Below are positions 1 through 64,000 of a stretch of DNA of 64,000 bases, one piece after another. The position numbers were made by a program, and so were the translations under genes. How positions within the stretch are numbered: position 1 is the first letter of the stretch; every line of letters starts with the position of its first letter. The notes under the pieces are model-generated. The model was not told the origin of the DNA, made no database searches, and saw only the letters and a program-made list of their open reading frames with translations. Origin of the DNA: a phage; sequence record PZ445530.1. One strand, written 5' to 3'.

Positions 1-88
1 TGATGACCTAGACTGGAGTCATTCTTCACCAGGATCATCTGCAAGTTCATATGATATCGTTGCTTTTCAGGAATAAGGAGAGGGTGTT

Positions 89-571
89 ATGTCAGATTTT
101 ATGTGGAAAGTAGGCTATGCCACTCCTGAAATGTGCGAGGCTTGCTTTGTGAAAATAGGCCGCGAGGATATCGACAAAGTGATCCTTAAGTTTCGTGATG
201 TGACTGTGATCGGCAACCGAGTGCTTAAGCACTTAAAGAATCTGAAGCTCACCAAAAAGAAGTTCTTCGGGCTTTTCGAAGAGAAAGTTGATGCTTGGAC
301 CCATTGCATTCAGGAAGCTAAATCTCACTACAGTGCTATCGTTACTCCAGAACGGGCAGCTAAGATGGAAGGATTCATTAACAGCACAGAATTTGAGTGT
401 CTGAAAGCTGCACTCGATAGTTATCCGAAATGCCTTAAGCACTTGGACAAGTATGCAGAAAAGGATGGGGAAATGTATCTAACCCTGGACGCATATTATG
501 AGATGCAAGAAATTTTAAATTTAGATTTGACATTGGTATCCACCGAGTATACAATAGGTATCCGGGTTTAA
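89..571 (+). CDS. hypothetical protein
   Basis: 160-aa ORF, GGAG-type SD upstream of ATG; no recognisable motif. Confidence 0.5.
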   Translation: MSDFMWKVGYATPEMCEACFVKIGREDIDKVILKFRDVTVIGNRVLKHLKNLKLTKKKFFGLFEEKVDAWTHCIQEAKSHYSAIVTPERAAKMEGFINSTEFECLKAALDSYPKCLKHLDKYAEKDGEMYLTLDAYYEMQEILNLDLTLVSTEYTIGIRV

Positions 572-577
572 CACTAG

Positions 578-604
578 GCCCTGCCCGAAAGGGTGGGGCT
601 TTTT
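578..604 (+). terminator. rho-independent terminator
   Basis: GCCCTGCCC-GAAA-GGGTGGGGC stem-loop followed by TTTTT; identical hairpin recurs at 11566. Confidence 0.6.
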
Positions 605-1387
605 GCATTAGGAGACAGCAAATTGAAATTTATCTACAAAGAACACTACCACAAAGGTGTTGTGTGGAGTCTATTTGACGGGTCTGGTGGTGCAGTCATT
701 GACTGGGCAAAAGCTGGGTACCTGTGCCTGTGCTTTAATGCAGAAGGCGCTGATCACGGCAGTTATGCAGAGGTGATCACCGATCATCCCAACATTCACT
801 ATGTGGACTATTGGATCGACCCGTGGTTCCCTCAGGAAACTTTTTGCATGTATCCGGCTCCAGATTTTATTCTTGCATTTCCTCCGTGCACGCATTTAGC
901 GGTATCAGGTGCTGCACATTTTAAGAAAAAGCTGGCTAAGGACCCCATGATCCAAATTAATGCTGTAAAGGATGCTCGGGTTGCGGAAGAGCTGGGAGAG
1001 ATTTACGATTGCCCGTGGCATGTAGAGAATCCTGTGGGTGTTATGTCCACACTGTGGCGCAAACCTGATTACCGTTTTCACCCTTCGGATTATGGCGGGT
1101 ATTTACCGGAAGATGATGTAAACCCATGGTTTCCTGAATTTATAGCTCCACGTGATGCCTATCCAAAAATAACTTGCGGCTGGATAGGTAATGGATTTAT
1201 AATCCCAGCCACAAAACCTGTCCCGCAAATAGTTGACGCGGTTAGCGGGTATTCCATGCAACACGCCAAGCTGGGTGGAAAGAGTGCAAGAACGAAGATG
1301 ATTCGAAGCCTCACACCACGTGGCTGGGCAAAAGCCGTATTCCTAGCAAACGAGCCTGTAGTAAGGAGCAGAATTAATGGGAAGTAA
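593..1387 (+). CDS. DNA cytosine-5 methyltransferase-like protein; true start probably near 623 because 593 lies inside the terminator hairpin
   Basis: motif I-like LFDGSGG, motif IV-like FPPCT (Pro-Cys), motif VI-like HVENPVGV; AGGAG SD at about 610. Confidence 0.4.
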   Translation: MGLFALGDSKLKFIYKEHYHKGVVWSLFDGSGGAVIDWAKAGYLCLCFNAEGADHGSYAEVITDHPNIHYVDYWIDPWFPQETFCMYPAPDFILAFPPCTHLAVSGAAHFKKKLAKDPMIQINAVKDARVAEELGEIYDCPWHVENPVGVMSTLWRKPDYRFHPSDYGGYLPEDDVNPWFPEFIAPRDAYPKITCGWIGNGFIIPATKPVPQIVDAVSGYSMQHAKLGGKSARTKMIRSLTPRGWAKAVFLANEPVVRSRINGK

Positions 1388-3455
1388 ATTTATGGCATCT
1401 GCATACAACCGTTTCGGTGAGCCAAACCCGAAAGCAACTAAGTATAAAAGTGGGGGAAGTGTGAAACGAGACTATCGTGATGAAAAAGAAGTTGAAACTG
1501 TAGAGACTGTTTTAGAAAATACTAAAATTGTCCCTGTCCCACAACAAAATATCGGTCTGATGGCTGCACAATATTTTGGTGTGCGATCAGCATTGTCACA
1601 AGAAGACGGTGTGACAGTCACTGCAACATATTTCCCATATTACGACCGCTACGGAAATCTGTCCGGTTTCAAAAAGCGTGACTGGACTATTCCTAAAGAA
1701 CAAAGGGGCCACTTCTCCGTTGTTGGCATCGTAAAGGCCAACTCCCAGATGTTTGGTCAAAAGCTGTGTGCATCTTCCAACAACCGTAAGCAGATTAACG
1801 TTTGTGAGGGGGAAGGTGATGTTATTGCAGCATGGCAGGCTGCATATCAGATACAAGTAAAAGGGATTCTCACCAACGCTAAAGCCCCGGCAAAGGTGAA
1901 GCAGTGGGCTAAAGAAGTCCAGGACGGGATCGATGCAGTTATCAACGGTGGTGATCTGGCAGGAAAACCATGCCTGCCTTTTGTTGGAATTAACTGTGGA
2001 TGTGCAAACGCAGTAGATACTTTTGCAAACAATGAGAAGTTTATCCGTAGCTATGGAACAGTTGTGCTGGCAATGGATAACGATGCAGCTAACGAGGTAG
2101 AGAAGCAAAAACACGTCATTAAAGGTGTTGAGGCCACGCACAATATCGCAGCATTTTTGATGGCTGATAACGTTTACCACGTAGAATACCCTGGTGAAGT
2201 AAACGACCCTGACGGTGTAAAAGATATCCGAGACATGCTGAAGGCTAAAAAGCTGGAAGATATTGTCAACATGTTCCGGCATCCTGTTAAATATGTGCCT
2301 GATGCGGTGTCGGATTTAGAAGACTTCTCTATCGAGTCTTTGCGGAAAAAGACTTCCAACGGGGTAGATATCAGCGCAGAGTTCCCAAAACTGCAAAAAA
2401 TGCTAAAAGGCTTGCACAAAGGGACACTCGTAATGCTTACAGGTCCATCAGGTGGCGGTAAAACAACCGTAGCTAAAAAACTGGAACACTGTATTGCAAG
2501 ATACCTAATGGACCCGACATGCCCGAAGGCTGATGACTATGAAGAGGATGATCGTCTATGTATGATCCATCTTGAGGAGGACCCAGAGGAAGCAATTAAC
2601 TCCTTGTATGCAAACCAGTTAGGGTTTGATGTTAAAGAGTTTGTTGAAGATCCTAGCCAGTTTTTAACTGATCAAGAACACGCAGAGATTCACCAATCAT
2701 GGGCAAAAGCTGGAAAAATCAAAGTGTTCAAACATTTCGGGTCTATTCCGGTGGATGAGTTGATTACCAAGCTTAAGCAAATGGTTTGCCTGTACCATTG
2801 CCGTTATATTGTGCTGGATCACCTGTCCATGGTAATTTCAGGGCTTAATGTTAAGGATGAGCGAAAAGAACTGGACATGGCTATGACTCAGCTGGCTGCG
2901 TTTTGTAAGCAGTTTAACGTGTTTATCTTGGTGATCGCTCACCTCAAACGTACAGAGATTGTGCCTCCTAAGGACAAGGATGGTAACCCGTTACCTTTCT
3001 GGTATCCTGTGCGAAAAGAGAATTTGCGAGGATCGGCGGGGCTTGAACAGTTGAGTTGGGTAGTCATAGGTGTCGAGGCCGAAGAAATGGTGGATCGTTC
3101 TCGTGGACGTGTCCGTCTGGTAGGTCTTAAAAACCGTCCAGCAAAAACTCTAGGTATTGCTGACACTTTGGTTATGGACCCGCACACAGGTAAGTTCCAT
3201 GATGCCAGTAATTGGTACTGGGACAAAGAAATGCAAATGTTTACAGACGGAGAAGGTGGGGAGGTTGTTTGGAGACCTCAGGCTATGTTTGAGGATCAGG
3301 AGCATGCAGTTGTAGAAACACCTATGGGCAAGGTTGTGGCTGATAAGGTTGTAACTCCTACTGTTAAGCCTGTTGACACGCAGGAAGACCTCCAGTACGA
3401 TGATCCGTCCTCTGACCATGTTCCTGGTTTTGAGGATGATGAAACACCTTTTTAA
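1377..3455 (+). CDS. bifunctional DNA primase-helicase (T7 gp4-like)
   Basis: TOPRIM-like CEGEGD; Walker A GPSGGGKTT; DnaB-like C-terminal half; acidic tail ending FEDDETPF. Confidence 0.8.
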   Translation: MGSKFMASAYNRFGEPNPKATKYKSGGSVKRDYRDEKEVETVETVLENTKIVPVPQQNIGLMAAQYFGVRSALSQEDGVTVTATYFPYYDRYGNLSGFKKRDWTIPKEQRGHFSVVGIVKANSQMFGQKLCASSNNRKQINVCEGEGDVIAAWQAAYQIQVKGILTNAKAPAKVKQWAKEVQDGIDAVINGGDLAGKPCLPFVGINCGCANAVDTFANNEKFIRSYGTVVLAMDNDAANEVEKQKHVIKGVEATHNIAAFLMADNVYHVEYPGEVNDPDGVKDIRDMLKAKKLEDIVNMFRHPVKYVPDAVSDLEDFSIESLRKKTSNGVDISAEFPKLQKMLKGLHKGTLVMLTGPSGGGKTTVAKKLEHCIARYLMDPTCPKADDYEEDDRLCMIHLEEDPEEAINSLYANQLGFDVKEFVEDPSQFLTDQEHAEIHQSWAKAGKIKVFKHFGSIPVDELITKLKQMVCLYHCRYIVLDHLSMVISGLNVKDERKELDMAMTQLAAFCKQFNVFILVIAHLKRTEIVPPKDKDGNPLPFWYPVRKENLRGSAGLEQLSWVVIGVEAEEMVDRSRGRVRLVGLKNRPAKTLGIADTLVMDPHTGKFHDASNWYWDKEMQMFTDGEGGEVVWRPQAMFEDQEHAVVETPMGKVVADKVVTPTVKPVDTQEDLQYDDPSSDHVPGFEDDETPF

Positions 3456-3513
3456 TGTTTAACAAAGAGTGGGAGGGGTAGTACAACCGCCTCCCCTTTA
3501 AGGAGAACTGTAT

Positions 3514-5937
3514 ATGAGCATGTGGTCGTTCGATTTTGAGTCATCCGGTTTGCTGGAAGACCCAGATCTTTATTATCACTGCGGCCTGTTTAAAGAGCTG
3601 AATAAGAACCGTTTTATGCTGTTCCTTCCTCTGAATGACCGCACACACTACTCCGAGGAGGATATAGAGAAGGCCAAGAACTTTATTCTGGCAAAGAAAA
3701 CTCTTTATAAGGATTTTGAAGTTCGCATAGCAGATTTTTCGGAGTTGGAAGGTTGGCTTACAGGAAATTCCGACTGGTCACCAACAGCTTTGAACTGCCA
3801 TAACTGCTACAGTTATGACTTTATGCTGATGGAGAGATTATCCGGTATTCATTTTGATATGTTCCGTGATCCTAAATGTATGGGGACTATCAACGACCAC
3901 CAGGTTAACCTGTTTGATACGTTGGCGATGAGCCGAATCTTGTGGCCTGATCGCCCTTTACCAAAAGGTTGTCCGGACTCCGTATTCAACCCGGTTACTA
4001 AGAAAATGCAGCCTGTTGGTCCTCACGGCCTTATGGCATGGGGCTACGCCCTTGGTAACCAGAAAGTTCAAATTGATGATTGGCGCGATCTTCCGTTGTG
4101 GAAGTATGTGGATCGTGTATTCGAGGACGTTATCATCCAGGAGCTACTCTGGAAAGAGCTGGTAGCGGAATCAAAAGGTGTATTCTACGGCAAATCTGAC
4201 ATGCAGAACTTTATGTACGATCCTGCCAAAGAGAAGCCGAAAGGGTTCAAGAAGATCACCTGGAAGAACGCATTGCGCCGGGGTATGCTGCAACACTTCC
4301 TGATGGAGCTGCAGGCCCGTCAGGGTGTGTATTTTGACATAGATGGAGCTATTGCTTTACGTGACCGTTGCGATGCGTGGATGAAAGAAATCGCTGATCG
4401 TGTTGAACCACAACTGCCTTTAAAAGAGCTGTCAATGTCTCAGCGGCCCAAGTTCCCTGAAAAGCCGTTTAACCAAGATGGGACAATCTCTAATAATGGT
4501 TGGAAATGGTTAAAAGATAAGCTTGGCTATCCTGTGGACATGAGTGCTTTAGAGTTCAAAGCCCCACCTAAGCGAGCATTTACCTCTACAGGAGATGTCA
4601 GTAAGATGGGGATAAAATGGTGTGAAGAGATGGGCTGCAAAGACCACGATAAGATGGCTGATTTCTTGAGAGGCTATATTAAGGGCACCTCCACACCACA
4701 ACCTTTACCTAAAGAGCTGATGGATCAGGCAATAAGCGATCTGCAGCAGAAGCGAATGCCTGACTGCAAGATACCTATGAAAATCAGCAATCAGGACGAT
4801 ATTAAGCGATACCTGATCAGTGCTGGTTGGCTTCCGACAATGTGGAGAACTAAGGATGTAACTAAAGACAGCAAGAAGAAAGCTTTACCTGATGCAGATG
4901 TTGATGCACGAGTATATGCATATATGGACGAGCTTTTGGAGTCAGAGTATTGTGACCTAATTATCAACTTCTGGAACAAAACTGATGCTAAGTTCCAGAC
5001 AACCGTGCACAAGTTCCGAAGCTTTCCTAACTCCGAAAGGATTAAAAAGGAAGTATTCGGGAAAATACGTAGAAAAGCTAGGGCACTTATTACTTCTCCG
5101 CAACTGAAAGATACGTTTGGACACCTGTGTCCGAATCTTGAAAAATTGAACGGAGAGATGGCTAAAGATATCGTCTTATGGTTATCATTGCGAAACCGCA
5201 GATCGGTACTTGATCCAATCAAGGAGGATAAGGTTGACACTGGTCTTCTTAATCACCCACGTTTGAAGATTGACCATAAGCTTCCTGCTAAAAGCTCTGG
5301 ATTAACAAACACTTCCAGACAGAAACACAGTATTTGTGCAAACATGCCTAAACCCTCTCCTAAAGTGGTTATGGGTAAAGAGATGCGTAGCTTGTGGGGT
5401 GTTCCTCCAGGATACTTTGAGATCGGTATCGACGGGTCCAACTTAGAGCAGCTTATCGGGGCTTGGGGTGCCTTTGAGTTCGACAACGGCCTGTATTACG
5501 ATGTTGTAAGTAACGGAGACGCACACCAAAACAATGCTGAGGCATATACAAAAGTAGCAGGCAGAGAGGTGTCCCGTAACGACGGTAAACCTATCACGTA
5601 TGGGGTTATGTACGGGGCACAAAAAGATAAAGTTGCAGATATGCTGGACATCTCTCCAGAGTTGGGACAAAGGGTAATCGATGCGCTTTGGGATGCCAAC
5701 CCTGGTCTTAAGGGCCGTAAAGAGGATCTGGAGAAATTCTGGGAAGCAACGGGTAAGAAGTTTATCTACTCTTTTGATGGTCATGCCATCTGGACCCGAT
5801 CTAAACACTCTTTACTTAATGCATACCAACAGAATGGTGGTGCATCGCTGTGTGACTTGGTTGGGATACTTATGCACCACCAAATGGTGAAGCGTGGGTG
5901 GTACGATGAAGGTGTTCGTCGTATTATCTATTACCAT
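3514..5937 (+). CDS. DNA polymerase family A, exon 1 (3'-5' exo domain plus polymerase motifs through motif B)
   Basis: exo motif FDFESSGL; motif B KPITYGVMYGAQ; frame ends ...IIYYH immediately before stop, where motif C HDE is expected. Confidence 0.8.
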
Positions 5938-6779
5938 AAATAACATTGTGGCTTCGTGCAGTGATGCACGTCGAAAACCTCTTTAATTGACGGGAAGGCT
6001 AAGTTGACTTTTACACCTAAACATGGTAAAAGCTCAATATGCTAATCCGCAGCGAAGACTAAAGGGGTGTAGTTAAAATGGCTAGATCAGTTGAGTATCA
6101 CGGATATACCGTGTTTGATGATGGAACAATACCTTTATCGAAACGTGATCATACAACAATGTTTTGTTTTGATAATGGTCGAGGTTACCTTTGCGTAACC
6201 ATGTTCATCGAGGGGAAGCAGTGCACAAAAGGTGTCCACCACTTGGTTGCTGAATGCTTTGTATCAAACCCTGATCCTGAAAGGCTCACATGGGTGAACC
6301 ATAAGGACGGAAACAAATACAACAATGCATACTGGAACCTTGAATGGACCACCCCTGGTGGAAATATCAAACACGCTTATGATAATGACCTCAGAGTAAG
6401 GCCAGTCGGTGAGTATAATGCCAACGCTGTACTGACCGAGGATGAGGTAACGGAGATTTGCGAACTGTTACAAAGTGGTTTACGACAATGCGAGATTAGG
6501 GATCTTGGGTATCCTTATGAGACGGTCAGAGCCATAAAGCAAAGAAGACAGTGGAAACATATCTCTAAAAACTACACCTGGTAGTAACGTTCAGAGACTA
6601 TCGAAAGCATAGCGCCAACATAAATTGGTGCGAAGAAGCGAGTAGAGTAGACCAGCAAGTGCGGTCGAAATGGGAGGTGCCTTGGTAACAAGGTAGTGAG
6701 ATAGTCCGATCCATACAGGAAACTGTATGGCTGTGCACGTAATGGTGCGGGGTAGCTTAACGACCTACCTGAACTATTG
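5938..6779 (+). mobile_element. group I self-splicing intron interrupting the DNA polymerase gene
   Basis: conserved core elements P (AATTGACGGGAAGG ~5985), Q (AATCCGCAGC ~6044), R (GTTCAGAGACTA ~6589), S (GAGATAGTCC ~6698); exon 1 ends in T, intron ends in G; exon frames differ. Confidence 0.7.
6078..6584 (+). CDS. intron-encoded HNH homing endonuclease
   Basis: NHKDGNKYNNAYWNLEW HNH motif; ORF nested between intron Q and R elements; own SD. Confidence 0.75.
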   Translation: MARSVEYHGYTVFDDGTIPLSKRDHTTMFCFDNGRGYLCVTMFIEGKQCTKGVHHLVAECFVSNPDPERLTWVNHKDGNKYNNAYWNLEWTTPGGNIKHAYDNDLRVRPVGEYNANAVLTEDEVTEICELLQSGLRQCEIRDLGYPYETVRAIKQRRQWKHISKNYTW

Positions 6780-7133
6780 GATGAGTACCAACTTCAAGTC
6801 CCTGACACACCGAAGTATAAGACTGTGTACACCTTCGACACAATTGAAGAATTGGAAGCATTTAAGGCAGAGCAGGAGGCCAAACTTCATGTGTTCGACG
6901 GTCATAAGTACAAAAAGGCACGCAAGGATGAAAACGGAAACGAAGTGGTTGACAGAGACGGAAACACGGTGTACGATCCTATCTTGAACGATGACGGAAA
7001 GCTTGAACTTATCTGGAGTCCTGTGGGCGAAATGGTGGTACATTGCTTCTGGCAAGCTTCTAAAATGATGGGAGTCCCGTTCCAGATCACAGGTGAATAC
7101 TTGTGTGGTCGTAATTGGGGTGATTGTCACTAA
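6780..7133 (+). CDS. DNA polymerase family A, exon 2 (C-terminal part incl. motif C)
   Basis: splicing joins ...YYH to DEYQ... giving HDE; C-terminus ...GRNWGDCH resembles T7 pol ...GPNWAICH. Confidence 0.65.
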   Translation, partial: DEYQLQVPDTPKYKTVYTFDTIEELEAFKAEQEAKLHVFDGHKYKKARKDENGNEVVDRDGNTVYDPILNDDGKLELIWSPVGEMVVHCFWQASKMMGVPFQITGEYLCGRNWGDCH

Positions 7134-7182
7134 TGTAAACTATCAACACATGGAAGTGTTGTTGAGCAAAGAGGAGACTTTT

Positions 7183-7467
7183 ATGGTAGTAGAACCAACA
7201 AAAACATTTACATCTATGACTATCCCTGTTATTATGCAGGTGGAGTGTGTTCAGGTATCTCAAGTGTGGCCTGGTACCAAAATCCCAACAGGGCCTGATT
7301 TCTTTCAGGTTGGGAAAGTGTACAATGTCTGGAAGGCACCAGATTGTTACCCTTTCATCAAAGATGACCGTGGAATGTTGTGGTATCTTGGAAATGATTT
7401 GACACTGCACCTTGGGAATGTTATTATTGCAGTATTCAGACTTAACAAGAAGGAGACCGATCAATGA
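7183..7467 (+). CDS. hypothetical protein
   Basis: ATG preceded by AAAGAGGAG SD; inside longer track ORF 7093..7467. Confidence 0.45.
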   Translation: MVVEPTKTFTSMTIPVIMQVECVQVSQVWPGTKIPTGPDFFQVGKVYNVWKAPDCYPFIKDDRGMLWYLGNDLTLHLGNVIIAVFRLNKKETDQ

Positions 7468-7691
7468 CAACTTTGGTTAAAGCTACTTTTGTAGAAGAAA
7501 AGATGACAGACCTGTCATTCTTTAAAGAAGGAAAGACCTACGAGGTTTATTACGATAAAAATCGTGCAAACAAGATGATTAAAGACGAGGAAGGGATTGC
7601 CTGGTTTATCTCCCATCTGGCAAACGGTGAGTATCATATCTACGGAACCACCCTGCTTGCCAAGTTTGTAGCTGTAGAAGAGGACCTATGA
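7464..7691 (+). CDS. hypothetical protein
   Basis: 75-aa ORF, SD AAGGAG, overlaps upstream stop. Confidence 0.5.
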   Translation: MTTLVKATFVEEKMTDLSFFKEGKTYEVYYDKNRANKMIKDEEGIAWFISHLANGEYHIYGTTLLAKFVAVEEDL

Positions 7692-7882
7692 AAGTAAAGT
7701 ATCTTGCTGAAGGTATGAGTAGGTATTTTACCCTTGGCGAAGAATATTGGCCCTTTACAAGCAACGGCGATGTCTACGTGAAAGATAATTTCGGAACGCC
7801 GTGGTTTCTGCACTCTAATGGGCTGGGATACTCCATTTACTGCGGTGCAGTGAACAACACAACTCTTGCAGAGTTCGTTTAG
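7688..7882 (+). CDS. hypothetical protein
   Basis: 64-aa ORF, ATGA stop-start overlap with upstream gene. Confidence 0.4.
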   Translation: MKVKYLAEGMSRYFTLGEEYWPFTSNGDVYVKDNFGTPWFLHSNGLGYSIYCGAVNNTTLAEFV

Positions 7883-7892
7883 AGGAGGTAGG

Positions 7893-8264
7893 ATGTTAGT
7901 AAAAGGTACCCACACAGTCAAACAACGTATTGAAGTTGAGATTGATGATTGTGAGCTGAAGCATATTCTACGGTCATGTTCTAACGTTTTGCTCCTTAGC
8001 ATTCTCCAAGAGCGAGCGGAGAACGAGTTCTTAAATGCATTGGCAGGCCGTCCGGGTGACTTTTGTGTGCGTAAGCGTGGTGACAACAAGTCATGGCTGT
8101 GGGAAATCGATGCCGACTGGGATTACCACAAAAATGAGGGTATAGATGAGCCTATTCGTGAACTGACGGACAAAGAGATTCAGATGTACAATGAAGTTTG
8201 TCATTGGGCAACACGCCAACAAATTTACCTCGACCCTGTGTGGCTGATTGAAAATAGCCATTGA
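7893..8264 (+). CDS. hypothetical protein
   Basis: ATG after AGAGGAGG SD. Confidence 0.5.
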   Translation: MLVKGTHTVKQRIEVEIDDCELKHILRSCSNVLLLSILQERAENEFLNALAGRPGDFCVRKRGDNKSWLWEIDADWDYHKNEGIDEPIRELTDKEIQMYNEVCHWATRQQIYLDPVWLIENSH

Positions 8265-8340
8265 CAAGAAGTAAGATTAGATATAAGATGCTTCACACAA
8301 ACAGATCGGTGATTTTTAAATAACTAAGGAGACTGCCAAG

Positions 8341-8595
8341 ATGAAAATTACTTTGAAGCCAGATTGCGTTGCAAATGACCGAGCTTTTAAAGATTGCCCA
8401 GTCGGTGCAATTTATGAAGCAGAGTTTTGTGAGAACCCTCTGGTAAAAGCCCTTCTGGAAGAAGGGGCCCCTTTATCACAAGAAGAGATCGATGAGCTGG
8501 AAAACTCAGCACAGTGCCTTACCTTTAAAGATGATGAAGGAGACTCTGTCTGGTGCACTGTTAATGAAGTCGTTTTTGTAAAACCTGAACATTAA
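8341..8595 (+). CDS. hypothetical protein (paralog of 8659..8931)
   Basis: shares KPD..AFKDC..DDEGD.VWCT pattern with next gene. Confidence 0.5.
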   Translation: MKITLKPDCVANDRAFKDCPVGAIYEAEFCENPLVKALLEEGAPLSQEEIDELENSAQCLTFKDDEGDSVWCTVNEVVFVKPEH

Positions 8596-8658
8596 TACTT
8601 GACAACAGCGATAGGACCTAGTACAATGGTCCTATCAAAACGAAAGGGGACCACAACA

Positions 8659-8931
8659 ATGACCAAACAATACCAACGAATTAAAGCCAAGGTTAAGCCA
8701 GACTATCTGGAGAAGGACTCTGCTTTTCGGGACTGCACAGCTGACAAAGTTTATACAGGGGCCGTCCTGTTGAACGATGAACTTGAAGTAGATATTCTGG
8801 GTAAAGAGGCAACTATTAAGGACGACCAAGGCGATTATGTTTGCTGCACCACACGTGAGCTAGAAATCTTAGAATACTTCGGTGAAATCTTCACCTCTCT
8901 TGATGATTACTTAGATGATGAGGAAGCGTGA
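8659..8931 (+). CDS. hypothetical protein (paralog of 8341..8595)
   Basis: ATG after AAAGGGGA SD; KPDYLEKDSAFRDC...DDQGDYVCCT. Confidence 0.5.
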   Translation: MTKQYQRIKAKVKPDYLEKDSAFRDCTADKVYTGAVLLNDELEVDILGKEATIKDDQGDYVCCTTRELEILEYFGEIFTSLDDYLDDEEA

Positions 8932-9320
8932 TGAAAAATATTTGGGATATCGATATCTTTGAAGCCTCTAAGCTTGATGGTGCTGATGGAGTGATTATGG
9001 TGTCTGATGGCAAGGCAACACTAACTTCCGGAGATATCATCTATGCCTTGGACGAGCTGGCGCTTCTGAAATCTACCGGTAACACTTTGGAGGAGCGTCT
9101 TCAAGGATTCGCTTTCAAAGAAGGTACAAATACAGCCATGATGTGCACCACACGGACAGTTCAGGTTGGTAACGGTGTCTATATGATTATTGCTGTGTGT
9201 CCTAAATTCAGCAACGTCAACAAAGATGATGCTGACGCGGTCAACGATGTGGTTGTTCTCTTCGTGGGTGACGCTATGGCAGATCTGATGAATGCAGGAG
9301 AAGCAGCAAATGAAGACTGA
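8928..9320 (+). CDS. hypothetical protein
   Basis: 130-aa ORF, start overlaps upstream stop. Confidence 0.5.
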   Translation: MMKNIWDIDIFEASKLDGADGVIMVSDGKATLTSGDIIYALDELALLKSTGNTLEERLQGFAFKEGTNTAMMCTTRTVQVGNGVYMIIAVCPKFSNVNKDDADAVNDVVVLFVGDAMADLMNAGEAANED

Positions 9321-9612
9321 AAACATCACCCCAGCAGGGTTCTTAAAAGTATACCGTGAACTGCTATATACTACAGAGGACAGTGTTCTAGAGTATCCAG
9401 AATATCTTTTGCTGTATAAGTATCTGCAGGAGGCTGGTGAAAATCTGCCAGTTAGTGCAGAAGGTGGTCCAAACTGGATATACAGTGCATGGAGAAAGGT
9501 TGACATTCTCCCAGACCCAGGTAAAGATATGGTAGTTTGGCAGCTTATCAACAACATCGGGATTCCAATCTTTGATGAAGCTGTTAAAATCTATTTTGAA
9601 CTTGACGATTAA
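9310..9612 (+). CDS. hypothetical protein
   Basis: ATG internal to track ORF 9292..9612. Confidence 0.45.
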   Translation: MKTENITPAGFLKVYRELLYTTEDSVLEYPEYLLLYKYLQEAGENLPVSAEGGPNWIYSAWRKVDILPDPGKDMVVWQLINNIGIPIFDEAVKIYFELDD

Positions 9613-9629
9613 TATCAGGAGACCTTAAG

Positions 9630-9875
9630 ATGACTGAAGCAGTTGCTCGCGCAGGACAGAAAGTACGTTGTGTTGAAGTAGGTTTTGGTGGCAAAGGGTG
9701 TCAAAACTTGACTCAAGGTAAGGAATACGCTGTTATCTCTGGGGGCGGAGACGAAAGTATTGTGTTCGAGGGCCACATCCTGGATGCTGAAAACTTTGAA
9801 ATCTTTGACGACGATGGGGACCCGATCACCTGCCTGCTGGACGGGAATTGGGGAACTTTCGAAGTGATTGGCTAA
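9630..9875 (+). CDS. hypothetical protein
   Basis: 81-aa ORF with SD (AGGAGACC). Confidence 0.5.
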   Translation: MTEAVARAGQKVRCVEVGFGGKGCQNLTQGKEYAVISGGGDESIVFEGHILDAENFEIFDDDGDPITCLLDGNWGTFEVIG

Positions 9876-9958
9876 CAAATACCTATTGTAATTTACAGAA
9901 GGGGATGCTAAAATAGTGTCTCCTTCTATGTTGTTCAAATAAAATCGGAGATTCCATA

Positions 9959-10327
9959 ATGGAACAAATGAACGATCAAGCGTCGGTTGCGATGAACGAG
10001 CAAGAACAACCTCAAGAATTTTTCTTAGGGTTAAGTAAAGATCAAGTGTCTCTTCTGCTAGTGCTTTCTTCTTTCATGGGAAGACTTCAGGAGCTCACAC
10101 AACAGCCAGAGGCTGAACAATTATTTCAGGCTCTGCGTGAAGAAGAAAAATATCGTCGTTTGGACTATGCCTTGGGTTGGGTAGCTCAACAACGAGATAT
10201 GCTGATGGCCCTCTCTGGGACCACAAGTTTTGCAATGGGCCTGTTGGCTCAAGTTCAGGACAAATTAATTCAAGCAGGGTTTGCACACACGGCAAACACT
10301 AACGAAGAACAAGGAGACAAAGAATGA
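9959..10327 (+). CDS. hypothetical protein
   Basis: 122-aa ORF, SD CGGAGA. Confidence 0.5.
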   Translation: MEQMNDQASVAMNEQEQPQEFFLGLSKDQVSLLLVLSSFMGRLQELTQQPEAEQLFQALREEEKYRRLDYALGWVAQQRDMLMALSGTTSFAMGLLAQVQDKLIQAGFAHTANTNEEQGDKE

Positions 10328-11550
10328 GCGTTATTCAACAATTCGCTAACCCGATGAATCCGCGTGAAACTGTTTTACTGGCTCACGGCATGATTAAACG
10401 CGTCAGCATCAAGCCTATCAAAGGTGCTGATCCTACAACAGGTATTAAAACCACTGTGTGGCAAGGTAAGAAAATTGAGTCCAGCCACACCATCTCTTTA
10501 CTGATTTCTGAACTGGATTCCTCTGATAACCTACTTCAAGGTGGTGAAGAAGTTTGGATCAGTATGGGCGATAAGCTGCTTAAACCGGGTCATCAAGACT
10601 CTGTCTCTGTTAAAATTGATGACAAGTGGGAAACCGTAACGCCAGGATGGATCGTAAATATCCCTTTGAAGGCAAACGAGCATAACGGTAAGACCTACTA
10701 CAAAGGCTCACTGGCTAAGATGGTTAAGCTGGGTGCAGGAGAGGCTCCAGCAGCGACTCAGCAGCAAAAACAGCAACAAGGTGCACAATCACAAGGCCAG
10801 AAGCAGAAACCTCAGCAGAATGCCAATCAGGACGTTTTACGCATCTATGGTGATGTGACTCAGATTGTTGGCAACGTGGTTACTGTTAATGACCACAAGA
10901 TTGGCGAAGGTGCTATGGTTGTAACTGATGAGCAGCTTAAAGACCTGGTGGTAGGTGGTCGTGTTGCAGCCATTGTTGACAAAGACACCGGAAACATTAT
11001 CAGTGGTTTCAAAGCCTATCCTCCTAAGGCAGAGAACGGTACTCAAGGCTCTGGTGGCAAGCGTAAATCCTCTTACGACCCTATCGGTGTGGAAACGGGG
11101 CATAGCATCAATGCGTTGCAAATCATCCTGGATCGCGGGTTTAAGGTAGACGACCCACTAGGAGTGGCTAAAACACTACACGTAGTCACTATTGAGCTTA
11201 AGAAAGAGTATGCTCAAGCCACCAACCGAACTGAAGATGAAGTAGGTGCCAGTGTCGGTAATGCGGTGTTGAACGCTTGTCGCCGTATTGACAAGAAAAC
11301 GAAAGTTGATGATTTTGCAGCGGCAATTACTGCAGAAGCAAAAGATGTCTTGACTAATCTGGCTGAGCCGTTGTACGATTGGATCAAGAACGGTGCTGGG
11401 TCAACTGACCATCAAGAACCTCAGGCTGCCAAACAGGAAGCAGCTCCACAGCAAAACACTGTAGACGCTCCTCCTGTAAATGATGGGGAAGATGACCCGA
11501 TGGATCAGAATCCAGCACAGTACGCCTTTGATGATGACATCCCATTCTAA
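10324..11550 (+). CDS. putative single-stranded DNA-binding protein
   Basis: Q-rich linker and C-terminal acidic tail ...FDDDIPF identical in type to bacterial SSB tail; location in replication module. Confidence 0.45.
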   Translation: MSVIQQFANPMNPRETVLLAHGMIKRVSIKPIKGADPTTGIKTTVWQGKKIESSHTISLLISELDSSDNLLQGGEEVWISMGDKLLKPGHQDSVSVKIDDKWETVTPGWIVNIPLKANEHNGKTYYKGSLAKMVKLGAGEAPAATQQQKQQQGAQSQGQKQKPQQNANQDVLRIYGDVTQIVGNVVTVNDHKIGEGAMVVTDEQLKDLVVGGRVAAIVDKDTGNIISGFKAYPPKAENGTQGSGGKRKSSYDPIGVETGHSINALQIILDRGFKVDDPLGVAKTLHVVTIELKKEYAQATNRTEDEVGASVGNAVLNACRRIDKKTKVDDFAAAITAEAKDVLTNLAEPLYDWIKNGAGSTDHQEPQAAKQEAAPQQNTVDAPPVNDGEDDPMDQNPAQYAFDDDIPF

Positions 11551-11565
11551 CATCTAGTTAACATA

Positions 11566-11593
11566 GCCCTGCCCGAAAGGGTGGGGCATTTTT
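11566..11593 (+). terminator. rho-independent terminator
   Basis: same GCCCTGCCC-GAAA-GGGTGGGGC hairpin as at 578, followed by T-run. Confidence 0.6.
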
Positions 11594-11612
11594 GTATAAG
11601 GAGATCTGAAAA

Positions 11613-12029
11613 ATGACATTAGAAGATATCATTGTTAAACCTGAGAACTATGACCAATACAACCTGTCAACTCAATCTGTAGACCTTGGATGCGCCACAG
11701 TTAGTGCGTGGCTGGTTAACGGAAAAGAGCTGGACAAGTGCTTAGAAGCTCACATGTCTGTTAACAAGTTTCTGGATGAAAATACTCACTGGCTGGAAGG
11801 TGCAGGCGTATATGCTTCATGGTTGGAGAGCATGGGCTTTGACTATCAATCTGATGAAGGGTGGTGGAGCTATCTAGCTATCTGTCCAGAAACACGGCAA
11901 TGCTTCATGAAATACTCTGAAGATCTTGAGTACCGAGCGGTGGTTGATAGTGCTATTGCCCGTTATAGCCGTAAACCTTTTTCCCACGACATTAAAACTG
12001 TGGAAGAATTTGTTGAAGTTTTCTGTTGA
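11613..12029 (+). CDS. hypothetical protein
   Basis: 138-aa ORF, SD AAGGAG. Confidence 0.5.
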   Translation: MTLEDIIVKPENYDQYNLSTQSVDLGCATVSAWLVNGKELDKCLEAHMSVNKFLDENTHWLEGAGVYASWLESMGFDYQSDEGWWSYLAICPETRQCFMKYSEDLEYRAVVDSAIARYSRKPFSHDIKTVEEFVEVFC

Positions 12030-12125
12030 CACAGGTTGAAAGGTGTGCAATTATAACTTCATATAACGGGAGGACGCGATGAACGAAGAAAACTGGGATG
12101 TATAACTAACAGGAGGCCACTGCCC

Positions 12126-12323
12126 ATGATTTATCGAATCCGTGTAAGAGAAGATGCACCAGGCTGTTACTTTGACTGGCGTGGGTGGTGGTTTCTCCAC
12201 CCAATGGATGGACTCACAGATAGAATGCTGGATGCTGCCCTTTATACAGATACCGACATAGAATATAATCTCTATCTGAAGGACGGTATAGATAACGGTC
12301 TATTTGAAGCAATTCCTGTGTAA
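12126..12323 (+). CDS. hypothetical protein
   Basis: 65-aa ORF, SD AGGAGG. Confidence 0.45.
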   Translation: MIYRIRVREDAPGCYFDWRGWWFLHPMDGLTDRMLDAALYTDTDIEYNLYLKDGIDNGLFEAIPV

Positions 12324-12388
12324 GAGACTGTGATAGCCATGTTTTATGATCTTCCTGTAGCACCACCTGTTGAACCTAGAGAACTAAG

Positions 12389-12814
12389 ATGATCTATGAA
12401 ATGCCAAAACTGATTCGTGACGATGCCCAAAACGCTAACACCATTATTATGGGCAAACGCATGGATATTATTTGTCATAAAGATTTCTGGGAAGGGAGTT
12501 ACTTCACAGAGTATTTTGGTAAACTGGACAATGGTCTGCTGATCCAGTTCTACACCGATGCGGAAAACAATATCTGCTGGGAGTTCGAAACTGAAGATAT
12601 CCATAAACTTTTCACCTTCCTAGGTATTAAGGTTGAGGCCAAGTTCGAAGAAGGTGAGTGCGACGATTGTGGATTCTACGAGGTAACAGATTTCTATCTC
12701 CCAAGTGGTGAGAACCTTTACTATGAAAGCCACTTCGGTAACTCCAATATGCCACAGTGCTGGACTGAGTTTTTTGAAATTGCGGAAGAGGAGCTGGCAT
12801 ACCGTGATTATTGA
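12389..12814 (+). CDS. hypothetical protein
   Basis: 141-aa ORF. Confidence 0.5.
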   Translation: MIYEMPKLIRDDAQNANTIIMGKRMDIICHKDFWEGSYFTEYFGKLDNGLLIQFYTDAENNICWEFETEDIHKLFTFLGIKVEAKFEEGECDDCGFYEVTDFYLPSGENLYYESHFGNSNMPQCWTEFFEIAEEELAYRDY

Positions 12815-13262
12815 TACTGTAGAGGGAGATTTAATCTCCCTTTTTAAGAGCGGTGCTGGTCACCTGATCCACGGTTGTAACTGCTTCCACACAATGGGCA
12901 AGGGGATAGCAAAACAGATTTCCCGTGAGTTCCCTCAAGCATTGGCAGCTGACAAAGAGACTAGATATGGTTGCCTAAGTAAACTGGGTGCGTTCTCCCG
13001 ATGGGAGCACTTATCTCCGAGAGGTATTGTCTACGGAATCAATCTGTATACTCAGTTCTACCCAGGACCTAATGCTGAATATTTCTCAATTCTGAAAGGC
13101 TTTGAGCTAGTCAATGAGGTATTCAGTAGATCGACTTTACCATTCTACATCCCTAAGATCGGGTGCGGCATAGGCGGTTTGAAGTGGGAGCACGTAGAGG
13201 ACGTTATTAACCTTGCCACTTTTGATATGGATATTATCGTGGTAGACTACAAAAAGTGTTGA
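12804..13262 (+). CDS. macro-domain protein (ADP-ribose / Appr-1''-p processing), putative GTG start overlapping upstream stop
   Basis: VEGDLISLFKSGAGHLIHGCNCFHTMGKGIAKQI and IPKIGCGIGG resemble macro-domain motifs. Confidence 0.45.
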   Translation: MIIDTVEGDLISLFKSGAGHLIHGCNCFHTMGKGIAKQISREFPQALAADKETRYGCLSKLGAFSRWEHLSPRGIVYGINLYTQFYPGPNAEYFSILKGFELVNEVFSRSTLPFYIPKIGCGIGGLKWEHVEDVINLATFDMDIIVVDYKKC

Positions 13263-13315
13263 CAGCTGGTTTTTGGGATGGTGTAGTCACCACAACGATT
13301 GAGATAGGGAGCACT

Positions 13316-13486
13316 ATGGAGACTAAAATCTTAATTCTAGCTGTGATAGATACAACCGAAGGGGCTGTGTTCGAATCTGCAGGAGGGTATTTCTACCTAC
13401 CCTACGGAAAAAGAACTGCTGAACCAGGTAAAGATTCAATCATCAAAGTGTTCCCGTGTGCTTTCTGGCTGGAGATTTTGGTATAA
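13316..13486 (+). CDS. hypothetical protein
   Basis: ATG after GGGAG SD. Confidence 0.4.
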   Translation: METKILILAVIDTTEGAVFESAGGYFYLPYGKRTAEPGKDSIIKVFPCAFWLEILV

Positions 13487-13512
13487 GATTGCAGAGGATT
13501 TGGGAGAGAATT

Positions 13513-13707
13513 ATGAGAAACAAGAGAGAGCTTTACTCTGGCGAGTGGATAAACGATCAACAGGTTGGAGAGGTAACCTGCTTCCGGTGTTTTACTCGGT
13601 ACAATCTTAAAACTGCACCAAAAAGTATTCCAAAGACTGATGGTTATTACATAAAAGAACCTCATTGCCCGAAATGTAAATGCCGATTATACTGGAGCAA
13701 CCTGTAA
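13513..13707 (+). CDS. zinc-ribbon protein
   Basis: CFRC ... CPKCKC cysteine pairs; SD GGGAGAG. Confidence 0.45.
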   Translation: MRNKRELYSGEWINDQQVGEVTCFRCFTRYNLKTAPKSIPKTDGYYIKEPHCPKCKCRLYWSNL

Positions 13708-13770
13708 AAGATTGACATCTGAAAACTACAGTGTATAATATACGCACAGACTAACAGAGAGCGATGTATT

Positions 13771-13962
13771 ATGGTAATTTTTAACCGGGATGGTATCATA
13801 GTTAGACAGCACCCCTTCCTTGAATACTATCAAATTGAGCAATGGTGCTACGGGGATTGCAGTCACTCCTATGGGCAAAGTTGGGGATATCGCACAGTTT
13901 TTGAATCAACAGACCTTGACAAAGTAAGACAGAAAGTTTTAGAACTTATTAACAACAAGTGA
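13771..13962 (+). CDS. hypothetical protein
   Basis: 63-aa ORF. Confidence 0.4.
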   Translation: MVIFNRDGIIVRQHPFLEYYQIEQWCYGDCSHSYGQSWGYRTVFESTDLDKVRQKVLELINNK

Positions 13963-13971
13963 GTATGATAC

Positions 13972-14304
13972 ATGGTAACATTAGAAAGACGTAAAGCTAT
14001 CGCCGCCACACTGGCAGACATCTTTTGGGATTGCAACTTAAAAGATACCCGAAATTGTGGCGCATCTGTAGATGTATTATTCCCACGGCCCACCATTGTT
14101 GCAATGGGAAACCTGTTAAACGTAGTGTACGGAGCATGGGACAAAGAAGGTGGATTCTATATCTGGCAACCTGACTACGGAGCCTGGAAAGAGGTAAGGG
14201 GTGCGGATGACTTTGGGCCTACAGTTGCTAAGATGGATGGCTGGGAAATTTATGTTGGAAACGACATGAAGCTGAAAGGCGAGATTGTTTACTGGTTACC
14301 TTAA
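13972..14304 (+). CDS. hypothetical protein
   Basis: 110-aa ORF. Confidence 0.5.
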   Translation: MVTLERRKAIAATLADIFWDCNLKDTRNCGASVDVLFPRPTIVAMGNLLNVVYGAWDKEGGFYIWQPDYGAWKEVRGADDFGPTVAKMDGWEIYVGNDMKLKGEIVYWLP

Positions 14305-14324
14305 GAAAGTGCAGGAGATAAAGT

Positions 14325-14570
14325 ATGAACAAAGGGTGGACATTTGTAGACGGCGTTAAAAACATGCCTCTAGGAAAGTATATCGTAGCCATGGCTGATG
14401 AGGATGGCAATGTAGATTTCGGAGCTTGCGAGGTTGTTCTTGCAGGATCTGGTAACTATGTGAGTAAAACCGGGATAATTAACGGTCAGTTCTACTTTGA
14501 TCACAACCCTGTTGTAGCGTATATGACTATGCCAGAGTTCAAGTTCCCAAAGGAGGGTGCAGATGTTTAA
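14325..14570 (+). CDS. hypothetical protein
   Basis: 81-aa ORF, SD AGGAGA. Confidence 0.5.
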   Translation: MNKGWTFVDGVKNMPLGKYIVAMADEDGNVDFGACEVVLAGSGNYVSKTGIINGQFYFDHNPVVAYMTMPEFKFPKEGADV

Positions 14571-14760
14571 GCTTAAATCTGCATGGAACATCGCTGTGGG
14601 GGACGAGATCCGTATCCCAGGTGGAAAGACCATTATGAAGATATCTCGTATTGAGTACGAAGGTGACCGTGTATTCCACATCCTCGCAGAAGATGGTCGA
14701 GAAATTTATATACAGGCAGGTTCTCACATTTATATCCGTAAGAAAGGGGACGACAAATGA
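14557..14760 (+). CDS. hypothetical protein
   Basis: 67-aa ORF, SD AGGAGGG. Confidence 0.5.
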   Translation: MQMFKLKSAWNIAVGDEIRIPGGKTIMKISRIEYEGDRVFHILAEDGREIYIQAGSHIYIRKKGDDK

Positions 14761-15086
14761 CAGAGATCATCATTTCAACTGCAGGGTATGTGTTCCTGAC
14801 AATCATTGCACTGACTATTTTGGTGACAGTGTATGGGTTTGTTATCCTTCCTATCCTTGAGACATTTAGTTTGTGTCGGTGTTGGAGAAAAGCTTACGGT
14901 CCACAACCATGGAAGGACTGGCCCCACCTGGTGCGCTTAGCGTTCTCTTATGCTTACGATCACTCCAGTAGTGCATGCATAACCGGATACCACGCCCACA
15001 ACTGGAGCTGGGAAGGATTGAGGAAATGGAATGTTACAAAGACCATACCTCTACGCATGTACAAACCTAAAAACAAAGACAGCTGA
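14757..15086 (+). CDS. putative membrane protein
   Basis: N-terminal hydrophobic segment IISTAGYVFLTIIALTILVTVYGFVILPIL. Confidence 0.5.
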   Translation: MTEIIISTAGYVFLTIIALTILVTVYGFVILPILETFSLCRCWRKAYGPQPWKDWPHLVRLAFSYAYDHSSSACITGYHAHNWSWEGLRKWNVTKTIPLRMYKPKNKDS

Positions 15087-15119
15087 TACTTGAAAATTCC
15101 TGGCATATCAAGTGTAAGG

Positions 15120-15700
15120 GGGATTTCTAAAATGGATTTCCTCCTTTTGATATTTCACCGGGCTGGATATTTTAAAATTCTTAGAAAATCAGAAAATGGA
15201 TCGAAAACTAAAATGGATTTTTCAGAGTAGGCGCGACAAGCTGAATAACTCATCCTATCGTTTGCACCATATTCCAGGCCACCATTATAGATTTTCCACA
15301 CATGCTAACCTCCCTCTACTAGAACTTCCTCCACTTGCCCTTAACCTTCTATGGTAACAATCTAACCACTATCTTGAAGTTGCGGTGCAGCTTTCCAAGT
15401 ACTCGATCTGTTTTTCATTTCATGGCTTGGATTTTCTGAAAATTTTTCTCGATAAATTTCTCAGTACTCGATCTGTTTTTCGTTTTCTGAATCGGATTTT
15501 CTGGAAATCGTTCCGGATCTCGACCTGAAATTTTTGGGGACGAAATCGATTTTTCGTTTTCAGAAATGGATTTTTAAAATTTCTATATGGGAATATTTTA
15601 TGGGATACTGTTTTATAGGAAATTGTTACGGAGGGTAATTAGCATGCTAATTAAATTTATTAAATGCGAGGAGTTCTCATTTAGAATTTTGAATGATAAT
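15120..15700. repeat. AT-rich non-coding region with short direct repeats (AAATGGATTT x4, AGTACTCGATCTGTTTTTC x2)
   Basis: no ORF with SD; repeated motifs visible by eye. Confidence 0.5.
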
Positions 15701-15900
15701 CATTCTCGTTTGCAGAATAACGGGCAGGCCCGGTGATTGTCTCCCGGCCCCTGTTGCCCCGGCTTGTTATTATAGTATCACACAGGACAAAGAAAGCAAG
15801 GATTTTTTGCATAAATTTTTAAATGATAATGATAACCGTTCTCATTTTATGCAGCGCCCATCCCCGGTGGTTGTCTTCCCCGTCACCGGTGCCTGCCGTC
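15690..15900 (+). repeat. two copies of an ~80-nt element (AATGATAAT...TTCTC.TTT..GCAG... then GC-rich CCCGG tract)
   Basis: copy 1 ~15690-15770, copy 2 ~15820-15900; followed by three CCTGGCGGGGCC motifs (~15926, ~15989, 23100). Confidence 0.4.
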
Positions 15901-16114
15901 CTTTCGATAGGTATATTGTGCCACCTGGCGGGGCCGCTGTCAACACTTTTCAAAAAATTTTTCTAACCTGATGCGCTAACCGCTGCAACCTGGCGGGGCC
16001 AGCCTGGCAGGACCTAACTGACCAGGTAGGAGAGAATGAAGGCTTGTAAACCTGGTGGGCCTATGCTATAGGACAGGTAACAATTGAAGAGGAGGTACAA
16101 AAATAAAAGGTAAT

Positions 16115-16273
16115 ATGATCCCCCTGGAAAATGTAGCTATTAATGACGCTGAGGCTATCGCCCTGGTTGAAAAGGCCATGGCGGGAGCGTTGGAACATAA
16201 AGAAGAGTACGAAAAAATGATGGTTAACCTGGCAGGGCGGCGGCAGGTGGATTCTATCATAAAAATAATTTAA
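16115..16273 (+). CDS. hypothetical small protein (52 aa)
   Basis: ATG with AAGG SD 5 nt upstream; below ORF-track length cutoff. Confidence 0.35.
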   Translation: MIPLENVAINDAEAIALVEKAMAGALEHKEEYEKMMVNLAGRRQVDSIIKII

Positions 16274-16281
16274 AATAATTG

Positions 16282-16309
16282 TTGACAACCGGGGGAGTCC
16301 TGCTATTCT
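16282..16309 (+). promoter_or_regulatory. sigma70-type promoter
   Basis: TTGACA-16nt-TATTCT. Confidence 0.5.
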
Positions 16310-16361
16310 TACCCTACAAGGTGAACAACACCGCACTAACTAGTAAAGAGGATAAAAAATC

Positions 16362-16559
16362 ATGAACGCATACGGAATCAAAGTACGTCGCAACACTCGC
16401 CAGGTGGTCACCGATCAAGTGGTTTGCCTGGTGGATGTAACCATCAACAACGGGCAAGGCCTTTATAAATTTCGTCGCGGTCATAGCTATACCCTGCAAC
16501 AGCTTAATCGTTGCGCCCTGACAAAAGGTCAGATCAATCACTGGTTTAATAAAAAATAA
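16362..16559 (+). CDS. hypothetical protein
   Basis: 65-aa ORF, SD AAAGAGGA. Confidence 0.55.
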   Translation: MNAYGIKVRRNTRQVVTDQVVCLVDVTINNGQGLYKFRRGHSYTLQQLNRCALTKGQINHWFNKK

Positions 16560-16562
16560 GTA

Positions 16563-16591
16563 TTGACATACGCCCCGACACAAAATATACT
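16563..16591 (+). promoter_or_regulatory. sigma70-type promoter
   Basis: TTGACA-17nt-TATACT. Confidence 0.55.
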
Positions 16592-16623
16592 GAAATCACA
16601 AAAGACACTAAGAGGATAAAATC

Positions 16624-17022
16624 ATGAAAACCACAACCTTTAATTTTGACAATGCCGACTTCTCTTTTTCTGATGTCAAGAACTGCCGCCGTGATCGTGG
16701 ATTTTACAAGGCTTATAATCTGGTTGGCCTGGACGATGATAATAATTTGCACGAAGTAGCGGAGATCCGGTACTATGCCGCCGCCAGCGGTAACACTAAC
16801 TACTGCGTTTTTTGGATACACGACAACAAGAACAATAAGTACGGTTATACTGGCGGCAAGGCGAGCGGTCACGGTTATGATAAAGCTAACGCAGCACTTG
16901 AGAGCGCATTAAATGCTATGGGGATCACTGCCAACGGCTGGATCTACGAAGAAGAGTTTTTGTCGGCACTTGCTGACCACCTAGGCTATAAAAAGCACAT
17001 TGTAACATGTGCCCACGAATAA
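16624..17022 (+). CDS. hypothetical protein
   Basis: 132-aa ORF, SD AAGAGGA. Confidence 0.55.
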   Translation: MKTTTFNFDNADFSFSDVKNCRRDRGFYKAYNLVGLDDDNNLHEVAEIRYYAAASGNTNYCVFWIHDNKNNKYGYTGGKASGHGYDKANAALESALNAMGITANGWIYEEEFLSALADHLGYKKHIVTCAHE

Positions 17023-17029
17023 AAAATTA

Positions 17030-17057
17030 TTGACACGCTGCAAAATTCAAGTAAACT
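17030..17057 (+). promoter_or_regulatory. sigma70-type promoter followed by 5'UTR hairpin GGCGGGG-atgttt-CCCGCC (~17068-17086)
   Basis: TTGACA-16nt-TAAACT. Confidence 0.5.
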
Positions 17058-17105
17058 AGACACAAAAGGCGGGGATGTTTCCCGCCAGCACAAAGGAAAA
17101 AGATC

Positions 17106-17510
17106 ATGAATAAGAACGTACGCCGCATCATGAACGAACTGGCAAACGATGAAAAAATTATTGACATGCATTTATTCAACATTTGCCGCCGTTGTGTAAC
17201 ATATAACAACCGCGCCGCAAAAGCGCGTGAGATGAACGCAAAAGGCACCTTAAAGCCATTCCAGGTGGTGGTAAAGGCCATTAAAGATGTAACTAATACG
17301 GCAAACCAGGTACAGGGGAACACCAACGAGAGTACCAATATTGATCCGGCTTACATCATGAAACGGATCCGGACCTGCAAGAACAAAGAGCAAGTGTATA
17401 ATATCATAGACTGGTTGGATTCTATGGGCGATGTGGTTTACAATAGGTTTTCTGCAGCTATCGAGATCCAGCTTGACAGGTTGGACGGTAAAGTACTGAA
17501 AACTTACTAA
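17106..17510 (+). CDS. hypothetical protein
   Basis: 134-aa ORF, SD AAGGAAA. Confidence 0.55.
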   Translation: MNKNVRRIMNELANDEKIIDMHLFNICRRCVTYNNRAAKAREMNAKGTLKPFQVVVKAIKDVTNTANQVQGNTNESTNIDPAYIMKRIRTCKNKEQVYNIIDWLDSMGDVVYNRFSAAIEIQLDRLDGKVLKTY

Positions 17511-17512
17511 GT

Positions 17513-17560
17513 TTATTTTTAGATGGCCTTGACTTCAGGGCCATCAATAAAGTAAACTAA
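17513..17560 (+). repeat. repeated intergenic element containing hairpin GATGGCC-TTGACTTCA-GGGCCATC and promoter-like TTGACT/TAAACT (copy 1)
   Basis: near-identical copies at ~18134-18180 and ~21853-21898; variant at ~18472-18520. Confidence 0.55.
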
Positions 17561-17591
17561 TCTCAACTAAGCGAAAAAAGGGGGCTTTAAG

Positions 17592-17711
17592 ATGAGCACT
17601 ACACGCCAATACACAAAGGTAACTATTATCGTTTGCGTTGTCGGTTACATCCTGGCGCAAATGTTAATGAGTAGCGCTAACAGTTTTGCAAAATTTTTCT
17701 TAAATTTTTAA
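17592..17711 (+). CDS. small hydrophobic peptide (39 aa)
   Basis: ATG after AAGGGGG SD; TM-like TIIVCVVGYILAQMLM. Confidence 0.35.
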   Translation: MSTTRQYTKVTIIVCVVGYILAQMLMSSANSFAKFFLNF

Positions 17712-17739
17712 TTGACAAACTAACTTAGATCGATATACT
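17712..17739 (+). promoter_or_regulatory. sigma70-type promoter
   Basis: TTGACA-16nt-TATACT; hairpin GGGAAaactTCCC in 5'UTR. Confidence 0.55.
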
Positions 17740-17790
17740 TAAACACGTAAACGGGAAAACTTCCCAGAGCACACAAAAGGAGAAAACACC

Positions 17791-18132
17791 ATGACTACTA
17801 TGACCGCCGCAGAAAAAGCTATGCAGATCGCCGCGCTGAAAAAACAGATCGCAGACCTTGAGAACAAGATCGACAACTTTGAAATCGACGAGGACAAGTA
17901 CGACGAAAACTATGATGAATGGTTAGACGAGATCTACGGCGAAATTATGATCGGAAACATTTCTTTTCTTCCGTCGCGTATCCTCAAGGAGCTAGATCCT
18001 ATCGCTTACCGCTGCGGATTTAGCGACTACATCGACAGCCTGGATATTGAGGAAGATGAAGAATACCAGGAACTACAGACAGAGTTAGAAGAAGCAAAAG
18101 AAGAGCTTGCGGAGCTGGAAGAAAACGAGTAA
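17791..18132 (+). CDS. highly acidic coiled-coil protein
   Basis: 113 aa, about one third Asp/Glu; SD AAGGAGA. Confidence 0.55.
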   Translation: MTTMTAAEKAMQIAALKKQIADLENKIDNFEIDEDKYDENYDEWLDEIYGEIMIGNISFLPSRILKELDPIAYRCGFSDYIDSLDIEEDEEYQELQTELEEAKEELAELEENE

Positions 18133-18133
18133 G

Positions 18134-18180
18134 ATTATTTTTAGATGGCCTTGACTCCAGGGCCATCAATAAAGTAAACT
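18134..18180 (+). repeat. repeated hairpin/promoter-like element (copy 2)
   Basis: ATTATTTTTAGATGGCCTTGACTCCAGGGCCATCAATAAAGTAAACT. Confidence 0.55.
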
Positions 18181-18221
18181 TTATACTGTTAACACTGAAC
18201 TAATTCAGAGGAGTTAAAACC

Positions 18222-18467
18222 ATGGCAGCACTAATCACCAAATATTATGCCCCTACCAACACCAAAAGCGCCCGTATCATGGTAAAAGGCTTCGGACGTA
18301 AAAAGGTTTACACCTGGGATTATGCCTTAGACATGGAAGACAACTACACCAACGCGATGACCGATTTTATTAATGATCTGAACACGCGGATCTTGACAAA
18401 TTATAAAATTACCGATATTGCCTATATAGGGGAAGGCGGGATCTGTTTTGTCGGTATCGTCAAATAA
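18222..18467 (+). CDS. hypothetical protein
   Basis: 81-aa ORF, SD GAGGAG. Confidence 0.55.
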   Translation: MAALITKYYAPTNTKSARIMVKGFGRKKVYTWDYALDMEDNYTNAMTDFINDLNTRILTNYKITDIAYIGEGGICFVGIVK

Positions 18468-18542
18468 GCTGTTTTTTCGGTGGTCCTGGTAGCAGGGCCA
18501 TCTATAAAGATAGTTTATCAACACAATGAAAGGAGAAAGTAC

Positions 18543-18890
18543 ATGATCAGCGGGGCAAGTTTTATTATTGGCGCTATTGCTACGGCTTTAATTGTAAACA
18601 AGATCCAATCTAAAAACGAAAAAGAGAGCAACGCGCTCACAGAATACCCATTTTGGGTATTCAACGACAATGAAGACTACATTATCAAGTACAAGAATGA
18701 GAAGGGCGACCAGGTAACACCGCGACCGATCCCGGCCTACAAGATGCAAGAAACACTATACCGCCTAAAGGCTGGAGGCGCAAAAATCGTAGACTTTTGG
18801 GGATATGATTGCAAGGATCAGGAGGTTATAAAACGGCGTATCCGGGCTATTCAGGCCAATATTGAAGTTAGCAAGGGGGGGAATATATGA
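18543..18890 (+). CDS. putative membrane-anchored protein
   Basis: ATG after AAAGGAGAAAG SD; N-terminal TM SGASFIIGAIATALIV. Confidence 0.5.
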   Translation: MISGASFIIGAIATALIVNKIQSKNEKESNALTEYPFWVFNDNEDYIIKYKNEKGDQVTPRPIPAYKMQETLYRLKAGGAKIVDFWGYDCKDQEVIKRRIRAIQANIEVSKGGNI

Positions 18891-19084
18891 AGATTAATTT
18901 TGAGAAGATTGTAAAGCGATCTCATGATTCCGAAGAGCTGCCGGAACGACGCCAACGTAACAATAAACTGAATAAGCCAAAAAGATTTGGAAAGATCTGG
19001 CGAAATCATTATGATCGTAAATTGCCTGGCCTACTTTTGGAACGTGAACGACAGGCAGAACGATACCGCCATAAAGACAAATAA
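18887..19084 (+). CDS. small basic protein
   Basis: 65 aa, Arg/Lys-rich; start overlaps upstream stop. Confidence 0.45.
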   Translation: MKINFEKIVKRSHDSEELPERRQRNNKLNKPKRFGKIWRNHYDRKLPGLLLERERQAERYRHKDK

Positions 19085-19242
19085 CAACCAACGCCCCCGC
19101 CATTGTGCGGGGCTTTTTATTTCTATCCTACGAATAGCGCCCCTGGTTGGCCCTGTAAGCGCCAAAAAGGCCCCACCTATGCAATCGCCCCCTTTAACCT
19201 GAAAACATCGCCCAGGGCCGTTTCATGGCGTTAAAAATATCA

Positions 19243-19270
19243 TTGACATCGTCAACAGGTTAGCTATACT
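19243..19270 (+). promoter_or_regulatory. sigma70-type promoter
   Basis: TTGACA-16nt-TATACT. Confidence 0.55.
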
Positions 19271-19302
19271 AACCACATCAAAGAGAGAAAGGAGTAAACG
19301 CC

Positions 19303-19563
19303 ATGCGTAAATTAAAAAATTTTGATAAAGTTGATGTTGTCCTGAATAATTTTTACTACTGCAACAACAAGGCCATTTGGTGGCGTGATAGTTCCACCGA
19401 TAAAGTCAAGGCGCGCTTTCTCCAGGGGCACTGGCAAGGCCGCCCAGTGATTAAAATCATGGGGCAATTGGTAGCGTTTAAAAATTGCCGCCGTGTTGAT
19501 GACGTTGAGGAGATTTTAAACATTTTGCGCCACAATAATTTAAAAAATAGTGTTGACAAGTAA
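19303..19563 (+). CDS. hypothetical protein
   Basis: 86-aa ORF, SD AAAGGAG. Confidence 0.55.
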   Translation: MRKLKNFDKVDVVLNNFYYCNNKAIWWRDSSTDKVKARFLQGHWQGRPVIKIMGQLVAFKNCRRVDDVEEILNILRHNNLKNSVDK

Positions 19564-19580
19564 ATCTCAATAAGTATAAT
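19553..19580 (+). promoter_or_regulatory. sigma70 consensus promoter
   Basis: TTGACA-16nt-TATAAT; hairpin GGCGGG-aaaactta-CCGCC downstream. Confidence 0.6.
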
Positions 19581-19637
19581 TAAACACACAGGCGGGAAAA
19601 CTTACCGCCACTAACAAAGAAAACAGGAGAAAATATC

Positions 19638-20262
19638 ATGACCACCGTTAACATTACCACAGGTTACAATTTATCTTTCGACGTGCTGACCGATGAACAA
19701 AAAAGAAAAAGCTATTGAAATGGTCCGCGAAAGAGAAGAACACAGCGGGGATAACTTTTTTGCAGAAAGTGTAATTGAAGACTACAAAGAACATATCTTT
19801 CCAGAGTATGGCCTTGAAGATACCAAGGTACATTGGTCCGGCTTTTGGTGCCAGGGCGACGGCGCGTCAATCAGTGCGGAAAACGTGGATTTAGAAAAAT
19901 TCTTGCGTAAAGTCAAGTCTCTGACTAAATTCCGCTCAATTCGTCACTTGTTCGGCACAATGCACGATGGCGAGCTATCCGCAAGTGTTGAGCGTGATCC
20001 ATATAGCCGCTATAGTCACGAAAACACTGTAAGCGGGTACATCGATACTACATGGCTAGACCTGACAGCCAAGCAAGAAAGTAAGGTTGAAGAGCTGGAA
20101 GAGTTGATCACCGAGAACGTACGGGAACTATCCCGCAAGGTTTACGTAGACCTGGAGCAAGCTTATCTTGAACAATTTACTACCGAAAACCTGATCGGCC
20201 TTATCGAGGCCAATGATTGGCGGTTTGATGTGGATGAATATGGAGAGATGAGTTTTTCATAA
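19638..20262 (+). CDS. hypothetical protein; reading frame interrupted, needs a +1 shift in an A6 run (~19699-19704) or the sequence has a homopolymer indel
   Basis: promoter, hairpin and AGGAGA SD serve ATG 19638, which stops after 26 codons; long ORF 19693..20262 continues in +1 frame without its own SD. Confidence 0.4.
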
Positions 20263-20270
20263 ATAAAGTG

Positions 20271-20298
20271 TTGCAATAATCTAAAAACCTGCTATATT
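20271..20298 (+). promoter_or_regulatory. sigma70-type promoter
   Basis: TTGCAA-16nt-TATATT; hairpin GGGGCAA-gacgtt-TGCCCC downstream. Confidence 0.5.
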
Positions 20299-20352
20299 AA
20301 AACTCAAGGGGCAAGACGTTTGCCCCCCACACAAAACAAAGAGGAAAACATC

Positions 20353-20733
20353 ATGAAAAACACTACTAAAGCTATTGACACCGTCATGTTTAACCTGGTT
20401 ACCTTTCGCGAGGATATGAAAGATCTTCCACGTGAAACAGTGTGCGATCACATTGAAAACTATCGCAAACTAATCAAAGAGTTGCCTTTAAAACGTGATC
20501 AGTATGCGGCTAACGCCATGCTTAATGCCATGATCAAAAAGATGATCCAGTGTGATTTAACTCTGGCCTATGACTATGCGGGTGGTCGTTTTGCAGTATA
20601 CAATCAGCCCGTGCCCGGTATGGGCACCACCGAAGAATTGCACGCGTTAAATCTGAAGCAAGATGTATGGGATAACATGCCCCGCGTGGTGGTGTGGGCA
20701 GAAAGCGGAAAGATTTACGGCGATAATTTTTAA
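20353..20733 (+). CDS. hypothetical protein
   Basis: ATG after AAAGAGGAAAA SD. Confidence 0.55.
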   Translation: MKNTTKAIDTVMFNLVTFREDMKDLPRETVCDHIENYRKLIKELPLKRDQYAANAMLNAMIKKMIQCDLTLAYDYAGGRFAVYNQPVPGMGTTEELHALNLKQDVWDNMPRVVVWAESGKIYGDNF

Positions 20734-20797
20734 TCAGGTAACAGGCGGCATATTTGCCGCCTTATTGTTAAACAGAGCTGCAAAAGAGGTACATAGA

Positions 20798-21169
20798 ATG
20801 GAATTTATTATTTTGGCTGTAGTAGTTGCCTTGTTCAACGCCTGGATAGCTGGCAAAATAGGTAGATCCGCTTTTCTATGGTTTGTTATATCTATTTTCC
20901 TGGGAGTGGTTGCAACCATTGTACTAGTTATCCTTGCAATTGTTGACAAGGATAATAATAAGAAGGGTAAAGTATTTTCCGACCTGTATGACGCCCAAAC
21001 TTTTGTTAACGCCTATTATAGTGATCTTCCGGTCTCCTTGCGCTGCAGCCTGGCGCAACAAGTTTTTGATGAGGCTAAAACCAGAGATCAAGCCCATGAG
21101 ATATGTTTAACTGAGGCGGATCGCCTATTTGAGAGGAATAGAAAATATGTGGGCCAGCCGTTTAAATAA
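20798..21169 (+). CDS. putative membrane protein (2 TM)
   Basis: ATG after AAAGAGG SD; hydrophobic segments FIILAVVVALFNAWIAG and LWFVISIFLGVVATIVLVILAIV. Confidence 0.5.
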   Translation: MEFIILAVVVALFNAWIAGKIGRSAFLWFVISIFLGVVATIVLVILAIVDKDNNKKGKVFSDLYDAQTFVNAYYSDLPVSLRCSLAQQVFDEAKTRDQAHEICLTEADRLFERNRKYVGQPFK

Positions 21170-21392
21170 TACCACGTTAATTAATCCCTTTAGTGAAGAT
21201 TTGAAGCCAGCCGCCTGGCGTGATGGATTCAATAACGAACGCTTTATTTTCAAGCCTGATCTTGAGGAATTTTATAACAATGGATCGAACAACAGCGGAG
21301 ATAATTTTTCTTGGGATGTGCGTGGTGATGGTACTCCTGGGGGCCATTGTAAACCACGTCACTACTACCAGGAGGAAAGGGGGAGACGATGA
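21147..21392 (+). CDS. hypothetical protein
   Basis: ATG after GAGGAA SD. Confidence 0.4.
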   Translation: MWASRLNNTTLINPFSEDLKPAAWRDGFNNERFIFKPDLEEFYNNGSNNSGDNFSWDVRGDGTPGGHCKPRHYYQEERGRR

Positions 21393-21508
21393 CAACCAAG
21401 GATAAGCCCCGTACCGATAAGGCGCGCCGGGTTATGGTATGGCTTGAGATCATCGCCCTTGAAATATTGCTAGGCGTAGGGATGTACTTTATCGCTGTAA
21501 GTAACTAA
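21389..21508 (+). CDS. small membrane peptide (39 aa)
   Basis: ATGA overlap with upstream stop; GGAGG SD; hydrophobic C-terminal half. Confidence 0.35.
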   Translation: MTTKDKPRTDKARRVMVWLEIIALEILLGVGMYFIAVSN

Positions 21509-21563
21509 GAACGGCCCCCGATCATGGGGGCCTATCTTTTTAAAAAATTTCCCTTTCAGGGTG

Positions 21564-21591
21564 TTGCAATCCGGTCCGCAATATGGATAAT
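21564..21591 (+). promoter_or_regulatory. sigma70-type promoter
   Basis: TTGCAA-16nt-GATAAT; hairpin CGGGGaaacaTCCCCG downstream. Confidence 0.5.
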
Positions 21592-21650
21592 AACAATCAA
21601 CGGGGAAACATCCCCGCCACACAAACAAAAGCCCGAAGAGGAGAAAGAAG

Positions 21651-21850
21651 ATGAGCAACAATATCCGCGTTATTAACTTCAAAAAGAAGAAAAAATTGCC
21701 GTGCTGATTGACGGTCAAGAAATCTTCAAGGGCGACTATGAAGATCATCAAACGGCGATTAGTATCACTCGCGTGATTGGTTATCATAATTTCTACCCCC
21801 AAGGCGCTGAGGCAGCAGTTAAACGAATCAAAGAGATTGTAGGCCTGTAA
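21651..21850 (+). CDS. hypothetical 66-aa protein requiring a -1 shift at AAA-AAG (~21681-21687), or sequence indel
   Basis: ATG with GAGGAGAAAG SD stops after 18 codons; -1 frame continues ...EEKIAVLIDGQEIFKGDYEDH... to stop at 21850. Confidence 0.4.
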
Positions 21851-21852
21851 AA

Positions 21853-21898
21853 TTTATTTTTAGATGGCCTTGACTTCAGGGCCATCGATAAAGTAAAT
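21853..21898 (+). repeat. repeated hairpin/promoter-like element (copy 3)
   Basis: TTTATTTTTAGATGGCCTTGACTTCAGGGCCATCGATAAAGTAAAT. Confidence 0.55.
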
Positions 21899-21943
21899 TT
21901 AAACCCTGTTAAAATACCACGCAGTTAACAAGGAGTGATAGAC

Positions 21944-22243
21944 ATGTTTATCCAGGCTAATAATCTTTATTTCTTTGATGGTCAGATCGTAGATGGTGTG
22001 GAAGTGGAGATCACCGGGTGCCCTGGTGGTCAGGCTATGACTTTCCGGAATAATGCCTTTGATGATTCTCATATCGTTATGAGAATGGAAGTTACGAAGC
22101 TGGACGACAAGAAAACACTTATTGACTATTCTGTGAAAGATCATCCAGACTACCACATGATCTATGGTGATTTGTGCATTGTTGACCGTGACAAGGTGGG
22201 CGGCATTGTGATCGCTATTGTGAACGATGTTTTCTCAAACTAA
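21944..22243 (+). CDS. hypothetical protein
   Basis: ATG after AAGGAG SD. Confidence 0.55.
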   Translation: MFIQANNLYFFDGQIVDGVEVEITGCPGGQAMTFRNNAFDDSHIVMRMEVTKLDDKKTLIDYSVKDHPDYHMIYGDLCIVDRDKVGGIVIAIVNDVFSN

Positions 22244-22260
22244 TTTCAGCAGGTGATTTT

Positions 22261-22611
22261 ATGAAAGTAAAACTATATTACCTTAATGAGCTTAACCCCC
22301 TTGCCCAGGTCCGCGCCCTGGCTAATACCTTGATTTGTGAGAAATCTGTATATTGTGTTGAGCTTAACGCCATGCGTGAACGTCTCAAAGGTGGTTACTT
22401 TGACATCCATGCTGCAATCAACGGCCTGAATATGGAATTTATCCGCTTACGTAACAACAGCCGGAATCTGGCAAGAATGGAACAAGATCCGGCCCACCTT
22501 CGTAAGCTGGTTATTGAAAATCATCTGATGTTCAATGCCGAGGGTGATTATTACCATTTTCACCGCAAACGTTGGTACCGTGGCGGCAATACAAGCAAGA
22601 ATGCAAAATAA
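22261..22611 (+). CDS. hypothetical protein
   Basis: 116-aa ORF. Confidence 0.5.
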   Translation: MKVKLYYLNELNPLAQVRALANTLICEKSVYCVELNAMRERLKGGYFDIHAAINGLNMEFIRLRNNSRNLARMEQDPAHLRKLVIENHLMFNAEGDYYHFHRKRWYRGGNTSKNAK

Positions 22612-22729
22612 GGCCCCTAGCAGGGCCTGCAGCGATATAATCACATAAAGGCTATGCGGTTGCATGGCCTTTATTATTTTAGCGTTACAGCGACCCCTAA
22701 GGCGCTTAAAAAATTTTTTAAAGAAGTAC

Positions 22730-22757
22730 TTGCATCAAGCCCTACAGTATGGATAAT
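22730..22757 (+). promoter_or_regulatory. sigma70-type promoter
   Basis: TTGCAT-16nt-GATAAT; GC hairpin GGGGGGCGGCCCCC downstream. Confidence 0.45.
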
Positions 22758-22813
22758 AGGACGTGTCGGGGGGCGGCCCCCAATCATTAACCGGATAGAT
22801 AGGAGTTAAAACC

Positions 22814-23098
22814 ATGGCTATTGTTACCGCTGGCGATGTAGTAGAAATGGAAGCAAAATACTTAAAAGCGGGTATGCATATCCTACGCAACGATCTTGAA
22901 CTGGTCCTGACAATGGTTGACTATAACCCAGGGCAAGATTATCCAAGTGTTGACTACTTTTTTGAGTATGTTGATGAAGAATTAAAAGAGGATGAGGCTT
23001 ATCAGGGCGAATTCTGTAATTTCTTTTGCTCTGATGAGGTTGTAAAAGTTATCTATCAACCTGGCGTACCTTTCCCGCTGCACGCTATCAATAAATAA
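22814..23098 (+). CDS. hypothetical protein
   Basis: 94-aa ORF, SD TAGGAG. Confidence 0.55.
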   Translation: MAIVTAGDVVEMEAKYLKAGMHILRNDLELVLTMVDYNPGQDYPSVDYFFEYVDEELKEDEAYQGEFCNFFCSDEVVKVIYQPGVPFPLHAINK

Positions 23099-23154
23099 AC
23101 CTGGCGGGGCCGAAAAGGCCCCCCAATTATGAAAATAAAGAGAGGCAAATCATC

Positions 23155-23388
23155 ATGATGGAACAAATTAAACGCGCCGAGGCTATTAATGGCAACGTGA
23201 TCTATTTTGTCAGCAAAAACGAAAAAGGCGTACCCTATGCGGCTGTAATAGTACAGCCTGACGGCGATTATTGGTGCACTGTGTACGGCGCTTATTCTTT
23301 TGGGCGTCCAGTGCATGATAAAATTTTGAAAGTAGCGAACCCTACCGGGAAAAATATTACAGCAGAAAAATTTTTTGAAAAGTGTTGA
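23155..23388 (+). CDS. hypothetical protein
   Basis: 77-aa ORF, SD AGAGAGG. Confidence 0.55.
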   Translation: MMEQIKRAEAINGNVIYFVSKNEKGVPYAAVIVQPDGDYWCTVYGAYSFGRPVHDKILKVANPTGKNITAEKFFEKC

Positions 23389-23412
23389 CATGACCTTATA
23401 AGACTGTAGAAT
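23385..23412 (+). promoter_or_regulatory. sigma70-type promoter
   Basis: TTGACA-16nt-TAGAAT; hairpin GGGGGGC-aacaa-GCCCCCC downstream. Confidence 0.55.
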
Positions 23413-23466
23413 ATAAATCAAAGGGGGGCAACAAGCCCCCCACCAACCACAAAGAGGATAAAAATC

Positions 23467-23646
23467 ATGGCTATTATTGCAAAGACTGAGATCGTAGGCT
23501 TAGATTCTATTCTCCTCGCATATGAGGAAGCTATAGAAATGTATGTGGTTTCCTATGGTGAGTATATTCGTGAATATAAATCTATTGATCTGGCTTTTGA
23601 ATGTTATATTCGCCAGGTAAATAAAGCATATGATGATTATCGTTAA
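23467..23646 (+). CDS. hypothetical small protein (59 aa)
   Basis: ATG after AAAGAGGATAAAA SD; below track cutoff. Confidence 0.45.
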   Translation: MAIIAKTEIVGLDSILLAYEEAIEMYVVSYGEYIREYKSIDLAFECYIRQVNKAYDDYR

Positions 23647-23652
23647 AATAGT

Positions 23653-23680
23653 TTGACAACAATTACAAATCGGGTAGAAT
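23653..23680 (+). promoter_or_regulatory. sigma70-type promoter
   Basis: TTGACA-16nt-TAGAAT. Confidence 0.55.
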
Positions 23681-23731
23681 GTATTTCGTAGGGCGGCAAT
23701 GATGCCGCTCACAACTAAAAGAGAGATCATC

Positions 23732-23926
23732 ATGGCGCTTAAAAAACTAACAAGCAATACTCGTTGGGATGAAATCGACGGGGAAGTTTACATTTTTGCC
23801 CGTAAACCAGGGGATCAAAAATGGTCAAAGGCTTTTACTTGCCATCCTGCAACAATAGATCTGATAAAAAGTCAAGGACTACGTGAAGCAGTAGCAAGAA
23901 GTTTACTGATCCCTTGTAAAAATTAG
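23732..23926 (+). CDS. hypothetical protein
   Basis: ATG after AAAAGAGAG SD. Confidence 0.5.
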   Translation: MALKKLTSNTRWDEIDGEVYIFARKPGDQKWSKAFTCHPATIDLIKSQGLREAVARSLLIPCKN

Positions 23927-23927
23927 T

Positions 23928-23955
23928 TTGACAACAGTCAACAATCTGGTAAAGT
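23928..23955 (+). promoter_or_regulatory. sigma70-type promoter
   Basis: TTGACA-16nt-TAAAGT. Confidence 0.5.
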
Positions 23956-24003
23956 GTACTACATAGCGCGGGAATACTTCCCGCCATTAATGAGGGTAAT
24001 TTA

Positions 24004-24141
24004 ATGAAAACTTTCAACGCAACAGCCTCGACAATTGGTTATATTATTACAGTACAAGCCGTGGATCTGGTAGCAGCAGCAAACAAGATTAAAAAGATGA
24101 TTCCGCCAGGTAGTGAATTTTCCGTTTGGGAAGTAAAATAA
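24004..24141 (+). CDS. hypothetical small protein (45 aa)
   Basis: ATG after TGAGGG SD. Confidence 0.4.
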   Translation: MKTFNATASTIGYIITVQAVDLVAAANKIKKMIPPGSEFSVWEVK

Positions 24142-24144
24142 ATC

Positions 24145-24172
24145 TTGACAATAATTTATTACTTGATAGACT
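24145..24172 (+). promoter_or_regulatory. sigma70-type promoter
   Basis: TTGACA-16nt-TAGACT. Confidence 0.5.
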
Positions 24173-24224
24173 GTATTTCGTAGTGCGGGGAAATAAGGCA
24201 ACGCCCATTAATGAGGGTAGAATC

Positions 24225-24329
24225 ATGTTAGAGAAAATTTTCACGGTTGTAGTAGTTGGCCTGGCATTATCGGTTGGATGGGTTGCAACTATGGCTAACA
24301 TGATCCTATCTTCCCACGGTATCGGTTAA
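24225..24329 (+). CDS. small hydrophobic peptide (34 aa)
   Basis: ATG after TGAGGG SD; FTVVVVGLALSVGWVATMANMIL. Confidence 0.4.
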   Translation: MLEKIFTVVVVGLALSVGWVATMANMILSSHGIG

Positions 24330-24339
24330 GGTGAATCAA

Positions 24340-24555
24340 ATGATCACGAATAAAACAGGTAAAACGGAATTCTTGCGCGGCTTGCAGGTCGGCAAGCCTG
24401 AGATCTGGCATTGCACTAAAACACCACGTGACGAAATGAAAGACTTCACCGCCACGCTGCAACGGGTAAAGATATCCATTACGCAGAAAAAAGCCTTGAT
24501 AGTGGTGGAAGGTGAGATCCCTCAAGCCGTTGTTATAGTTGAGCGTACAGCATAG
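24340..24555 (+). CDS. hypothetical protein
   Basis: ATG after AAGGTGA SD. Confidence 0.45.
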   Translation: MITNKTGKTEFLRGLQVGKPEIWHCTKTPRDEMKDFTATLQRVKISITQKKALIVVEGEIPQAVVIVERTA

Positions 24556-24646
24556 TTTAATTTATACCGATACCCGAAAATTAACCAACAAAGCATAAAC
24601 AGGCGGTTGCCGCCGCCTTAAACGTAGCAGAAAGAGGATAGATACA

Positions 24647-24880
24647 ATGAAAAAGATGATCGCAGTAGTTGCCCTGGTTCTGGAAGAAGAAATTAAAGCC
24701 ATGCACCATAGCAACAGATTTATTGGTGACGCGCAGGATAATATGAAAGTATGCCGCCATAAAGTTAATGAAGTGCTTAAAGAGTACGGCTATAAAGATC
24801 TTATGATCAAACGTGAGGAAAAATTCCGCTACCGTAACGACCTGGCAAATCGGATTTTTGAAATATACGAATCATTATAA
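24647..24880 (+). CDS. hypothetical protein
   Basis: 77-aa ORF, SD AAAGAGGA. Confidence 0.55.
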   Translation: MKKMIAVVALVLEEEIKAMHHSNRFIGDAQDNMKVCRHKVNEVLKEYGYKDLMIKREEKFRYRNDLANRIFEIYESL

Positions 24881-24898
24881 TTTTTTAACTGAATTATC

Positions 24899-24923
24899 AA
24901 GGGGCTTAGGCCCCTTTCTTTTT
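24899..24923 (+). terminator. rho-independent terminator
   Basis: AAGGGGC-TTAG-GCCCCTT followed by TCTTTTTGT. Confidence 0.6.
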
Positions 24924-24930
24924 GTCTGCT

Positions 24931-27360
24931 CTTCTCCTACCATAAACGGCCCTACCTGGCAAGTGGAATAATTGACTAGCCATCAATCCCACATACTGTA
25001 CAAATATACATGGAAAATAACTATTGCATAATTTTTCATTGTGTGGTAGCAAGTCCATTTTTACCCGTTTTCTCTCCCAAAAGTGCACGTAATGCCGCTA
25101 TTGCACAAATTTTAACCTGATGCACATCTCCAATATCTTGTCAACAACTAAAAATCTTTATAAGTCATACACTTACACAGCATCGAAAGCGTGTTCTACG
25201 CGAAAAATCGAGTATAACTATAGCCGCCAGATCTCAGAATTCACGTACGCACGCCATTCTATAGCCTGCAAAGTATTTATTCCAACCACAGAATAACGGA
25301 ATAGTCAATACCTGCATAAAATAATTATTCGTGCAAACTGCATAACATAAATCAGCTCAGGTGTCAACATTTTTCGTAAACAGTCCGAAATTATAACGAT
25401 GAGTTATCATAAACAGAGAAATCTTTAGTCGTCTAATGTTTACTGTACATTACTATACTGACTGGAATCATTAGATGACTAAGAGAAAGATAAGAAATAA
25501 TTAATAATGTAATTATTTTACCTGTAACAATAAGGCAACTATGCAAACGAATGGCATGGCGCGACGGAGTCGCGACATAATATAAAAGCAGTAACCATCA
25601 CCCCCGTGATAGTTTGTCTGCAAACTATTAATCAGATCATAGTTGCCTTGTATTTAGTTAATCATGACATAACAAGCAAGGCAACTATAGATCTGCTAAT
25701 AGTTGCCCTGCTTTTATATTATGTCATGCTAATTATAATCAGTGCGATTATTGTCATGTATAATTATTGTCATGCAAACGAATGGCATGGCTGATTATCG
25801 GTGTGTAAACAGTCAATCATGTAAATGGTTAGCATGTGAACAATCAGGAATGTAAACAATCCAGTGTGTAAACTAATAGGTGTGTAAAAGTGTCATGTTG
25901 TGTCAGTTAGGTCACATTATGTCAGACAAGTTTTTCTCCTCTTTGTCAAGTGCTGCATGAAAAATTTACAAACTGGTATGGTAGCATTTTTGCGGCCCTG
26001 TTTACATTCAGTAATGTATGTATAATCCTTGTTGTGTGGGCGTTTAGACGTCTAGACGGTTGGAAGTCCACAGGTCAATATCTAATCTATCGGCTGCTAA
26101 CTATATCCCACACAAATAGCAAGAAATATGATTGTTATATGCGTAAACTGTAACTCATGTTATCAATCCCTGTATGGATCGCCAGTGGTGCGCATAATGG
26201 GTATTATGTTAAATTGCCCGTAATGATAACTATTCTCACAATGATAGGTATTCTCATTCATCCACATAAAATAGGTTGCAAATGTTGTGCCACTGTGTGA
26301 ACGGCCTGGCCTATTAATTTGCCTCACTGCCTTGATATTTGAGAATTGTTATAAGAATGAGAAGTATTCCCATTTCGTCCGCCTGGCAGCACTCCTGTAG
26401 GTCAGGTCAAAATCGTGGTAGAATTGGGCCTGTTCAGATATTTCTGGCTGACTCTTCAGGTCTGTGTGGGAAAAGCCAACCTCTCCGGCGGGGCAGGGGG
26501 TCATGACGGGAAAATTGCAGGTCAATTAAAAATTTACGTGGTGTATGAAGCGCTCTTCAGGTAAGGCATGTATTATGGGATGAAACCCGCTTCAGGCAAT
26601 GATATTTGTGGGTGTGATATTTGCTGGAAAGCCAGATATGACGGGACTCCCGGCGGGGATGGGGTAGTACAGACAGGGAAAATATGAGAATGTAGTTGGG
26701 GAAATTGATCAGACAGGTAGAGTATGGAATATGTTACAAGTATGTTAAATATGGAGGTTGAATATCTGTAGGATTTGTGTGTAAAATCAAAGACTTAAGG
26801 GGTGTTGTGGTATTTTCTATAAATAATTCAAGTTTAATAGGCAATATTTGTCTCTATCCGTTTTGTGTGGTAAACAGATTCAGATTAGATTGGTTTACAA
26901 GTGTATACATAATATACAAATTAAAGATACAAGAAACCCCCCTCCCCCCTTCGGCTACCATTCACCTTTTCCTCTGACTGGTACTTAAACACTTATTCAG
27001 ACTCTTCAGGTTATCACCCATATATCATATGGCAGTGACTGGTGTCCTCCGGCCCCTCTTTCGTCACCCGTCCGCTTCGCCATGCTAATGCCATAGCCAA
27101 TGGTTCGGTTGTTCACCCTGTTCACTCAGGTGTATCTCCATACCCCTTCAAACCGAAGAGAACAGAAAACCCGAATTACTCGGTAAAAGAAAAGAGAAGA
27201 ACTTAATTTTATCAGGATAGGCAAGAATGTCAAGGCATGACTGCTCACTAAACAAGCAAACAGTCATGTGTGGAAGGTAAGTGATTGTGGTGGTGGGAAA
27301 TTTAGTTGAAAGATGTGTTATAGGTGCTTCCAGCACTTTAGCCGGGCAGCTAATTGTGTG
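24931..27360. repeat. 2.4-kb AT-rich non-coding region dense in direct and inverted repeats
   Basis: no ORF with SD; 20-bp direct repeat ATGCAAACGAATGGCATGGC at ~25541 and ~25772; inverted GGCAACTAT/ATAGTTGCC; GTGTGTAAAC x3; CTCTTCAGG x4; CCGGCGGGG x2. Confidence 0.55.
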
Positions 27361-27576
27361 TCAGTCCAGCGGTTCATCCTCTACTTCACTGAAATCAATG
27401 TTCATGGTCTCTTCCCAACCATCGATCTCAGCACAAGAGTGGAGTTCTTTAGGGTTTACTCCCAAAGCCTCAGCAACAGAGTCTATATTTAACACCTCTG
27501 GCAGGTATGATTCATCGAATTCAAGGTAAATCAGGCCACGAGTGTTGTCAGCTCCACCAAATATTTCTATCTTCAT
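27361..27576 (-). CDS. small acidic protein (MKIEI... family)
   Basis: 71 aa, acidic, N-terminus MKIEI as in other members. Confidence 0.5.
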   Translation of the reverse strand: MKIEIFGGADNTRGLIYLEFDESYLPEVLNIDSVAEALGVNPKELHSCAEIDGWEETMNIDFSEVEDEPLD

Positions 27577-27697
27577 GAAATCTCCTCTGGAAATGAGAGT
27601 GTGAACAGGGTTTTATACGTTCCGATGCACAGGAATTATGCACGTTTGCCTCTTCAGGCCATGCTTTAGCATGAGGAACCTGTGTGGGCTCGGTGCT

Positions 27698-27910
27698 TCA
27701 TAGTCTACCACCCCTGAACTCTTCGTGCTCAGGCATAATAGAGAACCAGATATCTACGATGTCTTCCCACGTTAGGTCATCAGCCTCAGGATCTACCTGG
27801 AGCGAAGATGGAGAATCTTCAGAATCTAAGTTTTCCTCTTTCACTGGCTCAGCCAAGGGACATATAGTCACTCCTTTGGATGTCTCTTCAGATGCATGTG
27901 TGTTTATCAT
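27698..27910 (-). CDS. small acidic protein
   Basis: 70 aa, Asp/Glu-rich. Confidence 0.45.
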   Translation of the reverse strand: MINTHASEETSKGVTICPLAEPVKEENLDSEDSPSSLQVDPEADDLTWEDIVDIWFSIMPEHEEFRGGRL

Positions 27911-28270
27911 GTTCCACCCGTGAGTATTCCGGCAACAGCCGCTATGGACGTAATGATCATCAGGATCACCACTAAAACTTCGGACAATGTTCTCATTGTG
28001 TACTCCATATTCTACAAACTATGTGTGGATACTATCACTGGATCGGTAATGTGTCAACAGAAACGCCGCGAGGGTTTGGTTAAAATCCGAGCGTATGGTG
28101 ATTTGGGTCAAAACGGACGTGCGTTCTCGCTACGCTCGAAATACGGAGTTGTTTGTAGGGAGCTCTTAAACGCTCTGTAATGAGATTAACTGCCCAAGGT
28201 ATGCAATCGTGCACCAGATAAAGAAAAGGACGCCACAGAGCGTCCTAGGTGTCTTAAATTTGATATTTTG

Positions 28271-28582
28271 CTATACCCACGAGGGCTTATCAAGGTTGGA
28301 GTAGCTGAAAGGTGTCAAAAGGTGACTGTCAAAATCTCTCAAACTATCCAAATCTTTTTCCTCGTCCTGACACCATCTGTGCCTACATTTGTTGTTGTAG
28401 TGCATGGAATGCATAGCGTTCTGCAACTTAACAGGCACAAGTGATTCAGGAGTAGATAGTATTGTTGGGTATGCCAGAACCACCTCAAACAGTGGAAACA
28501 CATCGAAACTAAAGTCTACCTCTGCAGAGGTTGATGGCATGTAGGAGTATTTAGCCGCCTTTGTAGACATAATCCACCTCAC
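28271..28582 (-). CDS. hypothetical protein
   Basis: 103-aa ORF. Confidence 0.45.
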   Translation of the reverse strand: MRWIMSTKAAKYSYMPSTSAEVDFSFDVFPLFEVVLAYPTILSTPESLVPVKLQNAMHSMHYNNKCRHRWCQDEEKDLDSLRDFDSHLLTPFSYSNLDKPSWV

Positions 28583-28911
28583 ACAGGTTTGATAATACCT
28601 TCACCGAATAGCTCTTCGTATCTAATCTTGTCCGGATCCCACTCCTGGATAATTTCGAAGACAATATCCAACCCAGGAACAATCACTTCTCCAGTGTCAA
28701 GCTTAGCAAGAACAAAACCGGAAGGTTGAATGGTTTCCCAGTTACGGCGATCAGAATAAAATACTTCGAAAATATCACCAACCTCAATCCGTTTCTGTTG
28801 CTCAAGATGCTCAAGGTTCTCTTTCATACGGATGCAGCGTATTTTTCGTGCAGGCCATAGACCACCTGCATCACGTTCATTCAATTCTTTTACAGTGATC
28901 GGTATACCCAT
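28579..28911 (-). CDS. hypothetical protein
   Basis: 110-aa ORF. Confidence 0.5.
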   Translation of the reverse strand: MGIPITVKELNERDAGGLWPARKIRCIRMKENLEHLEQQKRIEVGDIFEVFYSDRRNWETIQPSGFVLAKLDTGEVIVPGLDIVFEIIQEWDPDKIRYEELFGEGIIKPV

Positions 28912-28938
28912 CTCAAATCTCCTTCATAGATAGTAAAA

Positions 28939-28958
28939 AGAGGGGCCCAAGCCCCTCT
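28939..28958 (-). terminator. bidirectional hairpin terminator
   Basis: AGAGGGGC-CCAA-GCCCCTCT flanked by A-run and T-run. Confidence 0.5.
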
Positions 28959-28966
28959 TTTTGTCA

Positions 28967-29272
28967 TTATTCTACAGAGCGTTTGAACAGAATGTCTGCC
29001 TCGGACATGTGCTCAACCTCTTCTTCGATTTTAGCTCGACGTTTTTCAGCCTCATAGCGAATATCGAACTCGGTAGCCACCAGAGATTTGATGAATTTAG
29101 GAGAATACAGGTGATCCTGCTTCTCAACGAGAATGATATCCTTAATGGCATCTTTCAGATCTTTAATCTGAAGTTGGAGTTCCACCAGTTCTTCGATTGT
29201 CTTGCGAAGGCGATCACGCTCTGCAGTGTCAGAAGGAAGAGAGGTGAACAGTTCAACTTTAGATTTAGCCAT
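28967..29272 (-). CDS. coiled-coil protein
   Basis: 101 aa, heptad-like charged pattern. Confidence 0.5.
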   Translation of the reverse strand: MAKSKVELFTSLPSDTAERDRLRKTIEELVELQLQIKDLKDAIKDIILVEKQDHLYSPKFIKSLVATEFDIRYEAEKRRAKIEEEVEHMSEADILFKRSVE

Positions 29273-29300
29273 AGTAAGAGTCTCCTTATGTTGTTTTAAA

Positions 29301-29552
29301 TTAACGTTCTACAAAAATACCGTTCAGTTCAATAACCAGGAATTTCTGGTCTTCACTGTCGTCTCGTGCCAGCACCTCACAGACGTATCGGTCATCTCCA
29401 TCATCATCGCAGTCAAATACAAGACTGAGGACTTTATCATGATAAACCTTCGCCACTACCGCCTCGTAAGTATTGCCGATTGTGAATCCAAGATAATCTC
29501 CGATGCATTTGACAACAACATGGTCGCCAGCATTCAAGTCAATCTTCGTCAT
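29301..29552 (-). CDS. small acidic protein
   Basis: ATG after AAGGAG SD; DCDDDGDD acidic patch. Confidence 0.5.
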   Translation of the reverse strand: MTKIDLNAGDHVVVKCIGDYLGFTIGNTYEAVVAKVYHDKVLSLVFDCDDDGDDRYVCEVLARDDSEDQKFLVIELNGIFVER

Positions 29553-29707
29553 TACTGCGCTCCTTGGGTAATAATACTGTATGTAAAACTTTAACCAGAG
29601 ATGTGAATAACGCCCCAAAACACACCGATAGCGCTAAAACAGACAAGGCCATCATTAAAGCTTCAGTAAAATCAGTCACTCCTCACCTCTTGTTAGTCAC
29701 TATACTG

Positions 29708-29971
29708 TCATTTATCCTTGCCGTCAAGAACTTTTTTAAATCTTTCAGGGATATCGCCTGTTCTTAGATAGCTCATGACCTCACAAGGTTCCCACTTGAA
29801 TTTCTTACAAAGCAGGGCGGCTGAGATTGTTTCATTGCGAAAAGAAAGGATATTAATATCCCATTCTGAGAACCCCAACTTCCGAAGGGTAGCTACAGAA
29901 ATCCTCACCGCAACCCAGCAGCAAAAACATGCAACAAACGCCACTGCTATAACCCACATCAGGATGTTCAT
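29708..29971 (-). CDS. putative membrane protein
   Basis: N-terminal TM ILMWVIAVAFVACFCCWVAV. Confidence 0.45.
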   Translation of the reverse strand: MNILMWVIAVAFVACFCCWVAVRISVATLRKLGFSEWDINILSFRNETISAALLCKKFKWEPCEVMSYLRTGDIPERFKKVLDGKDK

Positions 29972-30060
29972 ACAAGCACCTCACTGAAATACAAGACACA
30001 GTGTTAAGGTTACAGACCAGCAAATAATTAACAGTGCCGTTGCAACCTTGGCAAGATTTA

Positions 30061-30348
30061 TCATAGTGCCTCTAAGATTTCATATCCTTCGGGTCGGAAT
30101 ACAAGCCACTCCGTGGCTCCGTTTGGTCGATACGTTTTATACAGAACAACCTGATCTCGGCACATGCACATAGCTACATAGTTTTCATCCACACCTGCAG
30201 CCTGCATTGCAGCTTCTTCTCCGGCAACTGCTTTGCTTACAACCTCCTTAGTAGGCAGGTGTGCGATCAGCTCGTCACCATCATTAATTCCAAAATGGCT
30301 GAGTTCTCCATTGGTATCTTTAATCTTAATCTTAACCAGATCTTTCAT
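30061..30348 (-). CDS. small acidic protein (family member; ends ...YEILEAL)
   Basis: GGAGG SD; start overlaps stop of the alternate frame of the upstream gene. Confidence 0.55.
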   Translation of the reverse strand: MKDLVKIKIKDTNGELSHFGINDGDELIAHLPTKEVVSKAVAGEEAAMQAAGVDENYVAMCMCRDQVVLYKTYRPNGATEWLVFRPEGYEILEAL

Positions 30349-30400
30349 TAGTCTTCCTCCAGGTTCAAAGGCCCTAAGATTTCATATGCCAGATTAGAAG

Positions 30401-30679
30401 TTACCAGAGGGTCTTCTGCATCTTTAGTATTATACCACCCGTGAATAACCAGAGTCCCACACTCTGTTTCATATCTAACTGGAACTGTTCTGCAGTTTCC
30501 TCATCCATCTCTAAGATCTCCATAAGGTACTTGATGTTAGGAAGGTATGCAGCTGTTACAGTTCCCTCTACCAGACCTTCGGGCCAACCTACATCCGGAT
30601 GACAAGTAGGAACCAGATTAGTCAGCTTAATAGTGTACGCTTTTTCTGCACGAGCCTTCAGTAACGGGTCAATCTTCAT
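30401..30679 (-). CDS. small acidic protein (family member); 3' end may continue in another frame to 30351
   Basis: alternate frame is open to a TAA that overlaps the next ATG and encodes a family-like C-terminus ...YEILGPLNLEED. Confidence 0.45.
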   Translation of the reverse strand: MKIDPLLKARAEKAYTIKLTNLVPTCHPDVGWPEGLVEGTVTAAYLPNIKYLMEILEMDEETAEQFQLDMKQSVGLWLFTGGIILKMQKTLW

Positions 30680-31029
30680 TATTCGTCCTCCTCTTCGGTG
30701 CCTGCTTCCAGTAATAAGTTAAGAATATCTTCTGCACAAGGCTCATAGAACTCTTGGCCTTCATTATCAATGATTTTGTAGTCATCTCCACGAATAATCA
30801 GGGGATCACTCTCAAAATTATCGAGACCTTTAACAACGACAACACGATCGATTGCCATCATTGTAAGAACTTTATCGACATCTTCCTCTGCTACACCATA
30901 CTGCAGCAGAATGTCTTTGGTAGGAGGAACAGCATCCACCACAACGCCGTTACCAAAACCTTCCGGAAGTTTAGCTAAAATATCTTCCGGAACCACATTC
31001 ACATCAAAACCGGTAATTTCTACTTTCAT
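30679..31029 (-). CDS. small acidic protein (family member)
   Basis: MKVEI... start, ends ...EAGTEEEDE; shares GFG...EED...VVV pattern with 31030..31290 and 32454..32723. Confidence 0.55.
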   Translation of the reverse strand: MKVEITGFDVNVVPEDILAKLPEGFGNGVVVDAVPPTKDILLQYGVAEEDVDKVLTMMAIDRVVVVKGLDNFESDPLIIRGDDYKIIDNEGQEFYEPCAEDILNLLLEAGTEEEDE

Positions 31030-31290
31030 TTACAGCACCTCTTCGTCAACTACTTCATAAAAATGGCCTGGGATTGCAATAGCGTTCTCACCTTCACCTA
31101 CAAACACAGTTCCGTCAAGAATCAACATCATAAGAATTTCTGTAATATCCTCTTCCGGAACGTTGCCAAAACCTTTAATCAGCTCGTAGGTTGGAATATT
31201 TACCTCTAAGATGTCACCATCTTTAGAACGGAAATCAACACCGTCCTGAATCTCTGCCGTTTCAAGGTTTTTCAATTTAATCTTCATCAA
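31030..31290 (-). CDS. small acidic protein (family member)
   Basis: MMKIKL... start, ends ...YEVVDEEVL. Confidence 0.55.
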   Translation of the reverse strand: MMKIKLKNLETAEIQDGVDFRSKDGDILEVNIPTYELIKGFGNVPEEDITEILMMLILDGTVFVGEGENAIAIPGHFYEVVDEEVL

Positions 31291-31366
31291 TCGGTCTCCT
31301 GTCTTGTTAAGATGAAGGTATTATTTCACACAGGGTTGGCGTTGTCAACACCTGTGTGCAAGAAAA

Positions 31367-31762
31367 TTACTGAAACAGTGCGGATAAATTACCTTCTGGT
31401 GGGAACTTATCTGCCAAAAACGGTGTTAGCACAGTAGCCTTCTGAAGATCTGGGGTCCACTCGTTGTTCAGAACATCCCAGTAGTACGCAATGTTGCTGT
31501 GTGGGTGCCGCATTACGAACTTTTTCCCTTCGTAGTCATCTGAAACCTCTACAGAAGAAATAACAACAGAATCTTCAAGGGTTTCTTCATAGAAAGATCC
31601 ACCTTCAAATTTCCAACGAGATGCAAGAGCCCCTGCCTTGAACGCTGCAGATAACGGACTGTCGGCAAGAACATACATTTCTTGCACTCTGTCGCTGCGA
31701 TCTTTGCTTCTTACGTTGTATACAGTATCTGAGCTATACTCAACACGGTATAGGCTTACCAT
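31367..31762 (-). CDS. hypothetical protein
   Basis: 131-aa ORF. Confidence 0.5.
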   Translation of the reverse strand: MVSLYRVEYSSDTVYNVRSKDRSDRVQEMYVLADSPLSAAFKAGALASRWKFEGGSFYEETLEDSVVISSVEVSDDYEGKKFVMRHPHSNIAYYWDVLNNEWTPDLQKATVLTPFLADKFPPEGNLSALFQ

Positions 31763-32121
31763 TACCGCACCTCCTCAATAACTTCCACATCTGAACCTAC
31801 CGCAAATGCAAAAGGACAGGTTTCATGAAAGATATCCGGATCGCCGCCAAGCTTGCTAACAATTTCTCCACCACTAATAAACACAAGCTCACCGATATTC
31901 ATCAGATTGCTGAAATAGTACCCATAATGATTAAAGAATGCAGCAGGGTCAGGTAGACTAGTAGCCTCAAGCACTACATCGGTTGAGGTTACTTTCTTAT
32001 CATAACCTCTCGCCTTTTGAGATGCAAGATCTGCAGAATCCTCAGGAGACCGGAGATGCACAGGAATTGTTTCACCAATAAAGCGTACTTTCATATTATC
32101 ACCCAACAACCATAGCTTCAA
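31762..32121 (-). CDS. hypothetical protein (ends ...VEVIEEVR)
   Basis: 119-aa ORF. Confidence 0.5.
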   Translation of the reverse strand: MKLWLLGDNMKVRFIGETIPVHLRSPEDSADLASQKARGYDKKVTSTDVVLEATSLPDPAAFFNHYGYYFSNLMNIGELVFISGGEIVSKLGGDPDIFHETCPFAFAVGSDVEVIEEVR

Positions 32122-32362
32122 AAGGAGTCATGAACGAATAAACGGCATCATCATCTGCTTCAGGGAATGCTCCCAAAGACTTCATGTCTGAGCCCTTGAC
32201 AAATACAAGGTTTTGATCAAAAGCTTCTTGGGGGTCAATCCGATACATATTTCGTAGAATATCGCTTACCTCCTCATCAAGAGGTGAGTATGCTGTGCAC
32301 GTTTTTCCGATCAAGCTTTGAGAATCAGGGTAGCCACCTGAAGTTTTAAAATAAACAATCAT
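32099..32362 (-). CDS. hypothetical protein
   Basis: 87-aa ORF. Confidence 0.45.
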   Translation of the reverse strand: MIVYFKTSGGYPDSQSLIGKTCTAYSPLDEEVSDILRNMYRIDPQEAFDQNLVFVKGSDMKSLGAFPEADDDAVYSFMTPFEAMVVG

Positions 32363-32453
32363 ATAGTATCACCTCTGGTAAGAGATTGGGATTCCTTTCC
32401 CATAAATAATTACAAATCTTCCTTAGCGAGGAAGTATGCTAATCCAAGCAGGA

Positions 32454-32723
32454 TTATTCCTCTACAATCTCATACACATCAGGAGTTACAATCAACTCTT
32501 CTCCGTTACCCGGTGCAACAAACACCACCAAGCCTTCAGGTGTGTGCTTTTTAGCCATCTCGATAACATCTTCTCGCAGAGCTGGCTCCATCAGATCAAA
32601 GCCTTCACCCAGGGCATCACGAACCACCTTCATATAGTCCACTGGTTGTGCTTCAACAATCATGCCTTCAACCAGTCCACAGTTTTTGTCTGCCAGCTCA
32701 GTTTTGAATAATTTAATTTTCAT
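32454..32723 (-). CDS. small acidic protein (family member)
   Basis: MKIKLFK... start, ends ...PDVYEIVEE. Confidence 0.55.
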   Translation of the reverse strand: MKIKLFKTELADKNCGLVEGMIVEAQPVDYMKVVRDALGEGFDLMEPALREDVIEMAKKHTPEGLVVFVAPGNGEELIVTPDVYEIVEE

Positions 32724-32775
32724 TTAGAGGTCTCCTCAATTATTTGATATTAATAGCCGTAACCTAACACATTAA

Positions 32776-33030
32776 CTACAACTGCGATTGCAAACATAAT
32801 TTCAAAGCATGCCCATGGTAAAAATCTTTGTCCTTAGACAGTTTCTCATCTATATCTGCATCAACACATTCGTGATCCATAGCATTTTGCCTGAACGCAT
32901 CGGTTATGCCAATGCACGCCTTGCTCTCAAGACTGGTATATCCGATATCTTTTAATTCAGTTTCCCAAGTCCAGTACCCTATAAAAGCTAAAACAGCTAC
33001 CCACAGTAATAACGTTTTAATCTTTGGCAT
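32776..33030 (-). CDS. small secreted/membrane protein
   Basis: N-terminal hydrophobic LLLWVAVLAFIGYW. Confidence 0.45.
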   Translation of the reverse strand: MPKIKTLLLWVAVLAFIGYWTWETELKDIGYTSLESKACIGITDAFRQNAMDHECVDADIDEKLSKDKDFYHGHALKLCLQSQL

Positions 33031-33092
33031 TCTCTCTACCTCTTTCTTAGTTTATTTCACTATGGCACATCCTTTGTGCCATATCTCAACTA

Positions 33093-33563
33093 CTACTTAA
33101 ATAGTAGTTCAAAATAGTGCAAAATTAACAGAAGTTGAACTACACCTAGTGCAACGGCGAGTATGTTAATCTTAGAATCGAAAAACTTCTTAACTTTTAC
33201 TCTAAAAGGTTCCTTAATGTCCTTTACGATCCTATCTATAGATGACCTCATATCTCTGATTACCCTCCTGAACATTAAAGACGGATGCTCCCCCATCTCT
33301 GTAACGGAATCGAAAACATACTCTCTTCGGTCATAAGGGCCGCCAGCTCTGCGTATTAACCTCTCCACAGAGACCTCGAACGTCACACCTGTAACGTAAT
33401 CATCTATAACAAGTCGTGACGGGTCTTTACCTTTACTATCAAGAGGTATCAAAGTTATCTTTCCAGATTTTGTTAAAATTTCCCCTTTTTCAAGCAAGGT
33501 GTACCAATGCTCTCTGCCAAGACTGTTGAGGCACGTTTTTACATATTTAACAAACATCGTCAC
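33093..33563 (-). CDS. hypothetical protein
   Basis: 156-aa ORF with C-terminal hydrophobic segment. Confidence 0.5.
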   Translation of the reverse strand: MTMFVKYVKTCLNSLGREHWYTLLEKGEILTKSGKITLIPLDSKGKDPSRLVIDDYVTGVTFEVSVERLIRRAGGPYDRREYVFDSVTEMGEHPSLMFRRVIRDMRSSIDRIVKDIKEPFRVKVKKFFDSKINILAVALGVVQLLLILHYFELLFK

Positions 33564-33763
33564 CCCTCATCGCACGTCTGATATAACCACTCTATAAAAT
33601 CTTGATACCATTCGCCCTCTGAGCGCTCCGTAGGCCAATAATCTTCACCCTCTCGTGCATTAAAATCTGAGTATTCAACTTTCCACTCCTTTACCAGCTC
33701 GTGGAGAAGGTTTTCAGCCTGCTCTAAAGATTTATTTTTTACCATTGCTGTCTCCTTTTTCAA
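33560..33763 (-). CDS. hypothetical protein
   Basis: 67-aa ORF. Confidence 0.45.
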   Translation of the reverse strand: MKKETAMVKNKSLEQAENLLHELVKEWKVEYSDFNAREGEDYWPTERSEGEWYQDFIEWLYQTCDEG

Positions 33764-33964
33764 GATAGTTATACATCAGAACTGCACCACCTAAGATGGC
33801 TACCAGTAACAATACCCCAGATAGCATCTCAATAAACATGGCTTGAAACACTGGAAGGCCTCCCTAAATTAACGCACCATTTTAAATACATGCTCTTTTC
33901 CCATAAAGGTGCCTGGCTAAGATCTGCGTAGAACGCAATCTCTTTAAGAACAGTATAAACAGTT

Positions 33965-34201
33965 TTAGGTGCGGTCTCCATCCCTACCCTCCTTTTTCTC
34001 CTTACGGATATTCTTGTAGTAATCAACCAGGCACATTATCACGATGAAGATAACAACAGGCCAAAAAGGTGCAGCAGTGATGATGGTGATAAAATCATCA
34101 AACTTCACCCTTCGTCTGGACACGATGCATACACCTGTCAAGAATACCGCTGTTATAACGGACATTACCAGGTAACCTATTAGCACAACATTTATACTCA
34201 T
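33965..34201 (-). CDS. small membrane protein
   Basis: two hydrophobic segments. Confidence 0.45.
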   Translation of the reverse strand: MSINVVLIGYLVMSVITAVFLTGVCIVSRRRVKFDDFITIITAAPFWPVVIFIVIMCLVDYYKNIRKEKKEGRDGDRT

Positions 34202-34231
34202 TGGTCCTCCCTTTGTAGGTTAAATTGTATA

Positions 34232-34765
34232 CTACAAATGGCAGCTGAGGGTGTCAAGAAAATTATCCCGTTCTTTCTCAGAGTTTTCATGGGTGTAGCT
34301 GAAAAACATATCGAGAATAACCTTATTGATATATTCCAGCTCCTCTGTGTTCAGATGCTTAGCAGGATCTACAATGACATCCCAAATATCATACAGACCC
34401 CACTCATGATACCCATAACGCCACTCAATTGTCAAGCTGAGCGGCAAATCTTTACCGTCACAAACAACCTTCCATCTACATATGTTGGTATCTGGTCGTA
34501 CCTGTGCACGGTACACCTGTACAAAATCCAATTTGAATTTGAGGTACTCGTCATACAATTTAAGCACAAAGCTCTCGATTTGTGGAGACACTTTTGCAGC
34601 AAACTGTGCGTATTTGTACTTGCACTGGATGATCTTTCTGCGTTTTGCAGTTAAATTTTTTGCCGCCAGTTGTTCTTCAGTATATCTCCACCTACGATCA
34701 ACAAACGCAACAGGGTCTTTGTCTCCATAGAGGTCTTCCCAGTTAATCAGAAGCATACCTGTCAC
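34232..34765 (-). CDS. hypothetical protein
   Basis: 177-aa ORF. Confidence 0.5.
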   Translation of the reverse strand: MTGMLLINWEDLYGDKDPVAFVDRRWRYTEEQLAAKNLTAKRRKIIQCKYKYAQFAAKVSPQIESFVLKLYDEYLKFKLDFVQVYRAQVRPDTNICRWKVVCDGKDLPLSLTIEWRYGYHEWGLYDIWDVIVDPAKHLNTEELEYINKVILDMFFSYTHENSEKERDNFLDTLSCHL

Positions 34766-34995
34766 TCCTCTACAACTTCAAGGCCTTTACCGCCTCGCTC
34801 TGGCAGATTACTTAAAGATAGGTAATACATATAATCAGGAGAGATCCTGCCAGACTCTGCACCTGCAGCTAGTAAATCCTTCCCTTTAACCAGGACAACA
34901 TTCTCGTTTGCAGATAGCCGTTTTGTTTCCACAATTTTACCAACACAGTCAACCAAGGAAGGGTACCCTAAATCTGTAAGAAATTTAACTTTCAT
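34762..34995 (-). CDS. small acidic protein (family member; ends ...GLEVVEE)
   Basis: MKVKF... start. Confidence 0.5.
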   Translation of the reverse strand: MKVKFLTDLGYPSLVDCVGKIVETKRLSANENVVLVKGKDLLAAGAESGRISPDYMYYLSLSNLPERGGKGLEVVEE

Positions 34996-35032
34996 GCTAC
35001 CTCCTACCTACCGTCCCTGGTAAGATAAATTA

Positions 35033-35431
35033 TTACTGAACAGAGCGCGGTGCTGGGAAGGATAACTCTTCTAAAGAGAAGATTTCATTTCCTACCACCC
35101 AAGTTGCTGGGTCATCTGGATCAACAGGTTGGATAATCATTACCTCATCCGCCTCGCACACACGTTTCCCACCCATAGTAGCGTCAGCCACTAACATACG
35201 CGGCTCTTCAGAAATGCACAGGTAGCCACCTCGGCCCACTGTTCCTTCCACGGGATCCTGCCCTTTGACCACAATGAATACCTTCTCTCCTGTGGCGATA
35301 TTACTTTTCACACTAACAGTTTGACCAACTTTAGATGTACCGATCTTGGTGGCTTCAAACATTAAATCCCGAATTACTGTTGCATAGTTGCCGGACACTT
35401 TCTTACCTTCTTTAGTAATCTCAATCTTCAT
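35033..35431 (-). CDS. hypothetical protein (MKIEI... start)
   Basis: 132-aa ORF. Confidence 0.5.
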   Translation of the reverse strand: MKIEITKEGKKVSGNYATVIRDLMFEATKIGTSKVGQTVSVKSNIATGEKVFIVVKGQDPVEGTVGRGGYLCISEEPRMLVADATMGGKRVCEADEVMIIQPVDPDDPATWVVGNEIFSLEELSFPAPRSVQ

Positions 35432-35703
35432 AATCTAGGCTCCTTAAATGAATCTATGTAATCAATTAAATCCCAAACATCGCGATGGGCTGTCAGAGGG
35501 TATACTTCTCCGAGAGGGATCATAGCAATAAGTCTATCAAAAACCCAGTCTGGACGCAACATTTTATGGTGATATTCCCACTCACCTTCCACAGATTTTT
35601 TCTGAGTGATCAGGATCTCTGTGTAGTGTTTCGCCTGTCTTGAGTAGATTGAAAATGACTTGTACATAAATGACCCCCTCTTGTTGAAAACAACAATACA
35701 CAA
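35428..35703 (-). CDS. hypothetical protein
   Basis: 91-aa ORF. Confidence 0.45.
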   Translation of the reverse strand: MCIVVFNKRGSFMYKSFSIYSRQAKHYTEILITQKKSVEGEWEYHHKMLRPDWVFDRLIAMIPLGEVYPLTAHRDVWDLIDYIDSFKEPRL

Positions 35704-36018
35704 CTACCAGGTTACTGTCAAGTAGGCAACCGTATTATTTTTCTCTGGGGAGATGCCAACAACATCTACCTGCAGACCTCCTGCCCTTAAATCTCCAACA
35801 ATGTGCGGGAAGTAATCTGAGAGATGCGAGGGTAGATTTATCGAAAATCCGCACCCCAGAAAGCCTGCTAACGCTTTATTTTGTATCTCCCCCACAATCG
35901 AATCATAAATGGAGTTAAGCTCGTCAGGGAGCGTTACAGGACGTTTTAGCGCTAACTGGTGTAATTTGTCCTTAGCACTCATTTTCATTTCAGGTCTACC
36001 TCTGGTGGTGCCAACCAC
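35704..36018 (-). CDS. hypothetical protein
   Basis: 104-aa ORF. Confidence 0.45.
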   Translation of the reverse strand: MVGTTRGRPEMKMSAKDKLHQLALKRPVTLPDELNSIYDSIVGEIQNKALAGFLGCGFSINLPSHLSDYFPHIVGDLRAGGLQVDVVGISPEKNNTVAYLTVTW

Positions 36019-36518
36019 ATAAATGGCGGCAAGCCTAAACGGTTTTTCTTATCCCACACAAAATATGCATATGCTTGCCCGTCAGTTCTGCCATTTGATT
36101 GAAAAGATGGACGCTTAGATATTGTGATCACAGAGGTAGGTGCATTATCAAGCCACCATTCAAATCTGGCTTTGCTTTCCAGAAAATTAAGACGCAAAAG
36201 CATAATAACTACGTCAGCATCTTTCAACGCCTTGTCTACAAACTCACGAGCCAAACTGTATGGTGGGTTGGTGATAATACAGTCAACATGGTTGTATTCT
36301 GTATTCAGATAGTCAACACCTTCTTGGATTTCTCCCCATGCAGATCCTAACGGCATACGGGAGTAGAACACACCTGAGGCACTATTCCTGCAAGGCTCTA
36401 AGTAGGTCCAGTCTTCTGGGAACGGAATAAGGTCATACAGCCCTTCTGCACACCACTCCGGTGTCACATACTCATCGTAAGCGTTACGTTGTTCATCAGG
36501 TTTTCTAGCACAAGTCAT
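35985..36518 (-). CDS. DNA methyltransferase (N6-adenine/N4-cytosine type, DPPY class)
   Basis: catalytic motif DCIITNPPY; upstream YVTPEW. Confidence 0.6.
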   Translation of the reverse strand: MTCARKPDEQRNAYDEYVTPEWCAEGLYDLIPFPEDWTYLEPCRNSASGVFYSRMPLGSAWGEIQEGVDYLNTEYNHVDCIITNPPYSLAREFVDKALKDADVVIMLLRLNFLESKARFEWWLDNAPTSVITISKRPSFQSNGRTDGQAYAYFVWDKKNRLGLPPFMWLAPPEVDLK

Positions 36519-36534
36519 GCAAATCTCCAGATCA

Positions 36535-36557
36535 TAAAAGCCCTCCGAAGAGGGCTT
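36535..36557 (-). terminator. hairpin terminator between ClpP-like and MTase genes
   Basis: AAAGCCCTC-TTCG-GAGGGCTTT followed by TTTTAT on minus strand. Confidence 0.45.
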
Positions 36558-36569
36558 TAGAATTAATGT

Positions 36570-37616
36570 TTAAGCTTCTTCGACAATTCCTGCACCCAGG
36601 ATTTTTTCATTGAGCTCTTTTGCTGTTTTAATAATATTGTCCACCAGACGCTTGCGAGTCTTATCTTTTACCTTAACCTCTTCACCGCCGTTCAGGGTTG
36701 TCTTCAATTGGGACAGAATGTCTTGAAGTTCAACGACAGAGAATCGCTGCAGATCTTCTGAGGTAATCTCACCTAAGGCAATCTTAATGGTCTCACCACT
36801 TTCCATCTGCAGATTTAGGAACACAGTGTGAACATCACCTTTCGAACCAACCGCTTTCGCAGATTCAACAGCATGAACTAGCTCATCTAAAGAGGTGCAC
36901 TGGTGAATCTCAGGAAGACCTGCTTCACCTAACACGCCTTCATCACCTTTTGCCAGAAGCTTTTTAGGTTTTTGTCCGTTCTGGATGCGCTGTATGTTAC
37001 CTTCATCCAGAATGATGGCTCCAGTTCGAGCTGCCAGCTCCTCTCCGTCCAACCACACTTCACCACCAGCTGTGATGGATGCGATCTCATCTTCTGTCAG
37101 CACCCCACCGTAGTATTTTTCGATCAGGCGTTCAAAACGTTTTTTCCAGTAGCTGACCTGAGTATTCATGTTCACACCGTTACCATAAGTGCCACCTTGA
37201 TAGTAGTGGAACATAAATTCTGTGTCCGGAGCCACAGTGCGTTCTTTACAACCCAGCCATAAGATTGTTCCCGCAGAGCAGCACATCCCTTCAGCATGTG
37301 CAACAACGCTTGCCTGAGACTCGCGGAATGCCTGCAGATAAGCCATTGCAATGTGCACGCAACCACCAGGGCTATTGATGATCACCCGAATGCTTTCTTC
37401 CGGCTGAGCCATACGGATCGTCTGCAGACGAGACATATGATCCTGCAGGTCTTCCAAATCGTCGATATAAAGAACGTGGTCAACAACAGGTGTTGGGTAG
37501 CTGTATGTTTCCATGATACCGCCCGGCATACCAAACATTTTATTACTCATAGGTTCGAAACCGTTCTGTTTTTCTTTCATGCCGTGTACCATGGTGCTGC
37601 GAGGTGTTAAATTCAT
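36570..37616 (-). CDS. ClpP-like serine peptidase (S14 family) with N- and C-terminal extensions
   Basis: INSPGGCV... GMCCSAGTIL ... FMFHYYQGG align with ClpP INSPGG / GQAASMGAFLL / MIHQPLGG. Confidence 0.6.
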   Translation of the reverse strand: MNLTPRSTMVHGMKEKQNGFEPMSNKMFGMPGGIMETYSYPTPVVDHVLYIDDLEDLQDHMSRLQTIRMAQPEESIRVIINSPGGCVHIAMAYLQAFRESQASVVAHAEGMCCSAGTILWLGCKERTVAPDTEFMFHYYQGGTYGNGVNMNTQVSYWKKRFERLIEKYYGGVLTEDEIASITAGGEVWLDGEELAARTGAIILDEGNIQRIQNGQKPKKLLAKGDEGVLGEAGLPEIHQCTSLDELVHAVESAKAVGSKGDVHTVFLNLQMESGETIKIALGEITSEDLQRFSVVELQDILSQLKTTLNGGEEVKVKDKTRKRLVDNIIKTAKELNEKILGAGIVEEA

Positions 37617-37676
37617 GAGAAATCCTTAATATTGGAAGTTGAAAGCTATTTATTTAAACCTGATTCACATTTACCT

Positions 37677-37988
37677 TTATTTAGCAATCACTATGGAATA
37701 CTTACGATTGTCAGAAGCATCACAACTCAATGATTGCCAGTCTACCACATACCACGTATCATTGTCAACAATTACTTTATCGCCTGTTCTGTAGCAAGTG
37801 CTGCTTTCAATAATTCGAGACTCGATAAAGAATCTGTGTCGGCGCTCACGTAGCAACGCTAAGTTAATTATATTACCACCGCTGTCCTTGGTCCACACAT
37901 TCTTGGATCCTTTATTTGCCAAAATTGTCTCGCCGTTATAGACAAACAGGCAGTATATTTTATTCAATCTCTCTTGTATTGTAGCCAT
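37677..37988 (-). CDS. hypothetical protein
   Basis: ATG with upstream minus-strand promoter TTGACA-17-TATTAT. Confidence 0.45.
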   Translation of the reverse strand: MATIQERLNKIYCLFVYNGETILANKGSKNVWTKDSGGNIINLALLRERRHRFFIESRIIESSTCYRTGDKVIVDNDTWYVVDWQSLSCDASDNRKYSIVIAK

Positions 37989-38089
37989 ACTGTCCTTCTC
38001 TTTGTTTTGTCCGATAATAATATCTAAAGCTTGCCTATTTGTCAACAACTGTTTTAGATATTTAAGGGTGGAATAACCACCCTTCTATA

Positions 38090-38878
38090 TTACTCGGAAA
38101 CAGGGGTCCAAATATGATTTGCACGATCCTCAATAAGATTGAGTGCGATCTGACGACCCAACCCGGAACGAACGACATCGTCTGGACTATCAAAGCTGAT
38201 CATTCCAACCTCAGGATCTGGATGACGAGTAAAGAAATCCGTCACCCATGCAAGTCCAGATTTACCAGGGATGTCACGTTGGCTATTATCCCCCATAATT
38301 ACAAGGGTGGCCTGATCAGAGATCCTTGTGATAATTGACAACATTTCTTCAGGGTTAGTTTGCTGTGCCTCGTCAATCAGGACAAAGCATCGCTCATCGA
38401 AACTACGACCACGAATGCTTTCAACTTCACAAATCTCGATACGGCTGTTCTGACCGTCTCCCAGCATTGCGGCAAAAGCACCTTTGCCAACACGGCGACA
38501 AATCGTGTCCATCATGCTTCGAAGATAGGGCCACAGTTTCTGCATTGCATTTCCAGGTTTAAATCCTGAAGTCTTCCCTGTCTGAACGTAAGGGCGTGCA
38601 ACAATGATCTTATCAATCTCGTTCTTACGCAGAAGATCACCTGCATATGCAGATGCCATGAATGTCTTACCGGATCCAAACACACCGTTTACAATAATAA
38701 TCTTACGTGACCCTAGATAATCAAGGTACTTTTGCTGCTTTTTATTCATTGGTCGGAGAGCTGGAGCGGTGTGCTCTCTTTCGTCAGCAAATTTCTCAGC
38801 AGCCTTACGCAGGCGATCAGATTTGCGAGCCTCTCTAGCTTCATCACGCATGCGTTTTGTTTCTTTAGCTCGACCCAT
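38090..38878 (-). CDS. phoH: PhoH-like ATPase
   Basis: Walker A GVFGSGKTF, Walker B FVLIDEAQ; PhoH-like overall pattern. Confidence 0.7.
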   Translation of the reverse strand: MGRAKETKRMRDEAREARKSDRLRKAAEKFADEREHTAPALRPMNKKQQKYLDYLGSRKIIIVNGVFGSGKTFMASAYAGDLLRKNEIDKIIVARPYVQTGKTSGFKPGNAMQKLWPYLRSMMDTICRRVGKGAFAAMLGDGQNSRIEICEVESIRGRSFDERCFVLIDEAQQTNPEEMLSIITRISDQATLVIMGDNSQRDIPGKSGLAWVTDFFTRHPDPEVGMISFDSPDDVVRSGLGRQIALNLIEDRANHIWTPVSE

Positions 38879-38916
38879 GTTGGGACTCCTTTCAGATTGA
38901 GATGTGCCAAGTACTT

Positions 38917-39267
38917 TTACTGCAACAGTTTTTCAATAGCCGCTTCCATGCTGCTTGCAACAGCCTGAACTCGGATATTCATCTCTTCTTGGTGGATCAG
39001 CTCCTTAAGCTCTTTAATGGTAAATTCTTTAGAGAAACCTTCCACCATAATCTTGTGCAAGGCTTCTTGCGTGTCTACTTGCAAGAACTTTTCCAGTTTG
39101 TTGGCAGAGGCTTCTAAATCAGCCCGAATACGAGGGTCATCTGTGCGATTCAGCATTAGGCGTAAGCCATCAAGATTAGTAGAAATAGCATCTGCATGTT
39201 GAGTAACTAACCGTGGCAAAATGAGATCTACAACCTTATTAGCCAAATCGATACGTTCTTGTGTCAC
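38917..39267 (-). CDS. hypothetical protein
   Basis: 116-aa ORF. Confidence 0.5.
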   Translation of the reverse strand: MTQERIDLANKVVDLILPRLVTQHADAISTNLDGLRLMLNRTDDPRIRADLEASANKLEKFLQVDTQEALHKIMVEGFSKEFTIKELKELIHQEEMNIRVQAVASSMEAAIEKLLQ

Positions 39268-39377
39268 TGTTGCACCCCCTCTTCATCTTCATGATGTTTC
39301 TTTTCACGCTTGTGTTTTTTCTTAAGCTCAAGCGCAATCTCTTTCTTGTACGCCTTCTTCAAGGCTTTTTTAGCCAT
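39264..39377 (-). CDS. small lysine-rich protein (37 aa)
   Basis: ATG after GGAGG SD; MAKKALKKAYKKEIALELKKKHKREKK...; stop overlaps next start. Confidence 0.3.
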   Translation of the reverse strand: MAKKALKKAYKKEIALELKKKHKREKKHHEDEEGVQQ

Positions 39378-39408
39378 TTGGCACCTCCTCTGCTTTCATT
39401 TTACGATA

Positions 39409-39438
39409 ATTATACCTATCTACACCAAGCTTTGTCAA
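39409..39438 (-). promoter_or_regulatory. sigma70 consensus promoter (minus strand)
   Basis: TTGACA-18nt-TATAAT read on minus strand. Confidence 0.5.
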
Positions 39439-39441
39439 CAA

Positions 39442-39915
39442 CTAGTCTACCTGAACCCAACCGCCTGCTACTTTTTTAAACATTCTTTGGTTATCGCTGC
39501 CTCGGAACGGTTTCTTGGTTGGTAAATCTTTTACATACTTACCGTCAATGATGATATCAGCCAGTTTAAGAACATCACTAGAGATATGGTCAAATGTGAA
39601 CCCAGTATATACAAGAATAGTTTTCTTGTCACCAAATTTTTCCTTAATTTTCTCCATCAGGCTAATAATACCTGGCTCATTATAGTATGCTAAGGGTTCT
39701 CCACCCAGCAGAGAGATACCGCACACAGACGGGTTATCCAGATCTGACAAGATTTTTTGCAAATCTTCTTCAGTGAACTCCCTCCCCTTATCTTTTGACC
39801 AAAATGCCTGATTAAAGCAACCAGGGCAAGCGTGTGGGCACCCAGATACCCACAAGGCAGTTCTAATACCTGGCCCTTCTGTGTAAGATACTTCTGTGTA
39901 TCCGACAATGTTCAT
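39442..39915 (-). CDS. nrdG: anaerobic ribonucleotide reductase activating protein (radical SAM)
   Basis: CPHACPGC (CxxxCxxC) cluster near N-terminus; adjacent to nrdD. Confidence 0.75.
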   Translation of the reverse strand: MNIVGYTEVSYTEGPGIRTALWVSGCPHACPGCFNQAFWSKDKGREFTEEDLQKILSDLDNPSVCGISLLGGEPLAYYNEPGIISLMEKIKEKFGDKKTILVYTGFTFDHISSDVLKLADIIIDGKYVKDLPTKKPFRGSDNQRMFKKVAGGWVQVD

Positions 39916-39944
39916 AGATACTCCGTATCACATTTAGGGCAATG

Positions 39945-40028
39945 TCAAATAAAATCGTCTAGTGCCTTGCACCAACGAAGATTGCAACGACAACCACACT
40001 TGCAAATTTTATAAATACCTGTAGACAT
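39945..40028 (-). CDS. cysteine-rich micro-protein (27 aa) between nrdD and nrdG
   Basis: MSTGIYKICKCGCRCNLRWCKALDDFI; GGAGG SD 6 nt upstream of ATG. Confidence 0.35.
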   Translation of the reverse strand: MSTGIYKICKCGCRCNLRWCKALDDFI

Positions 40029-40091
40029 ACTGTACCTCCTAGCCCACTGTGTGTCAATAATATGCCACATCCTTGTGGCTTTTGTCAAGTA

Positions 40092-42215
40092 TCAGCAACT
40101 ACAACTTCCATAGTGCTTAACTCGCTCGATAACTTCCGCTTGCTTACCTTTATTGTAAGGACGGGAGTTAGGACTGGAAAGGTATCCAGACACTCTTCGG
40201 ATCACTGAGATATATTGTTCATCGTGGCATCCGCACGCAGGGCAGCAGAACCCTTTAGCTGTTGCACTGAACTCACCAGAGAAACCACACTTGAGACATT
40301 TATCTACAGGTTGGTTAATACCAAAATACATAATGTGTTTATACCCGAAGTCAACAAGAGCCTCTAAAGCATCCAGGTTGTTTTTCAGGTTAGGTGTCTC
40401 TACGTATCCGATGTTGCCACCAGAGGAGATCATAGCAAAACCTTCCTCATACTCCCACTTATCAAAAGGAGAGCTATTTATCCATACTGGCTGATGGAAA
40501 CTGTTGGTGAGATATTCATGCTCGTGCTTCAACACTTCCGGATATTCACGATCCAGACAGGTTGCAGCTTTATAGCATAGACTCTCAGAAGGAGTGCCGT
40601 ACAAGCTAAACGCTAGTCTACTTTCCTTCTTGTATCGCTCACAAGCATCTCTCATGTGCTGAAGGATTCCAAGAGCTAAAGCCTTGTCACCCTCTCTACC
40701 CAAAATCTGACAGGTTTCATACACACCAATATACCCAATACTGATGGAAGCGTACCCGTCATAGAAGAGTTTATCAATACTCTCTTCAGGATCCAGGCGA
40801 GCAAGAGCTCCTTCACACCACATGATGGGGTTCTGCCCTGCCTTTGTTCCTTTTAGACGGTTAACCCTTACAAGGTGAGCCTCGTATGCAAGATCCAAGT
40901 ATTCGTCAAGAACTGCAAAGAAATCAACACCTTCCGTCTTAGCTTTTGCCGCAATCATTGGCAGGTTAAGGCTAACAACGCCTAAGTTAAATCTGCCAAG
41001 GTATTTCTCCTCGCCTGTTTCCAAGTCATTGTATTTGCTAAGAAAACTCCTGCAACCCATGCTAGTTACTTTGCCATCTGTCGAGCCTGTCACTTTTCTA
41101 TTTAGTGGTACAGATACGAAGTCAGGATAGATACGTTCTGCACAGCATTCCAGAGCTAATCGTTTCAAATCATAGTTAGGATCCCCAGGGTTCATGTTGA
41201 CACCCTCTTCCAGGAAGAACAGCACTTTAGGGAACACAGGTGTGATACGTTCTTCACCAAGACCCATTTTGTGGACTTTCAAGTAGTTTTTGGTAATCAT
41301 TCTACCAAAGACCGAGGTATCCAGCCCTAAACTTAATGTTATGAATGGAGTTTGCCCGTTGACAGAGGTTAACGTATTGATTTGATAGAGCAAAGTCTGC
41401 ATGCTGTCAAATACGTCTTTATCTGTCATTTGCATTGCAACAGTCTCAGCATCTGGCAACCAATGTTCCTGGCAAAATTTAAGGTTCTTCTCATAAGTTG
41501 CTTCAGCATATTGTGCCAGATAATGATCAATATGGCTCATAGTCTGACCACCATATTGAGCACTAGCTACCGCACTAGAGATTTGGCTAAGGATTGTTGT
41601 TGCAACCCCTATTGACTTCGGCTTACTGACATGGGCGTTACCAATGTTGAATCCGTTTTCCAACATATCTGGATAATTTACCAAACAACAGTTTGTTAAC
41701 GGACTGATCAAGTAGTCAAGATCATGCACATGGATGAATCCTTTATTGTGCTCTTCGGAGACACGGTCTGGCAGGATCTGTGTTGATGCAAGGTGTTTGC
41801 TAAGAATACCTGCAAGCAGGTCGCGATGAGTGTGTACATGATTAGTAGGCTTATTTGCGTTTTCTTTTGTAAATTCATCACAAGTTCGATCCAAGAAGCC
41901 ACTAATATCTGCAAGCAGTTTTCCACCTGCCTCTCTGTTATTATCTCTTGTCTGTCTATACTGGATGTATTCTCTGGCTGCACATTTTAAACCCATATCC
42001 ATAAGAGCATCTTCAACAAGGATATGGATATTTTTTACAGAGATCGTGCACTGGTCGGTTGGTAGATTGTTAGCAACAACTTCATTAACTGCACAAGCTA
42101 TCCGGTAAGCTTCTTCTTCAGTATGTCCAGACTCAAGTAAGGCGGACTCTGCCGCCTTGATCACCTTAATTCCGTTATAAAACTCTTCTCTACCGTCCCG
42201 TTTTACAACTTTCAC
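40092..42215 (-). CDS. nrdD: anaerobic ribonucleoside-triphosphate reductase (class III)
   Basis: C-terminal glycyl-radical motif RVSGYLS and Zn site CLKCG...CPACGC; 707 aa. Confidence 0.85.
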   Translation of the reverse strand: MKVVKRDGREEFYNGIKVIKAAESALLESGHTEEEAYRIACAVNEVVANNLPTDQCTISVKNIHILVEDALMDMGLKCAAREYIQYRQTRDNNREAGGKLLADISGFLDRTCDEFTKENANKPTNHVHTHRDLLAGILSKHLASTQILPDRVSEEHNKGFIHVHDLDYLISPLTNCCLVNYPDMLENGFNIGNAHVSKPKSIGVATTILSQISSAVASAQYGGQTMSHIDHYLAQYAEATYEKNLKFCQEHWLPDAETVAMQMTDKDVFDSMQTLLYQINTLTSVNGQTPFITLSLGLDTSVFGRMITKNYLKVHKMGLGEERITPVFPKVLFFLEEGVNMNPGDPNYDLKRLALECCAERIYPDFVSVPLNRKVTGSTDGKVTSMGCRSFLSKYNDLETGEEKYLGRFNLGVVSLNLPMIAAKAKTEGVDFFAVLDEYLDLAYEAHLVRVNRLKGTKAGQNPIMWCEGALARLDPEESIDKLFYDGYASISIGYIGVYETCQILGREGDKALALGILQHMRDACERYKKESRLAFSLYGTPSESLCYKAATCLDREYPEVLKHEHEYLTNSFHQPVWINSSPFDKWEYEEGFAMISSGGNIGYVETPNLKNNLDALEALVDFGYKHIMYFGINQPVDKCLKCGFSGEFSATAKGFCCPACGCHDEQYISVIRRVSGYLSSPNSRPYNKGKQAEVIERVKHYGSCSC

Positions 42216-42490
42216 TTTTTCTCTCCAAAACCATTCTTAACAAAAGAGATGAAATCGTCTGCACCGCCTATATGGACACTGTCAAGATCGCTTTCTAAGA
42301 AGATCTGCGGCAACGTTCTGGGGACGATTGGACTACACTTCTCAATAAGCTCTTCTTTTGTGTAGCCCTCGCCAAGTGTCTTATATACAAAAGGCAGACC
42401 TTTGCTGATTGCAAATTCTTTTGCTCTGACACAATGTGGGCAGTTATCCTTACCGTAAATGATGATGAAAAAAGATTTTTCGCAGCTCAT
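42212..42490 (-). CDS. glutaredoxin/NrdH-like redoxin
   Basis: CPHC active-site motif near N-terminus; located between nrdB and nrdD. Confidence 0.65.
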   Translation of the reverse strand: MSCEKSFFIIIYGKDNCPHCVRAKEFAISKGLPFVYKTLGEGYTKEELIEKCSPIVPRTLPQIFLESDLDSVHIGGADDFISFVKNGFGEKK

Positions 42491-42493
42491 ATA

Positions 42494-43582
42494 TTAAAAC
42501 TCCCAAATTTCTTCTTCAGCGTCGTTAACAGTTGTGTTGACGCGGTAGTCAGTGTTCGACATTTCTTGGTTCGCCGTCTGTTGCAATGAAGGTTTCATCC
42601 ACACCTGCATAAACGGTAGCGGGTCCTTTGTTGGCGGCACAAAGTCTTTGTCGATGTCGTAGTAATCATAAATCGGTGAGCAGTTATAGTCAACCCACTC
42701 TTTAAGCAACGGTGAGTTAAGACCTATAATCGCTCTTCCTTCGCTGAAAATATAGTCACTCCAGCCGTACTCTTTGGTTCGTACTTCATCAAGAATCTCT
42801 TTTAACTCCCCCTTTATCTCAAGGAAGCTTTTCTCCCATGCGGGATCATTAAGCAAGATATCAATGATGGCAAAATCACCTTTCGAATGTAGCATTTCGT
42901 CAAGCATGATTTTTTGAACAAGCTGCGCCACCTGAACAAAGATACCCTGTTCAGCTACTGCGAAAGTGCATGCAAAACTTGCAATAAACTCAATACTTTC
43001 CAGAGCTAAAAGTGCAAAAAGCGCTCTAAGAATGCATTTCCGCACAACATCTTCTTCAACACTAGAAGGATCCAGTCGGTATTTTGCACCAATAACCTCA
43101 AGCTCTTGCATGTATTTGACAATAACTCCGGATCTGCTCAGAACGTTTTGGTTTTCCTGAATCTCTTCTATAATCTCACGGGCATTAGGGAGGCATTGTC
43201 TAACAATCTCTGAGTAAGTTAGTGCGTGAAGAACTTCAATCTCTGACTGTTTCATCAATAGAGTGAAAAGCTCACTATTAGTGATGAATGGTGAAAAGAG
43301 GCAGATGATCGATCTTGCCGCAACGCTATCAGCCTCCCATTGCCACATCAAGGTCTGCACCATCACGTCATAAGTTGACTTTGAGCATGTTACAAAATCT
43401 GAAATAGATTGCGACAAATCCACTTCATCCTCTGCCCAATCTTGCTCTTTTTGTTTTTTGTATAGTTCAAACAGTTGTGGATATTTTTTGTTGATAGAGT
43501 CGTACATACCCATTTGCTGTCCCAGAAACAGCGGATAGTCACCAGTTTTATGAGCGGTGTTCTCAGCATTAAATACAGCCAT
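42494..43582 (-). CDS. nrdB: ribonucleotide reductase class I small (beta) subunit
   Basis: size and position next to nrdA; helical ferritin-like pattern; ATG at 43582 with GAGGT SD (track ORF extends to 43642). Confidence 0.7.
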   Translation of the reverse strand: MAVFNAENTAHKTGDYPLFLGQQMGMYDSINKKYPQLFELYKKQKEQDWAEDEVDLSQSISDFVTCSKSTYDVMVQTLMWQWEADSVAARSIICLFSPFITNSELFTLLMKQSEIEVLHALTYSEIVRQCLPNAREIIEEIQENQNVLSRSGVIVKYMQELEVIGAKYRLDPSSVEEDVVRKCILRALFALLALESIEFIASFACTFAVAEQGIFVQVAQLVQKIMLDEMLHSKGDFAIIDILLNDPAWEKSFLEIKGELKEILDEVRTKEYGWSDYIFSEGRAIIGLNSPLLKEWVDYNCSPIYDYYDIDKDFVPPTKDPLPFMQVWMKPSLQQTANQEMSNTDYRVNTTVNDAEEEIWEF

Positions 43583-43620
43583 TATTCTACCTCTAAAATG
43601 GGGCCGAAGCCCCTTTAAAA

Positions 43621-45936
43621 TTATAGTGCACAGCTTTCGCAATACGGATCTTCAACTGAACTATCTGCAATCAAAGGATAGTTCTTTCTGGTTTCATCTT
43701 CAGCCTGTTTCTTGGCATGAAGTTCCTCTGCCAAGGAGTCACCAGCACCAACCCTAGAGTTTAAATAATACCATGTCTTCATCCCGAATTTAGTGGCACG
43801 GATAAGGTACCCTAACTGCTCCTTCATTGAAATTTTACCATCTTTCAACTTGGTGTAGTCTATGTATAAATCCGCGCTGATTGCCTGACCTGTGAATTTT
43901 TGAATCACGGCATACATATCGATCATGTCGTTAGTATCAACGTCCCAAGCCGAGGTGTAATACTCTTTCAACTCATCATAGTCAGGAACGATAAACAGCA
44001 CCTGCCCTTGTGGCGACTTTTTAAAGATAATGTGCTCACGGACAGGATAAACCCCGTTAGTGGTGTTTGTTGCCAGCGAAGAGCTTTCATTAGGCATATA
44101 TGCTTCAAGAACGCTATTACGTAGCCCACCATTCTCAATGATTTCTTTACGTAACCCTTCCCAATCCTGTTTAAGAGAAGGATCTTTCACCACGCTATCG
44201 ACCTCTTTGTTATAGGTGTCGATTGGTAACCAACCTTCTGGATATTTTGTTTTATGCATCCACTCGCAGACACCACGCTCTTTTGCCAACCGTAAACTTG
44301 CCTTATGCAAGCTGTAGCTGTGAAGTTCTGCAAGATCGTGAACGAGCTGTTTACTTTCAGGAGACCCGTAAGTAACCTTGTGGCTGGCAATAAAATGTGC
44401 AACATTGGTAAGGCCAACCCCGATGGATCTGCGTTTTTTAACTGTGCTTTCCATATTTTCATACGGATATGTCATGATTTCCATAACATTGTCAATCATA
44501 AGCACCGTGTAGTATGCAACATCCTCATACTCCTCTGGAGTAACCCTTCCAGCTACAAGAGATGACAGGAAGCACAATGCAACCTCTCCATCATCAGCAT
44601 CGTACTTGAAGATATTACGCATATCTGAATAGCCTTTTGTCGGGAGGGCTATTTCTGCACACAGGTTACTTGAATAGATCACATCTTTAAAAGGTGTATG
44701 TCTATTCATCTCATCTGTCCAGTATACATACAGCCTTCCCACCTCAGTACGCTGCGTGATCAGTTCAACAGCAAGATCTCTGGCTCGGATCCATGTTTTA
44801 GGAATACTGTCATCTTTAGCAATACGCTCAACCTCTGCATCGAACTCCTCCATAGACATGGTGAAGATACCCTCATGCAGTTGAGGAGCGTGCTTATAAG
44901 AAACAAGCATCCAATCTAAATTCTTAGCCACACGGTTGATAAACGACCTATTAATACCGATGGAGTAGTCCATGGTGTTGATTCTTTTTGAAGCAACAGT
45001 CATAGGGTTTCTCAAACGGATTAGCTCATCAATCTGCGGGTCCAGTGCAAGGAATGATACTGTTGCAGAACCGCCACGTGATTGTTGTCTGTTCTCCTTA
45101 ACACCAGCATCAATACCTCGATAATATGGAATCTTACCCATATGTTTAATAGTGTTACCACGAACACCATCGCCTGCAGATCTTGAGGATAAGTAGTAGC
45201 CGATACCTGCTTGGTTAACCGTCATTGTGTACGCAACTTCACGTGCCACACCAATAGATTTTGCTGTATCGTCAGCTTTTATTACACAACAAGATGCATA
45301 CCCTGTCTTACCTGTGCGCAGCCCGTTTAAGTACGGTGTCGGGGCATTGATCTTTAAGTCGGACAGATAAGTGTATAATTTTACAACATCGTTGATACGA
45401 CGTTCTTTCGGCATATTCTTCATGACAGCCATTGCTATCCCCATAAACATCATCTGGGGAGATTCAAACAAGGTGTCTTTAAGAGTATCCTTGATCCCGT
45501 ATTTGTCGCGAAACTGTTTAAGGACTGCATAGCCATAACCGAGATCTTTACTGTGGTCAATAACAGCGTCTAAAGTGTTTAGCTCGGTAAAGCTATAACC
45601 CATATCCTCCCAATAACCTTTCTCAACCATGTCATTGTAAAATGATGGTAAGGAAGGGATCTTTGTAAACCCTCCAAAAGCCTCTTTATAGATCTGACCA
45701 ATAAGAACACGACCAGCCATACGGGAATGTGCTTCGTCTTTACGGCTAACACAAGAGTCTATAATAGCTTGGTTAACTTCTTTGGTTGTACATCCATCAT
45801 ACAACCGCTTGTAGGCATCCAGTGCAATATGTGACCAATTGCCGTTACCATCGTCACCGAAAATAGCTGCCTTATTTAAACGTTCTGGATCGAATGCTAC
45901 TTCACATCCGTTGCTTTTAATTACCTTGGTGATCAA
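43621..45936 (-). CDS. nrdA: ribonucleotide reductase class I large (alpha) subunit
   Basis: 771 aa; C-terminal redox cysteines ...CESCAL; gene order nrdA-nrdB. Confidence 0.8.
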   Translation of the reverse strand: MITKVIKSNGCEVAFDPERLNKAAIFGDDGNGNWSHIALDAYKRLYDGCTTKEVNQAIIDSCVSRKDEAHSRMAGRVLIGQIYKEAFGGFTKIPSLPSFYNDMVEKGYWEDMGYSFTELNTLDAVIDHSKDLGYGYAVLKQFRDKYGIKDTLKDTLFESPQMMFMGIAMAVMKNMPKERRINDVVKLYTYLSDLKINAPTPYLNGLRTGKTGYASCCVIKADDTAKSIGVAREVAYTMTVNQAGIGYYLSSRSAGDGVRGNTIKHMGKIPYYRGIDAGVKENRQQSRGGSATVSFLALDPQIDELIRLRNPMTVASKRINTMDYSIGINRSFINRVAKNLDWMLVSYKHAPQLHEGIFTMSMEEFDAEVERIAKDDSIPKTWIRARDLAVELITQRTEVGRLYVYWTDEMNRHTPFKDVIYSSNLCAEIALPTKGYSDMRNIFKYDADDGEVALCFLSSLVAGRVTPEEYEDVAYYTVLMIDNVMEIMTYPYENMESTVKKRRSIGVGLTNVAHFIASHKVTYGSPESKQLVHDLAELHSYSLHKASLRLAKERGVCEWMHKTKYPEGWLPIDTYNKEVDSVVKDPSLKQDWEGLRKEIIENGGLRNSVLEAYMPNESSSLATNTTNGVYPVREHIIFKKSPQGQVLFIVPDYDELKEYYTSAWDVDTNDMIDMYAVIQKFTGQAISADLYIDYTKLKDGKISMKEQLGYLIRATKFGMKTWYYLNSRVGAGDSLAEELHAKKQAEDETRKNYPLIADSSVEDPYCESCAL

Positions 45937-46241
45937 TTTGCTTCCTCCACTTCACTAACGTATTTATCAAGGCAGGTATCAGTATCTTGCTGGATAAAAG
46001 TATCCTCTTCTACAGAGATATTTATAATTTTACCTGTATACTCGTCATAATAGACATCATCATACATTTTAATATCGTTTGTCAGGCCATTGAACCAAAG
46101 CCAACCAACATACTCTGCCCGACTTGCAAAACCAAGATCCTTCCACTTGGAGTTATGACTCATCTTCACCACCTTAGCTTTCAATACCGAATAATTTTTC
46201 CAGGCGATGCAGATCTTCAAAATTGAAAGGTTCATCAACAA
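45933..46241 (-). CDS. hypothetical protein
   Basis: 102-aa ORF. Confidence 0.45.
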   Translation of the reverse strand: MLMNLSILKICIAWKNYSVLKAKVVKMSHNSKWKDLGFASRAEYVGWLWFNGLTNDIKMYDDVYYDEYTGKIINISVEEDTFIQQDTDTCLDKYVSEVEEAN

Positions 46242-46674
46242 TATGAATATCTTCAGCCTTTTCAGATTGTTTTGTATACTTTCTTACATTAACACGATCC
46301 TCTACAGGGATATCATACGGGAGATCTTGAACAAGCATTGCCTCACCAGGTGCTTTATCTACATCTAAAATATCTACACCGTTATACATTTGTGGGTATC
46401 TAAAGTCTGCACGCATGACACCAGCAAATACATCTGCCTTTCGATAATGTGTTGGCTTATTTTTGCATCGAACGTTTTTTCCACGAAGAACATCAATACT
46501 TTTTAAATCAAACCCTACGGCAAAGAGTGCAGCTCGGAGACCGTTTCGTGTGCGAACGTTAAACCCGGGGACGGTAGATAGAAAATCTAAAGTAACTGAA
46601 ATAAATGTCTTTTTAGGAATCATAACATTACTCATATCTGTCTCCATTTCTGGCTCACCAACAAAGTGAGCCAT
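46174..46674 (-). CDS. hypothetical protein
   Basis: 166-aa ORF. Confidence 0.5.
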   Translation of the reverse strand: MAHFVGEPEMETDMSNVMIPKKTFISVTLDFLSTVPGFNVRTRNGLRAALFAVGFDLKSIDVLRGKNVRCKNKPTHYRKADVFAGVMRADFRYPQMYNGVDILDVDKAPGEAMLVQDLPYDIPVEDRVNVRKYTKQSEKAEDIHIVDEPFNFEDLHRLEKLFGIES

Positions 46675-46733
46675 TATTATAGATTATCTAATACTATTAG
46701 TCAACACAAAAGTTACCTATCGCTGTGATAGGA

Positions 46734-47717
46734 TTAACCTTTCACGAAGTGGTTATTAAGCAGTTGTCTGTGCTGAACCCACCCACAAAAGTTGGCAGAC
46801 CAGAATTTACCATCACGGTCTTGATGGGTTACACCTTCCTGCCAAGTACTGATGTCTTGTGTGATTTCACATGAAGACAGGTAGTAGTTTAAACGTTCCA
46901 TTGCATTATCGTGATCCATAGGTGTTGCCTGGTGCTCGTAAGGGCTTGCATGAATACGATCCCCACCAATCAATTTTTTAGCAACACTATCTGCCTTTTC
47001 AAACGTGCTGTCAATATTTCGATAAGATACTTGTGCACAGCAACTAGCACTGATAGACAGAGCTTCTTTAGTATCGAGAATGCAAAGCTTTCCTTCTGTG
47101 TCACGTACAGCGTAGTTAAACTCTCCGTCCAAATAAACGTGCTCTACATATGGGGTGTGCCATTGACCCGGTTTAAGGATTTCAGGAGTGCTATTCTCAA
47201 GAGCCTCCCACATACAATTAGCTAACATCTGAATCGTAGGATCCGCATCGTGCCAGCAACGGAGGTGGAAAAAATTATTCCACTCGGTGCTTGTTACAAC
47301 TGTTTTCATGCGCTGGAACGGCTCCACTAAGCGGTTACATACTTGCTTATGGTAACCAGCAAGGGCGAACTTCTCTGCATGCCAAGCGGCGTTTTTTGCA
47401 GCTTCTTTCCAAAACTCTTCAGGAGTTAGCTCCATGTCAGTGTACTCTACACGGATCTTTTGATCGTGTTCCCCACCATCTTCCATTCCTCGCTTATTTA
47501 CACCGAAGCGAACTGGCATTGCCGGATTCTCCACAATCTGTTGCAGCATCTTGCCGACAGGTACTGCACGGGAAGACATGGCGTTTCTGCTGAACACTCG
47601 GTGCGTCATAAGCTCTGAGTGAATAATTCGAGGATACTCTAGTTCAAAAGTGGTGATACGCTTACCTTTCTCGGAAATGCTGTCAGCAATAATCTTTGCA
47701 GTGCACAGTTTTAGCAT
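46734..47717 (-). CDS. thyX: flavin-dependent thymidylate synthase (ThyX-like)
   Basis: ThyX-type motif ...HRVFSRNAMSSRAV (RHR-x7-S pattern, first residue T) and NRLVEPF. Confidence 0.6.
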   Translation of the reverse strand: MLKLCTAKIIADSISEKGKRITTFELEYPRIIHSELMTHRVFSRNAMSSRAVPVGKMLQQIVENPAMPVRFGVNKRGMEDGGEHDQKIRVEYTDMELTPEEFWKEAAKNAAWHAEKFALAGYHKQVCNRLVEPFQRMKTVVTSTEWNNFFHLRCWHDADPTIQMLANCMWEALENSTPEILKPGQWHTPYVEHVYLDGEFNYAVRDTEGKLCILDTKEALSISASCCAQVSYRNIDSTFEKADSVAKKLIGGDRIHASPYEHQATPMDHDNAMERLNYYLSSCEITQDISTWQEGVTHQDRDGKFWSANFCGWVQHRQLLNNHFVKG

Positions 47718-47917
47718 TATTTAGCTCTCCTTGTTTTAATTTTGGAAATTTCGTCTGGGTTTATGTTGGCCTTAAATGCAAGGTATCTGTTGAACATGTC
47801 AGAGCACATATCTTGGGTGATCCTAGAGGCATACACTAGCTTACCTCCTAGATCATACACCTCTAGCCAGTCACCATATCTGACTACAGGATCGCCACCT
47901 TTAGAACATCTGCCCAT
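47717..47917 (-). CDS. hypothetical protein
   Basis: 66-aa ORF. Confidence 0.4.
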   Translation of the reverse strand: MGRCSKGGDPVVRYGDWLEVYDLGGKLVYASRITQDMCSDMFNRYLAFKANINPDEISKIKTRRAK

Positions 47918-47918
47918 T

Positions 47919-48512
47919 TCAAATACCTTCTAAAAATTTTCCTATTTTATACCAGCTATTAGCGGTATAGTCAACACTGACCTTTAACTCCTCGAATTGC
48001 TCATAAGGCGTATCTTTTAGGATTTTAATAACTTCAGGTCGTGAAGCGAATTGGTTCAGGTATTCATGCCTGTCGTCAATTATAACATCTACAGCCACAT
48101 TCCCTTTGAAATGTGTGGCGTAGAAGCCGTGGCCCTGGGTGTGGTCGTCCAGATCCATAAAATCACTGGTCCAACGCTTTAAGAACCTTGATTTAGATGC
48201 AAGGTGACCTTTCTTGCATACCGAGATAAATGCAAGCTTGTGACCACGAGCCACCAAATCTTTCATAACCTCAATAGCCCCCTCTTCAGGCTTAAGGAAG
48301 TCGTAGAGGAACGGATCACTCCAGAAATCAAAAGGTCCTATGATGTTTTCTTTGGGACGATCAGGCCAATACTTTGACAGATCGTAATACATTAGCCCAT
48401 TAGAAGGTTTAGCTACTGTCTTACTGGCTGGACCATACAAACGCTCCAACCACTCCCACCATGCTGTTCCTGAATCTACCAGTGTCAGATCTACATCAAT
48501 TCCGATTAACAT
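47919..48512 (-). CDS. HAD-superfamily phosphatase (putative 5'-nucleotidase)
   Basis: HAD motif I IGIDVDLTLVDS (DxD). Confidence 0.5.
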   Translation of the reverse strand: MLIGIDVDLTLVDSGTAWWEWLERLYGPASKTVAKPSNGLMYYDLSKYWPDRPKENIIGPFDFWSDPFLYDFLKPEEGAIEVMKDLVARGHKLAFISVCKKGHLASKSRFLKRWTSDFMDLDDHTQGHGFYATHFKGNVAVDVIIDDRHEYLNQFASRPEVIKILKDTPYEQFEELKVSVDYTANSWYKIGKFLEGI

Positions 48513-49120
48513 TCTTCTTGGGCCTCTTTAACATCAATATACTTGCACACAATCTCCGATGCACACTCCCAAGGTGCACCTTCAGGGTTTACAACATCAA
48601 ACTCAACCCCTTTTATTCCGTTCTTTTCCAGACTTAGATAGGTTCTGGAATCATTTCCCCAGTCATATCCTACACGGTGAATACGGAACAACAACAGATC
48701 TCCACCTGTGCTGTATGCGTACTCGCTAAGGCATGCCAGCTCCTCTTTGAATCCCCCATCGGAGTAAACAATAACCCCTTTACCTTCAGGGAAATCTTTC
48801 TTCAAAGATGCGACTGCGGCTTTACCGAAAGCATCTTCACCAAAGATAGGTTTAATCAGATTTTCACTACAATGGATCATCCATTCTCGCGGAGAAACAT
48901 GCTTGCCGTCTATCATTAAGAAAGGGCAAGGCTCTTCTTTGTAGTGGCGGTCATAAAGTGCATTCCAGAGTTGAGGAGTTACACCAGCTGCCTTAATTGC
49001 CACACTGAAGAGCATTTCCTTAACCTCACGGTGGTGTGAGTTAGGAATAGCTTCCAACAAGAGATCTGCAATGTGATCCTTACCACTGCTGGGTGGGGCG
49101 TTAAGAACAATAATATCCAT
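48506..49120 (-). CDS. P-loop nucleotide kinase-like protein (possible dNMP kinase)
   Basis: N-terminal NAPPSSGKD P-loop variant of the SGKD type. Confidence 0.4.
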   Translation of the reverse strand: MDIIVLNAPPSSGKDHIADLLLEAIPNSHHREVKEMLFSVAIKAAGVTPQLWNALYDRHYKEEPCPFLMIDGKHVSPREWMIHCSENLIKPIFGEDAFGKAAVASLKKDFPEGKGVIVYSDGGFKEELACLSEYAYSTGGDLLLFRIHRVGYDWGNDSRTYLSLEKNGIKGVEFDVVNPEGAPWECASEIVCKYIDVKEAQEEC

Positions 49121-49323
49121 TAAAAACCTCCGTGGTATTCTTCAACTGCATCAATAATACTTTTACACTTATCTACCAGCTCGTTAGCCACTACAGCATC
49201 GTCTTCCCAAACAGCCTCCTCAATCTGATCAAGCAATGATCGCATCTTACTCATCATTTCTGGGATAAAGTTTTCTGAAAAGCTGTCTGGAATTGTTAAC
49301 TCTAGTGTCATTTCGGTCTCCAA
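49120..49323 (-). CDS. hypothetical protein
   Basis: 67-aa acidic ORF. Confidence 0.4.
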   Translation of the reverse strand: METEMTLELTIPDSFSENFIPEMMSKMRSLLDQIEEAVWEDDAVVANELVDKCKSIIDAVEEYHGGF

Positions 49324-49338
49324 TCATACTATGCGTTA

Positions 49339-49797
49339 TTAGAAGTTTGTTTTTACACGTCCCTTCTCATCAACCTCGTTGTTAGCTAAAAGCGTTACAA
49401 AGTCTGTGAAACGAACATGAAGAACCCTTTTCTTATCAAGGTATCCTAAAGCCACCCCTGAGAAATTTAGCATCAAAGGGGCTAAAGAAGCTCTGGCACT
49501 GAAATGCTGTTGTTCTACCCTTCCAACACCCTTAGTGTAGGATGGGTTAAGATTGTAAGTTCTGAATCCCAGTTTTGTTGGAGCTTTAGAATTAAAAACG
49601 ACTTTATAGCGTTTCTTACTCAACTTATGCTCCAGGATAAGCATTCCCTTATCACCTTTGATAAGTTGAAAATCTGTAAAGTGCTCTTTTAAGACGAAAG
49701 GTAGTGCCAGTCCCATCGCCTGTCCTCTTTGTACCGCTGTCTCACCAAAAGCTTTTGCATCAGTAAGTTCTTTGGTCAAGTCTATGCTTTTGATCAT
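49339..49797 (-). CDS. hypothetical protein
   Basis: 152-aa ORF. Confidence 0.5.
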   Translation of the reverse strand: MIKSIDLTKELTDAKAFGETAVQRGQAMGLALPFVLKEHFTDFQLIKGDKGMLILEHKLSKKRYKVVFNSKAPTKLGFRTYNLNPSYTKGVGRVEQQHFSARASLAPLMLNFSGVALGYLDKKRVLHVRFTDFVTLLANNEVDEKGRVKTNF

Positions 49798-50608
49798 ACC
49801 TGGTCTCCAAAATGTATTGTAGTTCTTTCTTACCTATACTCTTCATTCCAGCAGTCTTACCTGCTTCTTCTTGAAAAGAAGAATAGCATTCAGCAAACAC
49901 TCTGTCAACACCGTTAACTAAAGATTTTATGAAATATGTTGATTCTTCAGATTTTGGGTCATCATCCCCCAATACTTTTCCAGCATTATACCCAACACGT
50001 CTTACACAGAAGTCGTAGTCATCTGGTGTGCTAAAAGAAAATAACTTATTCTCTCCAATCTCTACAGGATCCCTATTGCACGCCTTTTTCTCCCAAATTT
50101 GGAAAACACATGGCACGTCATAAGGTTTGCCATTAAGTAAAAACGAATTCTTAGGGCACCTTTCGCTGTAGACAAGGTGCATCGACATGTCCAGTTTGTT
50201 TGCAAAAAATATTTTTTCAAATGTCCGTGGCAAGATGAAGGCTATAGCCCCTCCAAGCTCTAGCAATGATGCACAATGGTTAAAGAATTTGCAAGCTAAG
50301 GATGAATTCTTGCCAAATGGTGGGTTACCTATGAAGACATCTGCCTTGGGATGCACCTCCAAGAAGTTTGCCTGAATGCACGGTGTTGGTCCTTCAAATT
50401 CAGGATCTGGTACTAAATCGTACGACAGTATCTCTGAAAATAGTTTTGAAAAAGAACCCCTTCCAGCAGAAGGCTCAACGTATGCACAATTCCCATACTT
50501 ATCTTTTACTTTACCAACAAGATATTCTGCATACTCAGGGTTTGTGTAGTATTTGTCGTTGGACTCTTTCTTGCTCAAAGTGCCTCCAAAAGGAAAAGGG
50601 AGGCGCAA
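49760..50608 (-). CDS. DNA N6-adenine methyltransferase-like protein
   Basis: motif I-like VEPSAGRGSF and motif IV FIGNPPFGK; non-ATG start. Confidence 0.6.
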   Translation of the reverse strand: MRLPFPFGGTLSKKESNDKYYTNPEYAEYLVGKVKDKYGNCAYVEPSAGRGSFSKLFSEILSYDLVPDPEFEGPTPCIQANFLEVHPKADVFIGNPPFGKNSSLACKFFNHCASLLELGGAIAFILPRTFEKIFFANKLDMSMHLVYSERCPKNSFLLNGKPYDVPCVFQIWEKKACNRDPVEIGENKLFSFSTPDDYDFCVRRVGYNAGKVLGDDDPKSEESTYFIKSLVNGVDRVFAECYSSFQEEAGKTAGMKSIGKKELQYILETRYDQKHRLDQRTY

Positions 50609-50623
50609 GCCTCCCTATAATTG

Positions 50624-51607
50624 TTAGATTATCTGAATCAGGGTATTTTTCATTTCTTCTCTGGTGCGGATGTTGTTACGGTCACGAACAACAGATCCAC
50701 AACCTTCGCAGCGGTATGTTTTAAATGCACTCAGTTGAGTATACGCCAAAGCTTCTTCCTCGTGAAGGTGTTCTCCACCACAGCGTGGGCAACGAACTTT
50801 TGGCTCCTCATCCTGGTAGTACAATGACATGTTGGGGTGCTGCTTAGCAAACGGGCGAGCCAGCAAATACAGGCCTTCCAGAGATAGGATATCGCCAACA
50901 TTGTACTCCCGCATCTGTTTAAACGCCTCAAGATCACCGTGAACACACTTGATCCACATTTCAAATGTGTGGTCAATCAGTTTCTGTCGGGCAAGTTGGA
51001 AGTATTTGCATGCATACTCCAAAGTGTTTGCATTCAAACGGAATGCCTTCTTGATCATTTTAAGGGTGTCAACCTCTTTGTAGGGGCTTGTTGGAGGCAA
51101 TCCGTGAAATGCAAATCGTTGGTTGGCCCACCCACAGTCAAAACCTGAATTGTGGGCTACTGCGACATCACATTTATCCAGATAATACCACAAATCCTGA
51201 ATCAATTCGAGATCATTGTGAATATCCTCATCCCACATTTTGTAATCAGGAAGAGCGCAGTCAACCACACTAGGACTGTCTAACCACTTACCTGCGAAAG
51301 TTAGCATGTAGGGCATAATTTCAATACCGCAGGTTTGAATGTTGGTCTTATAGTGCCCAAAGAACCAGCCGTTTGTTGGAGATGTCTCTGTATCATACAC
51401 CCAAACTTTAGCACCTTTGTGCTCTTCAAGGAAGCGCTCCGTTGCTTCTCCTACAATCTCTGACATATTCTCTTGTGCACGTTTAAGCTGTAGTCGGATC
51501 CAGCTCTCACGTGACTCACGGCCTAAAAATTCACGAGCAATTTGTCTATTAGTGTATCCCTGTTGCTTTAGTGTTAAAATTTGCTCAAGAGTTAACTTTG
51601 TCATCAT
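50624..51607 (-). CDS. DEDD-family 3'-5' exonuclease with N-terminal HTH and C-terminal Zn ribbon
   Basis: Exo I VYDTETS, Exo II VAHNSGFD; CPRCGG...CEGCG. Confidence 0.65.
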   Translation of the reverse strand: MMTKLTLEQILTLKQQGYTNRQIAREFLGRESRESWIRLQLKRAQENMSEIVGEATERFLEEHKGAKVWVYDTETSPTNGWFFGHYKTNIQTCGIEIMPYMLTFAGKWLDSPSVVDCALPDYKMWDEDIHNDLELIQDLWYYLDKCDVAVAHNSGFDCGWANQRFAFHGLPPTSPYKEVDTLKMIKKAFRLNANTLEYACKYFQLARQKLIDHTFEMWIKCVHGDLEAFKQMREYNVGDILSLEGLYLLARPFAKQHPNMSLYYQDEEPKVRCPRCGGEHLHEEEALAYTQLSAFKTYRCEGCGSVVRDRNNIRTREEMKNTLIQII

Positions 51608-51619
51608 CGTTAAGATTCC

Positions 51620-51841
51620 TTAGTAAAACTGAAGAATGTCTTTTAAAGCGAAGTCACGATATTCGCCCTTGTCTACATCGAAGGCACGCATCAACCACTG
51701 CTCTTCTTTATGATACTCTGTAGAGCCAAACCATAAATTAGGCTCAGTAACGCAGCGATCTGCAACAACACCTTTCCAGTTACGGTATTTCATCCTGATC
51801 AGGACTGAGTCGCAAGGATTGAATACCTTTTTCATCCCCAT
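51620..51841 (-). CDS. hypothetical protein
   Basis: 73-aa ORF. Confidence 0.4.
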   Translation of the reverse strand: MGMKKVFNPCDSVLIRMKYRNWKGVVADRCVTEPNLWFGSTEYHKEEQWLMRAFDVDKGEYRDFALKDILQFY

Positions 51842-52385
51842 AGAAATCTCTCTCCTCAGTTTTCTTTATAAACTCCTGCATGTAGGACTCAATAGCCTCA
51901 TGCTTGGTGCACTCTGGATTAATGACAAGATTGAGATCTGATTCTGCTCGTGCAATAATCGTAGCTTTAGAGCATCTCCTCAAGAACTTTGTCATATCAT
52001 CTCTGTAGTTTTTGTGGAGCGGGAAGTCGCTGTAGTCTTTCTCCAGATAGTCAGCCATCCGGCGCAACGCCTCTGATAAACTGCAATCTGTATACTCGTT
52101 ACAGTATTTCATCCAGTATTTAAGCACATACCCCTCAAAGGTATTAGTGCACTGAGACAAAACACCCCTGCAACGACCAGTCAGATGATCATGATCTAAA
52201 CAAGGCTTACGAAGTGGCTCGCACAAGATCGGATCAAGACCATCCTGCTCCTCTGACAATTCTTTTCGAAAGTTGGCTATGTCCTTAGAATCTTTTAGCC
52301 ACCCGCTATGAACGGGGGCTTTGACAGCTTTCTTTCTTATTTTACGCTTTGCGATAACCCCTCCAGATGCGCCCTGCCTATCCAA
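51780..52385 (-). CDS. recombination endonuclease VII-like junction resolvase
   Basis: CEPLRKPCLDHDHLTGRCRGVLSQCTN matches EndoVII Cx..C.DHDH.TG..RG.L..CN signature. Confidence 0.65.
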   Translation of the reverse strand: MDRQGASGGVIAKRKIRKKAVKAPVHSGWLKDSKDIANFRKELSEEQDGLDPILCEPLRKPCLDHDHLTGRCRGVLSQCTNTFEGYVLKYWMKYCNEYTDCSLSEALRRMADYLEKDYSDFPLHKNYRDDMTKFLRRCSKATIIARAESDLNLVINPECTKHEAIESYMQEFIKKTEERDFYGDEKGIQSLRLSPDQDEIP

Positions 52386-52966
52386 TAAGCATCTGCGAGA
52401 TCGGCCTTACCTTGTACCAAATTGATCCCATCTAGGAACCCTGGTTCAGATACTTCGCAGGCCTTAACCATCAACTTTTTATCCATCGTAACAGGTTTCT
52501 TCACAGTATGCTCTTTACCTGTCTTTTTGTCAAGCTTTTTCTTCTCCTCAAAAGCAAGTTCTTCAGGAAGATGACTACGAGCAAACTTTTTGGCAGTTGT
52601 TGGTGTCACTGTGTGAACCTTAAACAGGCCGTCATTTTCACAATCAGCTAAAGCATCCCAAAGCATAACTTCGAGACCGTAAAACAACCCAGCCAGTTCA
52701 CGTGTGGCATCCCCGCGAGATCCGAAGGAAAGTCCTTCCATAACCACGGTGTCAACTCCGTGCGTGTGGATATAATATCTGACCTGTTTGCAGATCCAGT
52801 CAATACGCTCAGCAGCTGTTGCAAAAGAAACCGTCCCTGGTTTCTTCTCTTTTGCAGATGAGCTTTGAGTTCGTAACACAACCTTATGAACAGGCTTTCC
52901 ATCGTCCCATACAACGCAAGCTGTGTGTGTCAACGACTGGTCTATGGATAATAGACGCTCTCTCAT
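52337..52966 (-). CDS. RuvC-like Holliday junction resolvase
   Basis: LLSIDQSLTHTACVVWD (Asp), VVMEGLSFG (Glu), ADLADAYWIGRAHL (Asp) in RuvC order. Confidence 0.5.
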   Translation of the reverse strand: MRERLLSIDQSLTHTACVVWDDGKPVHKVVLRTQSSSAKEKKPGTVSFATAAERIDWICKQVRYYIHTHGVDTVVMEGLSFGSRGDATRELAGLFYGLEVMLWDALADCENDGLFKVHTVTPTTAKKFARSHLPEELAFEEKKKLDKKTGKEHTVKKPVTMDKKLMVKACEVSEPGFLDGINLVQGKADLADAYWIGRAHLEGLSQSVK

Positions 52967-53298
52967 ACTTCCTCATCCTCCTCTCCTTCATCAGGAGCAT
53001 AAGCCTTATCTTTGAACAAGACGAGAGAGCAAAGCTTAACATCTGTTTCCACACTGGTGAACATGCATAACCGCTCGCCCTCAATCAGTTCACAATCCTC
53101 TTTTAAAACAGCAGACCATACACGGTCATCTGCGTAATCATCAGTGTACAGGATGTATGAAATGGTGTCATCTTCATACAACCGCCACATACCTGTGGCA
53201 ACAACGAATGTATTTTTTGTTTTAAGTGTCCCTGTTGTATGATCATCCTCAAAAACAGCTTCCATAATTGCACTATCTACAGAATTTTTAGTCATCAA
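52963..53298 (-). CDS. hypothetical acidic protein
   Basis: 111-aa ORF. Confidence 0.45.
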   Translation of the reverse strand: MMTKNSVDSAIMEAVFEDDHTTGTLKTKNTFVVATGMWRLYEDDTISYILYTDDYADDRVWSAVLKEDCELIEGERLCMFTSVETDVKLCSLVLFKDKAYAPDEGEEDEEV

Positions 53299-54434
53299 AT
53301 TGCTCCAACATTTCTAAGAACGTTAACAAGTTTTGTTTGATCATTGAATGTTCGCTTCATATACAAACAGTCAAAAATTATACTCATCCATTGACCTACG
53401 GAAATTCTACGATCAACACCATTGAAGTCAGTATACTTAACAACACCTTTCGGGAACCACTTCTTGTACTGATCAATAATAGCCACCCACATCTCCTTTG
53501 GAGTGCTGCACTGAGACAGTAGGTAGAATGCTGAGGCATCCCCGAACTTACCCTTACCGATAAGTCCTTGATACGGCTTGATATTGTCGGCAGAGTCACC
53601 ACACAGCATTTGGTATCCGAAGAACAGCATTCCGTAACCACCAACCTCTCCATTAGGCTTCATGAAGATGTTCCCCATACCGTTATCGATCAGCATAGGG
53701 GTTTCCCTTACAAAATCTCCCTTATCGTTTCGCATGGGATCGAACACAAGCCCCGGCAGTGTTCTTTGGTCCTTATCAATAGAGATAATAAACTTGTTGA
53801 ACTTACCTGTTTTTTGGTAGTGGTTCCAACCTTCAAATTGCTGGATAGCTAACCAGTCGTCAGCCTCGATACCGTTGATCACTTGAGCATTATACTGCTT
53901 TTGGAGATACTGTCTTGCATCTCCAAGCAGCAGTGGTCGAAGAGTATTGTTACGGTTGGCTTTATATCTTTCCGGCATGGGAAGATCTAGTCTGAAATTA
54001 CCTGTGCCTCCAAGTACCCCCACGCACCGATCTTCCGGAATACCGAGATAATTAAGGACTGCATTAGCTTTACACTTAATTGTGTGCAAGCAGTTCTCTA
54101 CAGGATCAGGGGTTTGGATATCCAAGACATCGAAATCTTCTCGTGTCCACGGAATAAACTCCTTGCCAGCCTTTTTACATGCAGCTTCACGGTTGGTATT
54201 CTCAGCTTTTAACCAACCACCAACGGTGTTCTTCTGCCGCCCCCAGAACTCTGTTCGTGTTTTAAACATCTTCTTACGTCCGGAGGCTTTGTGTGTTACC
54301 TCAATTGTCCTTTTTTCACAACTTGCTGCAGCTTGATATGCAACCTGATCGAAGTCATAATAAACTATAGCGTCAGGTTCAAGAAGATCAGCCAGACAAT
54401 CTATGGACTCAATAAGTGGATATTCTCTACTCAA
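53295..54434 (-). CDS. 5'-3' exonuclease / flap endonuclease (FEN)
   Basis: GIEADDW, SIDKDQ and CGDSADNIKPYQGL match the EADD / DKD / GDxxDNIPG FEN motifs. Confidence 0.75.
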   Translation of the reverse strand: MSREYPLIESIDCLADLLEPDAIVYYDFDQVAYQAAASCEKRTIEVTHKASGRKKMFKTRTEFWGRQKNTVGGWLKAENTNREAACKKAGKEFIPWTREDFDVLDIQTPDPVENCLHTIKCKANAVLNYLGIPEDRCVGVLGGTGNFRLDLPMPERYKANRNNTLRPLLLGDARQYLQKQYNAQVINGIEADDWLAIQQFEGWNHYQKTGKFNKFIISIDKDQRTLPGLVFDPMRNDKGDFVRETPMLIDNGMGNIFMKPNGEVGGYGMLFFGYQMLCGDSADNIKPYQGLIGKGKFGDASAFYLLSQCSTPKEMWVAIIDQYKKWFPKGVVKYTDFNGVDRRISVGQWMSIIFDCLYMKRTFNDQTKLVNVLRNVGAI

Positions 54435-54735
54435 AGACCCTCCTGTTAGTTATTCTGCAAGATGGTTGGATGCTGTAATGGAATGCATCATCACTCTCTG
54501 CAATAAGTGACTCAACATCCCAATACTTTTCAAAAAGGAACGGATTAGACCCCCAGTGGTGGGTTATTTTCATCAAGGAGTCTGATATCATATAACCACA
54601 GATCTTAATTACATCGCCAGGTTGAATTGTGTTTTCATGAAGGTTGCTTGCCTTCTTCAGAATCATACCTTTATGATTCTCGTTTGCATACAACTGGACA
54701 ATATCTTTATCTTCAACAATAAAAATTTTAAGCAT
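54427..54735 (-). CDS. hypothetical protein
   Basis: 102-aa ORF. Confidence 0.45.
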   Translation of the reverse strand: MLKIFIVEDKDIVQLYANENHKGMILKKASNLHENTIQPGDVIKICGYMISDSLMKITHHWGSNPFLFEKYWDVESLIAESDDAFHYSIQPSCRITNRRVFE

Positions 54736-54794
54736 ATCTAGTTCTCCTAGTTTATAGATATCTGACCGATAATATCAGATTAATAACACTTTTG

Positions 54795-55088
54795 TCAAGA
54801 CTTTTTGGTCTTTCTTGGAGAGCTTTTTGTTGATCTTTTCCTTTTGTGGTAGATTCCAAGTGCAGCGTTTTCTTGGGCGCACGTTTTAACAGTTCTCAGA
54901 CAAGAACTTTCAGCTTTAGGCAGGTTTAACTCCCACCAACCAAGCCAGTAAAGTTCTGATTCAGACAACTGCTCAGATTCAGCCTTCCGATACAAGGATT
55001 GCATACCTCTGATGATGTCGTCCAGAGGTGTATCGAATACAAAAGCTGTCTTATCAAATTTCTCTTTTAAAGGTTTCTTAGCCATCAA
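54795..55088 (-). CDS. hypothetical protein
   Basis: 97-aa ORF. Confidence 0.45.
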   Translation of the reverse strand: MMAKKPLKEKFDKTAFVFDTPLDDIIRGMQSLYRKAESEQLSESELYWLGWWELNLPKAESSCLRTVKTCAQENAALGIYHKRKRSTKSSPRKTKKS

Positions 55089-55542
55089 GGTAACCCTCTA
55101 TCCACGAAAAGTCAGTCTTCCATTCTGGAACTTTACTAAGCTCACGCCACTCTGCAAAGCAGTCTCGGTAATACGCCTCTGCCATACCCTTGGTGATCTT
55201 ATTCACCTTAGCCAACTGACTAACTGCCTGAGCATACTTTCCACGGATATTTGCTAACCCAGGATGCACAGATGTGTGACAATCTGGGCACAACGCTATC
55301 AGTCCGACAAGCCGGATCACTCCCTCTTCGAAAGTGTAAAGTTCATGACACTCCACTGGGTGTTTGCTGCCTTTACCGCCGCACACCTCACAGGTGTAGT
55401 TGGCTTCTCTATAGCACTTCTTGCGGATCTTATCCCACTCACTCTTCTTTACAGCGTTTCGGAGGTTATTATACCAAGCTGTTTCTGGGATCAGTTGCAC
55501 AATAAGCCTGCGTTCAGACTTCATTAAACGTCCGTCTTCCAC
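55078..55542 (-). CDS. HNH nuclease-like zinc-finger protein
   Basis: CEVCGG...HPVECHELY...LCPDCHTSVH. Confidence 0.5.
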   Translation of the reverse strand: MEDGRLMKSERRLIVQLIPETAWYNNLRNAVKKSEWDKIRKKCYREANYTCEVCGGKGSKHPVECHELYTFEEGVIRLVGLIALCPDCHTSVHPGLANIRGKYAQAVSQLAKVNKITKGMAEAYYRDCFAEWRELSKVPEWKTDFSWIEGYLDG

Positions 55543-55551
55543 GTATCCCCC

Positions 55552-55758
55552 TTATTCAAAGAAATGGGTGCGAGGGCAGGAACCTGCCTCGCCTTGTTTC
55601 ACAAGCTCGTAGAGCTCACCTTGGCTTGTCTCATAAAGGCAAATACGTTTACCATTGTCCCGATATACATCGACAAGATACGCTGTTTCACCTGCAAACA
55701 CGACACCACAGGCCAGACATGCTGCCATGAACAAAATTGCCAACAGAAAATCTTTCAT
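55552..55758 (-). CDS. putative small lipoprotein/secreted protein
   Basis: signal-peptide-like MKDFLLAILFMAACLACG with possible lipobox Cys. Confidence 0.4.
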   Translation of the reverse strand: MKDFLLAILFMAACLACGVVFAGETAYLVDVYRDNGKRICLYETSQGELYELVKQGEAGSCPRTHFFE

Positions 55759-55826
55759 GGTTAAACCCTCCCTAACATTGTATGAGGTAACAATACCACG
55801 TCCGTGTGGTCATGTCAATGATACTG

Positions 55827-56525
55827 TTACAATCTTTCAGCAAGAGCCTTTGCGTAACACGCTTCAGCAGACTCTTTGGTGTCAAACCTGCCTAGCGTTT
55901 TTCCTCTGAAAGTTACTTTCCATTTGCCCCTATCTGCTTCAAATCTGACACCTCTAGATTTATCCCTCCCTAAAGGCTGTCCACGATATTCCCTGACAAA
56001 CGTGCCACTTTCAAAAGACTTTTGAGCAGCAAGGGCCTCTTCTAAGGTATCGTATTCTCCTAGGTCTTTCTTATAGTAATGACCTACCTTACCAAAAGCA
56101 GCATACCTTCCAGTTCTAGCATGAAAATATACACCCAAGTGTCCAGTGTTAGATTTAGGTATCTTGCGTGCCAGGCATCCGTCATCTGCCGCCTTTTTTG
56201 CGTTTTCTTCTGGTGTTAACAGTTGTAGGTTTTCTATCCTGTCATCAGCAACACCATCGGAATAGAAAAGTGGCTTTATGTGATCAACTTCGTACCCTTC
56301 TGGAATTGGTCCATAATGCATCTCCCACACCAATCTATGCCTGTAGTAATGCACGCCGCGATAGATTATATCCCTGTACCCGTCCATGTTAGTACATCCA
56401 GCCTCCTTTCCCATCAGTTGAGGTTTGTTTTTTGGTGGGGACTTCCAAAACAACCTTCCAGTGCCTGTATCGTATCTAAAGACACTCCACCAGTCAATCC
56501 CGTTACTCATCTGTAACAACTCCAC
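55827..56525 (-). CDS. HNH homing endonuclease
   Basis: HRLVWEMHYGPIPEGYEVDHIKPL...NLQLLTPEENAKK HNH signature. Confidence 0.7.
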   Translation of the reverse strand: MELLQMSNGIDWWSVFRYDTGTGRLFWKSPPKNKPQLMGKEAGCTNMDGYRDIIYRGVHYYRHRLVWEMHYGPIPEGYEVDHIKPLFYSDGVADDRIENLQLLTPEENAKKAADDGCLARKIPKSNTGHLGVYFHARTGRYAAFGKVGHYYKKDLGEYDTLEEALAAQKSFESGTFVREYRGQPLGRDKSRGVRFEADRGKWKVTFRGKTLGRFDTKESAEACYAKALAERL

Positions 56526-56991
56526 CTGCCTTCTTAAAGATCTCCAGCATCTTGTCTATACTTTCTGCTCGCTGATTGTACAGCTTTCCAGCCCCTGGCG
56601 GTGGTGGGAAGCTTGCCCAGCGGCTGCGGCATTTATAAATGGCCTGATGAATACGCCCTTCATCAATGTCGGCGAGAGCCTTGCACTCACGGATCAGTTG
56701 CAACGCAATCTTGTCCTGACTGTCAGGGCCAAAATCTGGTAATCCTAACTGTTTCATGTAGTGTTTAGCAAACTTCTCCAAAACCTGGTAACGCCCAGCA
56801 GCGGAGGAGGTAAGTTTAGCATTTAGCTTAACGTAAACACCGGGATGCTTGCTGTAATCGCTGAACAGCTTGCCTCCGACTATGACATCGTACCCCCGAT
56901 CCTTGGTAGGTTGTCTACCATTATCTGTGCCTTCCGAATATGCGATCATATCCAAGAAAGCTTTTCGTTGAACATTTTTATCAAGTTTCAT
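56503..56991 (-). CDS. endolysin, lambda R-like lytic transglycosylase
   Basis: near-colinear with lambda R: QRKAFLDMIAYSEGTDNGRQ...GYDVIVGG...FSDYSKHPGV...AAGRYQ. Confidence 0.8.
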   Translation of the reverse strand: MKLDKNVQRKAFLDMIAYSEGTDNGRQPTKDRGYDVIVGGKLFSDYSKHPGVYVKLNAKLTSSAAGRYQVLEKFAKHYMKQLGLPDFGPDSQDKIALQLIRECKALADIDEGRIHQAIYKCRSRWASFPPPPGAGKLYNQRAESIDKMLEIFKKAGGVVTDE

Positions 56992-57115
56992 TTTTCATAC
57001 TCTCCAGTTTACTCATAACTAACCCGATCAACAACACTGCATAGTGTGGTTATGTAGGTGCCAATTGAAAAACCATCATTCAATTGGCTACCGTTACCTA
57101 CTGAACCTCCCTACA

Positions 57116-58399
57116 TCATTCCAGCACCTCCCAAGTGTCTGGGTTAACATTTCGGACGCAGATACCGACAGGGAATTGGTAGTTGTTGTCTTCTGTCCTT
57201 GCTTGATATTTGAAGGTGACAAACTTGCCGATCATTTCCTGCATCCTGTCATAGCTACGCTCCTCGTGCGTGCCTTTCATCTTCATTTTAACAACAACAC
57301 CTTCCTTGTCAACACAGATAAGAACACCTTCATCATTCTTATCTTTCTCAACGTCAATAACTTTCACCTCTGCGTCGTTGAACTTTTTCCATTTCAATGC
57401 TTCAGATGTTCGCTGACCATACTCATATTTACCACAGAAGTTACGCATAATGGTACCTTCATATCCTTCAGACATAAATATACCAACAGACTCTTCGCAC
57501 CGATCAACCGTATATGCAAGCTCTGCATCAACAACCTTAATATGATCAAGCATCAAAGAAGTAATAGCACCGTTTGCCTCCATAAGATCCTTACAGCGAC
57601 CAGACTCTGTTTCAGGATCCCACCACACCTTATCGCTAGGAATATCGAAAATATGATACTCTAAGTCGTAGCTGCAGTACCCTCCGTAACGCAAATCATC
57701 ACGAACAGGCTCAACATCAACAGGAATGTCCACCTTGTTGAAGTTTTTGTATGTTGCTAAACCTGCTTTAATCGCAGCCTGACGGCGTTTTTTATCTGCC
57801 TTGTAGTCTTTATCGATCTCGGCCTGAATTTCTTCCTGTGTGCGCCACCGTTTAGCAAGAGACACTATTTTCTGCAAAGGAAGACCATGAATGTATAGTT
57901 CCCCATCAAGTTGTTTAATCCCAGTGGTAGAATGGAAAGAACGAAGTTGCTCTAAAAGCTTTCCTTGAATAGGGTAGGACTTATTACCACGGGAAATAAA
58001 TTTAGGCTCACCATTTTGGAAAACAACAAGCAGACGAAGGCCATCTAACTTACGCAAGATCCAGCAAGGTAATTTAAGTGCCTTGCCACGCTTCAGGTAG
58101 TCATGCACCAGCATGGGTAAAAGATCAACACCCTGCTCGCAATCTTCCATGTTTTCAACATACCCCAGACGGACTTGTTTTTCCCACTTGCTGATAGCCT
58201 CAAGCTCGGCCTGTTGCTCAGCTGTAGTCTCGTTGGCACGACCTACGTTCTTAGGTGTGCATACCGTCTCTTTGTACTGCAGTTTACCATCAAGCTTGCC
58301 AAACTCTACGATAACCTTATCACCATCCGTGAATACTTTCCACTGTTGGTAGCTGCCATCTTTATTCAGTGCGTACAGTGTTGTTTTGATCTGATGCAT
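57116..58399 (-). CDS. ATP-dependent DNA ligase
   Basis: motif I KLDGLR, motif IV EGYEGTIMR, motif V ALKWKKF. Confidence 0.75.
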   Translation of the reverse strand: MHQIKTTLYALNKDGSYQQWKVFTDGDKVIVEFGKLDGKLQYKETVCTPKNVGRANETTAEQQAELEAISKWEKQVRLGYVENMEDCEQGVDLLPMLVHDYLKRGKALKLPCWILRKLDGLRLLVVFQNGEPKFISRGNKSYPIQGKLLEQLRSFHSTTGIKQLDGELYIHGLPLQKIVSLAKRWRTQEEIQAEIDKDYKADKKRRQAAIKAGLATYKNFNKVDIPVDVEPVRDDLRYGGYCSYDLEYHIFDIPSDKVWWDPETESGRCKDLMEANGAITSLMLDHIKVVDAELAYTVDRCEESVGIFMSEGYEGTIMRNFCGKYEYGQRTSEALKWKKFNDAEVKVIDVEKDKNDEGVLICVDKEGVVVKMKMKGTHEERSYDRMQEMIGKFVTFKYQARTEDNNYQFPVGICVRNVNPDTWEVLE

Positions 58400-58668
58400 T
58401 ACTCGGCCTCTTCCTTAAAAATTTTAAACATCTCTTCTTTACTCATTACCAACCAGTCTCCCATAAAGTCAACTAGCCAATCCCCCTGGTACAAGACAAG
58501 GTTACCAAAAGGCTCGACAAGCTCACACATGCGACGAAGATCTCTGGTCCGAACAGGTGACGATGTAAACACACCTGTATCAATCCACCGTTGCAGATCA
58601 GATACTGATGAAGAGCTTCCGTCAAACTGATGTGCTTCTACAGGTTTAGCAAGATTAAATAACGGCAT
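58399..58668 (-). CDS. hypothetical protein
   Basis: 89-aa ORF. Confidence 0.45.
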   Translation of the reverse strand: MPLFNLAKPVEAHQFDGSSSSVSDLQRWIDTGVFTSSPVRTRDLRRMCELVEPFGNLVLYQGDWLVDFMGDWLVMSKEEMFKIFKEEAE

Positions 58669-58963
58669 TGCAGTCCTCCTTCTGTAGTAGGTCTTTTATA
58701 GGATAAACAAGTAAGTGTGGGTCGTAATAACGTATAGTCCTATTCTGCCACACTATGAACTTTATTACAACCAAATTTACAATATCTTTATCACCATGTA
58801 GCCCAACACACACATTTGTCCATATTTTGTGGTTGAAGACCTTGCTATCGATGTAGATTTTAGTGTCAAACTTATCTTCCATTCTACCAATAAGTTTGAT
58901 CAGCTCCTTCATCTGGTCGCCAAACACAGCATCTTTTTCAAGATCTCTGGAATGCTTGTACAT
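58655..58963 (-). CDS. hypothetical protein
   Basis: 102-aa ORF. Confidence 0.45.
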   Translation of the reverse strand: MYKHSRDLEKDAVFGDQMKELIKLIGRMEDKFDTKIYIDSKVFNHKIWTNVCVGLHGDKDIVNLVVIKFIVWQNRTIRYYDPHLLVYPIKDLLQKEDCNAVI

Positions 58964-59025
58964 AACTGACTACCTCACTGCATACTTTCCATAATAAGTA
59001 AAGCCGGGTAATCCCGGCTATGTTG

Positions 59026-59739
59026 TTAAATATACTCTGTTACATCCTTGAAGCTCGAAGGCTTCATAATCTTACCTTTACTGTCAAGGAATATAATAAC
59101 TTTATTGCCGTTGTAGAACTCCTCTTTAGCAACGAAACCTTCGTAGCGACCACCAAAACGACGCTCAAGATCTTTAATCTCCAACTCGATGAGTTGTTCA
59201 GCAGGCATATCTGCACTGGCACCGTGTGAATGCCGTAGATGGTTGATCCGTGCAAACTTACTGTCATTAGATTTTAGAACCTTCCGCATCATCCCACACA
59301 CATCCCCGCTAAGCTGGAACAGCAAAGCTGTTGATAACTCCGCTAGTCGGTAAGCTGACGCTCTTTGCTTGGATGTGTTTTTCGCAGCGATCAGTGTATC
59401 ATAGAACTCACCGATCTTGAACTTAAGACCTCGCGGATTATCAAACAGGTTTGACCACTTTTCGTGGTTATCATTAACAAGATAAGCTGCATAACTTGTG
59501 ACAACGTGAAGATCGCAGGCCTCTTTTAGCAGGTGATCTCCACCATCACCTTTCTCCAGCTCTTCCAAAACCTCATTGAACTCTTCCTCAATGAAGCTAA
59601 GCTGTAATTCGAATGGTGTGTATGATTTTTTCACTTTAGCTGCCACACGGTTCCAGTTTTCCACCCAGTTGGCAGACCAAAGGTAGTTTTCAGGCTGGGA
59701 CAGTTTTTCCAGGTTGTCGATCAGTTTAGTATTCAGCAT
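59026..59739 (-). CDS. hypothetical protein (weak MazG-like EExxE...E..D pattern)
   Basis: IEEEFNEVLEELEKGDGGDHLL. Confidence 0.35.
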   Translation of the reverse strand: MLNTKLIDNLEKLSQPENYLWSANWVENWNRVAAKVKKSYTPFELQLSFIEEEFNEVLEELEKGDGGDHLLKEACDLHVVTSYAAYLVNDNHEKWSNLFDNPRGLKFKIGEFYDTLIAAKNTSKQRASAYRLAELSTALLFQLSGDVCGMMRKVLKSNDSKFARINHLRHSHGASADMPAEQLIELEIKDLERRFGGRYEGFVAKEEFYNGNKVIIFLDSKGKIMKPSSFKDVTEYI

Positions 59740-59752
59740 TAAAGGTCTCCTT

Positions 59753-60286
59753 TTAAAGTTCCATAAAGTTTTCTACAGTTTCAATAAATGCTTTATCAGA
59801 GAAAGCGTCAACAGCACCGTTAAACCATACAGGGATCCCGCGATCCTCATATTGATAAAGGTCGCTACGTGAAATGCCACTTCCATCTGCACTCTGCGAA
59901 TCATACTTGTTTACAATCAGCAGTTTTGTGCCTTTACAAGTAGCAGGAAACAATTCCCAGTTAAAATTAATAACTGTGTTAGAACAACCTACCAGGATCA
60001 CCATATCATTGCTTGTGAGAGATGTCAACAGGTCATACATGTCTGTATACTTAGGAGCAACCTCACCGAAGAACACTACATTGGGCTTAACCCAGGTATA
60101 CTTGCCTGTATCTACCTCCGTGTATCCGATATTTTTAATTACATCATTACCTTCAGCATCTTCGTAGGTGATTTCAGGCAAATACCCGTGGACATGTAAA
60201 ATATCTTCATGTTTTACACCAGCACGCTCCAGCAAATCATCTACATTGGTAGTAAGGTTGATCACACGACCAGACCAGCGGGTCAT
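59753..60286 (-). CDS. Sir2-like (sirtuin-fold) protein, apparently lacking the N-terminal NAD-binding GAGIS region and the Zn-binding cysteines
   Basis: NVDDLLERAG, ILHVHG, KPNVVFFGE, MVILVGCSNTV match sirtuin motifs QNID.LH.RAG / LHG / RP.VV.FGE / LV(I/V)GTS. Confidence 0.45.
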   Translation of the reverse strand: MTRWSGRVINLTTNVDDLLERAGVKHEDILHVHGYLPEITYEDAEGNDVIKNIGYTEVDTGKYTWVKPNVVFFGEVAPKYTDMYDLLTSLTSNDMVILVGCSNTVINFNWELFPATCKGTKLLIVNKYDSQSADGSGISRSDLYQYEDRGIPVWFNGAVDAFSDKAFIETVENFMEL

Positions 60287-60791
60287 GGAGTTTGATTCAT
60301 GTCAAAAACACAGATCTCAGTATGATCACAATCTTGACAGTATGAATGCGGGAATCATCGCCGAGTGGAACTCTGTTGTGTCACCTGCAGACACTGTGTT
60401 CCACTTGGGAGATATTGCGTGCACTAATGATAAGAATATCAACAACTTACTTCCAGATATTCTAAATATGTTGAACGGACATATTATTCTTGTTCGTGGC
60501 AACCATGACACAAGGACGACTGTCAGAATTATGAAAGAGTTCGGTCATGAGGTTGTAGATTATTACGAGCTTCGCCACAACAAGAATTTAATCTGTATGA
60601 GCCATTACCAGTTTGCAAAGTGGAACAGAAAGCCTCACGGATCAGTCCAACTGTTCGGTCATGCTCACGGAACCACACAACAGTTGTTTGGCAGGCAGCT
60701 TGATGTCGGTTGGGATGTGTGGGGGAGACTCTTACCATTAGAAGAGGCATACCGTATTGCAATGAGTTTTGATATTGACAGCAGGGAGTAA
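60285..60791 (+). CDS. metallophosphoesterase-like protein, N-terminal metal-binding motif I absent or degenerate
   Basis: IAEWNSVVSPADTVFHLGDIA (motif II), LVRGNHD (motif III), GHAHG; start abuts the Sir2-like start codon on the other strand. Confidence 0.45.
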   Translation: MEFDSCQKHRSQYDHNLDSMNAGIIAEWNSVVSPADTVFHLGDIACTNDKNINNLLPDILNMLNGHIILVRGNHDTRTTVRIMKEFGHEVVDYYELRHNKNLICMSHYQFAKWNRKPHGSVQLFGHAHGTTQQLFGRQLDVGWDVWGRLLPLEEAYRIAMSFDIDSRE

Positions 60792-60838
60792 TCCCTGCTA
60801 TTTTAAAGAAAATTGCCACACAAGGAGAATCAGGAGAT

Positions 60839-61189
60839 ATGAAAGATGGGGATAAGCTGCTATATCTTAAAGTCCCCCTTGAAATACTATCTATGTCAAA
60901 AGTTTTGAATGACACAACTGGGGAGGTTGTTGTTCTTGACTTGTATGACAAGATCGTATACTGCTACCTGCACAACTGGTATAAGCTTGGAGGAAATTCA
61001 CGCTTCACACCAAGCACAAGGAAAATTGCAGCAGATGTTGGGATAAAGAAAACAAAAGCAGCAGCGTGCGTTAAAACTTTAGAATGTGCAGGAGTGGTTG
61101 AAACATCCACACAAGGGAGAGGTAAAAGATGCACATTTTCCAAAGTTTTGCCACCAGAAGAAGTTATTCGGATGTCAACAACTGGTTAG
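60839..61189 (+). CDS. helix-turn-helix DNA-binding protein
   Basis: STRKIAADVGIKKTKAAACVKTLECAGVV HTH-like segment; SD AGGAGA; immediately upstream of palindromic operator array. Confidence 0.5.
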   Translation: MKDGDKLLYLKVPLEILSMSKVLNDTTGEVVVLDLYDKIVYCYLHNWYKLGGNSRFTPSTRKIAADVGIKKTKAAACVKTLECAGVVETSTQGRGKRCTFSKVLPPEEVIRMSTTG

Positions 61190-61264
61190 ACCAGTAAAAA
61201 CTTAAATATCTGTACTATAAGGATTCGTATGTTTTATGTTCGCCATGGAACGGATACTATTAAC

Positions 61265-61345
61265 TGTCCGTGATACGGACACTACTGTCCGTCACGCGGA
61301 CACATCTGCCCGTAATACGGACACTAACTGTCCGTGATACGGACA
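61265..61345. promoter_or_regulatory. array of four 17-bp palindromic sites TGTCCGT-N3-ACGGACA at 21-22 bp spacing
   Basis: copies at ~61265, ~61286, ~61307, ~61329; copies 1 and 4 perfect. Confidence 0.6.
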
Positions 61346-61349
61346 CATA

Positions 61350-61480
61350 AAGAATATAACTAAAATAACTAAATAATAAAAAATAAAAGATCTAGTACTT
61401 ATGGTACTAAGTACATATACTTAACTTATGTAGAATATACTAGATCCTAAGTACCATGTTTTAAATTTATTACTTACTAT
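61350..61480. repeat. AT-rich region with palindromes (GTACTTA...TAAGTAC)
   Basis: lies between operator array and GC-rich element. Confidence 0.4.
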
Positions 61481-61484
61481 GGGC

Positions 61485-61750
61485 AGTGTCGGCCCTTCAT
61501 TGGCACTCGCCTACGAGGGGCGAGATGCCGGGCCTCCTTGGTGCACACAATAACAGAAGTTCATACATGCAGGTCTGTTAACATGTGTGGGAGCGAAGCG
61601 ATAGCGCAGGCCAAAGGCCGAGCACTGATGTGGACCACCGACGAAAGCTTGCCAGCGCCGTAAGGAGTCGGTTGAGAGTCTCCCGCGCGAGCTTGGATGA
61701 AGTTTATGTGTGGAAACTGACAAGAAGGCCCCTAAATCGCTCCACAGCTA
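61485..61750 (+). ncRNA. candidate structured non-coding RNA (GC-rich island, unknown family)
   Basis: marked local GC excess, long imperfect hairpin ~61491-61534, no credible ORF on either strand. Confidence 0.25.
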
Positions 61751-61850
61751 TATAAACTATACCAGGTAATGCAATCGCACCAGTTTGATAGAAAAGCTCG
61801 TTACAAAGCGATACAGTGAGTTTTTCTATAACTTGAAGAGGGGGGCAGCT

Positions 61851-62429
61851 ATGGGTTCACGCAAAGATGACCGTGAAAAGATTGCAAAACGTTATCAGAA
61901 TGAAGAACAGATGGAGAAAACTTTCAAGTGGAAGCCCGGTTTCCAGCGTAATCATTCTAACGCTCGTGATCGTAAGCATCCGGATAAGTGGCTAACACCG
62001 CCAAATGATGGCATGCAGGTTGGTGATGAGAAGGAGATGTCACCTGGAAAAGATGGCAACTACATTCGCACTAAGGAAGCTGGTCCAAAGGATGACAGCT
62101 ATCTTGTAGATAAGGTTCTTAATGGTATTGATGTAGATGTTGACACTGCACGAAACCTTTTTCTTGGTTGGTATCGTACAGGGTTTTTCGACATCAAGGC
62201 TATTCGTCGTGTTTGTGATATTAAAAAGTCTGCCTATGATGATGACTCCCTACATCGCACTCTGAGACAATACTCAGAGAGATACGGTCATCCAGTTATC
62301 ACTCTTGACGATATTAACGAAGTGATGTATCATGCAGAGGTTGTTGCAGGTAGATTCGGTGATGCATATCTAGATATCCTTTCTGCAAAGGATGAGGTAA
62401 TGTTAAATAAGATTTACTATGAACGCTGA
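61851..62429 (+). CDS. hypothetical protein
   Basis: ATG after GAGGGGGG SD; 192 aa. Confidence 0.5.
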   Translation: MGSRKDDREKIAKRYQNEEQMEKTFKWKPGFQRNHSNARDRKHPDKWLTPPNDGMQVGDEKEMSPGKDGNYIRTKEAGPKDDSYLVDKVLNGIDVDVDTARNLFLGWYRTGFFDIKAIRRVCDIKKSAYDDDSLHRTLRQYSERYGHPVITLDDINEVMYHAEVVAGRFGDAYLDILSAKDEVMLNKIYYER

Positions 62430-62628
62430 GGGGTGCTTAATGAACAATCCGGTAGCAAAGAACTGTACTAAGTTTAACAAGTCTGCGATTCACACTGACA
62501 GGAAAAAGGGCTGGTCTCCTGACATTGACGAGGAGCTTGAGAGTTACTTTGAAGACCTGGTCACTAATGCAGATGAGGTTGCGATTAAAGAATACACAGA
62601 CAGGCGAGATAAGGCCGGAATCTGTTGA
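62419..62628 (+). CDS. hypothetical protein
   Basis: 69-aa ORF overlapping upstream stop. Confidence 0.4.
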   Translation: MNAEGCLMNNPVAKNCTKFNKSAIHTDRKKGWSPDIDEELESYFEDLVTNADEVAIKEYTDRRDKAGIC

Positions 62629-62704
62629 CAAAAATAATGTTACCTGATAAGATCTGCAATATGATGTGATACAATTTTAACTTACGAGGTCTACAGGTAA
62701 TGCT

Positions 62705-62947
62705 ATGTTTAAGGTTAAGCTCGTTTTTCGTTCCATGAATGAGGATTATTTAGAAGATGAAGGTGAATTTCGTGCACTGGATGATGCAATAGATTTTGCC
62801 AACGACTTAGCTTGTATGAATACGGGTTATGGGCTATGCTGTTGGGATGGTGGTGTTCAGATCGGTGATAGCAAGATCTTCTACTTCTACCCTGAGCCTG
62901 ATAACAAACAAATTAAGTATGTTTTATTTATTTGTGCTTTACAATGA
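62705..62947 (+). CDS. hypothetical protein
   Basis: 80-aa ORF. Confidence 0.45.
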   Translation: MFKVKLVFRSMNEDYLEDEGEFRALDDAIDFANDLACMNTGYGLCCWDGGVQIGDSKIFYFYPEPDNKQIKYVLFICALQ

Positions 62948-63291
62948 GGTTGTTTTCGTGTATCATGATGAATATCCAATTTAAAGATGAATTTGATGGC
63001 TTTATCTCCGGATGCTTTGAAACAGGGTTCGGAGAAGGCTGAGTTCCCCTTAGAGGGCTTGATAGTGCACCACACTTAAAATGGTAGGGGCAGCCAGCAC
63101 ATGACGATGTGACCCCAGCCAACCTGTAATAAGGTCTAGCCAAAGCGCGGTAATGGGCTCTGGTAACCCACTTGTTGGGTCTTGCTGGTCCAGGACGCTG
63201 GACAAGTCGCAGGGAATACCACCCTGCGGCGAACTTGACAATCAGTATTTGCTATGATAAAATCCACCTATCACGTGATAATGGAGGAAAC

Positions 63292-63630
63292 ATGGCGGAT
63301 ACAACTAAAAAGCGTCGCCGTAGAGGCAGACCTCTGAAAGAGGAGTCCAACGCCATTCAGCTAGAGAAGAACATCCTTGATATGAAGGAATCTTTTATAG
63401 CGATGGTTCCAGAAGCTCACAAAGTTCTAAGAGAGCTGATGTTGGACCCGAAAACCAAACAAAATATTCGTCAAAGCATTGCAGAGTATGTTCTTGATAA
63501 GGCAGACCGAATGCAGGAAGAATATGATGAGATGTTTGGTGAAGAGGAAGAGGTGGTAGTAGAAGAGGCTGAAAAACCAGCACCTTTTATGCCATTTACC
63601 ACAGAAATACAACCTGTTAGCAATAGCTAA
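63292..63630 (+). CDS. hypothetical protein with basic AT-hook-like N-terminus and acidic C-terminus
   Basis: ATG after GGAGGAAAC SD; KKRRRRGRPLK; upstream promoter TTGACA-17-TAAAAT (~63236). Confidence 0.5.
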   Translation: MADTTKKRRRRGRPLKEESNAIQLEKNILDMKESFIAMVPEAHKVLRELMLDPKTKQNIRQSIAEYVLDKADRMQEEYDEMFGEEEEVVVEEAEKPAPFMPFTTEIQPVSNS

Positions 63631-63639
63631 AATATTTTC

Positions 63640-63668
63640 TTGACAAACTTTGCTTAACAGTGTAATAT
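63640..63668 (+). promoter_or_regulatory. sigma70-type promoter upstream of tRNA genes
   Basis: TTGACA-17nt-TAATAT. Confidence 0.5.
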
Positions 63669-63726
63669 TGTAAACATGGTCTCACACCTTTTCTGGCGGC
63701 TAAGGTGTAAAAGAAAGCCACCCAGT

Positions 63727-63801
63727 GCCCTGTTAGCTTAGTGGATAAAGCAGCGGCCTTCTAAGCCGTTGACACTGGTTCGAGTCCAGTACGGGGTGCC
63801 A
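63727..63801 (+). tRNA. tRNA-Arg (anticodon TCT), CCA encoded
   Basis: cloverleaf folded by hand: 7-bp acceptor, GCTT/AAGC D-stem, anticodon loop CTTCTAA, T-arm ACTGG-TTCGAGT-CCAGT. Confidence 0.75.
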
Positions 63802-63805
63802 AATT

Positions 63806-63892
63806 GGGGAGTTATCCCGTAGAGGTAGCGGTGTAGACTGTAAATCTATTGTCATTACGACTCGGGTGGTTCGACTCCACCACTTCCCACCA
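63806..63892 (+). tRNA. tRNA-Tyr (anticodon GTA), long variable arm, CCA encoded
   Basis: anticodon stem-loop GTAGA-CTGTAAA-TCTAT, T-arm GGTGG-TTCGACT-CCACC; close to E. coli tRNA-Tyr through anticodon and variable arms. Confidence 0.75.
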
Positions 63893-64000
63893 AATTTATA
63901 GTTTTAAATGCATAAATCATACAGATAATGGCATTGATATTTATCGTCGTTTATACTAGTCACTAACTGCTCGAAAATCAGTGTCATTATCAGTATTGTT

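Follow-up and report, generated by a model that had tools for sequence, protein, structure and literature searches.

A probable homing endonuclease cassette next to the endolysin gene of some rV5-like phages

RESULTS

Gene content of the endolysin locus

The window analyzed here is a 64,000-nucleotide stretch of phage DNA (sequence record PZ445530.1), in which we studied four neighboring genes and their surroundings. Over positions 54700-57100, the window is 100% identical to the Escherichia phages rV5_ev147, rV5_ev156 and nom, and about 120 further records of Vequintavirus (rV5-like) phages match this segment at 93-99% identity; we accordingly place it with the Vequintavirus coliphages on sequence grounds. 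The four open reading frames are located where the earlier note had put them, all on the minus strand, as are the other features of this locus described below. In the order of transcription, an ATP-dependent DNA ligase gene (57116-58399) comes first, followed by the endolysin gene (56503-56991, 162 aa), a 227-aa HNH gene (55827-56510), a 68-aa gene resembling rv5_gp086 (55552-55758), a 154-aa gene resembling rv5_gp087 that starts with GTG (55078-55542), and two genes of 97 and 102 aa. Beyond these lie genes for a 5'-exonuclease, a RuvC-like protein and EndoVII. The studied reading frames are real genes rather than chance occurrences, as their conservation across over 100 public phage genomes (11 for the 227-aa HNH gene) shows, and no paralogue of any of the four was found elsewhere within the window.

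The endolysin is a lambda R-type lysozyme that matches phrog_90 and resembles lambda lysozyme (PDB 1AM7) over its full length, with residues 4-160 aligned at an E-value of 2.9e-49. It is the sole lysis gene here, embedded in a cluster of DNA-metabolism genes and not in a lysis cassette. The Rz-like spanin genes rv5_gp067/068 are annotated on the other strand about 10 kb away from the endolysin gene, adjoining the large terminase gene (PMC6658697, PMC6139136, PMC7344957), while the holin proposed by the authors of the rV5 study, gp129, is also encoded elsewhere in the genome (PMC3606486). Describing the locus as a lysis region, as the earlier note did, is therefore an overstatement.

A free-standing HNH gene between endolysin and promoter

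The largest open reading frame for the first HNH gene runs from a GTG at 56525 (55827-56525, 232 aa), yet public annotations begin at the ATG at 56510 and give a protein of 227 aa, which is the likelier start. Read from this ATG, the gene shares 8 nt (ATGAGTAA) with the endolysin gene, stop codon included; the overlap is thus with the 3' end of the endolysin gene and not with its start, as had been reported. The protein scores 52.5 bits against Pfam HNH_3 (cut-off 24.8) and belongs to phrog_99 (E = 6e-49), and a further match to AP2 falls below the Pfam threshold (25.9 bits, cut-off 33.3). The H-N-N motif is intact (D76-H77...N94...N103), and the reading frame is full length in 11 out of 11 carriers. 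A PDB sequence search with this protein returned no match at E<=1, and its closest other homologues do not exceed 43% identity and are encoded at different loci of other phages. Public records already carry the label 'putative HNH/homing endonuclease' for this gene.

At the downstream junction, homology to genomes that lack the gene resumes at position 55822, four nucleotides past the HNH stop codon and just before the -35 box of a sigma-70-type promoter. This promoter, supported by a promoter scan, the rV5 annotation and alignment, is the equivalent of rV5 'P90' (TTGACA-17-TGnTATTGT, read from 55818 to 55790), and the insertion leaves it intact.

Patchy distribution and flanking conversion tracts

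The 227-aa gene is present, at 96% identity or higher, in 11 of about 121 close relatives. The alignments of the remaining relatives are split in two, leaving out about 700 nt, with flanks that are otherwise 95-99% identical. A single ICTV species, Vequintavirus murica, mixes carriers (isim and nimi) with non-carriers (naswa and Gotham), and the gene is also found in the species FV3. In the window, RudolfGeigy, nimi, ev168 and isim, the gene together with the adjoining endolysin tail is 99.9-100% identical while the flanks differ by 1-5%. The cassettes of FV3 and YN3 are about 96-97% identical, no closer than their backbones, and part of the distribution could reflect vertical inheritance within a clade.

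Phages isim, with the gene, and naswa, without it, show only 27 + 7 differences in about 9.5 kb of flanks outside the cassette. Their differences close to the cassette are clustered in two places. One is a short downstream conversion tract at 55702-55821, where 10 SNPs extend over P90 and the opening codons of the 68-aa reading frame. The other, at 56513-56650, is an imported endolysin 3' tract that is linked to the endonuclease gene in the alignments and 100% identical among the window, RudolfGeigy, nimi, ev168 and isim. Alleles without the gene fall into two types by their left end-points, one represented by JeffSchatz and bov10K2 and the other by rV5 and naswa.

Sliding identity to rV5 and to phage V18 reveals that the endolysin allele is a mosaic, with about 340 nt of rV5-type sequence at the 5' end and a V18-like 3' end. 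The foreign 3' end is about 100-140 nt long; the last 140 nt or so share roughly 50-55% identity with rV5 as compared to 78-88% with V18, whereas the remainder of the gene is 97-100% identical to rV5. The 3' tract contains, at 56513-56614, indels of 9 and 6 nt (WASFPPPPGAGKLYNQ versus WASLPGAGYGQ). In the encoded tail, the window and V18 have the insertion SFPPPPGAGKLY in common and share WASFPPPPGAGKLY in place of the lambda/rV5-type WASLPGAGYGQ. The V18-like tract accompanies the HNH gene in every case, as expected for co-conversion of a flanking marker, and we regard the endolysin of the window as a chimera whose 3' end appears to have arrived with the HNH gene. A donor having the identical tail without rV5-type 5' sequence was not found, the nearest alleles lacking the HNH gene (V18, JEP1 and EduardKellenberger) being about 80% identical. 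Since 56513-56614 is the only segment where the compared carriers and non-carriers always differ, the nuclease target or a determinant of immunity may be located there.

A different HNH gene, coding for 253 aa, occupies the identical position in 20 other Vequintavirus records, including 241Ecol014PP, DrSchubert, CM1 and SophiaRose. Within the HNH core, its product shares 35% identity with the window protein, and it likewise has an AP2 match below threshold. Of these records 241Ecol014PP alone was examined for its endolysin gene, which matches rV5 in the first 42 nt only, with homology returning at the P90 region. The site is thus empty in about 90 records, occupied by the 227-aa gene in 11 and by the 253-aa gene in 20. 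Because a second, different HNH gene is found at the same spot in these 20 records, the position just downstream of the endolysin gene appears to be a hotspot for endonuclease insertion.

The HNH domain with its intact motif, the sporadic presence at a fixed site and the flanking conversion tracts bear out the suggestion of a homing endonuclease insertion for the 227-aa gene. We consider it likely that this gene, of HNH_3/AP2 type, is a free-standing homing endonuclease cassette that has invaded the gap between endolysin stop codon and promoter in a subset of rV5-like phages, and that its 68-aa and 154-aa neighbors are residents of the locus. Two other accounts of the same data were weighed. 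The gene could be ancestral at this site and deleted in most lineages, so that the polymorphism records loss and not homing. The divergence of the FV3 and YN3 cassettes, about as large as that of the backbones, is compatible with such long residence, and loss is also what the homing cycle predicts in the end. We nevertheless find this improbable: the empty sites are precise and have a different, rV5/lambda-like endolysin 3' end with no deletion scar, different backbones have the cassette in identical form, isim and naswa make a near-isogenic pair, and the linked tail resembles the allele of another species, V18. Alternatively, ordinary homologous recombination between co-infecting phages could have produced the mosaic, with the HNH gene as an inactive passenger. 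Vequintaviruses are indeed highly mosaic, and the ligase region of rV5 also shows allele replacement. This account seems unlikely to us given the intact catalytic motif in a frame that none of the 11 carriers has lost, conversion tracts that are short and centered on the HNH gene, and two different HNH genes in one spot, a pattern typically seen at hotspots driven by endonucleases.

The 68-aa gene encodes a predicted periplasmic protein

The 68-aa protein is a member of phrog_4641 and is at least 95% identical across about 120 Vequintavirus records. Serratia phage Kashira and Salmonella phage SSBI34 have homologues of about 35% identity, with no endolysin gene adjacent in either phage. Searches of Pfam and NCBIfam gave nothing useful for this protein, and an exhaustive profile search with the family against 1.84 billion representative proteins produced only 10 hits. 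Among the hits, the multi-repeat proteins P0013, P0016 and P0017 were set aside, as they look like a resemblance between beta-hairpin repeats and not homology. The genomic context of distant homologues on metagenome contigs was uninformative.

By inspection of the alignments, residues 1-22 (about 55693-55758) form a signal peptide with the n-region MKD, a hydrophobic core and the cleavage site V-F-A|G. This site aligns with A-W-S|G, A-H-A|S/G, A-Q-A|S and A-E-A|A/S of the homologues, in keeping with cleavage by signal peptidase I after Sec export. When 10 relatives are aligned, the first 22 residues prove variable, and the invariant residues, including C40 and C61, are concentrated in positions 23-68. 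The mature domain of about 46 aa is predicted to adopt a four-stranded beta fold and probably contains one disulfide.

The earlier note had described this frame as signal-peptide/lipobox-like and proposed a lipoprotein, either a spanin remnant or a superinfection-exclusion protein. The signal peptide holds up; the lipobox does so weakly at best, since against the consensus [LVI][ASTVI][GAS]C with a conserved Cys the window protein reads M-A-A-C14. An outer-membrane lipoprotein, whether a spanin remnant or an exclusion protein like Llp or Cor, would be consistent with K2 in the n-region and with the sequence M-A-A-C14, which fits a relaxed PROSITE-type lipobox pattern. A Cys at position 14, however, violates the position rule, and homologues of 62-74% identity have M, V or L in its place or a Cys outside a lipobox context. 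Overall, Cys14 is lost in P0006-P0010, Kashira, SSBI34 and P0012-P0019, and every more distant homologue has a canonical AxA site in alignment with V-F-A|G. Instead of an adjacent or embedded i-spanin partner in a genome with no other spanin, as expected for an o-spanin, complete Rz-like spanins are annotated beside the terminase gene, and no endolysin gene adjoins the homologues in Kashira and SSBI34. The lipoprotein reading is therefore quite improbable, and the proposal of a spanin remnant falls with it. Because the AxA sites align with V-F-A|G and Cys14 is not conserved, we classify the product as a Sec-exported periplasmic protein predicted to be processed by signal peptidase I, and not as a lipoprotein.

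Two further roles were considered and set aside or weakened. The protein does not suit the part of the missing holin, having a cleavable signal peptide, with a short h-region in the homologues, and lacking a transmembrane segment that would be retained. The idea of a lysozyme inhibitor paired with the endolysin is made less attractive by the Kashira and SSBI34 homologues, which have no endolysin gene next to them.

The 154-aa gene is a conserved HNH-fold gene

The 154-aa protein has the motif CxxC...HPVECHE...CPxCH...H, with zinc-binding Cys pairs, a catalytic His and a beta-beta-alpha fold. A first scan of Pfam and NCBIfam gave weak or sub-threshold hits, none of them to HNH; in a permissive scan Pfam HNH scored 13.8 bits, below the curated cut-off of 21.4. 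Matches to HNH came only from PHROG families annotated as such. At 95% identity or higher, the gene is found in 119 records, which is essentially every Vequintavirus genome. Homologues of 37-57% identity are present in GAP31, PVP-SE1-like phages, KB57, phiTE, Hena1 and Pseudomonas phage nickie. The KB57 gene immediately precedes the exonuclease gene, and the homologues of SSBI34 and Kashira are also upstream of it, within the interval from ligase to exonuclease. The family extends to bacterial members (42-45% identity in Acaryochloris) and to fusions with DUF5710. Neither presence/absence polymorphism nor a flanking conversion tract was seen for this gene among the Vequintavirus records compared.

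Since essentially all relatives have it and the other Vequintavirinae lineages checked carry homologues upstream of their exonuclease gene, the 154-aa gene is best interpreted as a vertically inherited core gene and not as an insertion; its product may contribute to the processing of phage DNA together with the nucleases encoded next to it. A comparison of synteny with related phages, which had been suggested as a check on both HNH genes, hence separates them: the site of the 227-aa gene is mostly empty and bordered by conversion tracts, whereas the 154-aa gene is nearly universal, which speaks against the earlier view of it as a second homing insertion. That both are homing endonucleases which bracket, and perhaps mobilize, the small gene between them is very unlikely in light of this fixed and conserved position, even though several GenBank records name the 154-aa gene 'putative homing endonuclease' and its HNH fold, bacterial members and DUF5710 fusions suggest that it may descend from a mobile nuclease.

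DISCUSSION

The arrangement can be explained by a homing cycle. In a mixed infection, the nuclease would nick or cut the rV5-type allele that lacks the gene within the last 100 nt or so of the endolysin gene, and recombinational repair using the genome of the carrier would then introduce the endonuclease gene along with short stretches of the DNA on either side. The V18-like 3' end, with its two indels and many silent changes, would identify the lineage of the donor and presumably protects carriers from being cut. Because its ATG overlaps the endolysin stop codon, the HNH gene is probably expressed through read-through or translational coupling. The 68-aa gene would be transcribed from its own sigma-70-type promoter to give a Sec-exported, disulfide-containing periplasmic mini-protein, and the 154-aa gene would supply the replication and recombination module of the Vequintavirinae with a core nuclease of HNH fold.

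Free-standing HNH genes are abundant in relatives within the Vequintavirinae (PMC7344957). The proposed homing cassette described here resembles the free-standing homing endonuclease genes of other large lytic phages, such as T4 MobE, the Seg proteins and the HNH genes of Certrevirus CB7 (PMC7344957), in being an intergenic open reading frame beside a conserved gene, in its patchy occurrence among close relatives, in its short co-conversion tracts and in a carrier allele that has diverged at the expected target. It differs from them in its neighbor, which is an endolysin gene and not one for nucleotide metabolism or replication, and in its HNH_3 plus AP2-like architecture. Coliphage HNH-AP2 endonucleases, among them FV3 ORF083 ('similar to RTP putative HNH endonuclease') and the HNH genes of CAjan-like siphoviruses, belong to phrog_99 like the window protein and are 36-43% identical to it, but they are located at other loci and in other phage groups, while the window gene is confined to 11 records at 96% identity or higher. 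In contrast to McrA/GVE2-type HNH (beta-beta-alpha-Me) nucleases, the 154-aa core protein stays below the Pfam HNH threshold, has no invariant counterpart to the central Asn of H-N-H, and carries N- and C-terminal helical extensions of its own.

A strong sigma-70-type promoter combined with a periplasmic location suggests that the 68-aa protein probably acts early and on the cell envelope; superinfection exclusion as its role would be a guess. As a small, envelope-exported phage protein whose promoter type points to early expression, it is similar to T4 Spackle and Imm and to T5 Llp, with no similarity to them detected in sequence or fold and, unlike Llp, without being a lipoprotein. It is possible, if doubtful, that the gene represents a very small family, restricted to phages, of periplasmic beta mini-proteins that are exported by Sec, held by a disulfide bond and under sigma-70-type control, and that function as a new kind of early envelope effector (for instance in superinfection exclusion or in protection against lysis from without), unrelated in sequence and fold to Spackle, Imm, Llp and Cor.

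Taken as a whole, the locus is an example of ordinary, well-understood phage mosaicism, and the HNH label itself was already public. The present analysis contributes evidence that the 227-aa gene is mobile, describes a chimeric endolysin and a second occupant of the site, and reclassifies the two neighboring genes. For annotation, where rV5-like genomes have two genes labeled 'HNH/homing endonuclease', the results indicate which one is truly mobile, remove the lipoprotein and spanin-remnant lead, and flag a small secreted protein instead. They also offer an explanation for abrupt allele switches in the 3' end of the endolysin gene, and in another lineage of the whole gene, and they advise against basing trees on this locus. 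The carrier isim and the non-carrier naswa, Danish wastewater isolates from one deposit series, provide near-isogenic material for studying homing in a non-T4 myovirus, and RudolfGeigy and JeffSchatz from the BASEL collection form a similar pair.

Additional HNH and small genes around the endolysin

The intergenic site between the endolysin and gp086 (the rV5 name for the 68-aa gene type), which in the window holds the 227-aa HNH homing endonuclease, is occupied in 20 other Vequintavirus records by a distinct 253-aa HNH endonuclease gene. In Escherichia phage 241Ecol014PP, the region of this second gene spans positions 2023-3336 of the extracted locus (L026), equivalent to window 55823-56991, and the endolysin allele accompanying it has been replaced almost entirely. 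One gene further along, phage Gotham has an insertion, an additional 72-aa DUF7205 gene (1743-1961 of its locus, L027), that separates the 68-aa gene from the 154-aa HNH gene and lies between the equivalents of window positions 55542 and 55552. The span at this position is longer by the same ~220 nt in ECP26, ECP32 and ECP2309.

The 154-aa HNH gene (55078-55542) belongs to a large family that matches no Pfam model at threshold and whose members include DUF5710 fusions and cyanobacterial chromosomal homologues at 42-45% identity. Because the annotated ORF of the phage V18 homologue is truncated to 89 aa (903-1172 of the V18 locus, L006) and its tblastn match is split in two pieces, the V18 sequence indicates a frameshift, whether through an error in sequencing or because the gene is a pseudogene.

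Annotation of related records

Two small genes, at 54427-54735 and 54795-55088, are called ‘transposase’ or ‘transposase-like’ in the rV5 and FV3 records. Neither has a transposase domain; apart from PHROG family labels they match only PRS2_N, and that weakly, and the name appears to be a propagated annotation. A total of 19 MG0656xx records are titled ‘Campylobacter phage’ with C. jejuni as host, and their sequence at the endolysin/HNH locus matches rV5-like coliphages with 95-98% identity; these host labels look doubtful.

Ligase divergence and a gap relative to rV5

Across window 56992-58100, the ligase allele of rV5 (L021) is strongly divergent, much of it matching the window at about 64-79% identity; the other relatives are 95-98% identical to the window in the ligase region. 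The rV5 divergence is a further local allele replacement. About 2.08 kb of rV5 (NC_011041 66,224-68,301) is missing from the window at ~60274-60283, where the two sides of the junction overlap by 9 nt. Three rV5 genes lie wholly within this gap (ATPase gp077, RNA ligase 1/tail-attachment gp078, and gp079), and two more lose their beginnings to it: the Sir2-like gp080 is without its N-terminal ~77 aa, and phosphoesterase gp076 without its first codons. Window position ~60282 is a common alignment end for RudolfGeigy, isim and rV5.

Follow-up and report, generated by a model that had tools for sequence, protein, structure and literature searches.

Very probable spontaneous deletion of a predicted RNA-repair gene cassette in a Vequintavirus phage

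Introduction

How can two divergent phage genes begin on the same four bases? In the 64-kb stretch of phage DNA analysed here (the window), a minus-strand open reading frame (ORF) resembling sirtuins (Sir2) and a plus-strand ORF resembling metallophosphatases are read away from each other out of start codons that overlap. The initial annotation, made from the sequence alone, considered both genes to be N-terminally truncated and saw in the junction either the breakpoint of a recombination or deletion event or a join made during assembly. The gene content around such sirtuins has been described. Iyer, Burroughs, Anantharaman & Aravind (2022; PMC9503650, section 3.7.3) predicted a sirtuin-centred, NAD+-utilising RNA-repair neighbourhood in Escherichia phage V5 and Proteus phage Mydo, by which RNA ends bearing 2',3'-cyclic phosphates would be cleaned up and re-ligated, and in their model the sirtuin is KptA-like, removing 2'-phosphates using NAD+. 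Here we compare the locus with those of related phages and ask what the two short ORFs represent.

Results

Both start codons exist as first read. The ATG at 60286 on the minus strand and that at 60285-60287 on the plus strand, the latter within the mechanical ORF 60168..60791, both belong to one CATG, read on opposite strands, at Met17 inside the phosphoesterase, so that no intergenic space is left between the ORFs. The initial annotation saw no room for ribosome-binding sites (RBSs), and no SD-like sequence was found upstream of either ATG. The minus-strand ORF, 177 aa long and beginning MTRWSGRVINLTTNVDDLLERAG, has a stop codon 5 codons upstream of its ATG, and this ATG is the antisense of phosphoesterase codons.

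The two flanks that abut in the window lie 2,087 bp apart in the related phage AlexBoehm (MZ501048.1, L001). Left homology to AlexBoehm runs up to window position 60282 (L001 9283) and right homology starts at window position 60274 (L001 11362), so that 9 bases, ACCAGCGGG, are common to both alignments. Compared with all related genomes examined, 2,087 bp are absent at this point. The 9-mer ACCAGCGGG is found once in the whole window, and AlexBoehm, rV5_ev146, Gotham and rV5_ev147 (L001-L004) each have two copies of it, spaced by exactly 2,087 bp; microhomology of at least 9 bp would be expected in a random join with P ~3e-5. The locus thus carries the repeat at both end points in its undeleted form and one copy at the junction, with no inserted DNA, as in a microhomology deletion. 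The left flank is collinear with rV5_ev147 over 24.3 kb in one piece (98.1%), and the right flank with relatives over 3.7 kb in one HSP. Other causes of the shortness of the ORFs were considered. A move of the missing genes to another part of the window was rejected, as a similarity search found the deleted segment nowhere else in the 64 kb. A frameshift and an intron or homing-endonuclease insertion were rejected because the flanks match the intact genes base for base up to the repeat. Taken as a whole, the site is very probably what a real, spontaneous deletion left behind in the genome of a Vequintavirus. One copy of the 9-bp repeat lay in sirtuin codons 78-81, read antisense, and the other in phosphoesterase codons 13-16; recombination between them, via replication slippage or short-homology illegitimate recombination, would have removed 2,087 bp and kept one copy. 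The features of the locus are collected in Table 1.

Table 1. Features at and around the junction in the window
Feature	Coordinates	Strand	Remarks
Terminator-like GC-rich hairpin ending the leftward unit	59002..59019	.	Same site in L001; ARNold-predicted terminator in Gotham
MazG-like gene, intact, 237 aa, last of the leftward Rnl-cREC-Sir2-MazG unit	59026..59739	-	RefSeq relatives: nucleotide pyrophosphohydrolase
Sirtuin (Sir2) pseudogene remnant	59753..60286	-	Native residues 79-253 after fortuitous Met-Thr
Promoter-like site TTGACA-17-TATGGT, extended -10 TG, inside the Sir2 remnant	60000..60028	-	Consensus match; conserved in L001
Deletion junction	60274..60282	.	Single remaining copy of the 9-bp direct repeat ACCAGCGGG
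Calcineurin-like phosphoesterase remnant	60276..60791	+	Native from Gln14; ATG at 60285 is internal Met17
CATG palindrome, source of both overlapping start codons	60284..60287	.	Direct sequence reading
Promoter-like site upstream of the HTH regulator gene	60775..60804	+	PhagePromoter annotates a promoter at the Gotham equivalent
HTH_36/DUF6945 putative transcriptional regulator, first intact rightward gene	60839..61189	+	Pfam

The comparison with intact relatives bears out that both genes are N-terminally truncated. The sirtuin remnant is without its GAGLS NAD-binding N-terminus, promoter and RBS. It matches the Pfam SIR2 profile (PF02146) at positions 79-178 of 180 only (44 bits, GA 24), while the intact orthologue matches positions 1-178 with 98 bits. 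The N-terminal Rossmann NAD-binding motif GAGxS is absent from 59753-60286; in the intact orthologue it is found as GAGLSAESGIPTFRS within the deleted residues 1-78. The QNID-type motif and the catalytic His are kept, in TTNVDDLLERAG and LHVHG. The sirtuin had been described as lacking an N-terminus of about 100 aa including the NAD-binding region; the truncation and the loss of GAGLS are confirmed by Pfam and the orthologue, but the missing part measures 78 residues. No CxxC...CxxC zinc-ribbon cysteines are present in the phage sirtuin, either in AlexBoehm (L001 8754-9515) or in the window, which fits the "distinct clade of sirtuin proteins" of PMC9503650.

The phosphoesterase remnant is likewise without RBS and promoter, and has lost motif I (DxH): the deleted residues 1-13, MKYFVTSDTHFLH, hold D8-x-H10. 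Motifs II (GD), III (GNHD/E) and V (GHxH) are kept as HLGDIA, RGNHD and FGHAHG. The earlier reading had motifs II and III present and motif I missing or scrambled; II and III are indeed there and I is missing, but nothing is scrambled, since FDSCQKH represents native residues 19-25. When PF00149 and PF12850 were tested, the Metallophos_2 match of the window ORF started at profile position 14 rather than 1, and its score was below GA (26.1 vs 27). Exact look-up of the two possible products of the remnant (168 aa and 149 aa) gave no match. Judged from their sequences, both flanking ORFs are non-functional pseudogene remnants, and their annotation should name them as deletion remnants instead of as a sirtuin and a phosphatase that are both short and start on overlapping codons. 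Two further truncated phosphoesterase calls were noted in the protein collection: P0016 (149 aa), for which there is also a third contig (135.6 kb), and P0026, a 168-aa call on another haplotype (contig of 136.3 kb) whose first residues are MEFDSCQ; both may be marks of further deleted genomes. The 90%-identity cluster of the 184-aa phosphoesterase also lists many 136-aa polynucleotide kinase sequences. As kinase and phosphoesterase proteins are unrelated, this membership seems to be a clustering artefact, for which a gene model that fuses or mis-calls kinase and phosphoesterase may be responsible.

In AlexBoehm terms, the deleted segment comprises codons 1-78 of the 253-aa sirtuin, including GAGLSAESGIPTFRS; a 116-aa protein with the Pfam domain cREC_REC (cyclic-phosphate processing receiver domain); a 305-aa RNA ligase of the T4 Rnl1 type (Pfam RNA_lig_T4_1); a 118-bp divergent intergenic region, which is the promoter region; a 136-aa polynucleotide kinase of the Pfam AAA_33/Zeta-toxin-type P-loop kinases; and codons 1-13 of the 184-aa phosphoesterase, whose full protein matches Pfam Metallophos. 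Genes for the two heal-and-seal enzymes, RNA ligase and polynucleotide kinase, are absent throughout the 64-kb window, the rest of the genome lying outside it. The lost intergenic region holds a promoter-like site, TTGAAA-17-TATACT, upstream of the kinase gene, where the annotators of Gotham also predicted a promoter. The intact leftward genes Rnl, cREC, Sir2 and MazG-like are separated by a 4-nt overlap and then by gaps of 8 nt and 13 nt, with a GC-rich hairpin at the end, and owing to this tight packing and terminal hairpin they look like one transcription unit. In an otherwise intact metagenomic relative (L010, SKEA01000454.1), an extra 202-aa ORF at 1845-2453, probably another mobile endonuclease, lies between RNA ligase and cREC, and the cassette evidently tolerates insertions.

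The MazG-like gene is the sole whole gene of this unit in the window, and it is now without the upstream control region. Its 237-aa protein, called MazG-superfamily in PMC9503650, had no match in a Pfam search. The promoter-like site inside the Sir2 remnant is the only remaining candidate driver of this gene. On the other side of the scar, the site upstream of the HTH regulator gene is retained, so that the rightward genes keep a candidate promoter of their own. Sigma-70 consensus matches are no commoner than in shuffled sequence, which makes these statements on residual promoters weak. Directly downstream of the HTH regulator gene, at 61263-61348, are four non-coding tandem 21-bp units with the consensus ACTGTCCGTGATACGGACACT, each with an inverted repeat GTCCGT..ACGGAC. 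Relatives annotate them as 'repeat_region', and in one RefSeq record the adjacent gene is a replication initiation protein; the units could be operator sites or iterons.

Megablast of window positions 59000-61500 against 50,697 phage records matched 122 rV5-like genomes (Vequintavirus, E. coli myophages), and no match among these 122 GenBank genomes spanned the junction. In every record among the matches listed, 59000-60282 matched one place and the remainder a second; 60283-61500 matched end to end in 118 records. The 11 records common to the listings of both flank searches all had the two places 2,087 bp apart, or 2,088 bp in a single case. The deleted segment is present and collinear, with 92-100% identity, in 118 of 120 related GenBank records. 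Intact loci were also found in one IMG/VR sequence and four of five metagenome sequences (L008, L009, L010, L012 and L013), and the remaining one, L011, is a contig of 5.8 kb that stops within the module. Neither the 120 GenBank records nor the 6 metagenome or IMG/VR loci showed a module deletion with other end points. About 18-21 of the records are labelled 'Campylobacter phage' (GenBank MG0656xx, host C. jejuni) and are 94-99.8% identical to the E. coli rV5-like phages here; wrong labels, or coliphages contaminating preparations of Campylobacter phages, are the probable cause.

The same junction was present in two other assemblies. The exact 177-aa Sir2 remnant was found on the Logan contigs ERR14020395_2153 (51 kb, L006) and ERR16009830_1517 (40 kb, L007), where it adjoins a truncated 149-aa phosphoesterase call, and both contigs contain the junction 25-mer. 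Each aligns with the window in one HSP through the junction, L006 with 97.5% identity over 7,386 nt and L007 with 98.1% over 4,341 nt without gaps. L006 and L007 are not the same sequence: SNPs separate them, and L007 has an additional gene, of 257 aa. An exact scan of IMG/VR, GTDB genomes and JGI metagenomes did not find the junction 25-mer, and a 400-bp junction query had no match in complete E. coli genomes. To the left of the junction, the window carries on its minus strand, at 55827-56525, a 232-aa homing endonuclease gene (HNH_3 and AP2-like) that overlaps the end of the endolysin gene (56503-56991). This stretch of about 0.8 kb is missing from AlexBoehm and L006, homology breaking at 56615/55822, and the 257-aa gene of L007 is a different gene at the equivalent position; the site appears to be a variable homing-endonuclease slot.

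The three deleted genomes could go back to one event or to several. The window, L006 and L007 have an AlexBoehm-type haplotype in common in the 2.3 kb to the left of the junction, with at most 3 differences at 265 variable columns, while rV5_ev146, Gotham and rV5_ev147 are different at a large fraction of these columns; the haplotype is found at 99.8% identity or more in only about 6 of the 122 database genomes. No difference separates the window from L006 between 58484 and 60364. From 60365 on, only 83 bp away from the junction, the window's right flank is of the rV5_ev146/Gotham type; in L006 and L007 the AlexBoehm-like sequence continues for a few hundred bases more. For a switch of haplotype so near the junction, there must have been a crossover very close to it, or else the same deletion arose independently. 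The better account is probably that the deletion arose once, on an AlexBoehm-like haplotype, with recombination afterwards, and that it persists in a small circulating, recombining lineage. The converse, that the site is a hot spot at which the same 9-bp pair recombined separately in each of the three genomes, possibly by selection for loss, seems unlikely, because all three share the uncommon left haplotype over 2.3 kb and no deletion with other end points was seen in the GenBank, metagenome or IMG/VR loci. The module contains 25 direct-repeat pairs of at least 9 bp, 12 of them of at least 10 bp; the 24 pairs other than the one used, including those 12, were thus available and count against a hot spot, but the pair used has the highest GC content and the widest spacing and is conserved in all four intact relatives tested, which would favour it, as does the right-flank haplotype of the window, unlike that of L006 and L007.

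An assembly artefact, that is, a false join or collapsed region in the window's assembly, is highly improbable. Although none of the 122 GenBank relatives spans the junction, and neither IMG/VR, GTDB, the JGI metagenomes nor the complete E. coli genomes contain it, the same junction was recovered from two other read sets, separately assembled and with diverged backgrounds, and collinearity with relatives otherwise extends over 24 kb in one flank and 3.7 kb in the other. Assemblers use k-mers far longer than 9 bp, so a repeat of this size cannot collapse their graph. The two ENA runs (ERR14020395 and ERR16009830) might not be independent of the window's source study. With the same scar in three genomes from at least two pipelines, and a repeat shorter than the k-mers, an assembly join is excluded in practice. 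From the pair of explanations offered at the outset, the deletion breakpoint is thus retained, with 2,087 bp lost between 9-bp repeats, and the assembly join is dropped.

An engineered knockout of the RNA-repair locus would explain why exactly the core of a predicted functional module was removed, but it is barely credible, as the end points, which share 9 bp of microhomology, lie inside two genes rather than at clean ORF boundaries, neither a scar nor a marker is present, and at least three diverged genomes have the junction. Naturally short subfamilies with genuine overlapping divergent starts, in keeping with the ATG starts of both remnants and a Sir2 score over the Pfam threshold, are ruled out, since the 100%-identical flanks of AlexBoehm run into full-length genes whose products, of 253 aa and 184 aa, match the Pfam profiles from end to end, GAGLS and metallophosphatase motif I are absent from the remnants, and there is no RBS or promoter, the minus-strand ATG being antisense of phosphoesterase codons.

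Discussion

A spontaneous deletion is thus by far the best account of the overlapping start codons. Spontaneous deletions between short direct repeats occur in lytic phages, classically in T7 and in the rII region of T4. The present case resembles them in its end-point repeats of about 5-10 bp, the one copy kept, the lack of filler DNA and the loss of dispensable genes; the mechanism is alike, but the deletion here is found in at least three diverged genomes and not in a laboratory stock. The mechanism itself is a classical, common phage mutation, and the lost gene set has already been described. As far as the available sequences reach, the allele is new, as is its presence in at least three diverged genomes, and it is the only cassette loss seen among about 125 related genomes and contigs. 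No report of such a deletion was found in the literature on the RNA ligase or polynucleotide kinase of rV5/Vequintavirus.

Intact relatives carry the components of the predicted V5/Mydo neighbourhood, namely a sirtuin, a T4-like RNA ligase, cREC, a nucleotide kinase, a MazG-like protein and a calcineurin-like phosphoesterase. The window differs in that three of these genes are gone, two are truncated and the MazG-like gene alone is whole; the system itself is a computational prediction. The closest characterised parallel is provided by T4, where Pnkp and Rnl1 repair tRNA-Lys cut by the anticodon nuclease PrrC. Laboratory strains tolerate the loss of pnk and rli by T4, the mutants being viable there, but prr+ strains restrict them (PMC3014915). 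T4 and the rV5-like phages share an Rnl1-family ligase, a 5' kinase and a 3'-end healing phosphoesterase. They differ in that the rV5-like kinase and phosphatase are separate genes and the rV5-like set adds the sirtuin, cREC and MazG. The T4 phosphatase is of the DxDxT/HAD type and the rV5-like one is of the calcineurin type, as is that of Clostridium thermocellum Pnkp (PMC2190708).

The function of the deleted module is predicted from its domain content and from the analogy with T4. On this basis we infer that the phage would no longer be able to heal and seal tRNAs cut by nucleases. Hosts free of anticodon or other metal-independent RNA nucleases should support its normal growth, and hosts that have them should restrict it. 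The window also contains tRNA-Arg(TCT) and tRNA-Tyr(GTA) genes at 63727-63892, the start of a phage tRNA cluster inside which the window ends and which in relatives goes on with Lys, Thr, Ile/Met and Pro. With these genes, the phage keeps a tRNA supply of its own despite the loss of tRNA-repair genes.

It is doubtful that the loss of the cassette was adaptive rather than neutral, the module having been a liability on some hosts, either as a trigger of abortive-infection or NAD-linked defence or through its cost. If it were, selection would favour deletion phages and keep the lineage, or the recurrent junction, present in nature, and the three deleted genomes would mark a host defence that senses the phage RNA-repair counter-defence. 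The window and the two other read sets show that rV5-like phages can persist without a sirtuin/cREC/Rnl/PNK/phosphoesterase cassette that is present in essentially every sequenced member of the genus. These natural knockouts, together with the near-isogenic intact phage AlexBoehm (100% over 1.3 kb left of the junction), could be used for tests of the predicted NAD+-dependent RNA-repair counter-defence, and the deletion may bear on host-range prediction for Vequintavirus phages in therapy or biocontrol.

Follow-up and report, generated by a model that had tools for sequence, protein, structure and literature searches.

Candidate replication origin in the phage genome

Region 60839-61850 of an rV5-like E. 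coli phage (Vequintavirus) is, on balance, predicted from sequence comparisons to be an iteron-type replication-origin cassette; positions refer to the 64-kb stretch of DNA analysed here, hereafter the window. In order, the cassette contains the gene for a 116-aa protein, four phased palindromes, the stretch of the window that melts most easily, and a folded GC-rich element. We favour an origin because the protein is RepA_N-like, plasmid Rep proteins occur in a matching layout, and the protein and the repeats vary together in a divergent rV5-like contig (L129). The GC-rich element is best read as a folded RNA or single-stranded-DNA element of putative role, attached to the candidate origin. 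A preliminary description of this DNA had proposed an origin or a partition site or, alternatively, a repressor-controlled promoter driving a noncoding RNA (ncRNA). Comparison with RepA_N domains, plasmids, and L129 lends good support to the predicted origin. The repressor-plus-ncRNA option is weaker because neither a sigma-70 promoter nor a terminator was detected where it would need them.

A stand-alone winged-helix protein related to RepA_N initiators

The 116-aa protein (60839-61189, + strand), previously called HTH-like, was supported as such and can be specified as a stand-alone RepA_N-like winged-helix domain, with predicted iteron-binding capacity. It matched PHROG 12838 'replication initiation protein' with an E value of 5e-80. 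In Pfam, HTH_36 (24.5 bits, cut-off 25) and DUF6945 (27.4 bits, cut-off 28) both fell just below their cut-offs, the RepA_N model (PF06970) was not among the matches at E<=1, and no match to Phage_rep_O was seen. The best solved relative was 4RO3, the N-terminal domain of RepA of the Vibrio satellite PLE (E 3e-6 with the single sequence and 1.7e-9 with a profile; TM 0.69). The AF2 model of the protein had a pLDDT of 80 (a single-sequence model, with a pLDDT of 39, was of no use), and its best Foldseek matches were 4ro3 and then the staphylococcal RepA N-terminal domains 4pql/4pt7/5kbj. These domains gave ca. 110 aligned columns versus 70-85 for ordinary repressors. Viral structures matching the model carried the labels replication protein or initiator, ICP1 ORF88 (= Odn) among them. 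On these matches, the protein is homologous to the N-terminal, DNA-binding domain of initiators of the RepA_N type. It ends at residue 116, whereas its plasmid and database homologs run 80-230 residues further, and the C-terminal replisome-recruiting domain of RepA_N initiators is absent. By itself, the protein may bind DNA and do nothing more. The 192-aa protein encoded downstream was considered for the role of the absent C-terminal half and rejected, since it showed no similarity.

Only one sigma-70-like site was found in 60700-62000, namely a + strand promoter at 60775-60804 (TTGACA-18-TATTTT with TG), upstream of the winged-helix gene and 460 bp upstream of the repeat array. A promoter is also annotated at the corresponding position in the GenBank record of rV5. 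Neither a sigma-70-like promoter nor an intrinsic terminator was found within 60805-62000 on either strand, in a scan that addressed sigma-70-like sites, from which phage-specific promoter types may differ.

The winged-helix protein could instead be a transcription factor that represses a promoter in the AT-rich tract or blocks read-through from 60775 into the GC-rich block and beyond it into the following genes and the tRNA cluster, a proposal with a modest chance of being correct. It agrees with a protein consisting of a DNA-binding domain alone, which is labelled a transcriptional regulator in many GenBank records, and with the 17-bp perfect palindromes, which are typical of operators. A further point in its favour is that, since 60805-61851 holds no predicted promoter, the downstream gene probably relies on read-through across the array. 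However, the nearest relatives of the protein by sequence and fold are origin-binding domains, and the matching arrangement in plasmids belongs to their sole Rep-like gene. Moreover, the repeats do not overlap the promoter of the gene but follow the gene, and the array has no adjoining sigma-70 promoter, which is not the operator-beside-promoter arrangement of a repressor.

Phased palindromes beside the least stable DNA of the window

The gene is followed by a fast-evolving spacer (61190-61260), whose diversity (mean pairwise difference among nine phages) of 0.14 is at or above the third-codon-position rate. The iteron array (61261-61346), which starts 75 nt past the stop codon of the 60839-61189 ORF, comprises four 17-bp palindromes (61265-81, 61286-302, 61307-23, and 61329-45), each within a 21-22-bp unit. 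TGTCCGTNNNACGGACA occurs at 61265, 61286, 61307, and 61329 with 0, 1, 1, and 0 mismatches, respectively, and start-to-start distances are 21, 21, and 22 bp. It has no further copies in the 64 kb, and four matches were reached in 0 of 100 shuffles. The four palindromes noted earlier beside the HTH gene were therefore confirmed in number and spacing and are unique to the array. Iteron-type theta origins are expected to have at least three direct repeats in helical phase, and the array has four.

The AT-rich tract (61346-61480) combines the lowest duplex stability with a conserved sequence and is a candidate DNA-unwinding element. Segment 61346-61445 ranked first, as the least stable duplex, among about 63,900 100-bp segments, with a nearest-neighbour dG of -102 versus a window mean of -133 (sd 6; ca. 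5 sd below) and a GC fraction of 0.19. It provides the adjacent AT-rich unwinding element of an iteron-type theta origin. The tract also contains two interleaved inverted repeats (61389-97/61438-46 and 61401-11/61447-57), short A-rich tandem 8-9-mers at 61356-61381, and two GATC sites (61389 and 61443), so that the AT-rich DNA with further palindromes described previously holds as stated. DnaA boxes and IHF sites were not found in 61150-61860, and a perfect DnaA box is absent from the whole window.

Among the nine phages, diversity was 0.029 in the iterons, 0.031 in the AT-rich tract, 0.024 in the conserved core of the GC-rich block, and 0.027 in 61786-61850; third codon positions reached 0.10-0.12, and the spacer 0.14. 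Constraint on the iterons, the AT-rich tract, and the core equals that on codon positions 1 and 2. The value of 0.031 implies that the sequence of the AT-rich tract itself is maintained, beyond mere composition, a feature that would also suit a repressor acting on a promoter there. Within the phage collection, only members of the genus Vequintavirus have the protein, the repeats, and the block, so that sister genera sharing the replisome must initiate replication by other means. Scanning genome contigs with the 17-mer returned unrelated taxa alone, in a chance-like manner, and IMG/VR scans yielded one contig.

The array might also be a centromere-like partition site bound by the HTH protein. 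The one feature in its favour is the clustering of repeats beside a small DNA-binding protein. However, no ParA/ParB-type ATPase is encoded among the neighbours, the examined region has no lysogeny genes, the phage is lytic, and the protein family points to initiators, making partition most improbable.

Plasmids and a divergent contig with the same arrangement

The same order of palindromic iterons, AT-rich tract, and folded GC-rich hairpin block was found in 13-kb E. coli replicons deposited as circular plasmids. Their only replication-like gene encodes a homologous Rep of ca. 300 aa, whose N-terminus is 27% identical to the 116-aa protein (E 2e-6) and which matches HTH_36 and PHROG families for replication initiation/O-like proteins. 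The plasmid Rep adjoins 4-7 palindromic iterons with a tight spacing of ca. 23 bp, as in the phage. The phage palindromes (61265-61345) are absent from all 13-kb plasmids fetched. DNA common to the window and the plasmids is limited to the core of the GC-rich block (85% identity over 61 nt), a hairpin, H1, shared with plasmid L007, and a 25-nt element at 26333-26357. Plasmid versions of the block differ in how many hairpin modules they contain and include cUUCGg and cUACGg loops; promoter- or terminator-like sites around the plasmid block lie on the opposite strand only. That the GC-rich block belongs to the cassette shared with plasmids had been missed in the preliminary description.

L129 encodes a 143-aa paralog, 28% identical to the 116-aa protein, at the same locus, and carries palindromes of another family together with the same GC-rich block. 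These differences suggest a swap of specificity between protein and palindromes. The adjoining palindromes of the phage and the different set beside the L129 paralog are the predicted binding sites of the respective proteins and correspond to the cognate semi-palindromic repeats of a RepA_N-type initiator.

A conserved folded element in the GC-rich block

Within the window, GC content over 200 bp peaks at 61490-61689 (0.595 vs 0.43). ORFs in this segment do not exceed 70 aa, close plasmid variants have core lengths of 98, 97, and 96 nt with unchanged flanks (1-nt indels), and the variable sites of the alignment had no codon periodicity on inspection. We therefore rejected a protein-coding function, in agreement with the preliminary description, and on these signs the block is noncoding. 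On the same grounds, ORF 78 of rV5 and similar annotated ORFs are presumably spurious. The possibility of coding had been raised by two indels between phage sequences whose lengths, 18 and 3 nt, are divisible by three. A decayed coding region for a Rep C-terminus was likewise rejected since the plasmids carry the block together with an intact Rep, as was host-derived DNA, with no match on any E. coli chromosome. No tRNA or tmRNA was found in the block. Rfam gave no match at the gathering score in the window, chance-level matches only at a permissive E value in the region, and none in the plasmid noncoding region, and the block was accordingly assigned to no family. Among phage records, similarity to the block was not found outside Vequintavirus, and thus no likeness to known ssi sequences emerged from them. 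A second GC-rich island (62991-63230) was dismissed as a related element, being unlike the plasmids and no more conserved than its neighbours.

The block begins with hairpin H1 (61491-61534, + strand), in which a GGCCC ... GGGCC outer stem encloses GGCA/UGCC and CUCGCC/GGCGAG. H1 is predicted in every phage homolog and in plasmid L007, where GGCA/UGCC is replaced by GUCA/UGAC and CUCGCC/GGCGAG by CUCUCC/GGAGAG, so that two pairs differ in both partners. The next hairpin (61544-61587, + strand; arms 61544-64 / 61567-87) is variable and dispensable, 18 nt of its 5' arm being missing in rV5 and Pr121LW. It is followed by the 104-nt conserved core domain (61585-61688, + strand), described by covariance model R1, which found exactly one core copy in each element, always on the same side of the AT-rich tract. 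The core is closed by helix P1 (61585-91 with 61682-88), with two invariant U.G pairs, and contains hairpin P2 (61609-19), the conserved motifs AAUGUGGA and GAGUCU, and helix P5 (61637-42 with 61667-72), which encloses a 24-nt conserved loop.

In P5, both sides are changed in four of the six pairs, and none of 500 shuffles reached the observed score; pairing holds in 93.5% of cells versus 30-58% when the partners are slid. The MFE z-score of the block was ca. -1 on either strand, with no significant excess over shuffles. Evidence for structure therefore comes from homolog comparison, not thermodynamics. The structured GC-rich block proposed earlier stands as to its GC maximum and the compensatory changes in P5 and H1, but not as to folding energy. 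Covariation appears across phage and plasmid lineages, the compensatory changes representing about three or four independent lineages, but is nil within phages alone (RNAalifold covariation term +1.14).

The 3' part of the block (61689-61785, + strand) evolves fast (diversity 0.116) and shows loose similarity to plasmid CCCCUAAAU... hairpins. A second UGUGUGG at 61707 can pair with CCCGCGC in place of P1, and RNAalifold prefers this alternative pairing. Beyond it, a conserved AU-rich hairpin (61788-61829, + strand; 12-bp arms, 18-nt loop) immediately precedes the ribosome-binding site of the gene that starts with ATG at 61851 and is also present in the divergent L129. It was rejected as a terminator, having no T run after it.

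P1 forms on the + strand and not on the other, and the core is more stable on the + strand by 3-8 kcal/mol in four of five types; the strand preference of the whole block is modest and mixed across homologs. We lean slightly towards the block acting as + strand RNA, in the orientation of the surrounding operon, rather than as unwound DNA. A packaging (pac) site is not favoured, since duplex-bound sites predict no compensatory hairpin changes.

The block could also be an independent ncRNA gene (regulatory, anti-defence, or protein-sponging) that is horizontally shared and merely lies next to the origin. Such a gene would account for the compensatory changes in P5 and H1, for P1 with its invariant U.G pairs on the operon strand, for the RNA-typical loops and variable hairpin modules of the plasmid versions, and for the switch-like alternative pairing of CCCGCGC with two UGUGUGG copies; having no Rfam family, it would be new. 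However, neither a promoter nor a terminator was detected for the phage block itself, the plasmid promoter- and terminator-like sites are all on the opposite strand, the folding energy is no better than that of shuffles, and the position relative to the iterons and the AT-rich tract is kept in replicons otherwise without common DNA. An independent ncRNA gene is therefore rather unlikely.

Possible satellite relationship

The 13-kb plasmids encode head, neck, and tape-measure proteins and have no terminase or portal gene. They might be satellites of rV5-like phages, in which the core gives access to phage replisome loading or packaging, while the DNA-binding-only phage protein would be a captured Rep domain used in conflict, as is ICP1 Odn. 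Besides the incomplete set of virion genes, the restriction of shared DNA to the core (plus H1 in L007) and the 25-nt element is consistent with this relationship. ICP1, which has a related replisome, bears a RepA_N-like domain from its satellite (PMC8263062), and FV3, CR3, and ICP1 have the DNA polymerases nearest to that of rV5 (PMC3606486). However, nuclease or other effector domains are lacking in the phage protein, whose cognate palindromes the phage itself carries and all plasmids fetched lack, the head protein of the plasmids has no close counterpart among rV5-like proteins, and a duplex-bound packaging signal would not need compensatory hairpin changes. We consider the satellite explanation improbable.

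A more specific and rather doubtful proposal is that the core and H1 form a new cis-acting folded origin element, shared with satellite plasmids that capture the replisome or packaging, with the RepA_N protein as the phage-side half. If this proposal were true, the relationship would be an E. coli counterpart of ICP1-PLE with a structured RNA/DNA signal at its centre.

Proposed mechanism

If the cassette is an origin, as we favour, protein dimers would occupy the four dyads, which would lie on one face of the helix because their spacing equals two turns. The loaded array would bend or strain the DNA, and the adjacent AT-rich tract would open, where the T7-like primase-helicase and the polymerase of the phage could enter. 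Entry of the phage's own replisome would explain the absence of a C-terminal host-recruiting domain. The GC-rich block would bound the bubble, and its + strand could fold into H1 and the 104-nt core, which may act in cis as a signal needed by both replicons, e.g., in priming, loading, or R-loop formation.

The missing C-terminal domain, the absence of a Pfam RepA_N match, the restriction to Vequintavirus among phages, and the absence of DnaA and IHF sites, which many but not all iteron-type theta origins have, count against an origin. A skew analysis of rV5 could not define an origin and did not point to this locus; the nearest skew change (66675-66725 in rV5 coordinates) lies ca. 1.45 kb from the iterons (PMC3606486). 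This skew change coincides with a switch of transcription direction.

Significance and comparison with known systems

Phages of the rV5 type are widely isolated and are candidates for therapy and biocontrol, and this locus offers a precise origin candidate for them. A RepA_N-like binding domain conserved without its C-terminal half bears on the handover to the phage replisome. The folded core is conserved, not in Rfam, and tied to two otherwise unrelated replicons, and its occurrence in small plasmids with incomplete virion genes may reflect an unrecognised helper-satellite pair in E. coli.

In ori-lambda, four iterons with dyad symmetry, spaced by about two helical turns, precede an AT-rich tract; this origin lies inside the O gene, and the C-terminal domain of O recruits the P-DnaB complex. 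The phage locus shares the succession of iterons and AT-rich tract, and the plasmid Rep matches O-like PHROG families; in contrast, the 116-aa protein did not match Phage_rep_O. The RepA proteins of pSK41 and pTZ2162 (4PQL, 4PT7, and 5KBJ, the last a staphylococcal RepA domain complexed with iteron DNA) match the fold over all 114-116 residues (E 2e-4 to 1e-3) at ca. 21% sequence identity. Staphylococcal RepA_N initiators contact host primase through their C-terminal domains and have iterons within repA.

RSF1010 ssiA/ssiB and the R1 G-site are single-strand initiation signals next to iteron origins, and ColE1 RNA II and the T4 origins represent R-loop initiation. Like these, the possibly strand-specific folded element beside the iterons and the AT-rich tract could supply a first primer; unlike them, the phage block has no detected promoter and no sequence kin in the phage collection outside Vequintavirus, and we know of no dedicated primase for it.

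ICP1 Odn likewise comes from a lytic phage and is based on an iteron-binding domain of RepA_N-like type (PMC8263062). However, Odn has in addition a T5orf172/GIY-YIG nuclease domain and is directed at the origin of the satellite, whereas the protein described here has a single domain and predicted sites in its own genome. The N-terminal domain of PLE RepA, a RepA_N initiator placed in that family by structure and not by sequence, binds semi-palindromic iterons (PMC7145576). PLE RepA, whose partner phage has a T7-like replisome, shares with the phage system a homologous N-terminal domain, repeats in a noncoding region, and the swapping of domain and repeats as a module. In contrast, PLE RepA has a C-terminal domain, whereas the 116-aa protein is the N-terminal domain alone, encoded in the lytic phage itself. 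The PLE repeats have arms converging on a poly-A tract, whereas the phage array consists of four near-perfect 17-bp palindromes with a 3-bp centre, and the conserved folded GC-rich block is a feature of the phage locus that sets it apart from the PLE origin.

Iterons and AT-rich tract downstream of the winged-helix gene

Downstream of the gene for the 116-aa winged-helix protein (60839–61189, + strand), four copies of TGTCCGTNNNACGGACA were found at 61265, 61286, 61307, and 61329 with 0, 1, 1, and 0 mismatches, respectively, and no other copy was present in the 64 kb. Their spacing of 21, 21, and 22 bp corresponds to two helical turns, and none of 100 shuffles gave four matches. These iterons (61261–61346) are followed by an AT tract (61346–61480) that includes the weakest 100-bp duplex in the window (61346–61445; ΔG −102 vs −133 ± 6; GC 0.19) and contains A-rich 8–9-mer tandem repeats, two GATC sites, and interleaved inverted repeats. 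Thus, the four phased palindromes after the HTH gene and the very AT-rich stretch with further palindromes, both reported in the preliminary description, were confirmed.

Approximately 120 Vequintavirus (rV5-like) E. coli phage genomes show 98–99.8% identity over 1.2 kb around the locus. Some GenBank records already label the iterons 'repeat_region', and the names given to the 116-aa protein vary between 'putative transcriptional regulator' and 'replication initiation protein'. Skew analysis for an origin in the rV5 genome paper revealed only changes tied to switches in transcription direction (PMC3606486); therefore, the rV5-like origin is undefined in the literature searched. At the locus, 18–20 GenBank records (MG0656xx) titled 'Campylobacter phage' (host, Campylobacter jejuni) are 98–99.5% identical to E. 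coli rV5-like phages, and this host label looks doubtful. Upstream, ca. 2.1 kb present in phage Gotham is missing from the window at 60274–60282, between the Sir2-like and metallophosphatase genes, with the junction inside the 5′ end of the latter; RNA-ligase and polynucleotide-kinase/phosphatase genes occupy this interval in Gotham and rV5.

Diversity, measured as the mean pairwise difference of nine phage sequences, was 0.029 in the iterons, 0.031 in the AT tract, 0.024 in the core of the GC-rich block (61583–61690), and 0.027 in an interval with a hairpin before the next gene (61786–61850), vs 0.10–0.12 at third codon positions of the flanking genes. The spacer (61190–61260) gave 0.14, and the 3′ part of the GC block (61691–61785) gave 0.116, near the third-codon-position rate. 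Because its diversity is below that of third codon positions, the AT tract is conserved as sequence, beyond composition. According to PMC4081077, Rep proteins make strand-specific contacts with the unwinding element; the conservation fits such contact and fits equally unrecognised protein sites or promoters. In phage Alma (OV101294.1), homopolymer runs of the GC block carry four single-base indels (equivalents of 61494, 61516, 61632, and 61727), which are probably sequencing errors rather than biology.

Relationship of the 116-aa protein to RepA_N initiators

A Pfam search of the 116-aa protein returned HTH_36 and DUF6945, both only near threshold, and PHROGs places it in family 12838, 'replication initiation protein'. 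Its sole significant sequence match among solved structures was 4RO3 (E = 3e-6 with the single sequence; 1.7e-9 with a profile), the N-terminal domain of RepA from the Vibrio cholerae satellite PLE. This RepA was placed among RepA_N initiators on structural grounds, and its binding to semi-palindromic iterons of the PLE origin has been demonstrated (PMC7145576). In a structure search, an AF2 model derived from seven sequences (pLDDT 80) matched 4ro3 with E = 5e-6 and TM 0.69, followed by the staphylococcal RepA N-terminal domains 4pql and 4pt7 and the Rep–iteron complex 5kbj (ca. 114 aligned columns); alignments with ordinary repressors spanned only 70–85 columns. Viral structure matches comprised 'replication protein', 'replication initiator protein', DUF6945 proteins, and ICP1 ORF88. 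The last of these, Odn, is a nuclease that incorporates a RepA_N-like domain (PMC8263062). The 116-aa protein is the binding domain alone and ends where its homologs continue. Since the Pfam RepA_N model did not match it and the C-terminal domain of RepA_N initiators is absent, it is not a full member of this group. A binding domain only could also serve, with its repeats, as a repressor or roadblock, and the downstream gene apparently relies on read-through. However, the protein is related to origin binders and the adjacent repeats do not sit at a promoter, and we consider this role rather improbable.

A divergent rV5-like contig (L129:1585–2770; IMG/VR UViG_3300010279_000001) encodes a 143-aa protein at the homologous locus (28% identity, E = 7e-7), flanked by the metallophosphatase gene on one side and, on the other, by the downstream gene found in the window. 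Behind it lie another palindrome family (GATACA..TGTATC type) and an A-rich tract, beyond which hairpin H1 and the core of the window recur. L129 thus carries an allelic replacement of the winged-helix gene and palindromes, with H1, core, and downstream gene retained. Joint change of protein and repeats is the pattern reported for PLE replicon modules (PMC8263062). Given that the folded block is retained when the protein and its repeats are exchanged jointly, the 116-aa protein is predicted to recognise the adjacent repeats, and this swap is the best in-silico evidence for it.

Folding of the GC-rich block

The GC-richest 200 bp of the window (61490–61689; 0.595 vs 0.43) contain H1 (61491–61534) and the core (61585–61688). 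Core sequences fall into three types (phage, plasmid A, and plasmid B). All three share the closing helix P1 (GUGUGGG/CCCGCGC, with two U·G pairs), the single-stranded motifs AAUGUGGA and GAGUCU, and, in the same place, a small hairpin of unrelated sequence (GGCC-AAA-GGCC, AUGC-GUCA-GCAU, and GUGC-GAA-GCAC); the sequence of helix P5 is wholly different between them (ACCGAC/GUCGGU, GCUGCC/GGCAGC, and GUCCGGAU/AUCCGGAC). A covariance model of P1 and P5 detected exactly one copy per element, with one in the window (61585–61688). In the resulting alignment, 93.5% of cells were paired vs 30–58% with partners slid, four of the six P5 pairs showed two-sided changes, and the observed pairing score was attained by 0/500 shuffles. 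Additionally, L129 has a G–C to A–U change in the P1 extension, and H1 has two double changes in plasmid L007. This covariation across phage and plasmid types is drawn from few lineages, and none was found within phages alone; scanning the window and the plasmid non-coding region against Rfam gave no family match for the block. The GC richness of the block described previously was confirmed, and its folding is supported by the compensatory pairs in P5 and H1, whereas folding energy did not show structure (MFE z-score ca. −1 on both strands).

P1 is formable on the + strand only, and the core is 3–8 kcal/mol more stable on the + strand in four of five types; whole GC blocks showed mixed strand preference. 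On the phages, RNAalifold favoured pairing of CCCGCGC with a second UGUGUGG at 61707, and alternative pairings are therefore possible. Mutually exclusive pairings span 61544–61713: CACACA (61544)/UGUGUGGG (61584), UGUGUGGG/CCCGCGC (61682), and CCCGCGC/UGUGUGG (61707). In plasmids L130 and L131, CCCGCGC-UCAU-GUGUGGG forms a local hairpin. This chain could be a conformational switch or mere motif reuse.

A coding role was rejected: closely related plasmid variants differ by 1-nt indels within the conserved core, ORFs are ≤70 aa, and codon periodicity is absent by inspection, in agreement with the earlier view that no protein-coding explanation fits. The block is non-coding and, judged by comparison of homologs, folded. 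An independent ncRNA gene would agree with the covariation; however, a promoter and terminator are missing and the position of the block is conserved, making such a gene unlikely. The proposed repressor-controlled promoter driving an ncRNA is the weaker alternative to an origin: no sigma-70-like promoter or intrinsic terminator was found between 60805 and 62000 on either strand. A second ORF-free GC-rich island (62991–63230) includes the 200-bp stretch that ranks third in the window for GC content and, by eye, is flanked by two sigma-70-like promoter sequences upstream of the tRNA cluster; it showed no Rfam match, no plasmid similarity, and conservation no higher than its neighbours.

Occurrence of the core in 13-kb phage-like plasmids

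The GC block had no match on any E. coli chromosome; its matches lay in DNA without annotation in small circular plasmids of E. coli (13.2–13.7 kb) and in similar metagenome contigs. This family (L007, L008, L130–L133, L138, L140, and L142; NZ_CP020521.1, NZ_CP043822.1, NZ_CP035869.1, CP148565.1, CP134895.1, NZ_CP178698.1, plus metagenome contigs) consists of circular 13.2–13.9-kb 'plasmids'; one 39.6-kb record holds three copies of the matching region, suggesting a trimer. The plasmids encode a major head protein, Neck1-like, tape measure, tail-fibre-like, and resolvase-type HTH proteins, and a ca. 300-aa Rep (RepA_N/O-like), and none of the 13-kb plasmids has a terminase or portal gene. Rep passes HTH_36 and matches PHROG replication-initiation/O-like families, and its N-terminus is homologous to the entire 116-aa phage protein (27% identity, E = 2e-6). 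The 2.2-kb non-coding region upstream of rep contains 4–7 palindromic repeats, which vary in sequence between plasmids and are spaced at 23 bp in the last ones, then a short AT-rich stretch, and then GC-rich hairpin modules, the terminal one being a homolog of the phage core. Iterons, AT tract, and folded block therefore appear in one order in phage and plasmid replicons. The DNA common to both is the 61–105-nt core, H1 (in L007), and a 25-nt element elsewhere, with nothing else sizeable. The 25-nt element (26333–26357) matches a conserved position in the plasmid non-coding regions at 96% identity. Window 24000–28200, ca. 4 kb without an ORF >94 aa, probably corresponds to the box marked 'non-coding' in the rV5 paper, and 7/17 window copies of TGTGTGG fall between 25040 and 28022.

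These elements may represent a phage satellite, or a minimal phage-plasmid, that has so far gone unrecognised. The incomplete virion gene set and the ICP1–PLE precedent accord with a phage–satellite interaction module, but the phage palindromes are not present in the plasmids examined and the plasmid head protein is not rV5-like, which leaves it a very small chance. It is unlikely, though conceivable, that an E. coli helper–satellite pair is built around a structured origin signal.

A candidate replication origin

Taken together, we favour, with some reservation, an iteron-type replication origin with an attached folded element as the candidate function of the locus. Of the two roles first proposed for the iterons and AT tract, the origin gained support from the RepA_N-like homology, the plasmid layout, and the L129 swap, whereas a partition site found none and is highly improbable. 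As homology and co-variation suggest, dimers of the domain-only protein would load onto the four dyads on one helix face. The AT tract beside them, where the duplex is weakest in the 64 kb, would then open, and the phage's T7-like primase-helicase and polymerase would enter; the rV5 replisome genes have been described (PMC3606486). The GC block would limit the bubble, and its + strand, once transcribed or unwound, would fold into H1 and the core. Since the core is the sole part shared by both replicons and its side relative to the AT tract never changes, it may be a cis signal required by phage and plasmid replicons, such as a first-primer, loading, or R-loop signal.

Folding as RNA is favoured by the + strand being the operon strand, the U·G pairs in P1, and the cUUCGg and cUACGg loops of plasmid modules. 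On the other hand, no promoter or terminator of its own was found for the phage GC block, which argues for unwound DNA, as do its position next to the unwinding element and the presence of GCGAAGC, which forms a DNA mini-hairpin of very high stability. Promoter-like and terminator-like sites next to the GC block in the plasmids are confined to the minus strand and face the iterons; an RNA II-like transcript from the opposite strand is therefore also conceivable.

New here are the occurrence of a domain-only RepA_N-like protein in a lytic phage, an origin candidate defined for rV5-like phages, and a conserved folded element, not in Rfam, that is attached to this origin type and common to phage-like plasmids. 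The iterons and AT tract have the same layout as ori-lambda and other iteron origins, and the RepA_N-like domain of the protein resembles PLE RepA and ICP1 Odn.
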